A stretch of DNA of 50,998 bases from Candidatus Eiseniibacteriota bacterium (GTDB lineage: Bacteria > Eisenbacteria > RBG-16-71-46 > DASYSL01), in assembly GCA_031431875.1 (NCBI GenBank), contig JANPEF010000121.1:1-50998 (forward strand), read 5' to 3'. The notes under the pieces are model-generated. The model searched no databases and was not told where the DNA came from. It was given only the letters and a program-made list of their open reading frames with translations. How positions within the stretch are numbered: the first letter of the stretch is position 1; the number at the start of each line of letters is the position of its first letter. The position numbers were made by a program, and so were the translations under genes. This document shows positions 1 through 50,998 of the stretch, piece by piece.

Positions 1-1588
1 GTGGGTCGCCAACTACGTCGTGATGGGCTACGGCACGGGTGTCGTGCAATGCGTGCCCGCCCACGACACGCGCGACTACGAGTTCGCGAAGAAGTACGCA
101 CTGCCGATCCCGCAGGTCATCGCCGCCCCCGGCGGCCACGAGTCCTGGCATCCCGAGGACGGCGACAAGCTGCACGACGGCATGGGCTGGGAAGAAGTCG
201 CCGGCGACAAGATCTATGTCGGCGACGGCACGCTCGTCGACTCGGGCCCCGACACCGGGCTCCACTCGGCCGATGCACGCGAGAAGATCACCGCCCGCCT
301 GGCCGCAGCGGGGCAGGGGCGGCACAAGGTCCAGTTCCGCCTGCGCGACTGGCTGGTCTCGCGCCAGCGCTACTGGGGCGCGCCCATCCCGATGATCTAC
401 TGCGACGCCGCATGCGGTCTGGTGCCCGTGCCCGAGGCCGACCTGCCCGTGCTGCTCCCCGAGGACGTCGAGTTCCGCCCGGCGGGAGACTCGCCCCTGA
501 CGACGTCGGACACGTTCATGTCGGTCCCGTGCCCGAAGTGCGGCAAGCCCGCCCGGCGCGAGACCGACACGCTCGACACGTTCGTCGACAGCTCGTGGTA
601 CTTCCTGCGCTTCCTGTCGCCGAAGGACGCGACGCGCGCCTTCGACGGCAAGCTGGCGGACAAGTGGCTGCCGGTCGACCAGTACATCGGCGGCGTCGAG
701 CACGCGATCCTTCACCTGCTCTACGCCCGGTTCATCACCAAGGTGCTGGCCGACCTCGGCTACGTGAACTTCCGCGAGCCGTTCATGCACCTGTTCACGC
801 AGGGCATGATCACCAAGGGCGGCGTCAAGATGTCGAAGTCGAAGGGCAACGTCGTCTCGCCCGACGCCCTGATCAAGCGCTACGGTGCCGACACCTCCCG
901 CGTCTACACGCTGTTCATCGGCCCTCCCGAGAAGGACGCCGAATGGTCCGACGCCGGCGTCGAAGGTGCCTTCCGCTTCCTGAATCGGTTCTGGCGCCTG
1001 GCGGAACCGCGGCTGGAGTTGATGCGGTGGGTGAACACCGGCGCTCCACTGCCGGAGCTGGGCATCAAGGCGCTCGAGCTGCACCGCGCCTCGCACAAGA
1101 CGATCGCCCGCGTCACGACCGACTTCGCCGAGTTCAAGTTCAACACGGCAGTGGCGGCACTGATGGAACTGGTGAACGCGATCTCACTGGACGCCAACGA
1201 TACACCGATCGAACACGCCGTCGGCTCCGACCGCGGCTGGGCGATGGGGGAGGCCCTGCGCACCCTGACCGTGCTGATGGCGCCCGTGGCGCCGCACGTG
1301 GCTGAGGAGGTGTGGCAGCGGGTCGCGGGGGGCGGGGCAGGAGACACGGTATTTCGCGCTGGCTGGCCGGTGGCGGATCCCGCGGCGCTGGTCGCCGAGA
1401 CCGAGCTGATCGTCGTGCAGATCAACGGCAAGCTGCGCGCAAAACTGGATCTCCCGGCGGACCTGGACCAGGTCTCCGTCGAGCGCGAGGCGCGCGAGAA
1501 CCCGAAGATCCAGGCGATGCTCGAGGGGAAGACGGTCCGCAAGGTGATCCATGTGCCGCACAAGCTGGTGAACATCGTCAGCTCGTAG
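1..1588 (+). CDS. leuS: Leucyl-tRNA synthetase, C-terminal part (5' end outside the window; frame of ORF 20..1588)
   Basis: YGTGVVQCVPAHD editing-domain motif, LRDWLVSRQRYWGAPIP, YIGGVEHAILHLLYARF, KMSKSKGN, C-terminal VVQINGKLR...KLVNIV. Confidence 0.98.
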   Translation, partial: WVANYVVMGYGTGVVQCVPAHDTRDYEFAKKYALPIPQVIAAPGGHESWHPEDGDKLHDGMGWEEVAGDKIYVGDGTLVDSGPDTGLHSADAREKITARLAAAGQGRHKVQFRLRDWLVSRQRYWGAPIPMIYCDAACGLVPVPEADLPVLLPEDVEFRPAGDSPLTTSDTFMSVPCPKCGKPARRETDTLDTFVDSSWYFLRFLSPKDATRAFDGKLADKWLPVDQYIGGVEHAILHLLYARFITKVLADLGYVNFREPFMHLFTQGMITKGGVKMSKSKGNVVSPDALIKRYGADTSRVYTLFIGPPEKDAEWSDAGVEGAFRFLNRFWRLAEPRLELMRWVNTGAPLPELGIKALELHRASHKTIARVTTDFAEFKFNTAVAALMELVNAISLDANDTPIEHAVGSDRGWAMGEALRTLTVLMAPVAPHVAEEVWQRVAGGGAGDTVFRAGWPVADPAALVAETELIVVQINGKLRAKLDLPADLDQVSVEREARENPKIQAMLEGKTVRKVIHVPHKLVNIVSS

Positions 1589-1629
1589 GGCCCCGCCGAT
1601 TCCTCGCCCGGGCCGCGACGGATTTGTGC

Positions 1630-1658
1630 TTGTCCCGGGACCGTGCGGGGTCTAGCGT
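1630..1658 (+). promoter_or_regulatory. Putative sigma70-type promoter for the 1849 gene
   Basis: TTGTCC-N17-TAGCGT; a perfect 12-bp palindrome AGACGTACGTCT follows at 1678-1689. Confidence 0.35.
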
Positions 1659-1848
1659 CTTCCTCAGCATCGGCCACAGACGTACGTCTCAACGCTGTTC
1701 CCACCCAGGCCTCTCCCCACGGCCGCCCGTCCCGGTGCAGGCGCTCTCCGAGCGCCACAGGGTTACGCCGCAGTCCAGGCTGGAGCGGATCGCGAGTGCG
1801 ATCCCGCAACCCCTGCATTCTCTGCGGCGCCCAACCAGGAGAAGTGCG

Positions 1849-2733
1849 ATGTCTCATCCTCGAACTCTCGTCCGGACCCGCGCGAGCTTGTGCGCCGCGG
1901 GCATCTCCCTGTTGCTCGTGTTGAATGCACTCCCTGCAGGGGCGGGGGGGCCTCGTTCCGTGGATGACCCCGGCAACGGTGGCAATCCTCGCGTCTTCCC
2001 ACCGGGCTCGAGTCCGTACGGTTCGAGCTATGGAGACTGGTCGGCCCGCTGGTGGCAGTGGGCCTACGGGCTGCCGGTCGCCGGCCATCCGCTGTTCGAT
2101 GAGACCGGTGCGGATTGCGGCGCCGGTCAGTCCGGCCCCGTGTGGTTCCTCGGCGGGGTCTTCAACGTGTCGGGCAGCGCGACGCGGACGATGTGCTCCA
2201 TCCCGGCCGGCAAGGCGCTCTACTTCCCGATCATCAACGTGGAGTGGGACAACGTCTGCCCAGCGGAGGAGCCGCCGCTCAGCGTCGAAGAGCTTCGGGC
2301 TACTGCCGCGTGGTTCATGGATCTCGCGACGGCGCTCTCCTGCGAGCTCGACGGCGTCCCGATCGAGAATCCTTTCGCATACCGATTCACCGCAGGACCC
2401 TTCGGCGTGGACATCCCGTCCGGGAGCATCTGGGAGTTCTTCGGCTGCGCGACCCCGGCGGGGCACTACGCACCGCTGATGGCCGACGGCTACTTCCTCA
2501 TGCTGAAACCGCTGGCTCCCGGGGCACACGTGCTGCACTTCAGCGGGACGATCGGTGATCCGGTCAACTTCACGCTCGAGATCACCTACGAGCTGACGGT
2601 CGTTCCCGATCATCAGAACCTGGTTGAACAACCGCTCGAACCCGGGGTCGAAGGAGTCCGCGAGCTCGGTGCGGCAGGCGAAATCCCCGGTCGCGTGACG
2701 ACCTGGGGGCGCATGAAGTCCACTTATCGTTGA
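1849..2733 (+). CDS. Secreted hypothetical protein with C-terminal TWGxxKxxYR motif
   Basis: AGGAG RBS before ATG 1849; signal-peptide-like N-terminus; conserved-looking core YGDWSARWWQW...GPVWFLGG...ADGYFLMLKPL; ends TTWGRMKSTYR. Confidence 0.8.
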   Translation: MSHPRTLVRTRASLCAAGISLLLVLNALPAGAGGPRSVDDPGNGGNPRVFPPGSSPYGSSYGDWSARWWQWAYGLPVAGHPLFDETGADCGAGQSGPVWFLGGVFNVSGSATRTMCSIPAGKALYFPIINVEWDNVCPAEEPPLSVEELRATAAWFMDLATALSCELDGVPIENPFAYRFTAGPFGVDIPSGSIWEFFGCATPAGHYAPLMADGYFLMLKPLAPGAHVLHFSGTIGDPVNFTLEITYELTVVPDHQNLVEQPLEPGVEGVRELGAAGEIPGRVTTWGRMKSTYR

Positions 2734-2752
2734 GTCCGCAAGCGGCGATCGA

Positions 2753-2780
2753 GGGCGGGGAGCGACGCTGCTCCCCGCCC
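2753..2780. terminator. Hairpin between convergent genes, probable bidirectional terminator
   Basis: GGGCGGGGAGC (2753-2763) / GCTCCCCGCCC (2770-2780) perfect 11-bp stem with 6-nt loop; no U-tract. Confidence 0.65.
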
Positions 2781-2790
2781 GATCACCGAC

Positions 2791-5700
2791 TCAGCCGAGG
2801 ACGACGACCTTCCTCATCGCCGCAAACGCCTCGACCCGTCCACGCACGAAGTAGACCCCAGGCGCGACCGCCGCACCACGTGCATCCCGCGCATCCCACA
2901 TCAGATCATGACGCCCCGCGACCACGGGCCCGCGCGCGAGCACGCGCACGAGCCTTCCGGCCGCGTTGAACACCTCGACCTCCACCTCGGCGTCCCGCGG
3001 CACATTCAGCCGAAACCGCATCGACCCGCGCGCCGGGTTGCGATCACTCAACGCAAACGCCGCCACAGATGGCAATCCGCCGTCCGGATCCACGTCCGTC
3101 GTCCCGGCGACCACCTCGAACGCCGCATCGCTCACGTCGGCGCGGCCCGCGACTGCCGCGTCGGACACGCGGATCCGTGCATTCGCGCTCGCCGGCGGCG
3201 TGACGATCCACGTCATCGCGGTTCCCGGCACGTTCGTCGCGATCGGCTGCCAGCTCGTGCCGCCGTTGCGCGAGACCGAGACGTCGACGCCTTGTACGCC
3301 GGCACCCTTGTTCCACGTGACTTGCTGCAGTGTCGCGATCGTCCGCTCGGCGCCAGGGGAGGCGAGGGCGGGGGAGGGGGTCGCGTCCTCGAGGACCCAG
3401 GGCGTGGAGGCAATCGCGTTCGTCGGGATGGGCGGGAGGCCGGCCTGCGGCCAGATCTCCCCGCCGTTCGGGGTCACGAGCAAGAGTTGGTTGGGAAGGA
3501 ACGGCGACGTCGTCCCGTTGAACACCGTTACCGCGCCGCAGCGGTTCTGGCTCACCGCGAGATCCGGCACTCCGTCGGTGATGAAGTCGCCGACAGCGAG
3601 GCCCCACGCGTCCATCGTGGCGATCACTGTTGGCGGCCCGAACGTGCCGTCCCCCACGTCACCGACGCCGAGCCCGGGGAGCATCCCGACGACGCCGAGG
3701 GTGTCGAGCGTGTAGACAATGTCGAGGATCCCGTCCTGGTCGAAGTCGAGCACGGCAAGATCGCGGGGCGTGCTCGGGAGGGGCACCACCGGTTGGCCGA
3801 CGAACCAGGGCGACCCGGCACATTCGGGATCGAGGGATGCGTTCTTGAGCCGCACCCGAAGCTGGCGCCGCCCGAGCGCGACGACGTCGGCCAGGCCATC
3901 CTCGTTGAAGTCGCCCGAGGCGTGCCCCACACCCGACGGATCGTCCAGCGCCCCCCCGAGGTTGAGGCACGTCCCGTCCATCCCCGGCGCGAACCATGCC
4001 ATGTACGACGTGCTCCCTCCACCCGAGACGGCCAGGTCAAGCGTGCCGTCGTTGTTGAAGTCCTGCACGGTGACCTTGCGCGCCGACGCGTAATGGTCGG
4101 TCCAGGGCCGGAACGGAGACTCGAATCCGCCGCTCCACACGCCACCGGTGCCGCTCCCACGCAGGATCATGGCCCCGCCGCGCTCCTGCACTCCGGCTGA
4201 ATCGAAGAGGCAGGGGACGAGGTCGAGAATCCCGTCCTGGTCCATGTCCGCGATTGCCACTCCGTCCACGCGGCCGTAAAGGGGAATCTCGAGCGGGGGG
4301 CCAAAGGTTCCGCCCTGGTTCGGGTAGACCCTGAGCCGACCCGACGCCGCGTCGCTGAGGGAGACGACGAGGTCCTCGAATCCGTCGGCGTCGAGATCCG
4401 CCACGGCCGCGTGCCGAGCGCGCATGTCGAGCGGAAGCGTCTGCACGATCGCGAACATCCCGTCGCCGACGCCGGCCGTCCCGGCACCGCGCAGGACCGT
4501 CGCTTCGGGAGGAAGCGTCGCGTTGCCGACGACGAGATCGCGGATGCCGTCGTTGTCGAAGTCGCCGCTCACGATCATGCGGGGCAACGTTCCCGCACTC
4601 GACCCCGGCGGGCAGACCGGCGGCGGGAACGAACCGAACGCCGCAAAGTTCGCCTGCGGGACGCTGCCGACACCATGGAATCTGCCGCCCGCGTAGACGA
4701 CGGGGTCGATCACGGCGAGCGCCCAGACTTCCAGGTCCGCGAAGTCCGCGGTCCACGGGGTGACTGCGCCCGTCACCCGGTCGAACTCGACAGCGCGCAT
4801 CCGCGCGATTCCGCTGACCGTGGTGAAATCACCGCCTGCGAACACCCCCGTCGAGCTCCGAGCCAGGCTGCGCACGATGCCGCTCACGATCGGATTGAAC
4901 GGCAGGACCGTGCCGAGCCCGGTGTTGACCTGCGCGAGCCGGCTGCGAGGCGTCACCCCAAGGGCGGTGAAGTCGCCTCCGGCATAGACTGTCGAGCCGT
5001 CGATCAGCAGCGAGCGCACGGTCGCGTTCGCGTTCGGGTTCCAACTGTTTGCGAATGAACTGCCCAGGTTCGTGCCGCCCAGGCGCGAACGCGGCTGGCC
5101 GCCGCACTGGGTAAACGTTCCGCCCATGTAGACGTTGCTCGCATCGACCGCGATCGCGAACACGATCCCGTTCGGTTCCGGAAACCACGACAGCCCTTGA
5201 GACGTCCGCACGTCGACCGCGCCCGCATTGTCGAAACTGTTCCCGGCGATGGAGGTGAACTGTCCTCCCATGTAGAGCACCGTGTCGCGGAGCGCGAGGG
5301 CCCACACCGGGCCGTTCACGTCTACGGAGAAAGCCGTGACGGCCCCGGTCGGCCCATCGAGGGCGGCGAGCCGCGTCCGGGTCTGCCCGTCGACGGTCGT
5401 GAAGTCGCCGCCGAGATAGATCGTCTGCACCTCGTCCTGCGCGACGACGACGTGGAGCGCGCGCACCGCGCCATTCACATCGGGAGCGTACGGCAACAGC
5501 GCGCCGGTCGCCGCGTCGAACGCGGCGAAGTTCCGGCGCAGGAGTCCGTTCAGCCCGGTGTAGTCGCCGCCCGCGAAGATGCCCGCGGGAATGGCCTGGA
5601 TCGCGAGGACGGCTTCGTTCGGCCGCGGGTCCCAGGCCGCTGCAGCGCCGGTGACCTCGTCGATCTTCGCCAGGCGGCTGCGCGCCTGCCCGCCGGCATT

Positions 5701-6750
5701 CGCGAACCGTCCGCCGATGACCACGTGACCGCTCGAGTAGGTGAGCCCGTACACGGGGCCGTCGGCATTCGGGTTCCACGTGCTGGCGAAGCCGGAGACC
5801 GGGTCGACTGAGGCGATCCGGTTCCGGGGTTGCCCGGCGATAATCGTGAACTCGCCACCGACGAATGTGGTCGTCAGCCGCTCCAGGAGCGTGTGCACCG
5901 TGCCGTTCGGATTCGGGGCCCAAGCGGTGGCCGATCCGGGCGCGGTCAGCGTGAGCTCGGCGAGGTTCGACCGCGGAACTCCTGCGATCGTCGTGAACGT
6001 GCCGCCGACCACGAGCGTGTTGCTCGGCCCGGGGCGGGGGACGATCTGGACATCGCGCACGGTCCCGTTGCAGCCCGGGTTCCACGTCGTCGCGAGGCCC
6101 GTGGACGTGCTCAGGATCGCGATGTTGGCCCGGGGCGAGCCGCCGATGAAGTTGAAGTTGCCGCCCGTGTAGACACTGCCACCCGTGACCTCGAGCGCAT
6201 GGACGTTGCCGCTCGACGAGGGGTTCCACGAGGTGACGGCACCATTCGACGCCACCGCCGCAATCCGGTCGCGCGCCTGCCCACCGACGAGCGTGAACTC
6301 GCCGCCCATGTAGACGGTGGCCGTCGGCCCGACATCGAGCGCGAGCACCGCGCCATTGGTGCCGGGATTCCACGCCGAGACCGACAGGTCCGCCGCGATG
6401 TGCGCGACGTTCGCGCGCGCCTGCCCGCCGACGCTGGTGAACAGCCCGCCGATGTAGACGCCACCCGAGACGTCGCCGGCGGCACAGAGCACGCGCCCGA
6501 CCACCTGTGGATAGCCCGGGAGCGTCGCCCCGGTGGCGGGATCGAAGACAATCCCGGCGCCGGTCGCCGACGAGACCTCGGTGAACTGGCCGCCCACGTA
6601 GATCGTACTCGCGTCCTGGGCGAGGGCGAACACGGAACCGTTGGTGACCCACAGGTTCGTGTCGACGGGCTCGGCCAGTGCGGCGTGAGCCCACAGCAAC
6701 GACGCGGCAAGGAGTGTGGCGACAAGGGCGGCGTGGCGAAGTGGGTTCAT
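2791..6750 (-). CDS. Large secreted protein: beta-propeller (delta-60-like) repeats + FG-GAP repeats + Ig-like domain + FlgD-Ig C-terminal domain
   Basis: GAGGGAG RBS before ATG 6750, signal peptide MNPLRHAALVATLLAASLLWAHAALA; about 12 repeats of YxGGxFT..GGQ.R..A...W.P..NG.V; GDFDNDGIRDL / DLDADGFEDL / DFNEDGLADV repeats; tail FNAAGRLVRVL...WDARDARG...GVYFVR. Confidence 0.88.
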   Translation of the reverse strand: MNPLRHAALVATLLAASLLWAHAALAEPVDTNLWVTNGSVFALAQDASTIYVGGQFTEVSSATGAGIVFDPATGATLPGYPQVVGRVLCAAGDVSGGVYIGGLFTSVGGQARANVAHIAADLSVSAWNPGTNGAVLALDVGPTATVYMGGEFTLVGGQARDRIAAVASNGAVTSWNPSSSGNVHALEVTGGSVYTGGNFNFIGGSPRANIAILSTSTGLATTWNPGCNGTVRDVQIVPRPGPSNTLVVGGTFTTIAGVPRSNLAELTLTAPGSATAWAPNPNGTVHTLLERLTTTFVGGEFTIIAGQPRNRIASVDPVSGFASTWNPNADGPVYGLTYSSGHVVIGGRFANAGGQARSRLAKIDEVTGAAAAWDPRPNEAVLAIQAIPAGIFAGGDYTGLNGLLRRNFAAFDAATGALLPYAPDVNGAVRALHVVVAQDEVQTIYLGGDFTTVDGQTRTRLAALDGPTGAVTAFSVDVNGPVWALALRDTVLYMGGQFTSIAGNSFDNAGAVDVRTSQGLSWFPEPNGIVFAIAVDASNVYMGGTFTQCGGQPRSRLGGTNLGSSFANSWNPNANATVRSLLIDGSTVYAGGDFTALGVTPRSRLAQVNTGLGTVLPFNPIVSGIVRSLARSSTGVFAGGDFTTVSGIARMRAVEFDRVTGAVTPWTADFADLEVWALAVIDPVVYAGGRFHGVGSVPQANFAAFGSFPPPVCPPGSSAGTLPRMIVSGDFDNDGIRDLVVGNATLPPEATVLRGAGTAGVGDGMFAIVQTLPLDMRARHAAVADLDADGFEDLVVSLSDAASGRLRVYPNQGGTFGPPLEIPLYGRVDGVAIADMDQDGILDLVPCLFDSAGVQERGGAMILRGSGTGGVWSGGFESPFRPWTDHYASARKVTVQDFNNDGTLDLAVSGGGSTSYMAWFAPGMDGTCLNLGGALDDPSGVGHASGDFNEDGLADVVALGRRQLRVRLKNASLDPECAGSPWFVGQPVVPLPSTPRDLAVLDFDQDGILDIVYTLDTLGVVGMLPGLGVGDVGDGTFGPPTVIATMDAWGLAVGDFITDGVPDLAVSQNRCGAVTVFNGTTSPFLPNQLLLVTPNGGEIWPQAGLPPIPTNAIASTPWVLEDATPSPALASPGAERTIATLQQVTWNKGAGVQGVDVSVSRNGGTSWQPIATNVPGTAMTWIVTPPASANARIRVSDAAVAGRADVSDAAFEVVAGTTDVDPDGGLPSVAAFALSDRNPARGSMRFRLNVPRDAEVEVEVFNAAGRLVRVLARGPVVAGRHDLMWDARDARGAAVAPGVYFVRGRVEAFAAMRKVVVLG

Positions 6751-7207
6751 GGCGGTGTGCTCCCTCAGACTGACGAATGCCGTTGCAACGGGGGACTCGT
6801 TGACTCGTACGCCTGAGCTCGGAAAGCGAACAGTCCCAAGGCCGCGGGCGTGCGGGCAGGGTAGGGGGACCCGTTGCCCGCGTCCCCGCGAGCCCGCCGC
6901 CGAATCGGCGGGCCGGAGACGGTCGGGGAGGAGCCCCCCGATGGTCGGTGCCCGCCGCCGGCGCCCGGGACCAGACCCCGGTACCAGGGCCTCCGGAAGA
7001 CCACGGCGGCGGCGCCAACGTAATGGCAAATCCAAGCACGGCGGCGATGAACCCGAACCGGAGCGGGCGCACGGTGCGGACGTCCCAGGGAGGACGAGCC
7101 GAGGTGACCGCGGCGGGCGGCTGTCCCTCTACTGATGAGCTTAAGCAACAGAGACGATTGGATAGGCTCATCCGGCATCGAGATCGCCCACCGGCGGGAG
7201 AGAATAT

Positions 7208-7235
7208 AGTTTACATAATATTGATTATACGCCAT
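7208..7235 (-). other. dif: dif-like XerC/XerD recombination site
   Basis: Minus strand reads ATGGCGTATAA-TCAATA-TTATGTAAACT: 11-6-11 layout with inner ATAA/TTAT symmetry; XerD arm matches the Bacillus-type TTATGTAAACT; AT-rich and intergenic in a GC-rich window. Confidence 0.85.
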
Positions 7236-7289
7236 TCAGGAGAACGGCAAAGGGCAAGCGGTACAACGGGTTAGGTCCGATGCTTACGG

Positions 7290-7589
7290 CTAGAGCTTCT
7301 TGGGATTCAGTGCGTCGGCGACGACCTGTGGGGACTTGATCGCCACCATGAGTAGCGCCATGGCGGGGCCGTCCGGTCGACGTCGGCCTTGTTCCCAGTT
7401 CCGGAGCGTCCCGATGCTGACCCCGATCATCCGGGCGAACTCGGCCTGGGTCAGGCGCAGCTTGGAGCGAATCGCCCGGATTTGGACGGGCTCGAAGCTG
7501 GTGACCCGAGCGGGCTGAGCCTCGCCACGCCGAATGGCGCCGGCCTCCCGGACGCTGTCGATCAAGAGGTCGAAGTCTCGTTTCTTCAT
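7290..7589 (-). CDS. HigA2/NadS-like XRE-HTH antitoxin
   Basis: IRAIRSKLRLTQAEFARMIGVSIGTLRNWEQGRRRPDGPA HTH; N-terminal FDLLIDSVREAGAI helix; ATGA overlap with the upstream toxin remnant. Confidence 0.88.
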   Translation of the reverse strand: MKKRDFDLLIDSVREAGAIRRGEAQPARVTSFEPVQIRAIRSKLRLTQAEFARMIGVSIGTLRNWEQGRRRPDGPAMALLMVAIKSPQVVADALNPKKL

Positions 7590-7806
7590 TCGAGCTCCTC
7601 GCGCGCCACCTCGCTCAGGATTCGGCGCTGCGACGCTTTCCGCGGCCGGCCGAACCCCAACGAACCTTGCGCAGCCCGTGTGTTCCCGGGATCACCGGAC
7701 CGAGCTGTGGATCCTCCATCAGCGCGATCTGGAGTCGGCGGTATTCGTCGTCCGTCAGGTGACGACCTACGAGCCCTGTAAAGACTCGCGTCTCCAGGAA
7801 GCGCAT
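7586..7806 (-). pseudogene. HigB2/RelE-like toxin inactivated by an internal deletion and frameshift
   Basis: N-half MRFLETRVFT...DDEYRRLQIAL...GPVIPGTHGLRKVRWGSAGRGKR stops at 7615; the C-terminal helix ASQRRILSEVAREELE is in another frame ending at 7586; the usual GGxRVIYY...YxKNE segment is missing. Confidence 0.8.
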
Positions 7807-7815
7807 GCCCCATAG

Positions 7816-7830
7816 TGCGTCATTGACGCA
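7816..7830. promoter_or_regulatory. Palindromic operator, probable antitoxin autoregulation site
   Basis: TGCGTCA-T-TGACGCA perfect inverted repeat 9 nt upstream of the toxin ATG. Confidence 0.6.
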
Positions 7831-7907
7831 GTCCCTAGCAACCGGAAAATGTGCACCTCCGCGTCGCGGCGATCGACCATCGCAGCAGGGGCAGCAGGCG
7901 ATCCGGG

Positions 7908-8060
7908 TCAAGAACCGCGGCGCAGGATCTCGACTTCTTTCGCCAGGCGCCCGGCCAAGCACTCACGCTCGACATCGAGGTTGTAGGCGGCATGCAGGTT
8001 GAGCCGGAACAGGTCCGGGGTGCCGAAGGGCCGTGCGAGGCGCAGGGCCGTATCCGTGGC
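7908..8060 (-). pseudogene. C-terminal remnant of a HigA/VapI-family antitoxin
   Basis: ATDTALRLARPFGTPDLFRLNLHAAYNLDVERECLAGRLAKEV resembles the HigA consensus TADTALRLARYFGTSxEFWLNLQxxYDL; N-terminal HTH start is absent. Confidence 0.65.
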
Positions 8061-8061
8061 C

Positions 8062-8313
8062 CTAAGCCGGCCGCGCCGCTTTGCGCCTTGCCTTGGGCAG
8101 AGCGTCAATCAACGCGCGAAGCGCATGGTTCACGGACGCGGAGTCCTTGAAGACTCGTGCGACGTCTGCGTCAAGCAGCACGACCTTCACCCTGTTGCGC
8201 AGTTGCTCCGCGTACTTGCCGCGAACACCGCCGGTGAAGTCGTATTCCGCACGCATCCCGTCAGGCGTCACGCGCTTACTCGGTTGGGTCTGCTTCGTGG
8301 ACTGTCCGCTCAT
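8062..8313 (-). CDS. BrnA/CopG-like (ribbon-helix-helix) antitoxin, orphan
   Basis: MRAEYDFTGGVRGKYA...VVLLDADVARVFKDSASVNHALRALI is typical of BrnA-like antitoxins; no BrnT upstream; TAAGCT 6 nt before the ATG. Confidence 0.75.
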   Translation of the reverse strand: MSGQSTKQTQPSKRVTPDGMRAEYDFTGGVRGKYAEQLRNRVKVVLLDADVARVFKDSASVNHALRALIDALPKARRKAARPA

Positions 8314-8377
8314 GACCCGAGCTTACCTCCGGGGTATCGCTCGCTCAATCTCCGCAGTCCCCCCGCGCCGCCCCCCG

Positions 8378-10624
8378 CTACGCCGACCAGTACCCCATGC
8401 CCACGTTCGGGCCCGGTGCCTCGACCACGATCGGGCTGTGCTCGGGGGCGCTCTCGACGACGTGGCCGTCCTTGCGCACCGTGATGACGAACGTGACGCG
8501 GAAGCCGGGCTCGACGCCGAGCGAAGCGAACGGCAGCGAGAACTCGGCGAGCGTCTCGAGCGCGGCTGCGGCGCCGGCGATCGGTGCGCCGGAGGGATCC
8601 GTCGAGAGCGGCGCCTGGCCCGGGCCCGCGGCGATCTCGATGCGGAAGCCCGGCGGCTCGAGGAACTCGAGTCCGACGCTCGTCGTCGCCGCGACGTGCT
8701 CGAGGTCGGCGCGCACGAACAGGGTCTTCTCGTCGAAGCCGTGCAGGATCGCGACGATGCGCCGGCCGCCGTGCATCGCGCCGCCGGCCCCCGCCGGGCG
8801 CCACACGCCGGCGCCGTTCCACTCGTAGTAGTGGCCCAGGCGGCCGCTCACCTTCGGCGCCACGAGAGCGGTCGGCACGCGGCGATCCTCGCTCACGCGC
8901 GCGACGCCGAACGCGGTGCGGAAGTCGGCGGGCACTGCACGCTCGGCCAGCACGTGCGCGCGAATCAGGTGATCGCGCAGGATGCGGTCGAACGTCGCCT
9001 TGTCGGCGGTGAAGTGATCGTCGCCGTACCACCAGCACCAGTCGCTGCCTTCGGCCACCATCAGGTGGCGCCACGCCTGGCGGCGGCGCTCGGCGCGATC
9101 GCCGGGGTCCTCCGGCGGCTGGCCGCGCAAGTCCTCGCCCCACACGGGCTCGACACCGTCCCAGAAGGCGCTGTCGGGCGGGCCCGCCACGTCCTCGGGG
9201 AACGCCTCGGCGAGCATCGCGCGCGTGCGCGCGACGGCGTCCCAGGCGCGGTTCTTCTCGGGGTGCCCGATCCAGATGCGAAAGTTCGCCTCGATCCACG
9301 AGCCCGAGTGCAACGTGTCGAGCGTGCCGCCGGTACCGTCGGCCTCGACCTCCGCGATCACCTCGCTCGGCGTCTTCGTCTCGATCCACGGCGTCGCGGT
9401 GAGCGCGTCGTAGAAGCGCGCGAGGAACTCGTTGCCGTCGTCGGGATACCACTCCCAGCAGTTCTCCCCGTCGAGCGCGACGAACAGGCGCGCCGGTCCG
9501 GGACCGGGCCAGGTGTCGCGCAGGTGCGCCAGCCGCGCGAGCACGTCGGCGACCGCATCGACCGCGGGCCAGCGCGAGTAGGCGAAGCCGATCTTGTCCG
9601 AGAGTTCGCGGTCGCGGAAGAACATCCACGGCCCGCCCTCGGCCAGCCGCCACGGCCGGGCGTGTGCCCACGGCGCGAATCCACCGCCCCCCGCCGGCGT
9701 CGAGCGATAGAGCACCTCGGCGTCGCTGCCCATCCAGCGGTAGCCGGCCTCGCCGGCCAGGCGCACGACCTCGGGGCTCACGCTGCCCTCGCTCGGCCAC
9801 AGGCCGGTCGCCGCGTGGCCGAACGCATTCGCCGCCACGCGGCGCGAGGCCTTGAGGTGCGCGAGGGCGTCGCCCGGGTGCGCGAAGCGCGTTGCCGGCA
9901 GCGGCACCGCGGGCATCGCACGCCGCGCGACGTCGGTGTCGCACAGCAGCGGCAGGATCGGGTGATACGCGGGCGTGACCGAGATCTCCGCGCGCGTGCC
10001 CGGGGCGAGGAGCGCGCGATGGCGCGGCAACACCGCGCCGATGAGCGCCTGCGCCTCGGCGTGGACGACGTCGCGCTCGGCGCGGGTGAAGCCCCCGCCC
10101 GGCACGGCGCCCCCCCTCGCCACCAGGGGCGCAAGCGCGGGTCGCGCGTGAAAGCGCGGGTCGATCCACGCCAGCGCGTGCAGCACCGCGAGGTCCACGG
10201 CCTCGTCGTCGGTGAGGAGCGAAGGATCCGCGGCCCCCGCTTCGCGTCGCCGCGCGAAGTGCTCGAGCGCCGGAAATCGCGCGCGGGCCCAGGTCGGCAC
10301 GATCGTCAGGCGCGCGAGCATGGTGCGCCGCGCCGCGTCATCGAGCGAGGCGGGTTCGGCGCGCGCGAGGTCGAGCTCGGGATCGCCGACGCCAGCGGCC
10401 GCGGCGGCGAGCTGCTCGAGCAGCGAGGGGACGAGGTTGATCGTCACCGCGAGGTCGGGACGCTCGAGCACGGCCTCGGCCATATCGAGGTAGTCCTTCG
10501 TGGCGTGCAGGCGCACCCACGGCAGAACAGGACGCCCGGCACGGGGGTTCCCGTAGCCGGGCTGGTGTTGGTGCCAGAGGAGGATGACCTGGACGGGCGC
10601 GGGCGCCCCGCCCGCGCGCGTCAT
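8378..10624 (-). CDS. Glycoside hydrolase family 57 (amylopullulanase/alpha-amylase-like)
   Basis: WHQHQP, LPWVRLHATKDY, TPAYHPILPLL, GLWPSEGSVS (nucleophile E), ALDGENCWE (acid/base D), AEGSDWCWWYG. Confidence 0.93.
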   Translation of the reverse strand: MTRAGGAPAPVQVILLWHQHQPGYGNPRAGRPVLPWVRLHATKDYLDMAEAVLERPDLAVTINLVPSLLEQLAAAAAGVGDPELDLARAEPASLDDAARRTMLARLTIVPTWARARFPALEHFARRREAGAADPSLLTDDEAVDLAVLHALAWIDPRFHARPALAPLVARGGAVPGGGFTRAERDVVHAEAQALIGAVLPRHRALLAPGTRAEISVTPAYHPILPLLCDTDVARRAMPAVPLPATRFAHPGDALAHLKASRRVAANAFGHAATGLWPSEGSVSPEVVRLAGEAGYRWMGSDAEVLYRSTPAGGGGFAPWAHARPWRLAEGGPWMFFRDRELSDKIGFAYSRWPAVDAVADVLARLAHLRDTWPGPGPARLFVALDGENCWEWYPDDGNEFLARFYDALTATPWIETKTPSEVIAEVEADGTGGTLDTLHSGSWIEANFRIWIGHPEKNRAWDAVARTRAMLAEAFPEDVAGPPDSAFWDGVEPVWGEDLRGQPPEDPGDRAERRRQAWRHLMVAEGSDWCWWYGDDHFTADKATFDRILRDHLIRAHVLAERAVPADFRTAFGVARVSEDRRVPTALVAPKVSGRLGHYYEWNGAGVWRPAGAGGAMHGGRRIVAILHGFDEKTLFVRADLEHVAATTSVGLEFLEPPGFRIEIAAGPGQAPLSTDPSGAPIAGAAAALETLAEFSLPFASLGVEPGFRVTFVITVRKDGHVVESAPEHSPIVVEAPGPNVGMGYWSA

Positions 10625-10628
10625 CGCG

Positions 10629-11303
10629 TCAGTTCGAAGCGGCGAGCATCTCGCCCAGGGCGACCTCGGCGTCGCGCGCGAAAGTCGTCTCCTTGTACTC
10701 GGTAGCGACCTTCTCGTAGAGCGCCTGCGCCTTCTTCGTGTCCCCGGCGAGGCGATTGGCGCGACCAGCGGCGAGGTAGAAGTCGGCGGCATTGGAGCGA
10801 TCGGGCGCCTTGGTGGCGACCGACTCGTAGTACTTCGCCGCACCGGCGAAGTCCTTCGACGACTCGAGCGCGAAGGCCAGGCTCTGCTCCGTCGCCGTCT
10901 GCATCGGCGAGCCGGCTGGCTGCGCGCGCAGCACGTCCTTGTAAAGCGTCGCCGCGCTGTCGAACGAGCCCTGCCAGAACAGCGCGTCGGCTTTCATGCG
11001 CTTGGCGTCGATCGCCGCCGGCGTGCCGCCGGCGTCGTTCATCACCTGGTCGGCAAGCTGGATCGTCTTCACGTAGTCGCCCGACCAGTACGACGCGCTG
11101 GCCTCGGCCAGCGTGCCGCGCGCCGCAGCATCCTGCCGGGCGACCTGGTTGCGCCACAGGGCGATGCCGCCCGCGACGACGACGACCAGCGCGAGCGCGC
11201 CGAATACCAGGTTGCGGTGCGCCCGCACCCAGTCCCAGGCACCGTAGGCGCCCTCCACGAACGCGTCTTGCTTCAGTTCCTGCTTGGTGAGTCTGTCCGA
11301 CAC
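10629..11303 (-). CDS. YfgM-like membrane-anchored TPR protein
   Basis: GTG start with GGGGAGGA RBS; RLTKQELKQDAF N-terminus, one TM helix, TPR helices. Confidence 0.8.
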   Translation of the reverse strand: MSDRLTKQELKQDAFVEGAYGAWDWVRAHRNLVFGALALVVVVAGGIALWRNQVARQDAAARGTLAEASASYWSGDYVKTIQLADQVMNDAGGTPAAIDAKRMKADALFWQGSFDSAATLYKDVLRAQPAGSPMQTATEQSLAFALESSKDFAGAAKYYESVATKAPDRSNAADFYLAAGRANRLAGDTKKAQALYEKVATEYKETTFARDAEVALGEMLAASN

Positions 11304-11377
11304 GCAATCCTCCCCGACAAGGCTCGAAGCGGGCCGCTCCTCCGGAGACGCCGGGGCGGTCCCGCTTCGTCCGGGGG

Positions 11378-11407
11378 AGTCTAGCAAACCCTTGCGAAAA
11401 GCCTCAA
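11378..11407 (-). promoter_or_regulatory. Putative promoter for the TPR-GH57 unit
   Basis: TTGAGG-N18-TAGACT with an extended TG. Confidence 0.45.
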
Positions 11408-12612
11408 CTCCCTTTTCGAGCGCGACTTCCGGGCTTGCCGGCGCGCGCGCGACAGCGTCGGCAGACGAGCCCCGCACCATCCCACCAGAACTCGCCGGCG
11501 GGGCGCCCGCACTCGGGGCACGGCGGGCGGACGAGGGCACCGCTGGCGAGGTCGACCTCGACGGCGAAGGAGCCGACCGACTTCCCGGCGCTCGACAGCG
11601 GGTAGCGCACTTCCTGACGCGGCCGGGCGATCTCCTCGATCCCCCACAGCCGGATCTCGATCGACGGCTCGTAACGCGCCCGCACCGCCTTCGTGCGCCG
11701 GCCCCACTCGAGCTTGAGCGCGGCCTCGGTCGACGGCTCCTCGGCCTCGCCGTCCTCGCTGCGACGGCGCCGGCGGCGATCGCGCTCCTCCTCGATGCGC
11801 GTCTGGTAGAACGCGGAGAGACGGGCGAGGTCGCGCTCGCGGGATTCGTCGGCCTTCCTCTTCCACTTGTCGGCGCGCGGCTCGAGCACGCGCTCGAGCC
11901 ACGTGCGCGCCTCGCCCCACAGCGCGGCGCGATCGAGCGGCGCCGGCACGAAGCCCGCGGGGAAGCCGGGCTCGAGGTGCGCGCGGCGGCGCTCGTCAGG
12001 CTCCCAGAAGTCGAACGACGGCCCGCGCGGATCGGCCAGGATCGAGCGCAGGTCCTGCTCGGGGCTCCCGCCCAGGAAGGTGAGCGTGGCGTGGAAACCG
12101 ACCTGCAGCACGTGCATCGGTACTGCGATCTTCGGCGCGCCGGCATCGACGTCGTGCAGCACCAGGCCCTCCCCCGCCACCGACCGCGCGTCGACGCCGG
12201 CACGCTCTTCGGCATGCAAACGCGCAACGTGTCCGCCCTCGCGTGCCTCGGAGAGGAGCTTGAGGCCGAGCTGGCTGCCCGGGGCGGCGAACGCGGCCCC
12301 GCGCGGCAACGTCGAGCGCGACGCGTCGAACACGAGGCGCATCGACGGTCGGCGCCAGCGTTTGGACAGGTCGAGCGGCAGTGTGATGTCCCACTCGAGC
12401 GGCGCGAACTCCACGGCGGCGGCCCCGCGGGCGCGCAGGAAGTCGATGGCGAAGGCTTCGAACGGCGCGCGCGATTCGTTGTCGTCACCGAGATCTTCGG
12501 CGCGCAGCGCCGGGGCAGCCGCGACAGGTCGCCGCACCGGCCCGGGCGCCACGCCGGCACTCTTTCCGATCGCGGCGGACATCGCCTTCGGAGCGCGCTT
12601 CTTCGGGCTCAC
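11404..12612 (-). CDS. YqhG-like partner of the SNF2 helicase with C-terminal Zn ribbon
   Basis: GTGA overlap with the helicase stop; coiled coil RERDLARLSAFYQTRIEEE; CPECG...CRRC at the C-terminus. Confidence 0.7.
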   Translation of the reverse strand: MSPKKRAPKAMSAAIGKSAGVAPGPVRRPVAAAPALRAEDLGDDNESRAPFEAFAIDFLRARGAAAVEFAPLEWDITLPLDLSKRWRRPSMRLVFDASRSTLPRGAAFAAPGSQLGLKLLSEAREGGHVARLHAEERAGVDARSVAGEGLVLHDVDAGAPKIAVPMHVLQVGFHATLTFLGGSPEQDLRSILADPRGPSFDFWEPDERRRAHLEPGFPAGFVPAPLDRAALWGEARTWLERVLEPRADKWKRKADESRERDLARLSAFYQTRIEEERDRRRRRRSEDGEAEEPSTEAALKLEWGRRTKAVRARYEPSIEIRLWGIEEIARPRQEVRYPLSSAGKSVGSFAVEVDLASGALVRPPCPECGRPAGEFWWDGAGLVCRRCRARAGKPGSRARKGS

Positions 12613-14627
12613 GCCTTCGCCTCCGGCAGGAGAGCCTTCTGCAGCTCCTGCTCCTCCTGGTAGCGCTTGCGCGCAGCGGCGAGGCGGCCCGCGAACTCGG
12701 CGTAGTTCTTCGAGCGCGTCTCGTCGTCCTTGCTCGCCACCCAGATCTTGAACACCTCGTCCTCGAACGAGCCCTCGGGCTCCCAGTGCCCGAGGATCTC
12801 CTCGACTTCGCCGACCACGAGCTCGAACAGGCGGATCTTCTTCTCGAGGATCTCGAGCACGTACGACTCGATCGTGTCGCGGGCGACCAGGTTGTAGATC
12901 TGCACGTCGTGCTCCTGCCCGAGCCGGTGCACGCGGCCGATCCGCTGCTCGACCCGCATCGGGTTCCACGGCAGGTCGTAGTTGACGACGATGTGCGCGA
13001 ACTGCAGGTTGCGGCCCTCGCCGCCGGCCTCGGTCGAGATGAGGAACGGGATCGGTCCGCGGAAGCGATCGAGCGCCTCCTCCTTCTCCTGCCAGGTCTG
13101 CTCGCCGTGGAAGATCTCGTTGGCGATCCCCGCCTCGGTGAGAGCGCGCGCGATCTCGTCCTGACTGGCGCGGAACTGCGTGAATACGATCGCCTTGTCC
13201 TCGAGTCCGCCGAGCAGCTTGACCAGCGCCTCGACCTTGGTCGAGCGCCCGCTCGTCGCCGCCCGGCTCGCGAGCTCCTTGAGCGCCTTCGCCGACAACC
13301 CGGTCGCGGCCTTGTTCGCCAGGTGCTGCAGCGTCTTCGCGGCGGCGGCGATGCTCGAGCCCAGTTCCTTCTGCAGCACCACGAGCGTGAAGTACCAGCG
13401 ACGCGCGACGTCCTCGTCCCCGGAGTCGATCGTCCTGATCACGAACTCCGAGACGTCGCGGTAGAGCTCGGCTTCGGCCGGCGACAGGTCGAGCGTCAGC
13501 GTCTTGACGTTGCGCCGCGGGAACTTGATCTGCGTGTTGGCGCGCTGGGCGCGGATCATCACCGAGGCCAGCAGAGCGCGAAGCTTGTCGGTGTTGCGCG
13601 GCTTGAGCCGGTCGCCTGCGGTCATGAACTCGGCGCGGAACTGGGCGAACGTGCCGACCGCGCCGGGCCGCAACAGCGTCACCAGGTTGTACAGCTCGCG
13701 CAGGTCGTTCTGCACCGGCGTCGCGGTCAGCAGCAGCAGGTTGCGGGCGCCCAGCTCGTTGATGAACTTCCAGCCGAGGGTGAGGTGATTGCGCAGGCGA
13801 TGCGCCTCGTCGACGATGACGAGGTCGAAGCCGACGCGGCGCACGCGCGCGCGGTGACGCGTGTGGCGAGCCGTCTCGAGCGAAGCGATGACCAGCGGGT
13901 GATCGCCCCAGCGGCCCTCGGCGCCACGCGAGACGACGAAGTCGAGTTCGAACTTCTCGCGCAACTCCTCGGCCCACTGCTCGCACAGGGAGGCCGGCGT
14001 GAGCACGAGCGCCGTGCGGATCTGCCCGCGCAGCAGGTACTCCTTGAGGATGATGCCGGCTTCGATCGTCTTGCCGAGGCCCACCTCGTCGGCCAGCAGC
14101 GCGCGGCCGCCCAGGTCCTTCATCACGGCGAGCGCGGCCTTCAACTGGTGAGGAAAGCGCTCGACGCCGCGCAGCGAATCGAGCGACAGGAGGCGATCCG
14201 CGGCGGCCCAGGCGGAGAGGCGCTCGGCGCGGTAACCGGCGGTGAACAGCGCCGGGTCGCTCGCCTCGCCGCCGGCCCAGCGGGCGACGAGCGCCTCGCC
14301 CTCGGGGGCGGCGCGCCAGAGGCTGCGTTCCTCGGCGGAGTCCTCCCCGGCCGGGGCTTCGGGGCTCTCGGCCGCGTCATCGGCGGACTCGCCCTCGGCT
14401 GCCGCGGCCCCCTCGGTGTCCTCGGCCGCGCGTGGGGCGAGATCTTCCTCGGCGCCCTCGCCCGCCAGTTCCCAGGGGAGACGCGCGGAGAGACGCTTGA
14501 GCTCCTGCCCGAACACGACTTCGAGCACGTCGGAGCCGCGGCCGTGGCGGACCTCGACGATCAGGCCGACGCCGAAGCGCGGATGGACGATGCGCTGTCC
14601 GACGCGATACGCGGTGGCGGTGGTCAT
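12609..14627 (-). CDS. SNF2/RapA-family (YqhH-like) ATP-dependent helicase with N-terminal Tudor-like domain
   Basis: LLADEVGLGKTIEAG, IVDEAHRL, LLLTATPVQN, STEAGGEGRNLQF, YDLPWNPMRVEQRIGRVHRLGQ. Confidence 0.92.
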   Translation of the reverse strand: MTTATAYRVGQRIVHPRFGVGLIVEVRHGRGSDVLEVVFGQELKRLSARLPWELAGEGAEEDLAPRAAEDTEGAAAAEGESADDAAESPEAPAGEDSAEERSLWRAAPEGEALVARWAGGEASDPALFTAGYRAERLSAWAAADRLLSLDSLRGVERFPHQLKAALAVMKDLGGRALLADEVGLGKTIEAGIILKEYLLRGQIRTALVLTPASLCEQWAEELREKFELDFVVSRGAEGRWGDHPLVIASLETARHTRHRARVRRVGFDLVIVDEAHRLRNHLTLGWKFINELGARNLLLLTATPVQNDLRELYNLVTLLRPGAVGTFAQFRAEFMTAGDRLKPRNTDKLRALLASVMIRAQRANTQIKFPRRNVKTLTLDLSPAEAELYRDVSEFVIRTIDSGDEDVARRWYFTLVVLQKELGSSIAAAAKTLQHLANKAATGLSAKALKELASRAATSGRSTKVEALVKLLGGLEDKAIVFTQFRASQDEIARALTEAGIANEIFHGEQTWQEKEEALDRFRGPIPFLISTEAGGEGRNLQFAHIVVNYDLPWNPMRVEQRIGRVHRLGQEHDVQIYNLVARDTIESYVLEILEKKIRLFELVVGEVEEILGHWEPEGSFEDEVFKIWVASKDDETRSKNYAEFAGRLAAARKRYQEEQELQKALLPEAKA

Positions 14628-14766
14628 CCCTGTTCGCTCTTCCTTTCCGGGGCTCGAGCCCCAGCGATCGATGCGCCGACCCGGGGGGAACGTTGACCGA
14701 CGGCGCGCCGACAAAGGCCGTGAAAACGTTTCCACACCATACTGCCCGAGCCGCCTTTCCGGGGTG

Positions 14767-15438
14767 TCAGGGGGATGTGTAGAAATTGATCCCGACGGCG
14801 ACCTGCACGTCGTGATTCAGCGAACTCTCGGAGAGCACACCATAATAGCGCAAACCCACGTCCAGCGTCAGCGTCCGGTTCGCCCAGTATTCGAAGCCCC
14901 CGCCGAGCTTCACCACGCCGCCGTCCCCCGGGTACTCGGTCTCGTCGTTGAGGTTGGTCTGCCGGCTCTGCATCAGCCCGGCGCCGATGACGAGATAGCG
15001 CGGTGTGCGGGTGCGCACGCTGAAGTGCCGGTAGTAGTCGATCGTGGTCATGACCAGCTGCAGCTTCACCGGCGTCGCCGCCGAATCGGCGGCGGACGTT
15101 CCGTCGAACTGATGCGACTCGAAGCCGATGCCGATCGAGCTCTCCGTCGAGTTCCGGTAGCGCAGCGCAAAACCCAGGCCGAGACCGTTGCTGAACTCGT
15201 CGGCGAAGCGCCCGCCACCCAGCAGCGTGCCGTACATCGCCGCCCCATGGAGCGCGACCGTGCCCGAGCGGACGGGCCGCGGCCGCCAGCCCGATTCGGC
15301 GGCGGGCGCCGCCGGTGGTGGGTCCTGCGCGGCGGCAGGCATGACCAGCCCGAGCCCGAGCGAAACAGCGAGCGCCGCGGCGAGCGCGACGGGAGCGAGT
15401 GCGGCGAGTCGACGACGAGGCGCGAGTCCTGTGATCAC
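14767..15438 (-). CDS. Outer-membrane beta-barrel (porin-family) protein
   Basis: GGAGGGA RBS + GTG; signal peptide; alternating beta-strands ending VAVGINFY. Confidence 0.75.
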   Translation of the reverse strand: MITGLAPRRRLAALAPVALAAALAVSLGLGLVMPAAAQDPPPAAPAAESGWRPRPVRSGTVALHGAAMYGTLLGGGRFADEFSNGLGLGFALRYRNSTESSIGIGFESHQFDGTSAADSAATPVKLQLVMTTIDYYRHFSVRTRTPRYLVIGAGLMQSRQTNLNDETEYPGDGGVVKLGGGFEYWANRTLTLDVGLRYYGVLSESSLNHDVQVAVGINFYTSP

Positions 15439-15467
15439 GATCCCTCCGGTTTCGAGCGTCCCCCGGC

Positions 15468-16421
15468 CTACGGCCGGGGGTGGAACTGCCGGTGCACCTC
15501 GAGCAGGAAGCCCCGGTCCACCGCGGTGTAGATCTGCGTCGTGACGACCGACGCGTGGCCCAGCAACTCCTGCACGACGCGCAGGTCGGCACCGCCGGCG
15601 AGGAGGTGCGTGGCGAACGAGTGCCGGAGCACGTGCGGGCTCACGCGGCCCGCCAGCCCCGCCAGCCGGGCGTAGCCGGCGAGGATCTTCCAGAAACCCA
15701 TCCGCGAGAGGCGGCGTCCCCAGCGGTTGACGAACAGTGCCTCCTCGTTGGTCCGCCGCACAAGGTGCGGCCGGCCGGACTCGAGCCAACGCTCGAGCGC
15801 CTCGCCCGCGGGCTTCCCGAACGGCACGAGACGCTGCTTGTCCCCCTTGCCGAGCACGCGGACCGCCCGGTCATCCCACAGCAGTGACGAGCGATCGAGG
15901 CCGACCAGTTCGCTCACCCGCAGCCCGCTGGCGTAGCCGAGTTCCAGCAAGGCACGATCGCGCAGTGTCCGCGGCTCGTGGCCCACCGGCTGGGCGAGCA
16001 CGAGCTCGACCTCCTCGATGGCCAGCGCCCTGGGCAACCTCCGCCCGAGCTTGAGCGCGGGCAGGCCGGCCGTGGGATCGAGCGGCGCCGTTCCCGCGCG
16101 CGCGCAGTGCGAGTGGTAGCCGCGCAGCGTCGAGCGGCGGCGCGCCAGCGTCGCCGCGGCCGCGCCGCCACGACGCAGCGCCAACAGGTAGTCGACGACG
16201 TCCGGGGCGATCACCTGCCTCGGCTCCGCGTGGCCTCGGGCGCGCAGGAAACCCAGGTAGTCCTGGAGATCGTAGCGGTATGCCGCCGTGGTTCGTGGCG
16301 AGGCGCGCTTGAGCAGCGCCAGGTCGCTGAGCCACGCCCGCCCGGCGCGCTCGAGCCCGTCCTCGGGGATCGTGCGCCGGGCCTCGGCGTCGGCCAGCCG
16401 CTTCGACGGACGGCCCTTCAC
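15468..16421 (-). CDS. xerD: Tyrosine recombinase XerD
   Basis: RDRALLELGYASGLRVSEL, VLGKGDKQRLVP, LSRMGFWKIL, SPHVLRHSFATHLL.GGADLRVVQELLGHA..TTQIYT, HRQFHPR; GTGA overlap with uvrC. Confidence 0.88.
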   Translation of the reverse strand: MKGRPSKRLADAEARRTIPEDGLERAGRAWLSDLALLKRASPRTTAAYRYDLQDYLGFLRARGHAEPRQVIAPDVVDYLLALRRGGAAAATLARRRSTLRGYHSHCARAGTAPLDPTAGLPALKLGRRLPRALAIEEVELVLAQPVGHEPRTLRDRALLELGYASGLRVSELVGLDRSSLLWDDRAVRVLGKGDKQRLVPFGKPAGEALERWLESGRPHLVRRTNEEALFVNRWGRRLSRMGFWKILAGYARLAGLAGRVSPHVLRHSFATHLLAGGADLRVVQELLGHASVVTTQIYTAVDRGFLLEVHRQFHPRP

Positions 16422-18280
16422 GCGGCGCCCCCCGCGTCTCGCGTCGGGTCGAGCGCGTCCTTCACCCGCACGGCGACGATCCGCGGCACGCCGGCCCGCT
16501 CGACGATCGTCGGCACGTCGGCCTGGGCCAGTGCGGCGATCGAGCCGAACGCGCCGAGCAGCGCGCGGCGGCGCGCGGGGCCGACGCCCGGCACGTCGTC
16601 GAGTGCGCTGCGCACGGTGCGCTTCGAGCGCAGCGTGCGGTGATATGTGATGGCGAAGCGGTGTGCCTCGTCGCGCAGGCGCATGAGCGAGCGCAGCGCG
16701 AATGAGCGCTTCGGCAGACGGATCTCGCCGCCGTCGGGACGCACGATCGTCTCCTCGCGCTTGGCGAGGCCGACCAGGGGCAGGTTCGGGAGCCCCGCCG
16801 CGAGGGGGTTCTCCGCAGCGAGCGCAGTGAGCGCGGCGGCGGCGGCGCCCACCTGGCCGATGCCACCGTCGATGACGATCAGGTCCGGTTGCGGCCACTC
16901 TCCGGCCGCGACGTGAGCGAAGTAGCGCCCGACCGCCTCGTTCATCATCGCGAAGTCGTCGGGGCCGGGCGTCTTCATGCGCATCTTCCGATAGTCGCCG
17001 CGCTTGGGCTGCCCGTTCTCCATGACCACCACCGAGGCGGTGGGATCGGTGCCCGAGATGTTCGAGATGTCGAAACAGACGACGCGGAACGGCGGCGCCG
17101 GCAGGCCGAGCGCCCGCTGCAGTTCGTAGACGCCAGGCTGGTAGCGCACGCGATGCCCACCGCGACGCGCCAGCGCGACCTCGAGGCCGAGCCGCGCGTT
17201 CTCCCCCGCCGCGTCGAGCAACGTGCGGGCGCGGCCCCGTTTTCCCGCCTCGAGCGCGATGGCCCGGCCCTGCGCCTTGAGCGCCAGCGCGAGCGTCGCC
17301 TCGTCCTCGGGCACGACCGGCAGCCAGAGCGCCCGCGGCCACGTCGCCGCGCGCAGGTAGTGCTGGAGGATGAAGTCGGCCAGGATCCGCTCCTCGCCCT
17401 GGTCGCGCACGCCGCGCAGCAGCATCGTGTCGCTCCCCGCGACGCGCCCGTCGCGCACGTGCAGCGCGACGACGACCGCGCGGTCGCCGTGGCGCGCCAG
17501 GCCGAGCGCATCGGCGTCGTAGGCGCGCGGCCCGAGCACGCGCTGGCCCTGCGTCATGCGATCGAGCAGCGCCAGGCGGTCCCGCACGTGTGCCGCGTCC
17601 TCGTAGCGCCGCTCGCCGGCGGCGAGGCTCATGTCGTCGGCAAGGGTGCCGCGCAGGTCCTCGTCCTTGCCGGCGAGGAAAAGCGTGAAGCGATCGACCA
17701 GCGCGCGGTGCGCGGCCGCGTCGACGCCCGACTTCGACCAGCAGGGCGCGACGCAGCGCTGGATGTGCGCATTGAGGCACGGGCGGTCCTCGCGGCGATG
17801 TCGTTCGAAGTCGCGGCAGGTGCGGATGGGAAACATGCGGCGCAGGAAGCGCAGCGTCGAGCGCAGGGCCTTGACGTCGGTGTACGGACCGAAATAGCGC
17901 CCGCCGTCCTCGAGCACGCGGCGCGTCACGGTCAGGCGCGGCACCTCGTCCTGGATCGACAGCTTCACCCATGGGAACGACTTGTCGTCCTTGAGCCGCA
18001 CGTTGAAGTACGGCTGGTGCTCGCGGACGAGGGTCGCCTCGAGGATGAGCGCCTCCGCCTCCCCGCCGGTCACGATCACGTCGAGGTCCCCGACGAGCGC
18101 GACAAGCCGATCAGTGCGCGGATGGGGCGCACGGCCAGCCTGGAAATACGAACGCACCCGCTGGTCCAGGCGCTTCGCCTTCCCGACGTAGAGAATCTTG
18201 CCCAGGCGACTCTTGAAGAGATAGCAGCCGGGGCTGGGCGGCAGGCGTTCGAGGGTCGCGCGAACGCGGTCCTGCAGCAA
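16418..18280 (-). CDS. uvrC: Excinuclease ABC subunit C
   Basis: GIY-YIG domain PGCYLFK...LYVGKAK.L..RVRSYF, Cys cluster, CFDISNISG, IDGGIGQ, RLRDEAHRFAI, HhH; TTG start with GGAAGGAGG RBS (start inferred). Confidence 0.96.
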   Translation of the reverse strand: MLQDRVRATLERLPPSPGCYLFKSRLGKILYVGKAKRLDQRVRSYFQAGRAPHPRTDRLVALVGDLDVIVTGGEAEALILEATLVREHQPYFNVRLKDDKSFPWVKLSIQDEVPRLTVTRRVLEDGGRYFGPYTDVKALRSTLRFLRRMFPIRTCRDFERHRREDRPCLNAHIQRCVAPCWSKSGVDAAAHRALVDRFTLFLAGKDEDLRGTLADDMSLAAGERRYEDAAHVRDRLALLDRMTQGQRVLGPRAYDADALGLARHGDRAVVVALHVRDGRVAGSDTMLLRGVRDQGEERILADFILQHYLRAATWPRALWLPVVPEDEATLALALKAQGRAIALEAGKRGRARTLLDAAGENARLGLEVALARRGGHRVRYQPGVYELQRALGLPAPPFRVVCFDISNISGTDPTASVVVMENGQPKRGDYRKMRMKTPGPDDFAMMNEAVGRYFAHVAAGEWPQPDLIVIDGGIGQVGAAAAALTALAAENPLAAGLPNLPLVGLAKREETIVRPDGGEIRLPKRSFALRSLMRLRDEAHRFAITYHRTLRSKRTVRSALDDVPGVGPARRRALLGAFGSIAALAQADVPTIVERAGVPRIVAVRVKDALDPTRDAGGAA

Positions 18281-18406
18281 GGGAGGTGGCCTCCTTCCGT
18301 GAGTCCCGGTGTGGGTCGAGATTCGCACGGGTCCGGGATTATTGTCAACATGACCTCCCTCCCACCCGCCCGCCCGATGACTTCCCGGCGCCTCCCGCCG
18401 CCGGAC

Positions 18407-18435
18407 TTGACGGATCGCCCCGGATTCGCTAACTT
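18407..18435 (+). promoter_or_regulatory. sigma70-type promoter of rpsT
   Basis: TTGACG-N17-TAACTT upstream of an AGGAGG RBS. Confidence 0.65.
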
Positions 18436-18472
18436 CCGCCGGTACCGTCAGTTGATTCCAACAGGAGGAGCA

Positions 18473-18730
18473 ATGCCGCATCACAAGTCTGCGAAGAAGC
18501 GCGTGGGGACCAACGAGAAGGCCCGCCTGGCCAACCTCGCGGTCAAGTCGAAGGTCCGTGGCGCGGTCAAGAAGGTGCGCGAAGCCAAGAGCCGGACGGA
18601 CGCGGATCCCCGCCTCCAGACCGCCCTCTCGGTGCTCGATCGCGCCGCGCAGAAGGGCGTCATCCCGCGGGCCACGGCCAGCCGCTACAAGTCGCGCCTG
18701 ACGCTTTTCGTGCACAAGCTCCCCGCCTAG
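18473..18730 (+). CDS. rpsT: 30S ribosomal protein S20
   Basis: MPHHKSAKKRV...LDRAAQKGVIPRATASRYKSRL; 85 aa. Confidence 0.97.
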   Translation: MPHHKSAKKRVGTNEKARLANLAVKSKVRGAVKKVREAKSRTDADPRLQTALSVLDRAAQKGVIPRATASRYKSRLTLFVHKLPA

Positions 18731-18744
18731 GGAGCTTCCGCACC

Positions 18745-19218
18745 ATGTCTTCGGCGAGGACGAGCTCGCGGCCCTGCGCCGCGCTCGTCCTCGCTTTCGT
18801 TTGCCTGCTGGCGACGCCGGCGATCGTCGCCCCCGCCCATGCCGCCGATCCAGCGGATGAACCAATCGGCCCCGACCACACGACCGCGCACATCGCGATC
18901 GGCGTCGGCGCCGGCCTCACGGTCGCCTCATTCCTGCTCGCCGAAGGCGGGGACCGCGCGTACGACCGTTATGTCACCGGGACCGATCCGGCCCAACTCG
19001 AGGACGACTACGACGCCGCACAACGCTTCGACCGTCTCGCGGCGGCGACGCTGATTGCCGGCCAGGTGGCTCTCTTCTACGGCTTGTGGCGGCGCTTCCT
19101 GCACGATCCGCCGCATGGTGCCGCGCACCAGGTCGGCCCCGGACCGCGCCCGACGTGGTCGATCGCCCCCTGCCTCGGTCCCGACGGCCCGGTCCTTGCG
19201 TTCGACCTGCGTTTCTAG
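18745..19218 (+). CDS. Hypothetical exported/membrane protein
   Basis: Signal-like N-terminus, two hydrophobic helices, C-terminal strand ending in F; directly follows rpsT. Confidence 0.7.
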   Translation: MSSARTSSRPCAALVLAFVCLLATPAIVAPAHAADPADEPIGPDHTTAHIAIGVGAGLTVASFLLAEGGDRAYDRYVTGTDPAQLEDDYDAAQRFDRLAAATLIAGQVALFYGLWRRFLHDPPHGAAHQVGPGPRPTWSIAPCLGPDGPVLAFDLRF

Positions 19219-20473
19219 GGTCGTCGCGCTCGGCGCGCTCACGCTGCTGGCCGCGGGCTGTGGCGAGCGGCCGCGGACGAATCCGCTCGATCCCGGAAAC
19301 CCAGAGACCGGTGGCGGCCCGCAGGGCTTCCGCGCCCTGGCCGGCTCCTCGACCGTCGGGCTGCACTGGCGGGCCGCGCCGGCGGGCACCGACCTCCTCG
19401 GCTTCCGGCTCGAGCGCCGACGACTCGGTTCGGATCCCTTTGTGCAGGTCGGGCCCCTCCTGGCACTCGACGCCACCGGCTACGACGACGGCGCCGTGCT
19501 CGACGACATCGACTTCGAGTACCGCCTCGCCTTCGTCGGTCGCGACACGGTGACGAGCGGCACTCCTGTGACCGCGCTGGCCCGGCCGGGCCGCGAGGTC
19601 GTGTGGGTCAGCGATCCCGGCTTCGACGAGCTGGCGCGCCTCACGCCCGACGGCCGGGCGCGCGTGCTCACGATCACCGGCGTCCTGCGCGTCAACCGGA
19701 TCGCCATCGACGTCGGTGACGGCGCCGTGTGGGCGACTGAACCGTTCGACGGTCGCGTGCGCGTCTTCGCCGCCGGCGGCGGGCCGCTCTCGAGCTTCCG
19801 GATCGACGGCGCGCCGAACGCCATCACCGTCGACCCGACGAGCGGCTCGGCGTGGATCGCCGACGAGGACAACGGCGGTGTCGTGCGCATGAATCGCCTG
19901 GGCGCCCCGCTCGCCGCGGCCGGGCTGTTCACCAACCCGCAGGACCTCGCGCTCACCTCCGGCGGCGGTGCCTGGGTGGTCGACCCGGGGGCGGGCATCG
20001 TGATGCGCATCGCTGCGTCGGGCGCCCGTGGGCCGGTCGCCTCCCTCGGCGGCGACCCGCGCCGCGTCGCCGTCGACCCGCTCGACGGCTCGGTGTGGGT
20101 GACACGCTTCGCCGCCGGCGAGGTGATGAAGCTCTCCCCCGACGGCGAGATCCTCACGCGCACCGCGCTCAGCCCCGGGCCGTACGCGATCGACATCGAC
20201 GAGGGCCGCAACCTCGTGTGGATCGGGCTCGACACCGGCAATGCGGTCGTGGCGCTCGACCGGCGCACCGGGGGCGAGGTCCGCCGCGTCGAGGGCATCG
20301 CGCGCCCGCGCGGGCTCGCGGTCGCCGATCGCACGGGCGAGGTGTGGGTCGCCGCGATCGCCAGCGGCGAGGTGGTGCGCGTCTCGAGCGCCGGCGTGGT
20401 GCTGGGCCGCACGGGCGGCTTCGGCGCCCCGTTCGACGTACGCATCGACCCGGGGCCGCGCGACCTCCCCTGA
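19196..20473 (+). CDS. Lipoprotein with FN3-like domain and NHL/YVTN-like beta-propeller (start uncertain)
   Basis: Lipobox LAAGC followed by RTNPLDP; repeats P..IAVDP..GSVWV. Confidence 0.8.
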   Translation: MRSTCVSRVVALGALTLLAAGCGERPRTNPLDPGNPETGGGPQGFRALAGSSTVGLHWRAAPAGTDLLGFRLERRRLGSDPFVQVGPLLALDATGYDDGAVLDDIDFEYRLAFVGRDTVTSGTPVTALARPGREVVWVSDPGFDELARLTPDGRARVLTITGVLRVNRIAIDVGDGAVWATEPFDGRVRVFAAGGGPLSSFRIDGAPNAITVDPTSGSAWIADEDNGGVVRMNRLGAPLAAAGLFTNPQDLALTSGGGAWVVDPGAGIVMRIAASGARGPVASLGGDPRRVAVDPLDGSVWVTRFAAGEVMKLSPDGEILTRTALSPGPYAIDIDEGRNLVWIGLDTGNAVVALDRRTGGEVRRVEGIARPRGLAVADRTGEVWVAAIASGEVVRVSSAGVVLGRTGGFGAPFDVRIDPGPRDLP

Positions 20474-20479
20474 CGGAGC

Positions 20480-23308
20480 CTAGAACAGGTAGCCGATCGT
20501 GAACTGCGTGTGCGTCGTCGGCCCGATCCGGCGGAAGTCCGTGAACTTGACCCAGTCGAGCCGCAGCACCGGGAACCACCCACCGCCGACGTAGACGCCC
20601 GCCCCGATCGAGCCGAGCCGGTCGATCGAGCCTGGCGCCCCGCCGGCGATCGCGCCATCGAGGAAGAACGCCACGCTGACACGCGGGAATTCGATCGGCA
20701 GCGGCGCCCCCAGCCGCGTGCGGCCGAGGATCGGCAGGCGCAGCTCGGTCTGCGCCAGCGCCGTGCGCGTACCGTAGAGCACGCGACGGTCCCACCCGCG
20801 CAGCGCGTAGGGACCGCCGTAGTAGAAACGCTCGGGGTCGTCCCCGCTCGACACCTGCGTCACGATGCGGTTCGCCCACACCACGTCCTTGATCGGGGTG
20901 CGGTAGAAGCGCCCGTCGAGCAGGAGCGAGACGGCGTCGCCGGATCCCGTCGACAGGTCGCGCGTGTAGCCGGCGGTGACGTTGATGCGGTGCCCCCCCA
21001 CCGCCCCGTGCTGGGTGAAGTGCGCGTCGTCGTGCACGAACGAGAAGTAATTCGACAACAGCCACAGGTCCCGGAAGTCGCCGTTGTTCAGCAGGTGATC
21101 CTGCGCGTAACGCAGCACGGTCGAGCCCTCGATGCGCGTGAAGCGCGACAGCGGATACGAGCCCAGCACCGTCCCGCCGATGCGCCGCTCGCGGCGGTAG
21201 AGGTCGATGTCGATGTCGTAGATGCGGGTCAGGCGGAACAGCCCGAGCCCGTAGTTGAGGCGTTGCGCGCGGTTGAAGTAGGTGGCGCTGAACTCCATGC
21301 CGGCGAGGAAGTCATCGAGCGACGCCGCGTCGTTGGCGATGAACAGGTAGACGCCCTCGTTGCCCAGCACGTCCGACAGCGCGATCATGCCGCCGGTCCC
21401 GCCGGTGCCGAGCGCCGGATCGACCGACACGATGCTCTGCGCGATGTCGAGCGACAGGCGTCGCCGGTACGGCTCGGCGGGCTCGAACGCCCGCGGCACC
21501 GCGGCGAGCGCCAGCGGGCACACGCCCGCCCCGCCCGGCGATTCGGGTGCCGGGAGTGCGGGCGCCCACAGGCTGTCGAGCGGCGTGATCGGCACCTCGT
21601 AGAGGTGGAACGACCAGCCCGACTGCCCGGCGAAGAGCAGCCCCTTGCCGTCGGGCCGCCAGGCGGGATCGTAGACCGGCCCGAGGAACCGCGACGCCCG
21701 CTGAACCTGGCCTGCGCGCCACAGCCACAGGTCGTCGATCTCGACGCGGTCGGACAGGAACGCGAGCGTCGTCCCGTCGGGCGACCAGGTCGCGCGGCGA
21801 TCGTCTGCGGGGCCGGCGGTGAGCTTCGTCACCGCCCCGGTCGCGAGGTCCATCTCGTACAGCGCGTGCTGCGGCCCGCCCGCGCTCTCGCGATCCGATG
21901 CCCAGACGATCGCCTGCCGCGTCGGGTGCGCCGTGGGATCGTCGTCGTCGGCCGGGTCGGCGGTGAGCGCCGCGAGCGTGCCGTCGGCGAGGCGCACGCG
22001 GTACAGGTCCGTGCTCCCGCCGACCGCCTGCCCGACGACGACGATCGTCGTGTCACCGGCGACCCACGTCGGCGACGCGAGGCCGACGATCCGGGGGAAC
22101 GCCCAGGTGTGCTCGACCTCGCCGCTCGTGGCATCGACGACGTGGAGCACGTCGCGCCCGGCCTGTTGGGCGACCAGCGCCAGGCGGCCGTCGCGGCTGG
22201 CCCCGATGCGGCTGCGGAAGAAGTGGAACGACTCGAAGCGCGGCGAGAACCCTCCACGCAACAGCCGCCGATCGTCGAGCAGCGTGCCGCCCCGCTCGCG
22301 CCGCACGCGCAGGTCGACCGCACCGTCCTCGGCCCGCAGGTAAGCGAAGCGCAGCGTCGTGTCGCCCGGCGCGGCCGGCGGGAGCACGACCGGGGCGAGA
22401 TCAAACGTGGGGCCGCAGCAGGTCACCGAGCGCGCCACGTCCTTGACCGGAGTGCGCGTCGCCACCTTCGGGTAGTAGCGGCGACGCAGCCCTTCGAACC
22501 ACTCCTTGTCGACGTCCTCGAGCTTCTCGCCGAACGTCTTCTCCCAGATCTCGGGGAACGTCGGCGCATCCATCCAGCGCTCGAAGATCTCCATGACCGC
22601 GCGCTTGCCGCCGTGGCGCGCGGCGATGAACTCGAGGAACGACTGGCCCTCCTTGTACATGAGGACGGTGCCCTCGATGTCCCAGCTCTGCGTCATTGGC
22701 CGCGCGGTGCCGGTAACGACGGCGTCCTGCAGCAGGCCCTCGGCGGTCGCGTCCCACGAGGTGGCGAGGAATTCGGCGAGCCCCTCGGTGAACCACAGGG
22801 GCGGCCACGCGCCACGGTAGTTCTTGTGGTCGTGCCGCTCCTGCGCCAGCCTCTCGAGCATGTAGGCGTGCACCAGCTCGTGGCGCGTCACCCACACGAG
22901 CCGGTGGCGCGAGCCGTTGTGCGGGATCAGCACGCGACCCTTGATCAGCTCGGTGAGCCCACCGGTGCCCTCGCCGATGAACCCGGGCGTGGCGTTCGTG
23001 CGCTGGAATGCCTGGTGCGAGGAGTAGGTGAGGATGGGAATCCGGTTCCGCGGGCGCATGCGAAACGTGGTGTCGAACTCCGCGCAGGTGGACTCGGCGA
23101 TGGCCGCCAGTTCCCGGGCGAGCAGTTCTTCCTCGTCGTAGAAGTAGATCTCGACGTGCTCGGTGCGGAGGAGTCGCCAGTCGAGCCGGTCGTACTGGAC
23201 CTTGTTCTGCCCGTACAGGCCCTGGGCCACGGGTCGTCCCGGCGCGCCGAGGGTGAGGCACGCGGCGACGAACCCGAGGACGGTCACAAGGCGAAGGCGA
23301 GAGTGCAT
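20480..23308 (-). CDS. Omp85/BamA-superfamily protein with N-terminal zinc-peptidase (MA-like) domain and TolB-like PD40 propeller
   Basis: YGQNKVQY, HELVH + PLWFTEGLAE gluzincin motifs, WSPDG/WRPDG repeats, YGGPYALRGW barrel lid motif, C-terminal FTIGYLF. Confidence 0.85.
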   Translation of the reverse strand: MHSRLRLVTVLGFVAACLTLGAPGRPVAQGLYGQNKVQYDRLDWRLLRTEHVEIYFYDEEELLARELAAIAESTCAEFDTTFRMRPRNRIPILTYSSHQAFQRTNATPGFIGEGTGGLTELIKGRVLIPHNGSRHRLVWVTRHELVHAYMLERLAQERHDHKNYRGAWPPLWFTEGLAEFLATSWDATAEGLLQDAVVTGTARPMTQSWDIEGTVLMYKEGQSFLEFIAARHGGKRAVMEIFERWMDAPTFPEIWEKTFGEKLEDVDKEWFEGLRRRYYPKVATRTPVKDVARSVTCCGPTFDLAPVVLPPAAPGDTTLRFAYLRAEDGAVDLRVRRERGGTLLDDRRLLRGGFSPRFESFHFFRSRIGASRDGRLALVAQQAGRDVLHVVDATSGEVEHTWAFPRIVGLASPTWVAGDTTIVVVGQAVGGSTDLYRVRLADGTLAALTADPADDDDPTAHPTRQAIVWASDRESAGGPQHALYEMDLATGAVTKLTAGPADDRRATWSPDGTTLAFLSDRVEIDDLWLWRAGQVQRASRFLGPVYDPAWRPDGKGLLFAGQSGWSFHLYEVPITPLDSLWAPALPAPESPGGAGVCPLALAAVPRAFEPAEPYRRRLSLDIAQSIVSVDPALGTGGTGGMIALSDVLGNEGVYLFIANDAASLDDFLAGMEFSATYFNRAQRLNYGLGLFRLTRIYDIDIDLYRRERRIGGTVLGSYPLSRFTRIEGSTVLRYAQDHLLNNGDFRDLWLLSNYFSFVHDDAHFTQHGAVGGHRINVTAGYTRDLSTGSGDAVSLLLDGRFYRTPIKDVVWANRIVTQVSSGDDPERFYYGGPYALRGWDRRVLYGTRTALAQTELRLPILGRTRLGAPLPIEFPRVSVAFFLDGAIAGGAPGSIDRLGSIGAGVYVGGGWFPVLRLDWVKFTDFRRIGPTTHTQFTIGYLF

Positions 23309-23357
23309 GGTCGGACCCGTGCGGCTCGCGCCGGCATCCCGGGTGCGGCGCGGTCCG

Positions 23358-24083
23358 TCACACGAGTGCGTCCTCCAGGGTGTAGCGACCGGGCGGTGCG
23401 CCGGCCCGGACGCGGAGCGCCACGATGGCGCCCGCGGTGAACGCGTCGCGATCGTGCGCGACGTGGGTGAACTCCAGCGTCTCATGCGCGCCGGCGAGCA
23501 ACACGGTGTGCTCGCCCACCCACGCCCCGCCGCGGACGGCGTGCACGCCGATCTCCCCCGCCGGACGCGGACCGACCGCGCCCGAGCGCCCGGCGCGGAC
23601 CCCCGTCGCCAGGTCGCCGCGGGCCCGGGCGACGACCTCGGCCAGCGCGAGCGCGGTGCCCGATGGCGCGTCGACCTTGGCCCGGTGGTGGCGCTCGACG
23701 ATCTCGACGTCGTACCCCGGAAGTGTCGGCAGCACGACGCTCAACGCCCGCGCCAGCGCGGCGACGCCGAGGCTCAGGTTGGGCGCGACCAGGACGGGAA
23801 CGCGCGCGGCGGCGGCATCGAGCGCGGCGTGGACGGCGGCGTCGAGGCCCGTCGTGCCGACGAGGAGCGCGATGCCACGAGCCGCGGCAAGGGGCGCCAG
23901 CGCGGCGGTCCCGGCCGGCGCCGTGAAGTCGGCAAGCACGCGCGCGCCGTTCCAGTCGGCCGCGAGTCCGCCCTCGGGGGGCATGGCGACGACACGGAAC
24001 TCCGCGTCGGCCTCGAGTGCCCGCACCACGCGACCGCCCATCCGGCCCGTGGCCCCCGCGACGGCCACGGGGAGGTGGCTCAA
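23358..24083 (-). CDS. dapB: 4-hydroxy-tetrahydrodipicolinate reductase
   Basis: GATGRMG, VGTTG, APNLSLGV, ERHHRAKVDAPSGTA. Confidence 0.95.
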   Translation of the reverse strand: MSHLPVAVAGATGRMGGRVVRALEADAEFRVVAMPPEGGLAADWNGARVLADFTAPAGTAALAPLAAARGIALLVGTTGLDAAVHAALDAAAARVPVLVAPNLSLGVAALARALSVVLPTLPGYDVEIVERHHRAKVDAPSGTALALAEVVARARGDLATGVRAGRSGAVGPRPAGEIGVHAVRGGAWVGEHTVLLAGAHETLEFTHVAHDRDAFTAGAIVALRVRAGAPPGRYTLEDALV

Positions 24084-24973
24084 CGCGCCACTCCCGTCGG
24101 GTCGGGCAGCAGGATGCCGGCGACCCTCGCCGCGTCGCGCACCGCGAGCGCGGTCGCGGGCTCGACCGGCACGAGTGGCAGGCGCAGCTCATTGACCAGG
24201 ATCCCGAGGTCGGCGAGCAGGCTCTTGGTCGGCGATGGGTTCGACTCGAGGAACAAGGCGCGCATGAGCGGCGTGAGCCGGCGATGAGTCGCCTCGGCGT
24301 CGACCAGGCGTCCCTCGACAAACGCGGTGAGCAGGTCGCGCATGGCGCGCGGCGCGACGTTGCCCACGACCGAGACGACGCCGCGGGCGCCGACGGCGAG
24401 CATGGGTAGCGTCAGCGAATCGTCGCCCGAGAGCACGGTGAGGTCGCAGCGCGCGCGAATCGCGCTCACCTGGTCGAGCGAACCCGAGGCTTCCTTGATC
24501 GCCACCACCGAGTCGAGCTGCGCGATGCGCACGACCGTGTCCGGAAGCATGTTCGTCCCGGTGCGCGACGGCACGTTGTAGGCGATCAGCGGCAGGTCGA
24601 CGGCCTTCGCCACCGCGGTGAAATGCGCGACCAGGCCGGCCGGCGTGGGCTTGTTGTAGTACGGCACGACGATCATCGCGCCGTCGTAGCCGGCGCTGCG
24701 GGCCTCGGCGGTGAGTTCGATCGTGTCGCGGGTGACGTTCGTGCCGGTGCCGGCGACGAGGCGGGCGCGGCTACCGTTGGCGGACTTGACGAGGGCGTAG
24801 AGCCGCCGACGTTCGTCGCGCGTCAGCGCAGGCGCCTCGCCGGTGGTGCCGGCGACGACCAGCGCATCGGCGCCGCCGCGCACGACGAAATCGACGAGCC
24901 GCTCGGTGGCGGACTCGTCGAGCACGCCGTCCTTGAACGGGGTGACCAGGGCGACTGACAGGCCTTCGAACAT
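24080..24973 (-). CDS. dapA: 4-hydroxy-tetrahydrodipicolinate synthase
   Basis: ALVTPF, GTTGE, PYYNKP, YNVPSRTG, IKEASG, LSGDD. Confidence 0.96.
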   Translation of the reverse strand: MFEGLSVALVTPFKDGVLDESATERLVDFVVRGGADALVVAGTTGEAPALTRDERRRLYALVKSANGSRARLVAGTGTNVTRDTIELTAEARSAGYDGAMIVVPYYNKPTPAGLVAHFTAVAKAVDLPLIAYNVPSRTGTNMLPDTVVRIAQLDSVVAIKEASGSLDQVSAIRARCDLTVLSGDDSLTLPMLAVGARGVVSVVGNVAPRAMRDLLTAFVEGRLVDAEATHRRLTPLMRALFLESNPSPTKSLLADLGILVNELRLPLVPVEPATALAVRDAARVAGILLPDPTGVAR

Positions 24974-25005
24974 GGAGCCGAGTGTGCGCCCTCGGCCCCG
25001 AGGCG

Positions 25006-27129
25006 TCAAGGCGCGGCGACACCCGGGGCAAGCCGCACGAGGCGGACGGTGTGCCGCGGCCCACCATCGACCGAGAGTGCCGCGAAGTAGAGGCCCGGCG
25101 GCACGCGCCGTCCCCGCTCGTCGACACCGTCCCAGGTCACCCGTTCGCGCCCGCCGGCACCCATGGTGCGACCGGCGACGAGCGCCCGGACGAGGCGGCC
25201 GCGCACGTCGATCAGCTCGAGGCGGATGCGGCGTCCGGGCGGCGCGCTCCACTCGAGCCCGGGCGCCGGTCCCGGGCTCCCGAGCGCAACGAGCGCGATT
25301 CCCGCGGCGCCGACCACGTCGGGGGGCCGTGCATCGGTGGTCAAGCCGATGGCGAACGGCGGCGAGGTGTCGCAATCGTGCACGGCGTTCCTGGCGTAGG
25401 CCACGACGCGGATGCGGACCGCGAACGCGATGACGCTCGGCACCGTCCACGTCCATGAGAACTGGTTCGCATTGCGCTTCTGCAAACGGATCGGCGGTGT
25501 GGCGAAGTCGTCGTACGACGCGTAGACGACGTGCGAATCGACGCCCGCGGTACTGAAGCTCGTCCAGCGGATCACGTAGCTCTCCCCGGGGGCGAGCATC
25601 TCGCCCCCCGCCGGTGCGGTCTGGTTGATGGCGATCGGCGTCGGTGCGGTGTAGGTGCCCATCGTCGAATCGCGGATCGCGTCAGCGCCGATGAACCCAC
25701 CCGGCCGCGTCAGCAGGTCGACCAACTCGACGTGGACCGGCCACCCGCGCCACCCGTTGCTTGGCCAGGCGCCCGGAGTGAGCGCGTTCGAGTTCGCTCC
25801 GGTTCGGCGGGCGAGTTCGAGCCCGGTGCAGGCGTCGACGAGACGGAGCGCGGCCGAATCGAGCGACGCCGCCCCCATCACGCGGTACCACAGGGAATCA
25901 CCGTAAAGCGTGAACCGAGGCGAACGTAGCGATCCGATTGGTGTCTCGTTGACCAGCCCGGAGCAGGCCGCCTGGGGGTCCGCGGGCTGGCGATACCACT
26001 CCCCGCTTCCCATCCAGCGCCAGCCGAGCGGGGCCGCCGGGGTCTCGCCGCGCCACGCCGGCGGGTCACCGAACGTCGAGCCGCGCTCGAACGCCTCGCC
26101 AAAGGTGCGCCAGCCGGGAGCCACGCCCGGACCCGGCACGAGGTACCCATCGGGAGACGCGGTGACGGTGTCGATGACGATGAGGCTCGTCGGCGCGTCG
26201 CAGATGTCGAAGCGCACGCGCGAGAGCAACTGTGTCGCGCCGACGCGGAGCTTCTCGGCCGCGCCGCCGACCGGATCGAGCGTCACCTCCTCCGCCAGGT
26301 CCCACGGGCCGGCCGACGTCGTCGCCGTGAGGATGCGCAGGCGGAAGCGTGTGTACAACAACTCCACTCGGCCATTGTCGAACACGAGCTGCGGGCTCTC
26401 GAGGTCGATCGGCGTGACGCTGTCGACGTCGATCATGAATGCTCCCGCATCGCTCCACGAGAGGAGATTTGACGAGGTTGCGTGGCCGATCGCGGGCCGT
26501 CCGATGAGCGTGTGCGCCGTGTAGAGCATGTGGTAGAGGGTGCCGTCGGTCCACAGGAACGGGTCGCGGCAGGAGGTCGCGCTGGTGCCGTCGTTGCGCG
26601 CCCAGGTCGGGGGCACCCACAGCGGATTGCCGGCGACGGGGGTCCACGTCTCGAGGTCGCTGCTGGTGAGCGCGCCGATCGCCTGGGCACCCGACGCGTT
26701 GCGCCCGCTGAAGAACATCTGCCACCCGCCGCCCGGCTTCGCGATGACGTGCGGCGCCCACGTGCCCGTCGCGGTCCACCCGTTCCCGCCCGCGGTCGTG
26801 ACGGTGGTCCGCTCGGTCCAGTGGATCAGGTCGGTGCTCTGCGCGTGCCCGATCCGGCACTCCGGGGTCGTCGGGCCGGCGAGCTCCGTGTAGAACAGAT
26901 GCCACAGGCCGCCCGACTGGAGCAGGAAGTGATCCGTGATTGCCTGGCCGGCCCGGCCGTAACCGGGCTGCTCGAAGTCGAAGCGCTGGTGCAACGTCGC
27001 TGCCCTGGCGAGGGTCAACGGGCCGGGCAGCAGGAAGCCCGCGGCAAGCGCCGCCAGCAAGGCTGCCGCGCGCGCACACGCATGCAGGATCGAGGGCCGG
27101 ACCAGCCGGCCGCGAACGGACCCGCGCAT
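25006..27129 (-). CDS. Secreted GH32/GH43-like five-bladed propeller glycosidase with Ig and FlgD-Ig C-terminal domains
   Basis: Signal peptide; IGHAQSTDLIHW, WAPHVI, CRDPF, LESPQL; tail IDVRGRLVRAL...WDGVDERG...GLYF. Confidence 0.78.
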   Translation of the reverse strand: MRGSVRGRLVRPSILHACARAAALLAALAAGFLLPGPLTLARAATLHQRFDFEQPGYGRAGQAITDHFLLQSGGLWHLFYTELAGPTTPECRIGHAQSTDLIHWTERTTVTTAGGNGWTATGTWAPHVIAKPGGGWQMFFSGRNASGAQAIGALTSSDLETWTPVAGNPLWVPPTWARNDGTSATSCRDPFLWTDGTLYHMLYTAHTLIGRPAIGHATSSNLLSWSDAGAFMIDVDSVTPIDLESPQLVFDNGRVELLYTRFRLRILTATTSAGPWDLAEEVTLDPVGGAAEKLRVGATQLLSRVRFDICDAPTSLIVIDTVTASPDGYLVPGPGVAPGWRTFGEAFERGSTFGDPPAWRGETPAAPLGWRWMGSGEWYRQPADPQAACSGLVNETPIGSLRSPRFTLYGDSLWYRVMGAASLDSAALRLVDACTGLELARRTGANSNALTPGAWPSNGWRGWPVHVELVDLLTRPGGFIGADAIRDSTMGTYTAPTPIAINQTAPAGGEMLAPGESYVIRWTSFSTAGVDSHVVYASYDDFATPPIRLQKRNANQFSWTWTVPSVIAFAVRIRVVAYARNAVHDCDTSPPFAIGLTTDARPPDVVGAAGIALVALGSPGPAPGLEWSAPPGRRIRLELIDVRGRLVRALVAGRTMGAGGRERVTWDGVDERGRRVPPGLYFAALSVDGGPRHTVRLVRLAPGVAAP

Positions 27130-27191
27130 CTCGACTCCGACTCGACGGCACGAACGGCCGGGGGGCGCGGCGCGCCGTGGCGCCGCGATGC

Positions 27192-28067
27192 CTAGAGAGA
27201 TCGGGAGGGGGTCCCCGACGGTCGCCAGAAATACGTCCCTTCGAACCCAGTCACGACGGGCCCGGTCAGCGTCACATCATGATAGCGGCCACGCTCCTCG
27301 CGGAAGGAAACCTCCAGCTCGTCGCCGCTCGCCACCTCGAGCGTCACGGGCGCGGTCACGCGCCCCGCGGCCACGAGCGCGATTGCAGTCGCCGCCGCGC
27401 CGGTGCCGCAGGCGAGCGTCTCGCCCTCGACACCGCGCTCGAAGGTGCGCAGGCGCACGCGGCTCGCCCCGCGGACGCTCACCACATCCACGTTCGCTCC
27501 CGCCGGGCCGAGCTCCGCGTGCGCGCGCAGCGGCGGCGCAAACGTCGCCAGGTCCACCGCGTCGGCATCCGCTACCTCGATGACGAGGTGCGGCACGCCG
27601 ACGGTGAGGCTCGCGCCGTGCACCACGCCGGAGACGGTGGCGAACGGGCGATCGAGCACTGGCGCGTCCGCGTCGCCGAGCACGAGCTCGACCCGGTCGC
27701 CGCGCACGCTCGCGCGGTGGCGGCCCGCATCCGAGGCGAACCCGACGCACCCTTCCTGGCCCAGGCCACGGGCGACCGCGAACGCGGCGAGACAGCGACC
27801 GCCGTTGCCGCAGAGTTCCGCCCGGCCTCCGTCGCGGTTGAAGTAGCGCATGCGAAAGTCGAGCCGCTCCCCCGCTCCTGTGGCGTCCCCCGCCGCATCG
27901 AGGAACAGCACGCCGTCGGCACCGATGCCCCGCCGGCGATCGCACACGTCGCGCACGAAGGCGGCGACATGGCCGAGCGCGTCGGCGAGTTCCGGCTGGT
28001 CGCGCCGATCCACGACGACGAAGTCGTTGCCGGCGCCGTGCATCTTGGTGAACGGGATGCTGATCAC
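27192..28067 (-). CDS. dapF: Diaminopimelate epimerase
   Basis: FTKMHGAGNDF, ELCGNGGRC, FERGVEGETLACGTGA. Confidence 0.97.
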   Translation of the reverse strand: MISIPFTKMHGAGNDFVVVDRRDQPELADALGHVAAFVRDVCDRRRGIGADGVLFLDAAGDATGAGERLDFRMRYFNRDGGRAELCGNGGRCLAAFAVARGLGQEGCVGFASDAGRHRASVRGDRVELVLGDADAPVLDRPFATVSGVVHGASLTVGVPHLVIEVADADAVDLATFAPPLRAHAELGPAGANVDVVSVRGASRVRLRTFERGVEGETLACGTGAAATAIALVAAGRVTAPVTLEVASGDELEVSFREERGRYHDVTLTGPVVTGFEGTYFWRPSGTPSRSL

Positions 28068-28075
28068 GGGCGGTC

Positions 28076-29134
28076 TCAGGGGGATGCCGGAAGGACGAGG
28101 GTCAGGTCCGCCACGCGACCGGCGGGCTCCAGGTCGATTTCGATGGTGGCCGAGCGCGGCTCGTTGGCGGCCAACGTGCGGTCCTCATCAAGATCGCGGA
28201 AGCCCGTCAGGCGCCAGCGACCACCCCGCAGGTTGCCGACAAAGCGTCCCTCCCGCACGTCGAGCACGATCACCGGTGCCCGATCCGCCGCCGCCACCGG
28301 CTCGAGGGGGACACCCCGCACCTCGACACGGAGCGGGGCCGTTCCGGGTGCGAGAGAGTCTACCACAGCCCCTTCCACCCGGGCCAAGGCCTCGGGATCG
28401 GTGGCGATCACCCGGACGTCCCGGGCCTCGGGTGCCGCCGCGGTGAGCACGAGCAAGCTCTCCGAGCGGACCAGGAGGTCCGACCCCGGCTCGAAGGTCC
28501 GGTTCCGCGAGCGGTCGACGAAGGCGTACAGGCGGTACGTCCCGGGGACTTCGAGCCCGACGAAGCGGAAGACTCCGCCGGCCCGGGCCCTCGCCAGCGC
28601 GTCCATGTCGAGCGCCGTGGAGTCGGGTCTCCGGGCGCGGTCCTCGCGGTAGGCCCACAGATAGACGCCCTCGGGCACGACCCCACGCCCGTCCAGCCGC
28701 CCGGTGATCAACCCGGGCCCGAAGGCCGCGCCCGTCGTGAAGTGGACGGCGAATGGCCGGTCGACCACGTTGCCACGGGCGTCGCGCACGCCGGCGACGA
28801 GCAGCATCGTATGCACGGTCGAGGCGCGCAGCGGCCGGTCAGGACGGAAGGTGACCGTGCGCCCGCCCGCCCACGAGAACGTTCCGCCGCGCACGCCCGG
28901 CGCGACGAGCAGGCCCGTCTCGACGCTGGCGCGATCCATCGGCTCGCTGAACGACAGGCGGATCACCGCCGCCGTGTCGACACCGGTGGCGCCCGAGTCG
29001 GGCTCGATCGACAGGAGTTCGGGCGGCGCCACGTCGCGCGGCCCGCCGGTCGGCGGCAGCTTGCGCGCGCAACCGGCGAGCGCCCAGCCGCACAGCAGCC
29101 CGGCCATCGCGATCCTGGCGTTCCGCCGCTTCAC
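28076..29134 (-). CDS. Lipoprotein with Ig-like (Big_5) domain
   Basis: Lipobox LAGC, PPTGGPRDVAPP, IRLSFSEPMD. Confidence 0.82.
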   Translation of the reverse strand: MKRRNARIAMAGLLCGWALAGCARKLPPTGGPRDVAPPELLSIEPDSGATGVDTAAVIRLSFSEPMDRASVETGLLVAPGVRGGTFSWAGGRTVTFRPDRPLRASTVHTMLLVAGVRDARGNVVDRPFAVHFTTGAAFGPGLITGRLDGRGVVPEGVYLWAYREDRARRPDSTALDMDALARARAGGVFRFVGLEVPGTYRLYAFVDRSRNRTFEPGSDLLVRSESLLVLTAAAPEARDVRVIATDPEALARVEGAVVDSLAPGTAPLRVEVRGVPLEPVAAADRAPVIVLDVREGRFVGNLRGGRWRLTGFRDLDEDRTLAANEPRSATIEIDLEPAGRVADLTLVLPASP

Positions 29135-30612
29135 AGGATGAATCGCGCCGTGTCGGGGTCGACGAACAGCGCCTCGAGGCGACGGCGCACGTCCTCGCGG
29201 GTGATCACGACCTGCTTCAGCTTCGGGTCGGGCACGTCGAAGAGGATATCCTCGAGGAGCGTGGCCAGCACGGTCTGCAGCCGGCGCGCCCCGATGTTCT
29301 CGCTCGTGGCATTGAGCCGGCCCGCCAGCGCGGCGATCTCCCGGATCGCCGCCCGTTCGAAGCGCAGCCGCGTGCCGTCGGCGGCGAGCAGGGCCTTGTA
29401 CTGCTTGATCGGCGCGTTCTCGGGCTCGGTCAGGATGCGCACGAAGTCGGCCTCGGTGAGCGCGGCCAGCTCGACGCGGATCGGGAAGCGACCCTGCAAC
29501 TCGGGGATCAGGTCGCTCGGCTTGGCGTGGTGGAAGGCGCCCGCGGCGATGAACAGCATGTGCTCGGTCTTCACCATCCCGTAGCGCGTCGGCACGTTCG
29601 TCCCCTCGACCACCGGCAGCAGGTCGCGCTGGACGCCCGCCCGCGACACGTCGGGACCCGGCCCGGACGCGCCCGCGGCGGCCGCGATCTTGTCGATTTC
29701 GTCGATGAAGACGATCCCGGTGTTCTCCGCGCGGTCGAGCGCCTCGATCACGATCTTGTCGTGATCGATCAGCCGATCGACCTCCTCGTCGAACAGGATC
29801 TCCTGCGCGTCGGCCACGTCGAGGCGGCGTTGCTTCTTGCGCGGGGGCAGCGCATCGGCCAGCCAGTCACCGAGACTCGCCTCGCCCTCGTCGAACGGCA
29901 GGTGACCGAGCGCCTCGGGCGGCGGGCCCGGGCGCACGGCGACCTCGATCTCGACCTTGCGATCGTCAAGTCGTCCGGCGCGCAAGCGCCGGACAAGCCG
30001 TTTCCGCTCGGCCACCCACGCGGCGGCCGCCCGTTTCTGTGACGCATTCACCGGCCCCTCGGCAGCCGCCTGCGGCGGCTGCAACAGGTCGAGCAGCCGC
30101 GCGTCGACGCGCTCCCATGCCTCGTCCTCGACATCGTCGATGTGCTCCTCGCGCACCAGCCCGACCGAGAGCTCGACCAGGTCGCGCACCATCGACTCGA
30201 CGTCGCGGCCCATGTAGCCGACCTCGGTGAACTTCGACGCTTCAACCTTGACGAAAGGCGCCTGGGCGAGGAACGCAAGGCGCCGGGCCAGCTCGGTCTT
30301 TCCCACCCCGGTCGGGCCGATGAGGATGATGTTCGCCGGCTGGATCTCCTCGCGGATCTCGTCGTCGATCCGCCAGCGCCGCCAGCGATTGCGCAGCGCG
30401 ATGGCGACCGCCTTCTTCGCCTTCGCCTGGCCGATCACGTACTTGTCGAGCTCGGCGACGATCTCCCGCGGGGTGAGCTCGGCGACCTCGTCGTCCCCCG
30501 CCGCGGTGCCCGGCCCGCTCCGGCGACCGGGCTGCGTCTTGGCGGGCTTCGCGGCCCGCGGCGGTGCCTTCCCGGCGGCGGCGCCGCGCCCGCTCGAGCC
30601 GCGAGTCTTCAC
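29131..30612 (-). CDS. hslU: ATP-dependent protease ATPase subunit HslU
   Basis: LTPREIVAELDKYVIGQ, GPTGVGKTE, IDEIDKI, PELQGRFPIRVEL, ENIGARRL, C-terminal RFIL. Confidence 0.97.
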   Translation of the reverse strand: MKTRGSSGRGAAAGKAPPRAAKPAKTQPGRRSGPGTAAGDDEVAELTPREIVAELDKYVIGQAKAKKAVAIALRNRWRRWRIDDEIREEIQPANIILIGPTGVGKTELARRLAFLAQAPFVKVEASKFTEVGYMGRDVESMVRDLVELSVGLVREEHIDDVEDEAWERVDARLLDLLQPPQAAAEGPVNASQKRAAAAWVAERKRLVRRLRAGRLDDRKVEIEVAVRPGPPPEALGHLPFDEGEASLGDWLADALPPRKKQRRLDVADAQEILFDEEVDRLIDHDKIVIEALDRAENTGIVFIDEIDKIAAAAGASGPGPDVSRAGVQRDLLPVVEGTNVPTRYGMVKTEHMLFIAAGAFHHAKPSDLIPELQGRFPIRVELAALTEADFVRILTEPENAPIKQYKALLAADGTRLRFERAAIREIAALAGRLNATSENIGARRLQTVLATLLEDILFDVPDPKLKQVVITREDVRRRLEALFVDPDTARFIL

Positions 30613-31166
30613 GCGAGAACCTCGATCTCGAGCGACTGGTTGGTGTAGATGCACAGCTCTCCGGCCACGGACAGGCTGGCGCGCACCAGGGCCTCGGGCG
30701 CGAGCTTCGTGTTGCGCAGCAGCGCGCGTGCGGCGGCCAGTGCGTACGGCGCGCCCGAGCCGATCGCCACGATGCCGTCGTCGGGCTCGACGATCTCGCC
30801 GCTGCCGGCGACGAACAGCGCGCGCTTGCGATCGACGCAGGCGAGCGTCGCATCGAGCCGATGCAGCAGCCGGTCGGTGCGCCACTCCTTCGCCAGCGCG
30901 ACACAGGCGCGCTCGAGCTGCCCCGGGTGGCGCTTGAGCTGTTCCTCGAGGCGATCGAGCAGGGCCAGCGCGTCCCCGGCGGCGCCGGCGAATCCGGCGA
31001 GCACCTCGCCGCCACCGAGGCGGCGGATCTTCCGGGCATTCGCCTTGACCACCATGTCCCCGAGCGTGACCTGTCCGTCGGAACCGAGCGCGGCGACGCC
31101 GCCATGGACGTGGGCGAGCACGGTAGTGGCGCGCAACGGGGGTCGGACCAGCGGGCGTGAGAGCAT
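30609..31166 (-). CDS. hslV: ATP-dependent protease peptidase subunit HslV
   Basis: ATTV catalytic Thr, DGQVTLG, AGFAG, IGSGAPYA, CIYTN (alternative GTG start at 31187). Confidence 0.96.
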   Translation of the reverse strand: MLSRPLVRPPLRATTVLAHVHGGVAALGSDGQVTLGDMVVKANARKIRRLGGGEVLAGFAGAAGDALALLDRLEEQLKRHPGQLERACVALAKEWRTDRLLHRLDATLACVDRKRALFVAGSGEIVEPDDGIVAIGSGAPYALAAARALLRNTKLAPEALVRASLSVAGELCIYTNQSLEIEVLA

Positions 31167-31188
31167 GGATTCTCCGGCGACGGGCACA

Positions 31189-32088
31189 TCAAGCCCGCGG
31201 ATGAGCCTTCTCGTAGGCGCGGCGCAGGCGCCGCGGGTTGACCTGCGTGTAGACCTGCGTGCTGGCGAGCGAAGCGTGGCCGAGCAATTCCTGGATGGCG
31301 CGCAACTCGGCGCCGGCGTCGAGCAGGTGACTGGCGAACGAGTGGCGCAGCGCGTGCGGGCTCACGCCCGTCGCCTTCGCCGTCTCGGCGAGCGCGGCGT
31401 GCACGGCGCGCTGCACGGTGCGCGGCGACAGGCGGCGGCCGCTCGGGCCGAGGAACAACGGCTCGTCCCCGCCCACGGTTCGCGCCGGTGCGGGCCGGCC
31501 GCGGCGATCGCGCAGCATGCCGAGCAGCGCCACCTTGGCGTGGGCGCCGAACGGCACGATGCGCTCCTTGTCCCCCTTGCCGATCACGCGCACGGTGCGG
31601 CCGCCCCAGTCGACTGCGGAGAGGTCGAGGCTGAGCGTCTCGGACAGGCGAAGCCCGGAGCCGTAGAACAGTTCGAGCAGCGCGCGGTCCCGGCGCTCGG
31701 TCGGCGTGCCGATCGGCAGCGCCGAGAGCGCGCGGTTGAGCGGCTCCGACGGCAGCGTCCGCGGCAGCCGGCGCGGCTTGCGCGGCAGCGGCAGCGCGGC
31801 GGCCGCGTCGGTCGCCGCCCCCTGCTCGGCGACATAGCGTGAAAAGGTGCGCCAGGCGGCGACCGCGCGCGCCTGCGATGAGGCGGCGAGCCCGCGCCGC
31901 GCCAGCGTCGCGAGCGCCTCGGCCAGCGCGAGCGAGGTAAAGCGCTCGGGCGGCACGTCGGCTCCGGGGCGCGCGGCGAGCGCGTCGAGCAGCCGCTCGA
32001 CCTCGAAGCGGTAGGCGATGAGCGTGCGCGGCGAGAGGCGGCGGGCGCCCTCGAGGTGACGGAGGAAGTCGGCGAGGACGGCGCGCAT
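31189..32088 (-). CDS. xerC: Tyrosine recombinase XerC
   Basis: RDRALLELFYGSGLRLSE, GKGDKERIVP, LSPRTVQR, SPHALRHSFASHLL, YEKAHPRA; topA-xerC-hslVU context. Confidence 0.9.
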   Translation of the reverse strand: MRAVLADFLRHLEGARRLSPRTLIAYRFEVERLLDALAARPGADVPPERFTSLALAEALATLARRGLAASSQARAVAAWRTFSRYVAEQGAATDAAAALPLPRKPRRLPRTLPSEPLNRALSALPIGTPTERRDRALLELFYGSGLRLSETLSLDLSAVDWGGRTVRVIGKGDKERIVPFGAHAKVALLGMLRDRRGRPAPARTVGGDEPLFLGPSGRRLSPRTVQRAVHAALAETAKATGVSPHALRHSFASHLLDAGAELRAIQELLGHASLASTQVYTQVNPRRLRRAYEKAHPRA

Positions 32089-32102
32089 GCCGGGCCGGGG
32101 CC

Positions 32103-34601
<2,499 letters not shown>

Positions 34602-34608
34602 GGGACCC

Positions 34609-35057
34609 TCAGTGGACACCGGGGAAGTCACTCCGATCGCCGCCCAGGCCACCGCCCAGCGCGGCCTCGAGCACCAGGTCCTGGACCTCGTCCAGGCCGA
34701 CGCGCCGATCGCTCGAGGCGAGCGCGCGCTCGAGCACCCACTCGAATTGTTCCTCGTCGATCGATCCGGCACCGCGCACGCCCAGCAGGTAGCCGTACGC
34801 CTCGGGCGTCAGGCGGCTGCGCTCCTCGAGCGACAGGACGCGATTGCCACGCGGCGAACCGGTCTCGCCGGCGGGCAGTTCCTCGCGGTTCGAATCGGTG
34901 AGCGCGAGGATCGCCTCGATCGCGGCCGCGAGTTCGTCGCCCGGGACGTCCGACGAGGCGAGCACGTCCTGCAGCTCCTCGAGGGCGAACTCGTCGCCGT
35001 CGAGGGCCGCCCGGAGCTGGAATGCGACCCGGCGCAGGAGCGCCTTCACCTTCTCGT

Positions 35058-35061
<4 letters not shown>
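34609..35061 (-). CDS. smg: Smg/DUF494 family protein
   Basis: RVLSLEERSRLTPEAYGYLL...EQFEWVLERAL, C-terminal VH; lies upstream of topA. Confidence 0.8.
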
Positions 35062-38030
<2,969 letters not shown>

Positions 38031-38119
38031 GGTCCCTTTCGATCTGGCGAGTGCGGACTAAAGCGCGACCCGACGAATGTGCATCCGTCGGGTCGGGTGG
38101 CGCCGTGTCTCCTGGTGAG

Positions 38120-38320
38120 TCAGACCTTTACGACGTGGGCGGCCTCGAGTCCCTTCTCTCCCTGACGTTCCTCGTATTCCACCTGCTCGCCCTCATGGAG
38201 GGTCCGATACCCGGGCCCCTCGATGACGGTGTGATGCACGTACACCTCTTCCCCGTTCTCGCGCGCGATGAACCCGTAACCGCGGGCATCGTTGAACCAT
38301 TTGACCGTGCCTCTGAGCAT
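38120..38320 (-). CDS. Cold-shock domain protein
   Basis: GTVKWFNDARGYGFI (RNP1), VYVHH (RNP2); GGAGG RBS. Confidence 0.93.
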   Translation of the reverse strand: MLRGTVKWFNDARGYGFIARENGEEVYVHHTVIEGPGYRTLHEGEQVEYEERQGEKGLEAAHVVKV

Positions 38321-38368
38321 GGACCAACCTCCTCCATGTCGGCGTACGCGCACGGGCCACCGAGGGGC

Positions 38369-38398
38369 AGCCTAGCGAGCGCCCCGGTTCGCGGTCAA
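38369..38398 (-). promoter_or_regulatory. Putative promoter for csp and the downstream secA unit
   Basis: TTGACC-N18-TAGGCT. Confidence 0.55.
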
Positions 38399-38413
38399 GA
38401 GATTCGCAAGACT

Positions 38414-39358
38414 CTAATGAGGGGTGGGCGGCGTGGGCGCGGCCAGCGGCGTGCGCCGCAACGTCTTGGCCAGCGCGGCCGCCAGCGGATGCGCCGGGTC
38501 GGCGGCGAGCACGAAGTCGAGCTGCGCCTCGGCCTCGGCCCGCTGACCGCGGCGCAGGAGCGCCTCGGACAGGTAGACGCGGGCCTCGTGGTAGCAAGAA
38601 TGGAGCTCGAGCGCGCGCCCGCACGACTCGGCACAGTCGTCCCACTCGCCACGCTCACGGCGCACCAGCGCCAGCGCCAGATGCGCGTCGGGGAACTGCG
38701 GGTGCGCCGACAGGAGCCCGCGCGCCAGCGCCAGCGCCTCGCCCGAGCGGCCGTCGGCGAGCCGCGTGCCGATCTCGCGCAGACGCTCGTCCACGCCGCC
38801 GCCCGAGACGCCGAAGGCGCGGCGCAGGGCTTCCCCCCCGCCCTCCCAATCGGCCTCGGCAAGGCGCGCCAGGCCACGTTCGAACTCGGCGCCCTCCGCG
38901 GGCATGCGCACCTCGCCCAGCCGCTTGAGCAGAGCGAGGCTCTCGCCGAGACGGCCTTCGCGCGCCTCGAGGAGCGCCAGCTCGAGCCGCGGCGCGGCGT
39001 AGCCCGGCGCGAGTTGCACCGCGGCCGCAAACGCCCCGCGCGCGCCCTTCGCATCGCGGGCCTTGAGGCGGGCGACGCCGAGGCGATGATGAAGGTCCGG
39101 GAAGCGGGGCGCGTCGGCGACCGCCCGCTCGAAGTCAGCGATCGCCTCGGGAAGCGCGCCAGCGGCGAGGTGCAGGTCTCCGAGGTCGGCCGCGAGCAGC
39201 GCGCGCAGCGCCCGCGTCTGCCCGTGGGCGGCCAGCGCGGGATCGGCGGCGGTGCGCGCCTCGAGCGCGGCCATCCCCTCGGCCGGACGGCCGGCGCGGC
39301 GCAGGCGCGTGACCTCATCCCAGAGCGGGCTCTCGGCAGGTGTCGACGAATCGTCCAT
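38414..39358 (-). CDS. Tetratricopeptide repeat protein
   Basis: Repeats AIADFERAVADAPRFPDLHHRLG, HPQFPDAHLALA, YHEARVYL. Confidence 0.85.
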   Translation of the reverse strand: MDDSSTPAESPLWDEVTRLRRAGRPAEGMAALEARTAADPALAAHGQTRALRALLAADLGDLHLAAGALPEAIADFERAVADAPRFPDLHHRLGVARLKARDAKGARGAFAAAVQLAPGYAAPRLELALLEAREGRLGESLALLKRLGEVRMPAEGAEFERGLARLAEADWEGGGEALRRAFGVSGGGVDERLREIGTRLADGRSGEALALARGLLSAHPQFPDAHLALALVRRERGEWDDCAESCGRALELHSCYHEARVYLSEALLRRGQRAEAEAQLDFVLAADPAHPLAAALAKTLRRTPLAAPTPPTPH

Positions 39359-39416
39359 GCGGGCAGTCTAGGCGGCCGGACGGCCGCTGGCGAGCCCGGA
39401 ACAGGGCGGCAACCGC

Positions 39417-39446
39417 TTGCGAGGGGAGAAACGACGGTGCTACCTT
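39417..39446 (+). promoter_or_regulatory. Putative promoter of the sixA-kinase-kinase-CHAD operon
   Basis: TTGCGA-N18-TACCTT with an extended TG, followed by a GGAGGT RBS. Confidence 0.5.
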
Positions 39447-39477
39447 GAGAGTCCGTCGAATCGGAGGTCGCATCCCG

Positions 39478-40011
39478 ATGCAGCTCATTCTCTTCCGCCA
39501 TGGCCCGGCGGGTCGCCCTGACCCTTCCCGCTGGCCCGATGACAGCGCGCGGCCGCTCACGCCGCGCGGCGAGGAGAAGACGCGTGCCGCCGCCAAGGGG
39601 CTGGCCCGCGCGTTGCCCGCCGCTGCCGCGGTGTGGACGAGCCCGCTCGTTCGTGCGGCCCGCACGGCGGAAATCCTCGCCCGGGAACTCGACTCCCGAG
39701 GGCCGAGGACGGTCGCCGCGCTCGCCTCGGGTGGATCCGAACGCGCGCTGCTCGAGTTGCTCGCCGCCACCGTCGCCGACGACGCCGGGGCGACGATTGT
39801 CCTCGTCGGCCACGAACCGGAGCTCGGCCGGCTCGCCGGCTCACTGCTGGTCGATCCCGCGCGTGCGCTGCCGCTCAAGAAGGCCGGCGCCTGCGCACTT
39901 TCATTCGACGGGGCGCCGGGCAAGAAGCTCGGCGACCTCGAGTGGTTCCTCTCGCCGCGCCTGCTGCGCGCGCTCGGCGCCCGCACGCGCGCCGCTCACG
40001 GAGCATCATGA
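39478..40011 (+). CDS. sixA: SixA-like phosphohistidine phosphatase
   Basis: LILFRHG, RPLTPRG, TSPLVRAARTAEI, LVGHEP. Confidence 0.88.
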   Translation: MQLILFRHGPAGRPDPSRWPDDSARPLTPRGEEKTRAAAKGLARALPAAAAVWTSPLVRAARTAEILARELDSRGPRTVAALASGGSERALLELLAATVADDAGATIVLVGHEPELGRLAGSLLVDPARALPLKKAGACALSFDGAPGKKLGDLEWFLSPRLLRALGARTRAAHGAS

Positions 40012-40733
40012 ATCACGTTCCCGCCGCCCACTCCGCCTACGGCGAGGTCTCGCCGCCCTGGCCGGGTCGGCTGTTCATCGTCGAGGGAATCGACGGATCC
40101 GGCAAGAGCACGCAGCTCACCCTGCTGTCGCAATGGCTGCAGGGCGAGGGCTATCCCGTCGTGTTCAGCGAGTGGAACAGCTCGCCCATCGTGCGCAATA
40201 CGACGCGCCGCGGCAAGAAGCGCCAGATCCTCACGCCGCTCACGTTCAGCCTGATCCACGCCACTGACTTCCATGATCGCGTCGAGCGCGAGATCGTTCC
40301 GTTTCTCAAGGCCGGTGCGATCGTGCTGGCCGATCGTTACGTCTTCACCGCGTTCGCGCGCGACTTCGCCCGCGGCGTCGACGCGGACTGGGTGCGCGGG
40401 CTCTACCGCCTCGCGGTCGTCCCCACGATGGCGTTCTACTTCCGCACGCCCCTCGAGGTGGCGCTGAAGCGCATTCTCAGCGGCCGCCCGAAGCTCAAGT
40501 GGTACGAGGCGGGCATGGACCTCGGCCTGCACGCCGAACCGCAAGCCAGCTACCGCATCTTCCAGGCGCGCATCCTCGACGAATACGAGCGTCTGGTGAA
40601 GGAGTACCCGCTGACCGTGATGGACGCGACGCGCGCCATCGAAACCCAGCAGAAGCTCCTGCGCAAGCACATCGCGCCGCATCTTGTCGGCCTGCGGCGC
40701 ACGGATGCCATGCACGCGAAGGTGACGTCATGA
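40008..40733 (+). CDS. Thymidylate-kinase-fold protein 1, intact P-loop (putative catalytic polyP kinase subunit)
   Basis: FIVEGIDGSGKST, LADRY, WYEAGMDL; ATGA overlap with sixA. Confidence 0.85.
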   Translation: MNHVPAAHSAYGEVSPPWPGRLFIVEGIDGSGKSTQLTLLSQWLQGEGYPVVFSEWNSSPIVRNTTRRGKKRQILTPLTFSLIHATDFHDRVEREIVPFLKAGAIVLADRYVFTAFARDFARGVDADWVRGLYRLAVVPTMAFYFRTPLEVALKRILSGRPKLKWYEAGMDLGLHAEPQASYRIFQARILDEYERLVKEYPLTVMDATRAIETQQKLLRKHIAPHLVGLRRTDAMHAKVTS

Positions 40734-41452
40734 GGCGCTTCGAGACCTACGGCAAGAACATTCCGGGCGTCGATCCGGGAGAACTGACCGGCTGGCTGAT
40801 CGTGATCGAGGGGACCGACGGTGTGGGCCGCACGACGCACGTCAACCACCTGCGCGGCGTGCTCGAGCGCGAAGGTTATGCGGTCGCCGAGACGGGCCTC
40901 ACTCGCTCGGACCTCGCGGCAGCCGGCATCCGCCGCGCCAAGGAGGGCAACACCCTCGGCTCGAACGCGTACAACCTATTCTACGCCACAGACTTCGCCG
41001 ATCGCCTCGAGCGCCAGATCCTGCCGGCGCTGCGCGCCGGATTCGTCATGCTGACCGATCGCTACACGTACTCGCTGCTGGCCCGGGCCATCGTGCGCGG
41101 CGCCGACCCGGACTGGATCAAGGACGTGTACTCGTTCTCGCTCAAGCCCGACGCGGTCTACTACCTGCGCATCGACGTCCCCGAGCTCGTGCCGCGCGTG
41201 CTGGCACAGGGCGGATTCGACTACTGGGAATCGGGCATGGACCTGCCGATGGGCACCGACCTGTTCGACTCGTTCGTCAACTACCAGACGAGGGTCATCG
41301 ATGAGCTCGATCGACTGGCCCTCGAGTATGGCTTCGAGACACTGGATGCGACCCGCCCGATCGACGAAACCGCCGATGACCTTTCAGCCCGCGTCTTGCG
41401 ATTGCTGGCCCGGCATTCGCATGAATCCGAGGACGCGATCCCGCAGCCCTAG
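40730..41452 (+). CDS. Thymidylate-kinase-fold protein 2, degenerate P-loop (putative regulatory subunit)
   Basis: IVIEGTDGVGRTT (K to R), LTDRY, YWESGMDL; ATGA overlap with protein 1. Confidence 0.85.
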   Translation: MRRFETYGKNIPGVDPGELTGWLIVIEGTDGVGRTTHVNHLRGVLEREGYAVAETGLTRSDLAAAGIRRAKEGNTLGSNAYNLFYATDFADRLERQILPALRAGFVMLTDRYTYSLLARAIVRGADPDWIKDVYSFSLKPDAVYYLRIDVPELVPRVLAQGGFDYWESGMDLPMGTDLFDSFVNYQTRVIDELDRLALEYGFETLDATRPIDETADDLSARVLRLLARHSHESEDAIPQP

Positions 41453-41510
41453 GCCCCGGCCGGACGCCTGGCGCGGTCGTGAGCAGTGTTCAGCCGCCGG
41501 AGAGTCGCCC

Positions 41511-42533
41511 ATGGACACCGCCGCACTCGCCCAACGCCTCGCCGCCGACCTGGAGCGCCGCGTGGCGTCGCTCGACGCGGCGGCACGGCGCACACGTCAG
41601 GGCACCGATCACCCCGATCCCGAAGCCATCCACGACCTGCGGGTCGCCACGCGACGGCTCAGTGAGGCGCTCGCGACCTGGCGCGCCCTGCTCGCCGCCC
41701 GGCCCGCGGCCGCCGCGCGCCGCCGCCTGGGCGACCTGCGTCGACGGCTCGGCACCGTGCGCGACGACGAGATCCAGCAGGAATACCTGGCAGCCCGTCG
41801 CGAGGATGCCGACCCTTCGCTGTGTCTCGCGCTCGAGCCCGTGCTGCGCCGCAGCGAACGCCGGGTCGCGCGCGGGCGGAAGGCGGCCGCACGACGGGCC
41901 TCTGCCGGCCGGATCGAATCGATTCGACGGCGTGTCCTCGCCGCGGCGAGCGGCCTCGTGAGACGCGTCGTGGAGCGACCGGACCCGCGACAGGCCGCGA
42001 TCGCTCGCGCCGGACATCGGCGCGAGGAGGCCCGCCGCGCGGTCGCGCTCGCCGCCGGTCCGGAAGTCGGCGACGCGCTGCTGCACGCGGCGCGGATCGC
42101 GATCAAGAAGGATCGTTACGCCTCCGAGGCCCTGGCCGCGGTCGACCCTTCGAGCGCACCGAGCCTGGTGGATCCACGGCGGATCGCGGCGTTGCGCCAC
42201 GTCCAGCGGAGCCTCGGGACAGTGCACGACCGCGCGGAGGTGCTGGCTTCGCTCGACCGAACGGTGCGGCGGTGGCAGGCGGACGGGTGGACCGAGCGGG
42301 CGCAGGCGCTTTCCCCGCTCCTCCGGCGCGTCCGCGAGGAGCGCCGGGTGGCGTTGCTGCACGCTCGACGCTCGATCGCAGCGCTCGCGGCGGCGGCGGC
42401 GGCGGCGACAACGGCGGCGGTTCCAACTCCACTCGTACCCGACGACCCAGCAGGCGAGCCAGCAGGCGGGTCCGCTGCCGCGCCGCCCACACTTCGAGTC
42501 GCGCGTCCTCCCGGGCGGCTGCGCGAATCGTGA
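41511..42533 (+). CDS. CHAD domain (polyphosphate-binding) protein
   Basis: DPEAIHDLRVATRRL, LGTVRDDEI, LHAARIAIKKDRYASE, QRSLGTVHD. Confidence 0.88.
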   Translation: MDTAALAQRLAADLERRVASLDAAARRTRQGTDHPDPEAIHDLRVATRRLSEALATWRALLAARPAAAARRRLGDLRRRLGTVRDDEIQQEYLAARREDADPSLCLALEPVLRRSERRVARGRKAAARRASAGRIESIRRRVLAAASGLVRRVVERPDPRQAAIARAGHRREEARRAVALAAGPEVGDALLHAARIAIKKDRYASEALAAVDPSSAPSLVDPRRIAALRHVQRSLGTVHDRAEVLASLDRTVRRWQADGWTERAQALSPLLRRVREERRVALLHARRSIAALAAAAAAATTAAVPTPLVPDDPAGEPAGGSAAAPPTLRVARPPGRLRES

Positions 42534-43950
42534 CCGCGTCACCCCCGCGGGTCACCCGCACGCCGAGCACGAGTTGGTACTGGCTGCGATCGAGCGCCTC
42601 GGCGATGCGCAGGAGCGAGGCCAGCCAGCGCACCGCGCGGCGCGCGTCCGCCGGGAGCGCGGCGAAGGCCCGGTCGCGCTTGCGCGGCCGCGCCTTGCCG
42701 TGATACCTCGCGACCGTCGCGACCACCTCCACCTCATCGGCCGACAGCCCGCGCAGGTTCCCGTTGCGGATGATGTAGTACGAGTGCTCGGTGTGCTCGT
42801 CGTGGCCGATCACCGAGCCGATGTCATGCAGCAGGCCCCCGTACTGGAGGAGACGCCGCGCCTCGTCATCGAGCTCGTGCTCGTGGCGCAGTTCGTCGAA
42901 CAATCCGAGCGCGAGTGCGGTGACGTGGCGGGCGTGCGGCTCGTCCCCGCGGAACCGAGCCAACAGGCGCAGGACACTCCGCAGCTTCAGGTCCTCGACC
43001 GGGTCGAGTCGCTCGATCTCCCGCGCGTGCCGGGCGATGTAATCCGCCAGGAGTCCTTCGCGCACGCCGAAGTCCGACACCGTGAGCGTATCGAGATCGA
43101 ACGCGCGGAGGGCCTCGACCAGCACGATCGCCCCGGGGATCAGGATCTCGGCACGCGCCGCGTCGAGCCCGGGAAGGCGCAGCCGCTCGGACAGGGCCAT
43201 CGCCTCGAGCGCTCGCGTGGCGCGCTCGAGGGCCCTCCGTTCGAGCTCGCGACCGTTGACGTGGCGCAGCGGGGACCCGCCCTCGAGATGACGCAATACG
43301 TGGGCGAGCGCGTGGATCGAGCCCGAAGAACCGTAGGCACGGATCGGGCCGAGGGCCGCAATCGGCTCGATCACCGCCTTGATCGTGCGTCGCACGTGAC
43401 GCGACAGCCGGGCCAGCGCAGCCGGATCGGGGGGATCCCCGACCGGCTTGAGTTCGCTCAGGCGCAAGGCACCCAGCGGGAGCGAGACGACCTTGAGCAG
43501 CTTCTCGCGCGTGCAGACGACGAGTTGGAGGGAGCCGCCCCCGATGTCGAGCAACAGCACGGGCCTCTCGGGCAGCTCGAGCGCGCTCCGCACGCCGAGC
43601 CAGATGAGTCGCCCCTCCTCGCGCGCGGGAATGATCCGCGGCGTGATCCCGGCGACCTGTCGCGCCCTGCGCACGAACTCGCCGCCGTTCTTCGCCTCGC
43701 GCACGGCCGCCGTCGCCGTGCAGATGACACGCTCGGCGCCCAGGCTTCGCGCCAGCGCGACGAACCGTGCGAGTGACTCCACTGTCCGGGCGATGGCGTC
43801 GGCGCGCAGCCGACCACCGAGGAACGAGCCGCGTCCCACCTGGACCACCTCGCGCTCCCGGTCGAGCACGTCGAAGCTGCCGTGCGCACCCGCCTCGGCC
43901 ACGACGACGTGAATCGAGTTCGTACCGATGTCGATGGCTGCGATGCGCAC
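42103..43950 (-). CDS. ppx: Ppx/GppA exopolyphosphatase with HD domain and a low-complexity read-through tail
   Basis: IAAIDIGTNS, TATAAVREAKNG, LDIGGGS, GVREG, LLHDIG, LLRIAEALD; conserved part ends near 42421, stop at 42103. Confidence 0.92.
   Translation of the reverse strand: MRIAAIDIGTNSIHVVVAEAGAHGSFDVLDREREVVQVGRGSFLGGRLRADAIARTVESLARFVALARSLGAERVICTATAAVREAKNGGEFVRRARQVAGITPRIIPAREEGRLIWLGVRSALELPERPVLLLDIGGGSLQLVVCTREKLLKVVSLPLGALRLSELKPVGDPPDPAALARLSRHVRRTIKAVIEPIAALGPIRAYGSSGSIHALAHVLRHLEGGSPLRHVNGRELERRALERATRALEAMALSERLRLPGLDAARAEILIPGAIVLVEALRAFDLDTLTVSDFGVREGLLADYIARHAREIERLDPVEDLKLRSVLRLLARFRGDEPHARHVTALALGLFDELRHEHELDDEARRLLQYGGLLHDIGSVIGHDEHTEHSYYIIRNGNLRGLSADEVEVVATVARYHGKARPRKRDRAFAALPADARRAVRWLASLLRIAEALDRSQYQLVLGVRVTRGGDAVTIRAAAREDARLEVWAARQRTRLLARLLGRRVRVELEPPPLSPPPPPPRALRSSVERAATPPGAPRGRAGGAGKAPAPARSTRPPATAAPFGRAKPAPPRGRALSRGSAGRGATPRSAVDPPGSVRSKGRPRPGPRRRNDPS
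42387..42407 (+). repeat. (GCG)7 trinucleotide repeat inside the CHAD/ppx overlap
   Basis: gcg x7, read as poly-Ala in CHAD and poly-Pro in Ppx. Confidence 0.8.
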
Positions 43951-43953
43951 CGG

Positions 43954-44529
43954 TCAGCCCCCCAGCAGCTTCATGACGTAGCCCGCCGAGAGCGGGATGC
44001 GGAAGTTGTCGTCAAGCGGAATGGGCAACAACTCGAACAGCGCGGCGGTGAACGCGCCCGCCGCGGCGAGCCAGGCGGGCATGCCGACGACGCCCCAGGC
44101 GAATGCGAACGAGACGAGGAAGCAGGCAAGGCTGCCCTCGATCGTCTTGCCGAGGATGCGCTGGCGCCCGATGGTCTTCCCCACCAGCGCCGCCGCGGTA
44201 TCGCCGAGCACGAGCGCACCGAGCGCGGCCACCGCCACCTCCTTGCTGAACAGCTCGATGGTCAGCACCGAGGCGATCAGCAGGTAGGTCGAGCCGAGCA
44301 GCTGCTTCTGCTCGTGGCGGCGCACCAGGTCGCGGAAGAAGCGTGAGATCAGCAGCCGCACGCGCGCGTCGTGCAGGCGCATCAGCTCGAACACCAGCGA
44401 GACCAGCACCGCGGCGAGCAACCCCCGCACGATGATGCGCTTGGGCAGCACGTCGTAGAGGTAGATGAGCGGAATGAGGATGAACGAGAGATGAATGGCC
44501 TTGCGACGGATCTCGGGCAACAGGCTCAT
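43954..44529 (-). CDS. SEC59/DGK1/VTE5-family CTP-dependent polyprenol/diacylglycerol kinase-like membrane protein
   Basis: RRKAIHL, GDTAAALVGK, KTIEGSLACF, DDNFRIP. Confidence 0.85.
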   Translation of the reverse strand: MSLLPEIRRKAIHLSFILIPLIYLYDVLPKRIIVRGLLAAVLVSLVFELMRLHDARVRLLISRFFRDLVRRHEQKQLLGSTYLLIASVLTIELFSKEVAVAALGALVLGDTAAALVGKTIGRQRILGKTIEGSLACFLVSFAFAWGVVGMPAWLAAAGAFTAALFELLPIPLDDNFRIPLSAGYVMKLLGG

Positions 44530-44539
44530 CCGCTCTCCC

Positions 44540-46081
44540 TCACTCCCACTCGATGGTCGCGGGCGGCTTGCTCGAGTTGTCGTAGACCACGCGGTTGACA
44601 CCGCGCACCTCGTTCACGATCCGTCCCGCCGCGCGGGCGAGGAACGCGTGCGGCAGGCGCGCCCAATCGGCGGTCATGCCGTCCTGGCTGGTGACCGCGC
44701 GCAGCGCGATCACCCGGTCGTAGGTGCGGGCATCGCCCATGACCCCCACCGTGCGGACGGGAAGCAGGACGGCGAACGCCTGCCACACCTTGCCGTACAG
44801 GCCGCTGTCGCGCAACGCATCGATGAACACTGCGTCGGCCTCGCGAAGGATTTTGAGGTCCGGCTCGTTCACCGGTCCCAGGATCCGCACGGCCAGGCCC
44901 GGCCCGGGGAACGGGTGCCGGTCGATCAGGGCCGCGGGCAACCCGAGGGCGCGACCCAGGGCGCGCACCTCGTCCTTGAACAGGGTGCGCACCGGCTCGA
45001 CCAGCTTCATCTTCATGCGCGCCGGAAGGCCGCCCACGTTGTGGTGGCTCTTGATCACGTGCGCGCCCTTGCCGATCGAGGCGCTCTCGATCACGTCCGG
45101 GTAGAGCGTCCCCTGGGCGAGGAACTCGACCTTGCCCACCTTCTTCGCCGCGGCCTCGAATACGCGGATGAATTCGCGGCCGATGATCTTCCGCTTCTTC
45201 TCCGGGTCCTCGACGCCGGCCAGCGCCTTGAGGAAGCGCGCCCGCGCGTCGAGGCGCACGATCTCCACGCCGAGTGGCGCGAGCGCGGCCATCACCTCGT
45301 CGCCCTCGTTGCGGCGCAGGAGCCCGTGGTCGACGAACAGGCAGGTGAGCCGATCCCCGATCGCGCGCGCCAGCAGCGCGGCGACGACGCTCGAGTCGAC
45401 GCCGCCCGACAGGCCGCAGACGACCTTGCCGCGCGGCCCGACCTGGCGGCGCACGGCGACCACCTGCTCGGCGAGAAAGTCCTCGATCTTCCAGTCGGGC
45501 GTGAGCCGGGCGACCTTGAACAGGAAGTTGTGCAGCAGGTTCTTCCCCACCGGCGTGTGCACGACCTCGGGGTGGAACTGGACGAAGTGCCACGGGCGCG
45601 TCTCGTGGCGCGCCGCGGCGAGCGCGCAGTTGACCGTGTGGCCGGTGACGACGAAGCCTTCGGGGAGCGTCGCCACCTCGTCGCCGTGGCTCATCCATGC
45701 CTTGAACGTCCTGGGCAGGCCCCGGGTGAGCGCGTCGGCGCGATCAAGCCGGAAGGTGACCTGCCCGTACTCGCCGCGACGCGCCTTGCGCAGAGTCGCC
45801 CCGAGGGCGAAGAGGGAAACCTGCATCCCGTAGCAGATGCCGAGCAGCGGCACCTTCGGGTCGAGCGAGCGTGGGTCGAAGCGGTACGCGTCGGCGGCGG
45901 TGGCGCTCTGCGGCGAGCCCGAGAGGATGATCGCGGCGGGCTTGAGGTGCGCGATCTCGCGACGCGGCAGGTCGTACGGGCGGACCTCGCAGTAGATGCC
46001 GGCCTCGCGCACGCGGCGGGCGATGAGCTGCGTGTACTGCGACCCGAAATCGAGCACGAGCACGAACTGCCGTCGCTTCAA
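44540..46081 (-). CDS. guaA: GMP synthase (glutamine-hydrolysing)
   Basis: LDFGSQYTQLI, GICYGMQ, QFHPEV, SGGVDS, IKSHHNVGGLP, KPPATIEWE. Confidence 0.98.
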   Translation of the reverse strand: MKRRQFVLVLDFGSQYTQLIARRVREAGIYCEVRPYDLPRREIAHLKPAAIILSGSPQSATAADAYRFDPRSLDPKVPLLGICYGMQVSLFALGATLRKARRGEYGQVTFRLDRADALTRGLPRTFKAWMSHGDEVATLPEGFVVTGHTVNCALAAARHETRPWHFVQFHPEVVHTPVGKNLLHNFLFKVARLTPDWKIEDFLAEQVVAVRRQVGPRGKVVCGLSGGVDSSVVAALLARAIGDRLTCLFVDHGLLRRNEGDEVMAALAPLGVEIVRLDARARFLKALAGVEDPEKKRKIIGREFIRVFEAAAKKVGKVEFLAQGTLYPDVIESASIGKGAHVIKSHHNVGGLPARMKMKLVEPVRTLFKDEVRALGRALGLPAALIDRHPFPGPGLAVRILGPVNEPDLKILREADAVFIDALRDSGLYGKVWQAFAVLLPVRTVGVMGDARTYDRVIALRAVTSQDGMTADWARLPHAFLARAAGRIVNEVRGVNRVVYDNSSKPPATIEWE

Positions 46082-46097
46082 GGCTCCTCCATTTTGG

Positions 46098-47705
46098 TCA
46101 GTGGCGGAACAGGCGGCGTCCGGTGAACACCAGGGCCAGGCCGGCGGCGTCGCAGGCAGCGATCGACTCGGGATCGCGCACCGAGCCGCCAGGCTCGATC
46201 GCCGCGGTGATCCCGGCGGCGAGCGCGGGCTCGACCCAGTCGGCGAACGGGAAGAATCCGTCCGAGGCGAGCACCGCGCCGGTCATGTCGTGGCCGGCGC
46301 GGCGCGCCTTCAGTAGCGCGACATGCACGGCGTCGATGCGACTGGTCTGCCCCGAGCCGATCCCGAGCGTGCGGTCGGCCGCGGCGACGACGATCGCATT
46401 CGAGCGCGCGCGGCCGGCGACGGTCCAGGCGAACAGCAACGCCTCCATCTCGGCGGGCGTGGGCGCCCGACGGCTCACCACGGTGAGCTGCAGCGCGGGC
46501 GCGTCGGGACGCTCGCCCTGCACGAGCAGGCCGCGGCCCACGGCGCGCGCCTCGAAGCGCGCGCCGGCTGCATGCGGCGCGGAGCGGACGAGGCGCAGGT
46601 TCTTCTTCGCAGCCAGTGCATCGAGCGCGGCCGGCGTGAACGACGGCGCGGCCACGCACTCGAGGAACGGCTTCGCCAGCGCGACGGCCGTGTCGCGGTC
46701 GACCTCGACATTGAACGCAATGACGCCGCCGAATGCGGACAGAGCATCGGCCTCGAACGCGCGCTCGAACGCCTCGGCCGGCGAGGCGGCGCGGGCGACG
46801 CCGGCGGGCTCGTTGTGCTTCACCACCACGCACGCCGGCCCGACGAACTCGGCGACCAGCGCGTTCGCTGCCGCGAGGTCGAGCAGGTTGTTGTACGAGA
46901 GTTCCTTGCCCTCGACCACCGAGTCGAACCCACCCCCGCCGGGCGGCGCATGCGCAGCGACGTAGAGCGCAGCCGCCTGGTGCGGGTTCTCGCCGTAGCG
47001 CAGGGTGCGGGCGCGGATGTACGCCGCGAGCCAGGTCGGCGGCGGACCCTCGGCGGGCCTGCCGGCGGCCGCGTCCTCGGCGCCCGCGCGCGCGCCGTAC
47101 GCCGCGGCGATCGCGGCGTCGTAGCGCGCGGTCCGCTCGAACGCAGCGCGTGCCCAGTCGCGACGCAGCTCCCACGACAGGCCGCCGAGCTCGGCGAGCG
47201 CCGTGGTGCACGCCTCGTACTGGCGTGGATCGGACAGGACCGCGACGTCGCACACGTTCTTCGCCGCGGCGCGCAGCAGCGTGACACCGCCGACGTCGAC
47301 GGTCTCGATGGTGCGCGGCCAGTCGGCGTCGGCGGGAAGCGATTCGAACGGGTAGAGCGTGACGACGACGAGGTCGATCGGCGGCACGTCGAGCGCGGCG
47401 AGGTCGGCCAGGTCGGCCGCGACCGCGCGGCGCGCCAGCACGCCGCCGAGCAGCGACGGATGGAGCGTCTTGACGCGCCCGCCGAGCCACGCCCCCTGCC
47501 CCACCAGGTCGCTGACCGGGCGCGTGGCGATCCCTTCGGCGGCGAGTGCAGCGGCCGTGCCCTCGGTCGCCCAGAGCGTCACGCCGTGCGCCACGAGCGC
47601 GCGCGCGAGGTCCACCGCGCCGGTGCGATCGGACAGCGACAGCAGGGCGTTCCGCGGCGCGAGCGTCGTCGGGGTGAACGGTCCGAGCGAGCCGGGCGCA
47701 CTCAC
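46098..47705 (-). CDS. purH: Bifunctional AICAR formyltransferase / IMP cyclohydrolase
   Basis: GGRVKTLHP, LRAAAKN, LRYGENPHQ, GKELSYNN, ASDGFFPF. Confidence 0.96.
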   Translation of the reverse strand: MSAPGSLGPFTPTTLAPRNALLSLSDRTGAVDLARALVAHGVTLWATEGTAAALAAEGIATRPVSDLVGQGAWLGGRVKTLHPSLLGGVLARRAVAADLADLAALDVPPIDLVVVTLYPFESLPADADWPRTIETVDVGGVTLLRAAAKNVCDVAVLSDPRQYEACTTALAELGGLSWELRRDWARAAFERTARYDAAIAAAYGARAGAEDAAAGRPAEGPPPTWLAAYIRARTLRYGENPHQAAALYVAAHAPPGGGGFDSVVEGKELSYNNLLDLAAANALVAEFVGPACVVVKHNEPAGVARAASPAEAFERAFEADALSAFGGVIAFNVEVDRDTAVALAKPFLECVAAPSFTPAALDALAAKKNLRLVRSAPHAAGARFEARAVGRGLLVQGERPDAPALQLTVVSRRAPTPAEMEALLFAWTVAGRARSNAIVVAAADRTLGIGSGQTSRIDAVHVALLKARRAGHDMTGAVLASDGFFPFADWVEPALAAGITAAIEPGGSVRDPESIAACDAAGLALVFTGRRLFRH

Positions 47706-48619
47706 GCCAGCGCCGCCACGGCCGCGGGGCCGACGAGGCGGGCCAACGCCTCGAGATAGCGTTCGCGCGTCGCGGCGACCACGTCCGGCGGCAGGGCGGG
47801 CGCTGGCGGCAGGTGGTTCCAGCCGCTGTGGTCAAGCCAGTCGCGCACGAACTGCTTGTCGAAGCCGACGTGGCGCCCCATCGCGTACTCTGCCCCATCC
47901 CAGTAGCGCGACGAGTCTGGCGACAGGATCTCGTCGATCAGCGTGAGCCGCCCCGCCACGTGGCCGAACTCGAACTTGGTGTCGGCCAATTCAAGGCCCG
48001 CCACGCGGGCGCGAACCCGCGCCTCGACGAACAGCGCGACGCTCCGTTCCTCGAGTTCGCGGGCCAGCCCGGCGCCGACGAGCGCCGGCAGGGCGCCGCG
48101 CGGGATCGGCTCGTCGTGCCCCTGCTCGGCCTTCGTCGTCGGCGTGAACACGGGCGGGTCGAGCGGGGACCCGTCGACCAGGTCCGGCGGCAGCGGTGCG
48201 CCGTGCAGTGTGCCGTGCCTGCGGTACTCGCGCCAGCCGGATCCGGTGAGCGCGCCACGCACGACGCACTCGACGTCGATGCGCTCGGCCTTGAGGCAGA
48301 GCATGGCGCGCCCGTCGAGCTCGGGGTGGTCGCGGAACGGCACCGGAAAGTCGGCCCGATCGGTCGACAGGAGATGGTGCGGCGTCGCGGCGACGAGCGT
48401 GCGGAACCAGAACGCCGACAGCGCCGTGAGAATCGCGCCCTTGTCGGGGATCGGCGTGGGCAGCACGCAGTCGTAGGCCGAGAGACGGTCGGTGGCGACG
48501 ACCAGCAGGCGCTCGCCCAGGTCGTACACGTCGCGCACCTTGCCACGCCGCCACGGCGTCACGCCGGGGATCGGCACGGCAATGAGGCCCGGCGTGCGCG
48601 CCGCGGGAAATGCGTTCAT
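47702..48619 (-). CDS. purC: SAICAR synthetase
   Basis: GKVRDVY, TDRLSAYD, ADTKFEFG, DEILSPDSSRYW, DKQFVRDWL. Confidence 0.97.
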   Translation of the reverse strand: MNAFPAARTPGLIAVPIPGVTPWRRGKVRDVYDLGERLLVVATDRLSAYDCVLPTPIPDKGAILTALSAFWFRTLVAATPHHLLSTDRADFPVPFRDHPELDGRAMLCLKAERIDVECVVRGALTGSGWREYRRHGTLHGAPLPPDLVDGSPLDPPVFTPTTKAEQGHDEPIPRGALPALVGAGLARELEERSVALFVEARVRARVAGLELADTKFEFGHVAGRLTLIDEILSPDSSRYWDGAEYAMGRHVGFDKQFVRDWLDHSGWNHLPPAPALPPDVVAATRERYLEALARLVGPAAVAALA

Positions 48620-49350
48620 CGTGGGGCGCTCCGCCGCGGGGACAACTCGTGGCGGCGATCCGGGAACAGGCCGAGGAGCTGCGCGGGCTCGGCCGCGCGC
48701 GGCGCGCCGCCCGCGGTCGTCGCGTCGTACGAACCGTAGGCGTCGAACAGGACGGGGTGCAGGCCGGCGCCGCGCGCTCCCTCGACGTCGATGGCGACGA
48801 CGTCGCCGACATAGGCGCAACGCGCCGGGGGCAGGCCGAGCCGGGTGCAGGCGTCGAGGAAGATTCGCGGGTCGGGCTTCTCCACTCCGAGATCGCGCGA
48901 GTCGAGCACGAACTCGAACTCGTGAGCGAGGCCGAGCGTGGCGAGGATGGCCTCGGCCCGGCCGTCGGAGTTCGAGATCGCCGCGACGCGGTAGCCGCGG
49001 GTGAGGAGCCCGCGCAGCGTCTCGGGCATCCCCGGCATCACCTTGCGCCACAGGTGGTGGCGGCGATGGAAGGCGACCAGCTCGGCGAAGATGGCATCGC
49101 GGTCGGCTGGTGCGGCTCCGGCCTCGGCGAGCATGCCCTCGAAGAAGCCGCGCCATTGCTCATCGGAGCTCTTGCCCTCGCGCAGCATCGACTCGAGGAT
49201 GCGGCGCCCGGCCTGCTCACCGCGCGCCGCCCAGGCGGCATCGGGCGCCGGACCGCACGCGGCCACGCGCTCGGCGATGAAGTCATGGTCGATCTGGAGG
49301 CACGTGCCGCCGAGGTCGAAGAGAACGGCCTCGGCCGCGGCGAGCGTCAC
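48616..49350 (-). CDS. HAD-family hydrolase (subfamily IA)
   Basis: LFDLGGT, ISNSD, EKPDPRIF, YVGD...DVEGA. Confidence 0.9.
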   Translation of the reverse strand: MTLAAAEAVLFDLGGTCLQIDHDFIAERVAACGPAPDAAWAARGEQAGRRILESMLREGKSSDEQWRGFFEGMLAEAGAAPADRDAIFAELVAFHRRHHLWRKVMPGMPETLRGLLTRGYRVAAISNSDGRAEAILATLGLAHEFEFVLDSRDLGVEKPDPRIFLDACTRLGLPPARCAYVGDVVAIDVEGARGAGLHPVLFDAYGSYDATTAGGAPRAAEPAQLLGLFPDRRHELSPRRSAPR

Positions 49351-49982
49351 GCCGTCTCCCCCACCCAGCGCACGCGGCGTCCCTCGAGCGTGAAGGACTC
49401 GGTGAGAAAGCGGCGGACCGTCGCGGGATAGAGCGCGTGCTCGGCGGCATGCACGCGCGCGCCGAGCGTGTCGAGCCTGTCGTCGTCGTGGATGGGCACG
49501 GCCACCTGGGCGAGAATCGGGCCCTCGTCGATGCCGGCGTCGACCAGGTGCACCGTGCAGCCGGTGACGCGGGCGCCGTGCTCGAGCGCACGCCGGATCG
49601 CCTCCGTCCCGGGGAATGCAGGAAGGAGCGATGGATGCAGGTTGAGCACGCGGCCCCGGAAGGCGGCGAGGAACTCGTCGTGCAGGATGCGCATGAACCC
49701 GGCCAGGAGGATGGTGTCGACGTCGTGGGCGTGGAGCCGCGCGATCCACACGCGCTCGGCCTCGCGGCTCAGGCGCGTGCGGTACGGCCCCGGATCGGGA
49801 GTCTCGATCGCGATCCCACGCTCACGGGCCAGCTCGACCGCACCGCTGTCGGCATGATCGGAGGCAAGGACTGCAAGCACACCGCCGAGCCTGCCGCCTG
49901 CCGCGGCGTCGGCGAGGGCGCGGAAGTTGGAACCGCGGCCCGATGCCAGGACTGCGAGGCGGCGCGTGCGGGGCGACGTCAT
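49347..49982 (-). CDS. purN: Phosphoribosylglycinamide formyltransferase
   Basis: ASGRGSN, LAGFMRIL, NLHPSLLP, GCTVHLVD.GIDEGPI. Confidence 0.96.
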   Translation of the reverse strand: MTSPRTRRLAVLASGRGSNFRALADAAAGGRLGGVLAVLASDHADSGAVELARERGIAIETPDPGPYRTRLSREAERVWIARLHAHDVDTILLAGFMRILHDEFLAAFRGRVLNLHPSLLPAFPGTEAIRRALEHGARVTGCTVHLVDAGIDEGPILAQVAVPIHDDDRLDTLGARVHAAEHALYPATVRRFLTESFTLEGRRVRWVGETA

Positions 49983-50998
49983 CTGACCCGCAACGTACCG
50001 CGCCCGCGCGTCCGGCCGCAAGTCCGAAGGGGTGCGCGCCCCGCGCAGGGATCACCTCGATGCGCGCGCGGCCGGGCTCGCCGGTCGCGTCGATCACCAC
50101 GTCGAGTCCGCCCTCGCGATCGGTGGCCCGCCACGCGATGCCGTGGGCCGCGTAGCGTGCCCGGACGTCGGCGTGCGGGTGGCCAAAGCGGTTGGCGCGC
50201 CCGATCGAGGCGAGCCCCACCGCGGGCCGTGTCGCCGCCAGGAACGCCTCGCCGCTCGAGGTGCGCGAACCGTGGTGCGCGACCTTGAGGACGTCGAGGT
50301 GCGGCAGGCCCGCTGCCAGCAGCCGCGCTTCGACCAGGGTGTCGATGTCCCCGGTCAGGAGCACGCGGATGGTGTCGGGTGGCACCCGCCGGATCCGATC
50401 GGGCGGCGCCCACACGCTGGCGAGCAGGACGACCGACTCACGGTTCGGGGTCCACGCCGGATCGCGGCGAAACCCCGGCGGCGGCCACAATACGCGCACC
50501 TCGTAGCCGGTGCCGGACAGCAGCACGTCCCCGGTCGTGAGCGATACGGCACGCGGGTCCCCCGCGGCGCCCCCCCGCGCGCTGGCGCGCGCAAGCAAGG
50601 TCTCGGCAACCGCGCTCGGACCGGCGACGACATCGGTCGGCACGTCGCGGAGGATCGCGGGCAAGCCGCCCGCGTGATCGAGGTCGCCATGCGAGGCGAC
50701 GGCCGCGGCAAGGCGCGCGATCCCCCGCCGCCTGAGCGCCGGGAGCATGCTGCGCGTACCCTGGTCGAAGCCCGGCCGCGCCTCGCCCGCGTCGACGACC
50801 AGCGCCCGACCGTCCGGCACGACGACGACGAGCCCGTCGCCCTGGCCGACGTCGATCGCGGTGACGACCAGCGCCCCGCCCGGCGGCCCGGGACCCGGTA
50901 GCAATAGCACGAGCAGCGCGCCCACGCCGATGCCGGCGAGCGCCGGCAGCGCGGGCGTCAGCCGCCGCGCGACGCCGGGCAGGGTCCACGCCGCGACG
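49822..50998 (-). CDS. comEC: ComEC/Rec2 competence protein, C-terminal metallo-beta-lactamase domain (5' end outside the window)
   Basis: IDVGQGDG, SHGDLDHAGG, LLTGDI, LKVAHHGSRTSS, NRFGHPH. Confidence 0.88.
   Translation of the reverse strand, partial: VAAWTLPGVARRLTPALPALAGIGVGALLVLLLPGPGPPGGALVVTAIDVGQGDGLVVVVPDGRALVVDAGEARPGFDQGTRSMLPALRRRGIARLAAAVASHGDLDHAGGLPAILRDVPTDVVAGPSAVAETLLARASARGGAAGDPRAVSLTTGDVLLSGTGYEVRVLWPPPGFRRDPAWTPNRESVVLLASVWAPPDRIRRVPPDTIRVLLTGDIDTLVEARLLAAGLPHLDVLKVAHHGSRTSSGEAFLAATRPAVGLASIGRANRFGHPHADVRARYAAHGIAWRATDREGGLDVVIDATGEPGRARIEVIPARGAHPFGLAAGRAGAVRCGSDDVAPHAPPRSPGIGPRFQLPRPRRRRGRRQARRCACSPCLRSCRQRCGRAGP

Follow-up and report, generated by a model that had tools for sequence, protein, structure and literature searches.

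A five-gene locus from a bacterium placed with Candidatus Eisenbacteria very probably encodes a PPK3 polyphosphate (polyP) module, in which the product of the first of two tandem kinase genes (kinase-1) would be the catalytic subunit and that of the second (kinase-2) the partner that assembles with it. The PPK3 family is already in print, and the locus is an added bacterial example of it. SaPPK3 of Sulfolobus acidocaldarius consists of Saci_2019 (cPPK3) and Saci_2020 (rPPK3) and is encoded in an operon, saci_2017-2021, with the gene order sixA, ppx, cPPK3, rPPK3, CHAD (Hofmann et al., J Biol Chem 2026, PMC12995831; preprint 10.1101/2024.08.28.610084). A sequence-only reading of the DNA studied here had pointed to a Sulfolobus tmk-tmk-CHAD-sixA-ppx cluster encoding a heteromeric PPK3, and this operon is that cluster. 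Saci_2019 reversibly transfers the terminal phosphate between ATP and polyP, and the second subunit assembles with it and raises its activity (PMC12995831). Bacterial PPK3 members have already been predicted (PMC12995831); no biochemistry for any of them was found in the literature searched.

The window (the whole stretch of 50,998 nucleotides that was analysed) contains the following genes of the locus:

39478..40011, + strand: sixA-like histidine phosphatase, 177 aa (His_Phos_1, E 1e-10; TIGR00249, E 1e-18, 67 bits, under the 74.5-bit cut-off of that model)
40008..40733, + strand: kinase-1, probable PPK3 catalytic subunit (cPPK3), 241 aa (best PDB match, profiles, tree)
40730..41452, + strand: kinase-2, probable PPK3 partner subunit (rPPK3 orthologue), 240 aa (motifs, tree, profiles, fold model)
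41511..42533, + strand: CHAD-domain polyP-binding protein with a low-complexity tail, 340 aa (PF05235, E 8.9e-23)
43950-42103, - strand: Ppx/GppA exopolyphosphatase with an HD domain and a basic low-complexity tail, 615 aa (PF02541, E 4e-58; PF21447, E 8e-25; TIGR03706, E 7e-75, under the cut-off of that model)

The coordinates agree with the gene arrangement described before: sixA, kinase-1 and kinase-2 are coupled by ATGA overlaps (at 40008-40011 and 40730-40733), 58 bp lie between the kinase-2 stop codon and the start of CHAD, and ppx converges on CHAD, their 3′ ends overlapping by 431 nt. This overlap does not qualify as a conserved feature: it measures 425 nt in a same-genus genome, but the values for nine other genomes range from -83 to 277 nt. 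Scans of positions 39200-44700 returned no promoter-like sites (0.2 expected) and one terminator-like site, located inside kinase-1 (1.5 expected); neither yielded anything usable. Domain matches place ppx, sixA and CHAD all beside the kinase pair, which makes the locus a polyP-gene neighbourhood, and no match to ppk1 or ppk2 was found within the window, as had been claimed. The locus shares with SaPPK3 two tandem Tmk-fold paralogues with the catalytic one first, the same five gene families, a canonical tmk located separately, the lack of PPK1 and an arginine in the Walker A motif of the second protein. It differs in that the host is a GC-rich bacterium whose genome also contains PPK2, and in that ppx is convergent rather than upstream and encodes a longer protein (HD domain, basic tail).

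The best PDB match of kinase-1 is S. tokodaii st1543 (2plr/5h70; E 8.6e-56), followed by a Tmk at E 5.9e-16. The st1543 protein has been named as a cPPK3 homologue (PMC12995831); its PDB entry is deposited as a dTMP kinase. Kinase-1 scores 204 bits on a profile of archaeal first genes versus 82 bits on a Tmk profile, and is 38-43% identical to the archaeal first genes, with EWNSS, KKx, HATDF and DRY common to both. When profiles were compared, all 11 archaeal second genes preferred the bacterial kinase-2 profile and all 11 first genes the kinase-1 profile; kinase-2 of the window itself scores 134 bits on the archaeal first-gene profile, slightly above the 127 bits on the second-gene profile.

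A quick tree of 119 rows was built with canonical Tmks and two more distant kinases and with PPK2 left out; S. acidocaldarius was represented by 11 archaeal loci with the same order of genes. In this phylogenetic check, proposed earlier, both kinases fall with archaeal PPK3 subunits: the PPK3-type rows all lie on a single branch (SH-aLRT 99, stem 1.72), separate from the 11 canonical Tmks. Within it, kinase-1 joins the archaeal first genes (support 86) and kinase-2 the archaeal second genes (support 94), neither subunit branch reaching 95. Row L109_K2 of this tree is a second copy of kinase-1 due to an extraction error (kinase-2 of that genome is split), and rows L149 and L150 are not canonical Tmks. 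Since all 80 of the kinase-2 loci fetched have a kinase-1 match directly upstream on the same strand, the pairing is not due to chance. In Alicyclobacillus the two are cleanly fused (four full-length members), and the second P-loop is decayed.

The motifs of the two proteins, which are 34% identical to each other (70/203), read as stated before. Walker A is EGIDGSGKST in kinase-1 and EGTDGVGRTT in kinase-2, and the W/Y-E-x-GMDL lid motif is WYEAGMDL and YWESGMDL, respectively. Like canonical dTMP kinases, both match PF02223 and have the same fold, P-loop and DRX motif. They differ from them in forming a separate branch, in the location of the genome's own Tmk elsewhere and in falling under the 83.25-bit cut-off of the dTMP-kinase equivalog TIGR00041 (79 bits for kinase-1 and 69 for kinase-2), though this cut-off is a weak criterion by itself because archaeal cPPK3 genes exceed it. 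The Tmk motifs EP and S-x-x-AYQ are absent from both; in place of EP, found in nine of the 11 canonical Tmks, kinase-1 has SEWNSS and kinase-2 has TGLTRS. With PPK2 and PPK1 the pair shares the type of reaction and the gene neighbourhood (sixA, ppx, CHAD), but neither kinase matches the PPK2 family PF03976 (at E 0.001) or the PPK1 family TIGR03705.

One could argue that the two genes are duplicated nucleoside-monophosphate kinases (for dTMP or another NMP, with ATP as donor) that lie among polyP genes by accident. The shared PF02223 match, the dTMP kinase label carried by cluster members as well as by st1543, and the occurrence of the pair without polyP neighbours in many Acidobacteriota would fit such an origin. 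We nevertheless regard it as highly improbable: dTDP was formed by the separate Saci_0893 but not by the Sulfolobus orthologues of the pair (PMC12995831), a canonical tmk is present elsewhere in the genome (G000:C61:79018-79605; 165.5 bits on TIGR00041), the EP and S-x-x-AYQ motifs are missing, and avoidance of PPK1 (see below) would be left unexplained. Two further weak PF02223 matches lie on contigs C106 and C152. The best structure match, the tree, the motifs and the neighbours thus support the earlier proposal that the pair is a putative polyP kinase complex and not a pair of dTMP kinases; its expectation of mis-annotation as tmk is borne out by databases, which name cluster members “dTMP kinase”.

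Kinase-1 retains Walker A K33, EWNSS, KKR (70-72), H84, DRY (109-111) and the YEAGMD lid; K33 and the DRX arginine R110 are the residues expected of cPPK3. In kinase-2, Arg34 replaces the Walker A lysine and KKR becomes KEG, while DRY (110-112) and lid R156 are kept. The kinase-2 model (pLDDT 89) has the Tmk fold, with st1543 as the top fold match. With DRY and the lid arginine intact, kinase-2 is less degenerate than was implied. K70-K71-R72 of kinase-1 corresponds to KKK in all 11 archaeal first genes. Segment 60-75 carries a net charge of +5.1 in kinase-1 and +1.7 in kinase-2 of bacteria, but +1.1 and +2.0, respectively, in the archaeal pair, so the charge of this cleft helix fails to separate the archaeal PPK3 subunits. 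Kinase-2 probably has little or no activity, for which the replacement in Walker A and the loss of the basic KKR patch would account; the DRX arginine, being retained, would not be the cause.

Inactivity of archaeal rPPK3 has been explained by loss of the DRX arginine (PMC12995831); in kinase-2 this arginine is kept, and the feature given for rPPK3 is thus lacking. It is present in all 81 bacterial kinase-2 rows, whereas DGY is the motif in the 11 archaeal second genes (with W/Y in place of R119); the change common to bacterial and archaeal second subunits is Walker A Lys-to-Arg. Since only Saci_2020 and STK_15420 are named as rPPK3s in the legend of the published supplementary alignment (PMC12995831) and every bacterial row keeps the arginine, its loss appears to be a trait of the archaeal branch and not of the whole family. 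Judged from the aligned sequences, the published reason for inactivity of the partner subunit does not extend to bacterial members.

It is possible, at somewhat below even chances, that bacterial kinase-2 senses energy charge by binding ADP/ATP or has retained some phosphotransferase activity, either weak or of another kind. Such a property would be a sub-case of the PPK3 module and not an alternative to it. R34, D110-R111-Y112, R119, R123 and R156 are invariant in the 81 bacterial rows. Among library representatives of the kinase-2 class, an alignment-column tally found the DRX arginine in 111/114 and the Walker arginine in 78/88 covered, although the representatives were gathered with a profile of 55 rows, 44 of them bacterial, which favours DRY. 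In two clusters of double-domain proteins (P0042 and P0088) the first P-loop is decayed but the GRST/DRY second domain is intact. Replacement of the Walker A lysine by arginine often preserves binding and blocks transfer, as in RecA-family mutants, which also counts for a sensor. On the other hand, the Walker position is Cys in 7/88 representatives, the second P-loop of the Alicyclobacillus fusion is decayed, and the arginines may have been conserved for the sake of the interface or the fold. Moreover, the archaeal partner activates despite having lost the DRX arginine (PMC12995831), and the residue is therefore not needed for the shared role.

The PPK3 pair is carried by 51 of 151 sampled genomes of the host phylum and by 25 of 151 sampled Acidobacteriota. 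The bacterial members predicted earlier belong to this family and likewise come as two genes. Chloracidobacterium (10/10 rows) and Ktedonobacteria (2/3 rows) appear as predicted PPK3 in the part of Data S1 considered here, but the one Eisenbacteria genome there scores 0/0/0, so that the phylum is not listed as a carrier (PMC12995831). PPK1 was found in none of the 51 PPK3 genomes of the host phylum (13.8 expected), and the two are complementary within four of its families; a same-family genome without PPK3 has sixA-ppx-ppk1 instead. In the Acidobacteriota sample, PPK1 occurs in 3 of the 25 PPK3 genomes (13.2 expected). These three genomes and Ktedonobacteria rows scored 1/1/1 in the same part of Data S1 (PMC12995831) led us to reject as a general rule that PPK3 never co-occurs with PPK1. 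At least one of sixA, CHAD and ppx accompanies the pair at 34 of 80 related loci; 43 have no match to sixA, CHAD, ppx, ppk1 or ppk2 in up to 5 kb of flank, and a PPK1 match is present at five.

The check that the source genome has a separate tmk and lacks ppk1 and ppk2 gave a mixed outcome: tmk is on contig C61 and PPK1 was not found in this 98% complete genome, but a PPK2 is encoded on contig C50, and “without PPK2” was dropped. Lack of both PPK1 and PPK2 is a majority trait of PPK3 genomes, not a rule (PMC12995831), and the source genome is unlike that majority. Overall, the gene distribution suggests that polyP is made by PPK3 in the place of PPK1.

PPK3 might instead serve in vivo solely to buffer ATP at the expense of polyP, with polyP supplied by PPK2 or an unknown enzyme, which we consider rather unlikely. 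The in vitro preference of Sulfolobus PPK3 for ATP formation, about 50-fold (PMC12995831), argues against a mainly synthetic role, and PPK2, a possible polyP maker, is present in 39 of the 51 PPK3 genomes of the host phylum. No PPK2 match was seen in the other 12, however, and PPK2 is as frequent with PPK1 (36/41 genomes) yet rare where both PPK1 and PPK3 are missing (8 of 59 genomes); its presence thus follows that of a synthase instead of making up for the lack of one. The PPK2 of the source genome scores best on PPK2_rel_1/ADP-polyphosphate phosphotransferase models.

Under the PPK3 reading, kinase-1 would bind ATP/ADP in the normal Tmk donor site, with the dTMP site rebuilt for polyP, and, by orthology with Saci_2019, would reversibly transfer the terminal phosphate between ATP and polyP. 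The observed gene overlap would allow kinase-2 to be made 1:1 with kinase-1 by translational coupling, and by analogy with Sulfolobus the two would assemble, probably as a 2+2 tetramer, with activity raised. As is known for their families, the CHAD protein would bind the polyP granule and Ppx would trim it. Taking the place of PPK1, PPK3 would make polyP at high ATP/ADP and return ATP at low ATP/ADP, beside a separate PPK2.

A more far-reaching version can be offered only tentatively, and we doubt it more than we favor it: bacterial PPK3 would synthesise polyP in vivo and would have displaced PPK1 from entire lineages (roughly one in three of the phylum genomes sampled). Its second subunit, with an Arg-type Walker A and with the DRX and lid arginines unimpaired, would bind nucleotides instead of being a dead scaffold and, as a sensor of energy charge, would decide in which direction the reaction runs; the Sulfolobales subunit would be an offshoot that has decayed further.

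Surveys based on ppk1 would score genomes like the source genome as lacking a polyP synthase. Occurrence of the pair in about a third of the host-phylum sample and in 25 of the 151 Acidobacteriota is wider than “a few bacteria” implies. A mesophile-type pair with a kept DRX arginine would be a useful test of the role of the second subunit and of in vivo polyP synthesis by PPK3.

The tandem kinase pair lies in a five-gene cluster of sixA, two kinases, CHAD and a convergent ppx, and the re-reading found each gene where the sequence-only reading had placed it:

39478-40011, plus strand: sixA (Pfam His_Phos_1)
40008-40733, plus strand: kinase-1 (Pfam Thymidylate_kin)
40730-41452, plus strand: kinase-2 (Pfam Thymidylate_kin)
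41511-42533, plus strand: CHAD gene (Pfam CHAD)
43950-42103, minus strand: ppx (Pfam Ppx-GppA with domain III/HD)

The two ATGA overlaps, the two Walker A strings and the two E-x-GMDL motifs each match the form in which they had been quoted. The kinases are 34% identical to each other, and neither reaches the dTMP-kinase cut-off by profile score. Among the matches listed, the closest named loci to the pair are from Candidatus Eisenbacteria. At their 3′ ends, the CHAD gene and ppx share 431 nt (window positions 42103-42533), and the ppx product ends in a basic, Pro/Ala/Arg-rich tail of ca. 100 amino acids; its relatives have basic tails too, of various lengths, and this one could either bind polyphosphate (polyP) or reflect read-through in GC-rich DNA. 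Between guaA and ppx, a membrane-protein ORF (43954-44601, minus strand) has no Pfam match and is 96% identical to its counterpart in G085, a genome of the same genus. We take it to resemble a protein of the dolichol/phytol kinase or CDP-diglyceride synthase type.

In biocatalysis papers, the name PPK3 also denotes an unrelated PPK2-type enzyme. The PPK3 meant here is the two-subunit enzyme of Sulfolobus. According to the accessible text of PMC12995831 (J Biol Chem 2026), Saci_2019 of S. acidocaldarius is a polyP kinase and Saci_2020 is inactive alone; at a 1:1 ratio activity rises ca. 6- to 10-fold, and the two proteins form a 2 + 2 tetramer. Neither phosphorylates dTMP, which is the substrate of the separate Saci_0893, and ATP formation is favoured ca. 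50-fold. The same text assigns PPK3 to a mainly bacterial clade, places both subunits in all predicted PPK3 operons except one, and reports PPK1 and PPK2 both absent from most PPK3 carriers. The archaeal gene cluster also appears in the accessible text of PMC10892726. A literature search by title and abstract start, with most subscription papers outside it, returned no report of a bacterial PPK3-family member.

Among solved structures, the best relative of kinase-1 is S. tokodaii st1543, a homologue of the catalytic subunit (2plr/5h70; E 8.6e-56, next Tmk 5.9e-16). The same protein leads for kinase-2 (E 2.2e-32, next Tmk 6e-11) and is the first structural match of the predicted kinase-2 model (pLDDT 89). 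The archaeal comparison set comprised 11 loci fetched by an st1543-derived motif, and in all 11 ppx is followed by the two kinases. A quick tree of 119 rows, of which one was mis-extracted and two are outgroup rows other than Tmk, unites all PPK3-type rows on a single long branch with an SH-aLRT support of 99, separate from 11 canonical Tmks drawn from the same genomes; kinase-1 groups with archaeal first genes (support 86) and kinase-2 with second genes (94). Kinase-1 scores 204 bits against the archaeal first-gene profile, 100 against the second-gene profile and 82 against that of Tmk, in agreement with the tree. Forward scores for kinase-2 are ambiguous (134 bits against the first-gene profile, 127 against the second-gene profile), but the reverse test is clear, the bacterial kinase-2 profile being the better match for every one of the 11 archaeal second genes. 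By structure match, tree and profiles, the window's pair is a new member of the already published PPK3 family, and the earlier assignment to this type was correct. L095, a Thermoplasmata contig, has a Sulfolobales-type pair nested among Sulfolobales rows of the tree, reflecting either transfer or a binning error.

The window's genome has a separate canonical tmk on contig C61. The expectation that it would lack ppk1 and ppk2 held for the former only: family search and tblastn found no PPK1 in this 98.45% complete genome, and one PPK2, passing TIGR03709, is encoded on contig C50.

A scan with kinase-2 gave at least 561 confirmed matches, the best 80 of which were kept as related loci. Among these best 80, a kinase-1 match lies directly upstream of kinase-2 in every case (its frame is broken in three and cut by the contig end in one), and the 4-base overlap is seen in ca. 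50 by a start-codon heuristic; sixA, CHAD or ppx flanks the pair in 34, and 43, mostly Acidobacteriota, had no polyP-gene match with the queries used. Loci L030, L044, L053, L067, L083 and similar ones of Acidobacteriota carry the pair alone amid unrelated genes, with a kinase-2 of ca. 285 amino acids that has a C-terminal extension of ca. 50. At L111, L116, L013, L028 and L068, a ppk2 gene is found no more than a few kb from the pair.

Among 150 library representatives, a clean kinase-1/kinase-2 fusion forms one cluster, named from Alicyclobacillus and full-length in four of five members, which supports a predicted heteromer of both subunits. Representatives P0020, P0027, P0043 (named from Ignavibacteria) and P0148, of 620-700 amino acids, are fusions in which a domain resembling kinase-1 is joined to a second, decayed Tmk-like one and to Ppx domain III/HD, in effect a one-chain PPK3 plus a piece of Ppx. 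P0042, P0088 and their clusters have a double Tmk domain, the first P-loop decayed and the second domain with GRST and DRY. In P0143, P0147, P0154 and P0141, which may be misassemblies, kinase-1-like domains are embedded in long chains that also contain SPX, inorganic pyrophosphatase, MFS or DUF2252/APH; the SPX and pyrophosphatase partners point to phosphate metabolism, possibly eukaryotic.

The accessible text of PMC12995831 attributes the inactivity of the partner subunit, rPPK3, to its lost DRX arginine. Archaeal second genes have DGY in 11/11 and lack this arginine, whereas bacterial kinase-2 keeps it: DRY is present in all 81 rows (the window plus the best 80 of at least 561 loci, each at least 55% identical to kinase-2), and R119, R123 and the lid residue R156 are equally invariant there. 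All of these motifs lie outside the six peptide patterns used in the scan. A wider set comprised 115 kinase-2-class segments, collected with a mostly bacterial profile from representatives that include fragments; of the 114 covered at the DRX arginine, 111 have it. At the position of the Walker A lysine, covered in 88, 78 have Arg and 7 have Cys, with His, Lys and Pro occurring once each. The lysine is present in 32 of 34 kinase-1 segments of the library. Its replacement by Arg is common to both domains of life (81/81 bacterial rows, from the best 80 of at least 561 plus the window, and 10/11 archaeal), and is accompanied in the partner subunit by loss of EWNSS and of the KKR patch and by H84-to-Y. 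We infer that Lys-to-Arg together with the lost basic patch would be a family-wide mark of this subunit; the term "Walker A" has zero occurrences in the main text of PMC12995831. Judged by its motifs, bacterial kinase-2 may still bind nucleotide. The DRX-arginine difference is the first of two additions to the accessible published text on PPK3.

In 151 draft genomes of the window's phylum, where misses are possible, the PPK3 pair occurs in 51, PPK1 in 41 and PPK2 in 83. PPK3 and PPK1 occur together in none of the 151, with 13.8 expected if independent; kin are not independent, as 29 of the 41 PPK1 genomes belong to one family. The split recurs within families f1, f2, f4 and f10 (in f4, four PPK3, three PPK1 and zero overlap). 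PPK2 is present in 39/51 PPK3 genomes, 36/41 PPK1 genomes and 8/59 with neither. In G037, and in G150, which belongs to the same family as the window's genome, sixA, ppx and ppk1 occur together, elsewhere than the window's chromosomal position. Among 151 draft genomes of Acidobacteriota (the phylum of G158), 25 have the PPK3 pair, 80 have PPK1 and three have both (13.2 expected). The tallies include unpublished G015 (PPK3 and PPK2 counts) and G305, G183 and G208 (second sample); dropping these shifts each count by at most 2 and leaves the pattern unchanged.

For the Sulfolobus orthologues only, the accessible text of PMC12995831 describes reversible ATP/polyP transfer by subunit 1 and activation by subunit 2. 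By orthology, the same chemistry would very probably be carried out by the window's pair; that subunit 2 binds or senses nucleotide is a more tentative proposal. The PPK1-avoidance count is the second addition. Together with PPK2 co-occurrence, the avoidance suggests that PPK3 substitutes functionally for PPK1 rather than for PPK2. The count supports the in situ exchange with PPK1 that the accessible text of PMC12995831 proposes from gene neighbourhoods, and it points to synthesis as a role that PPK3 would, more likely than not, have in vivo.
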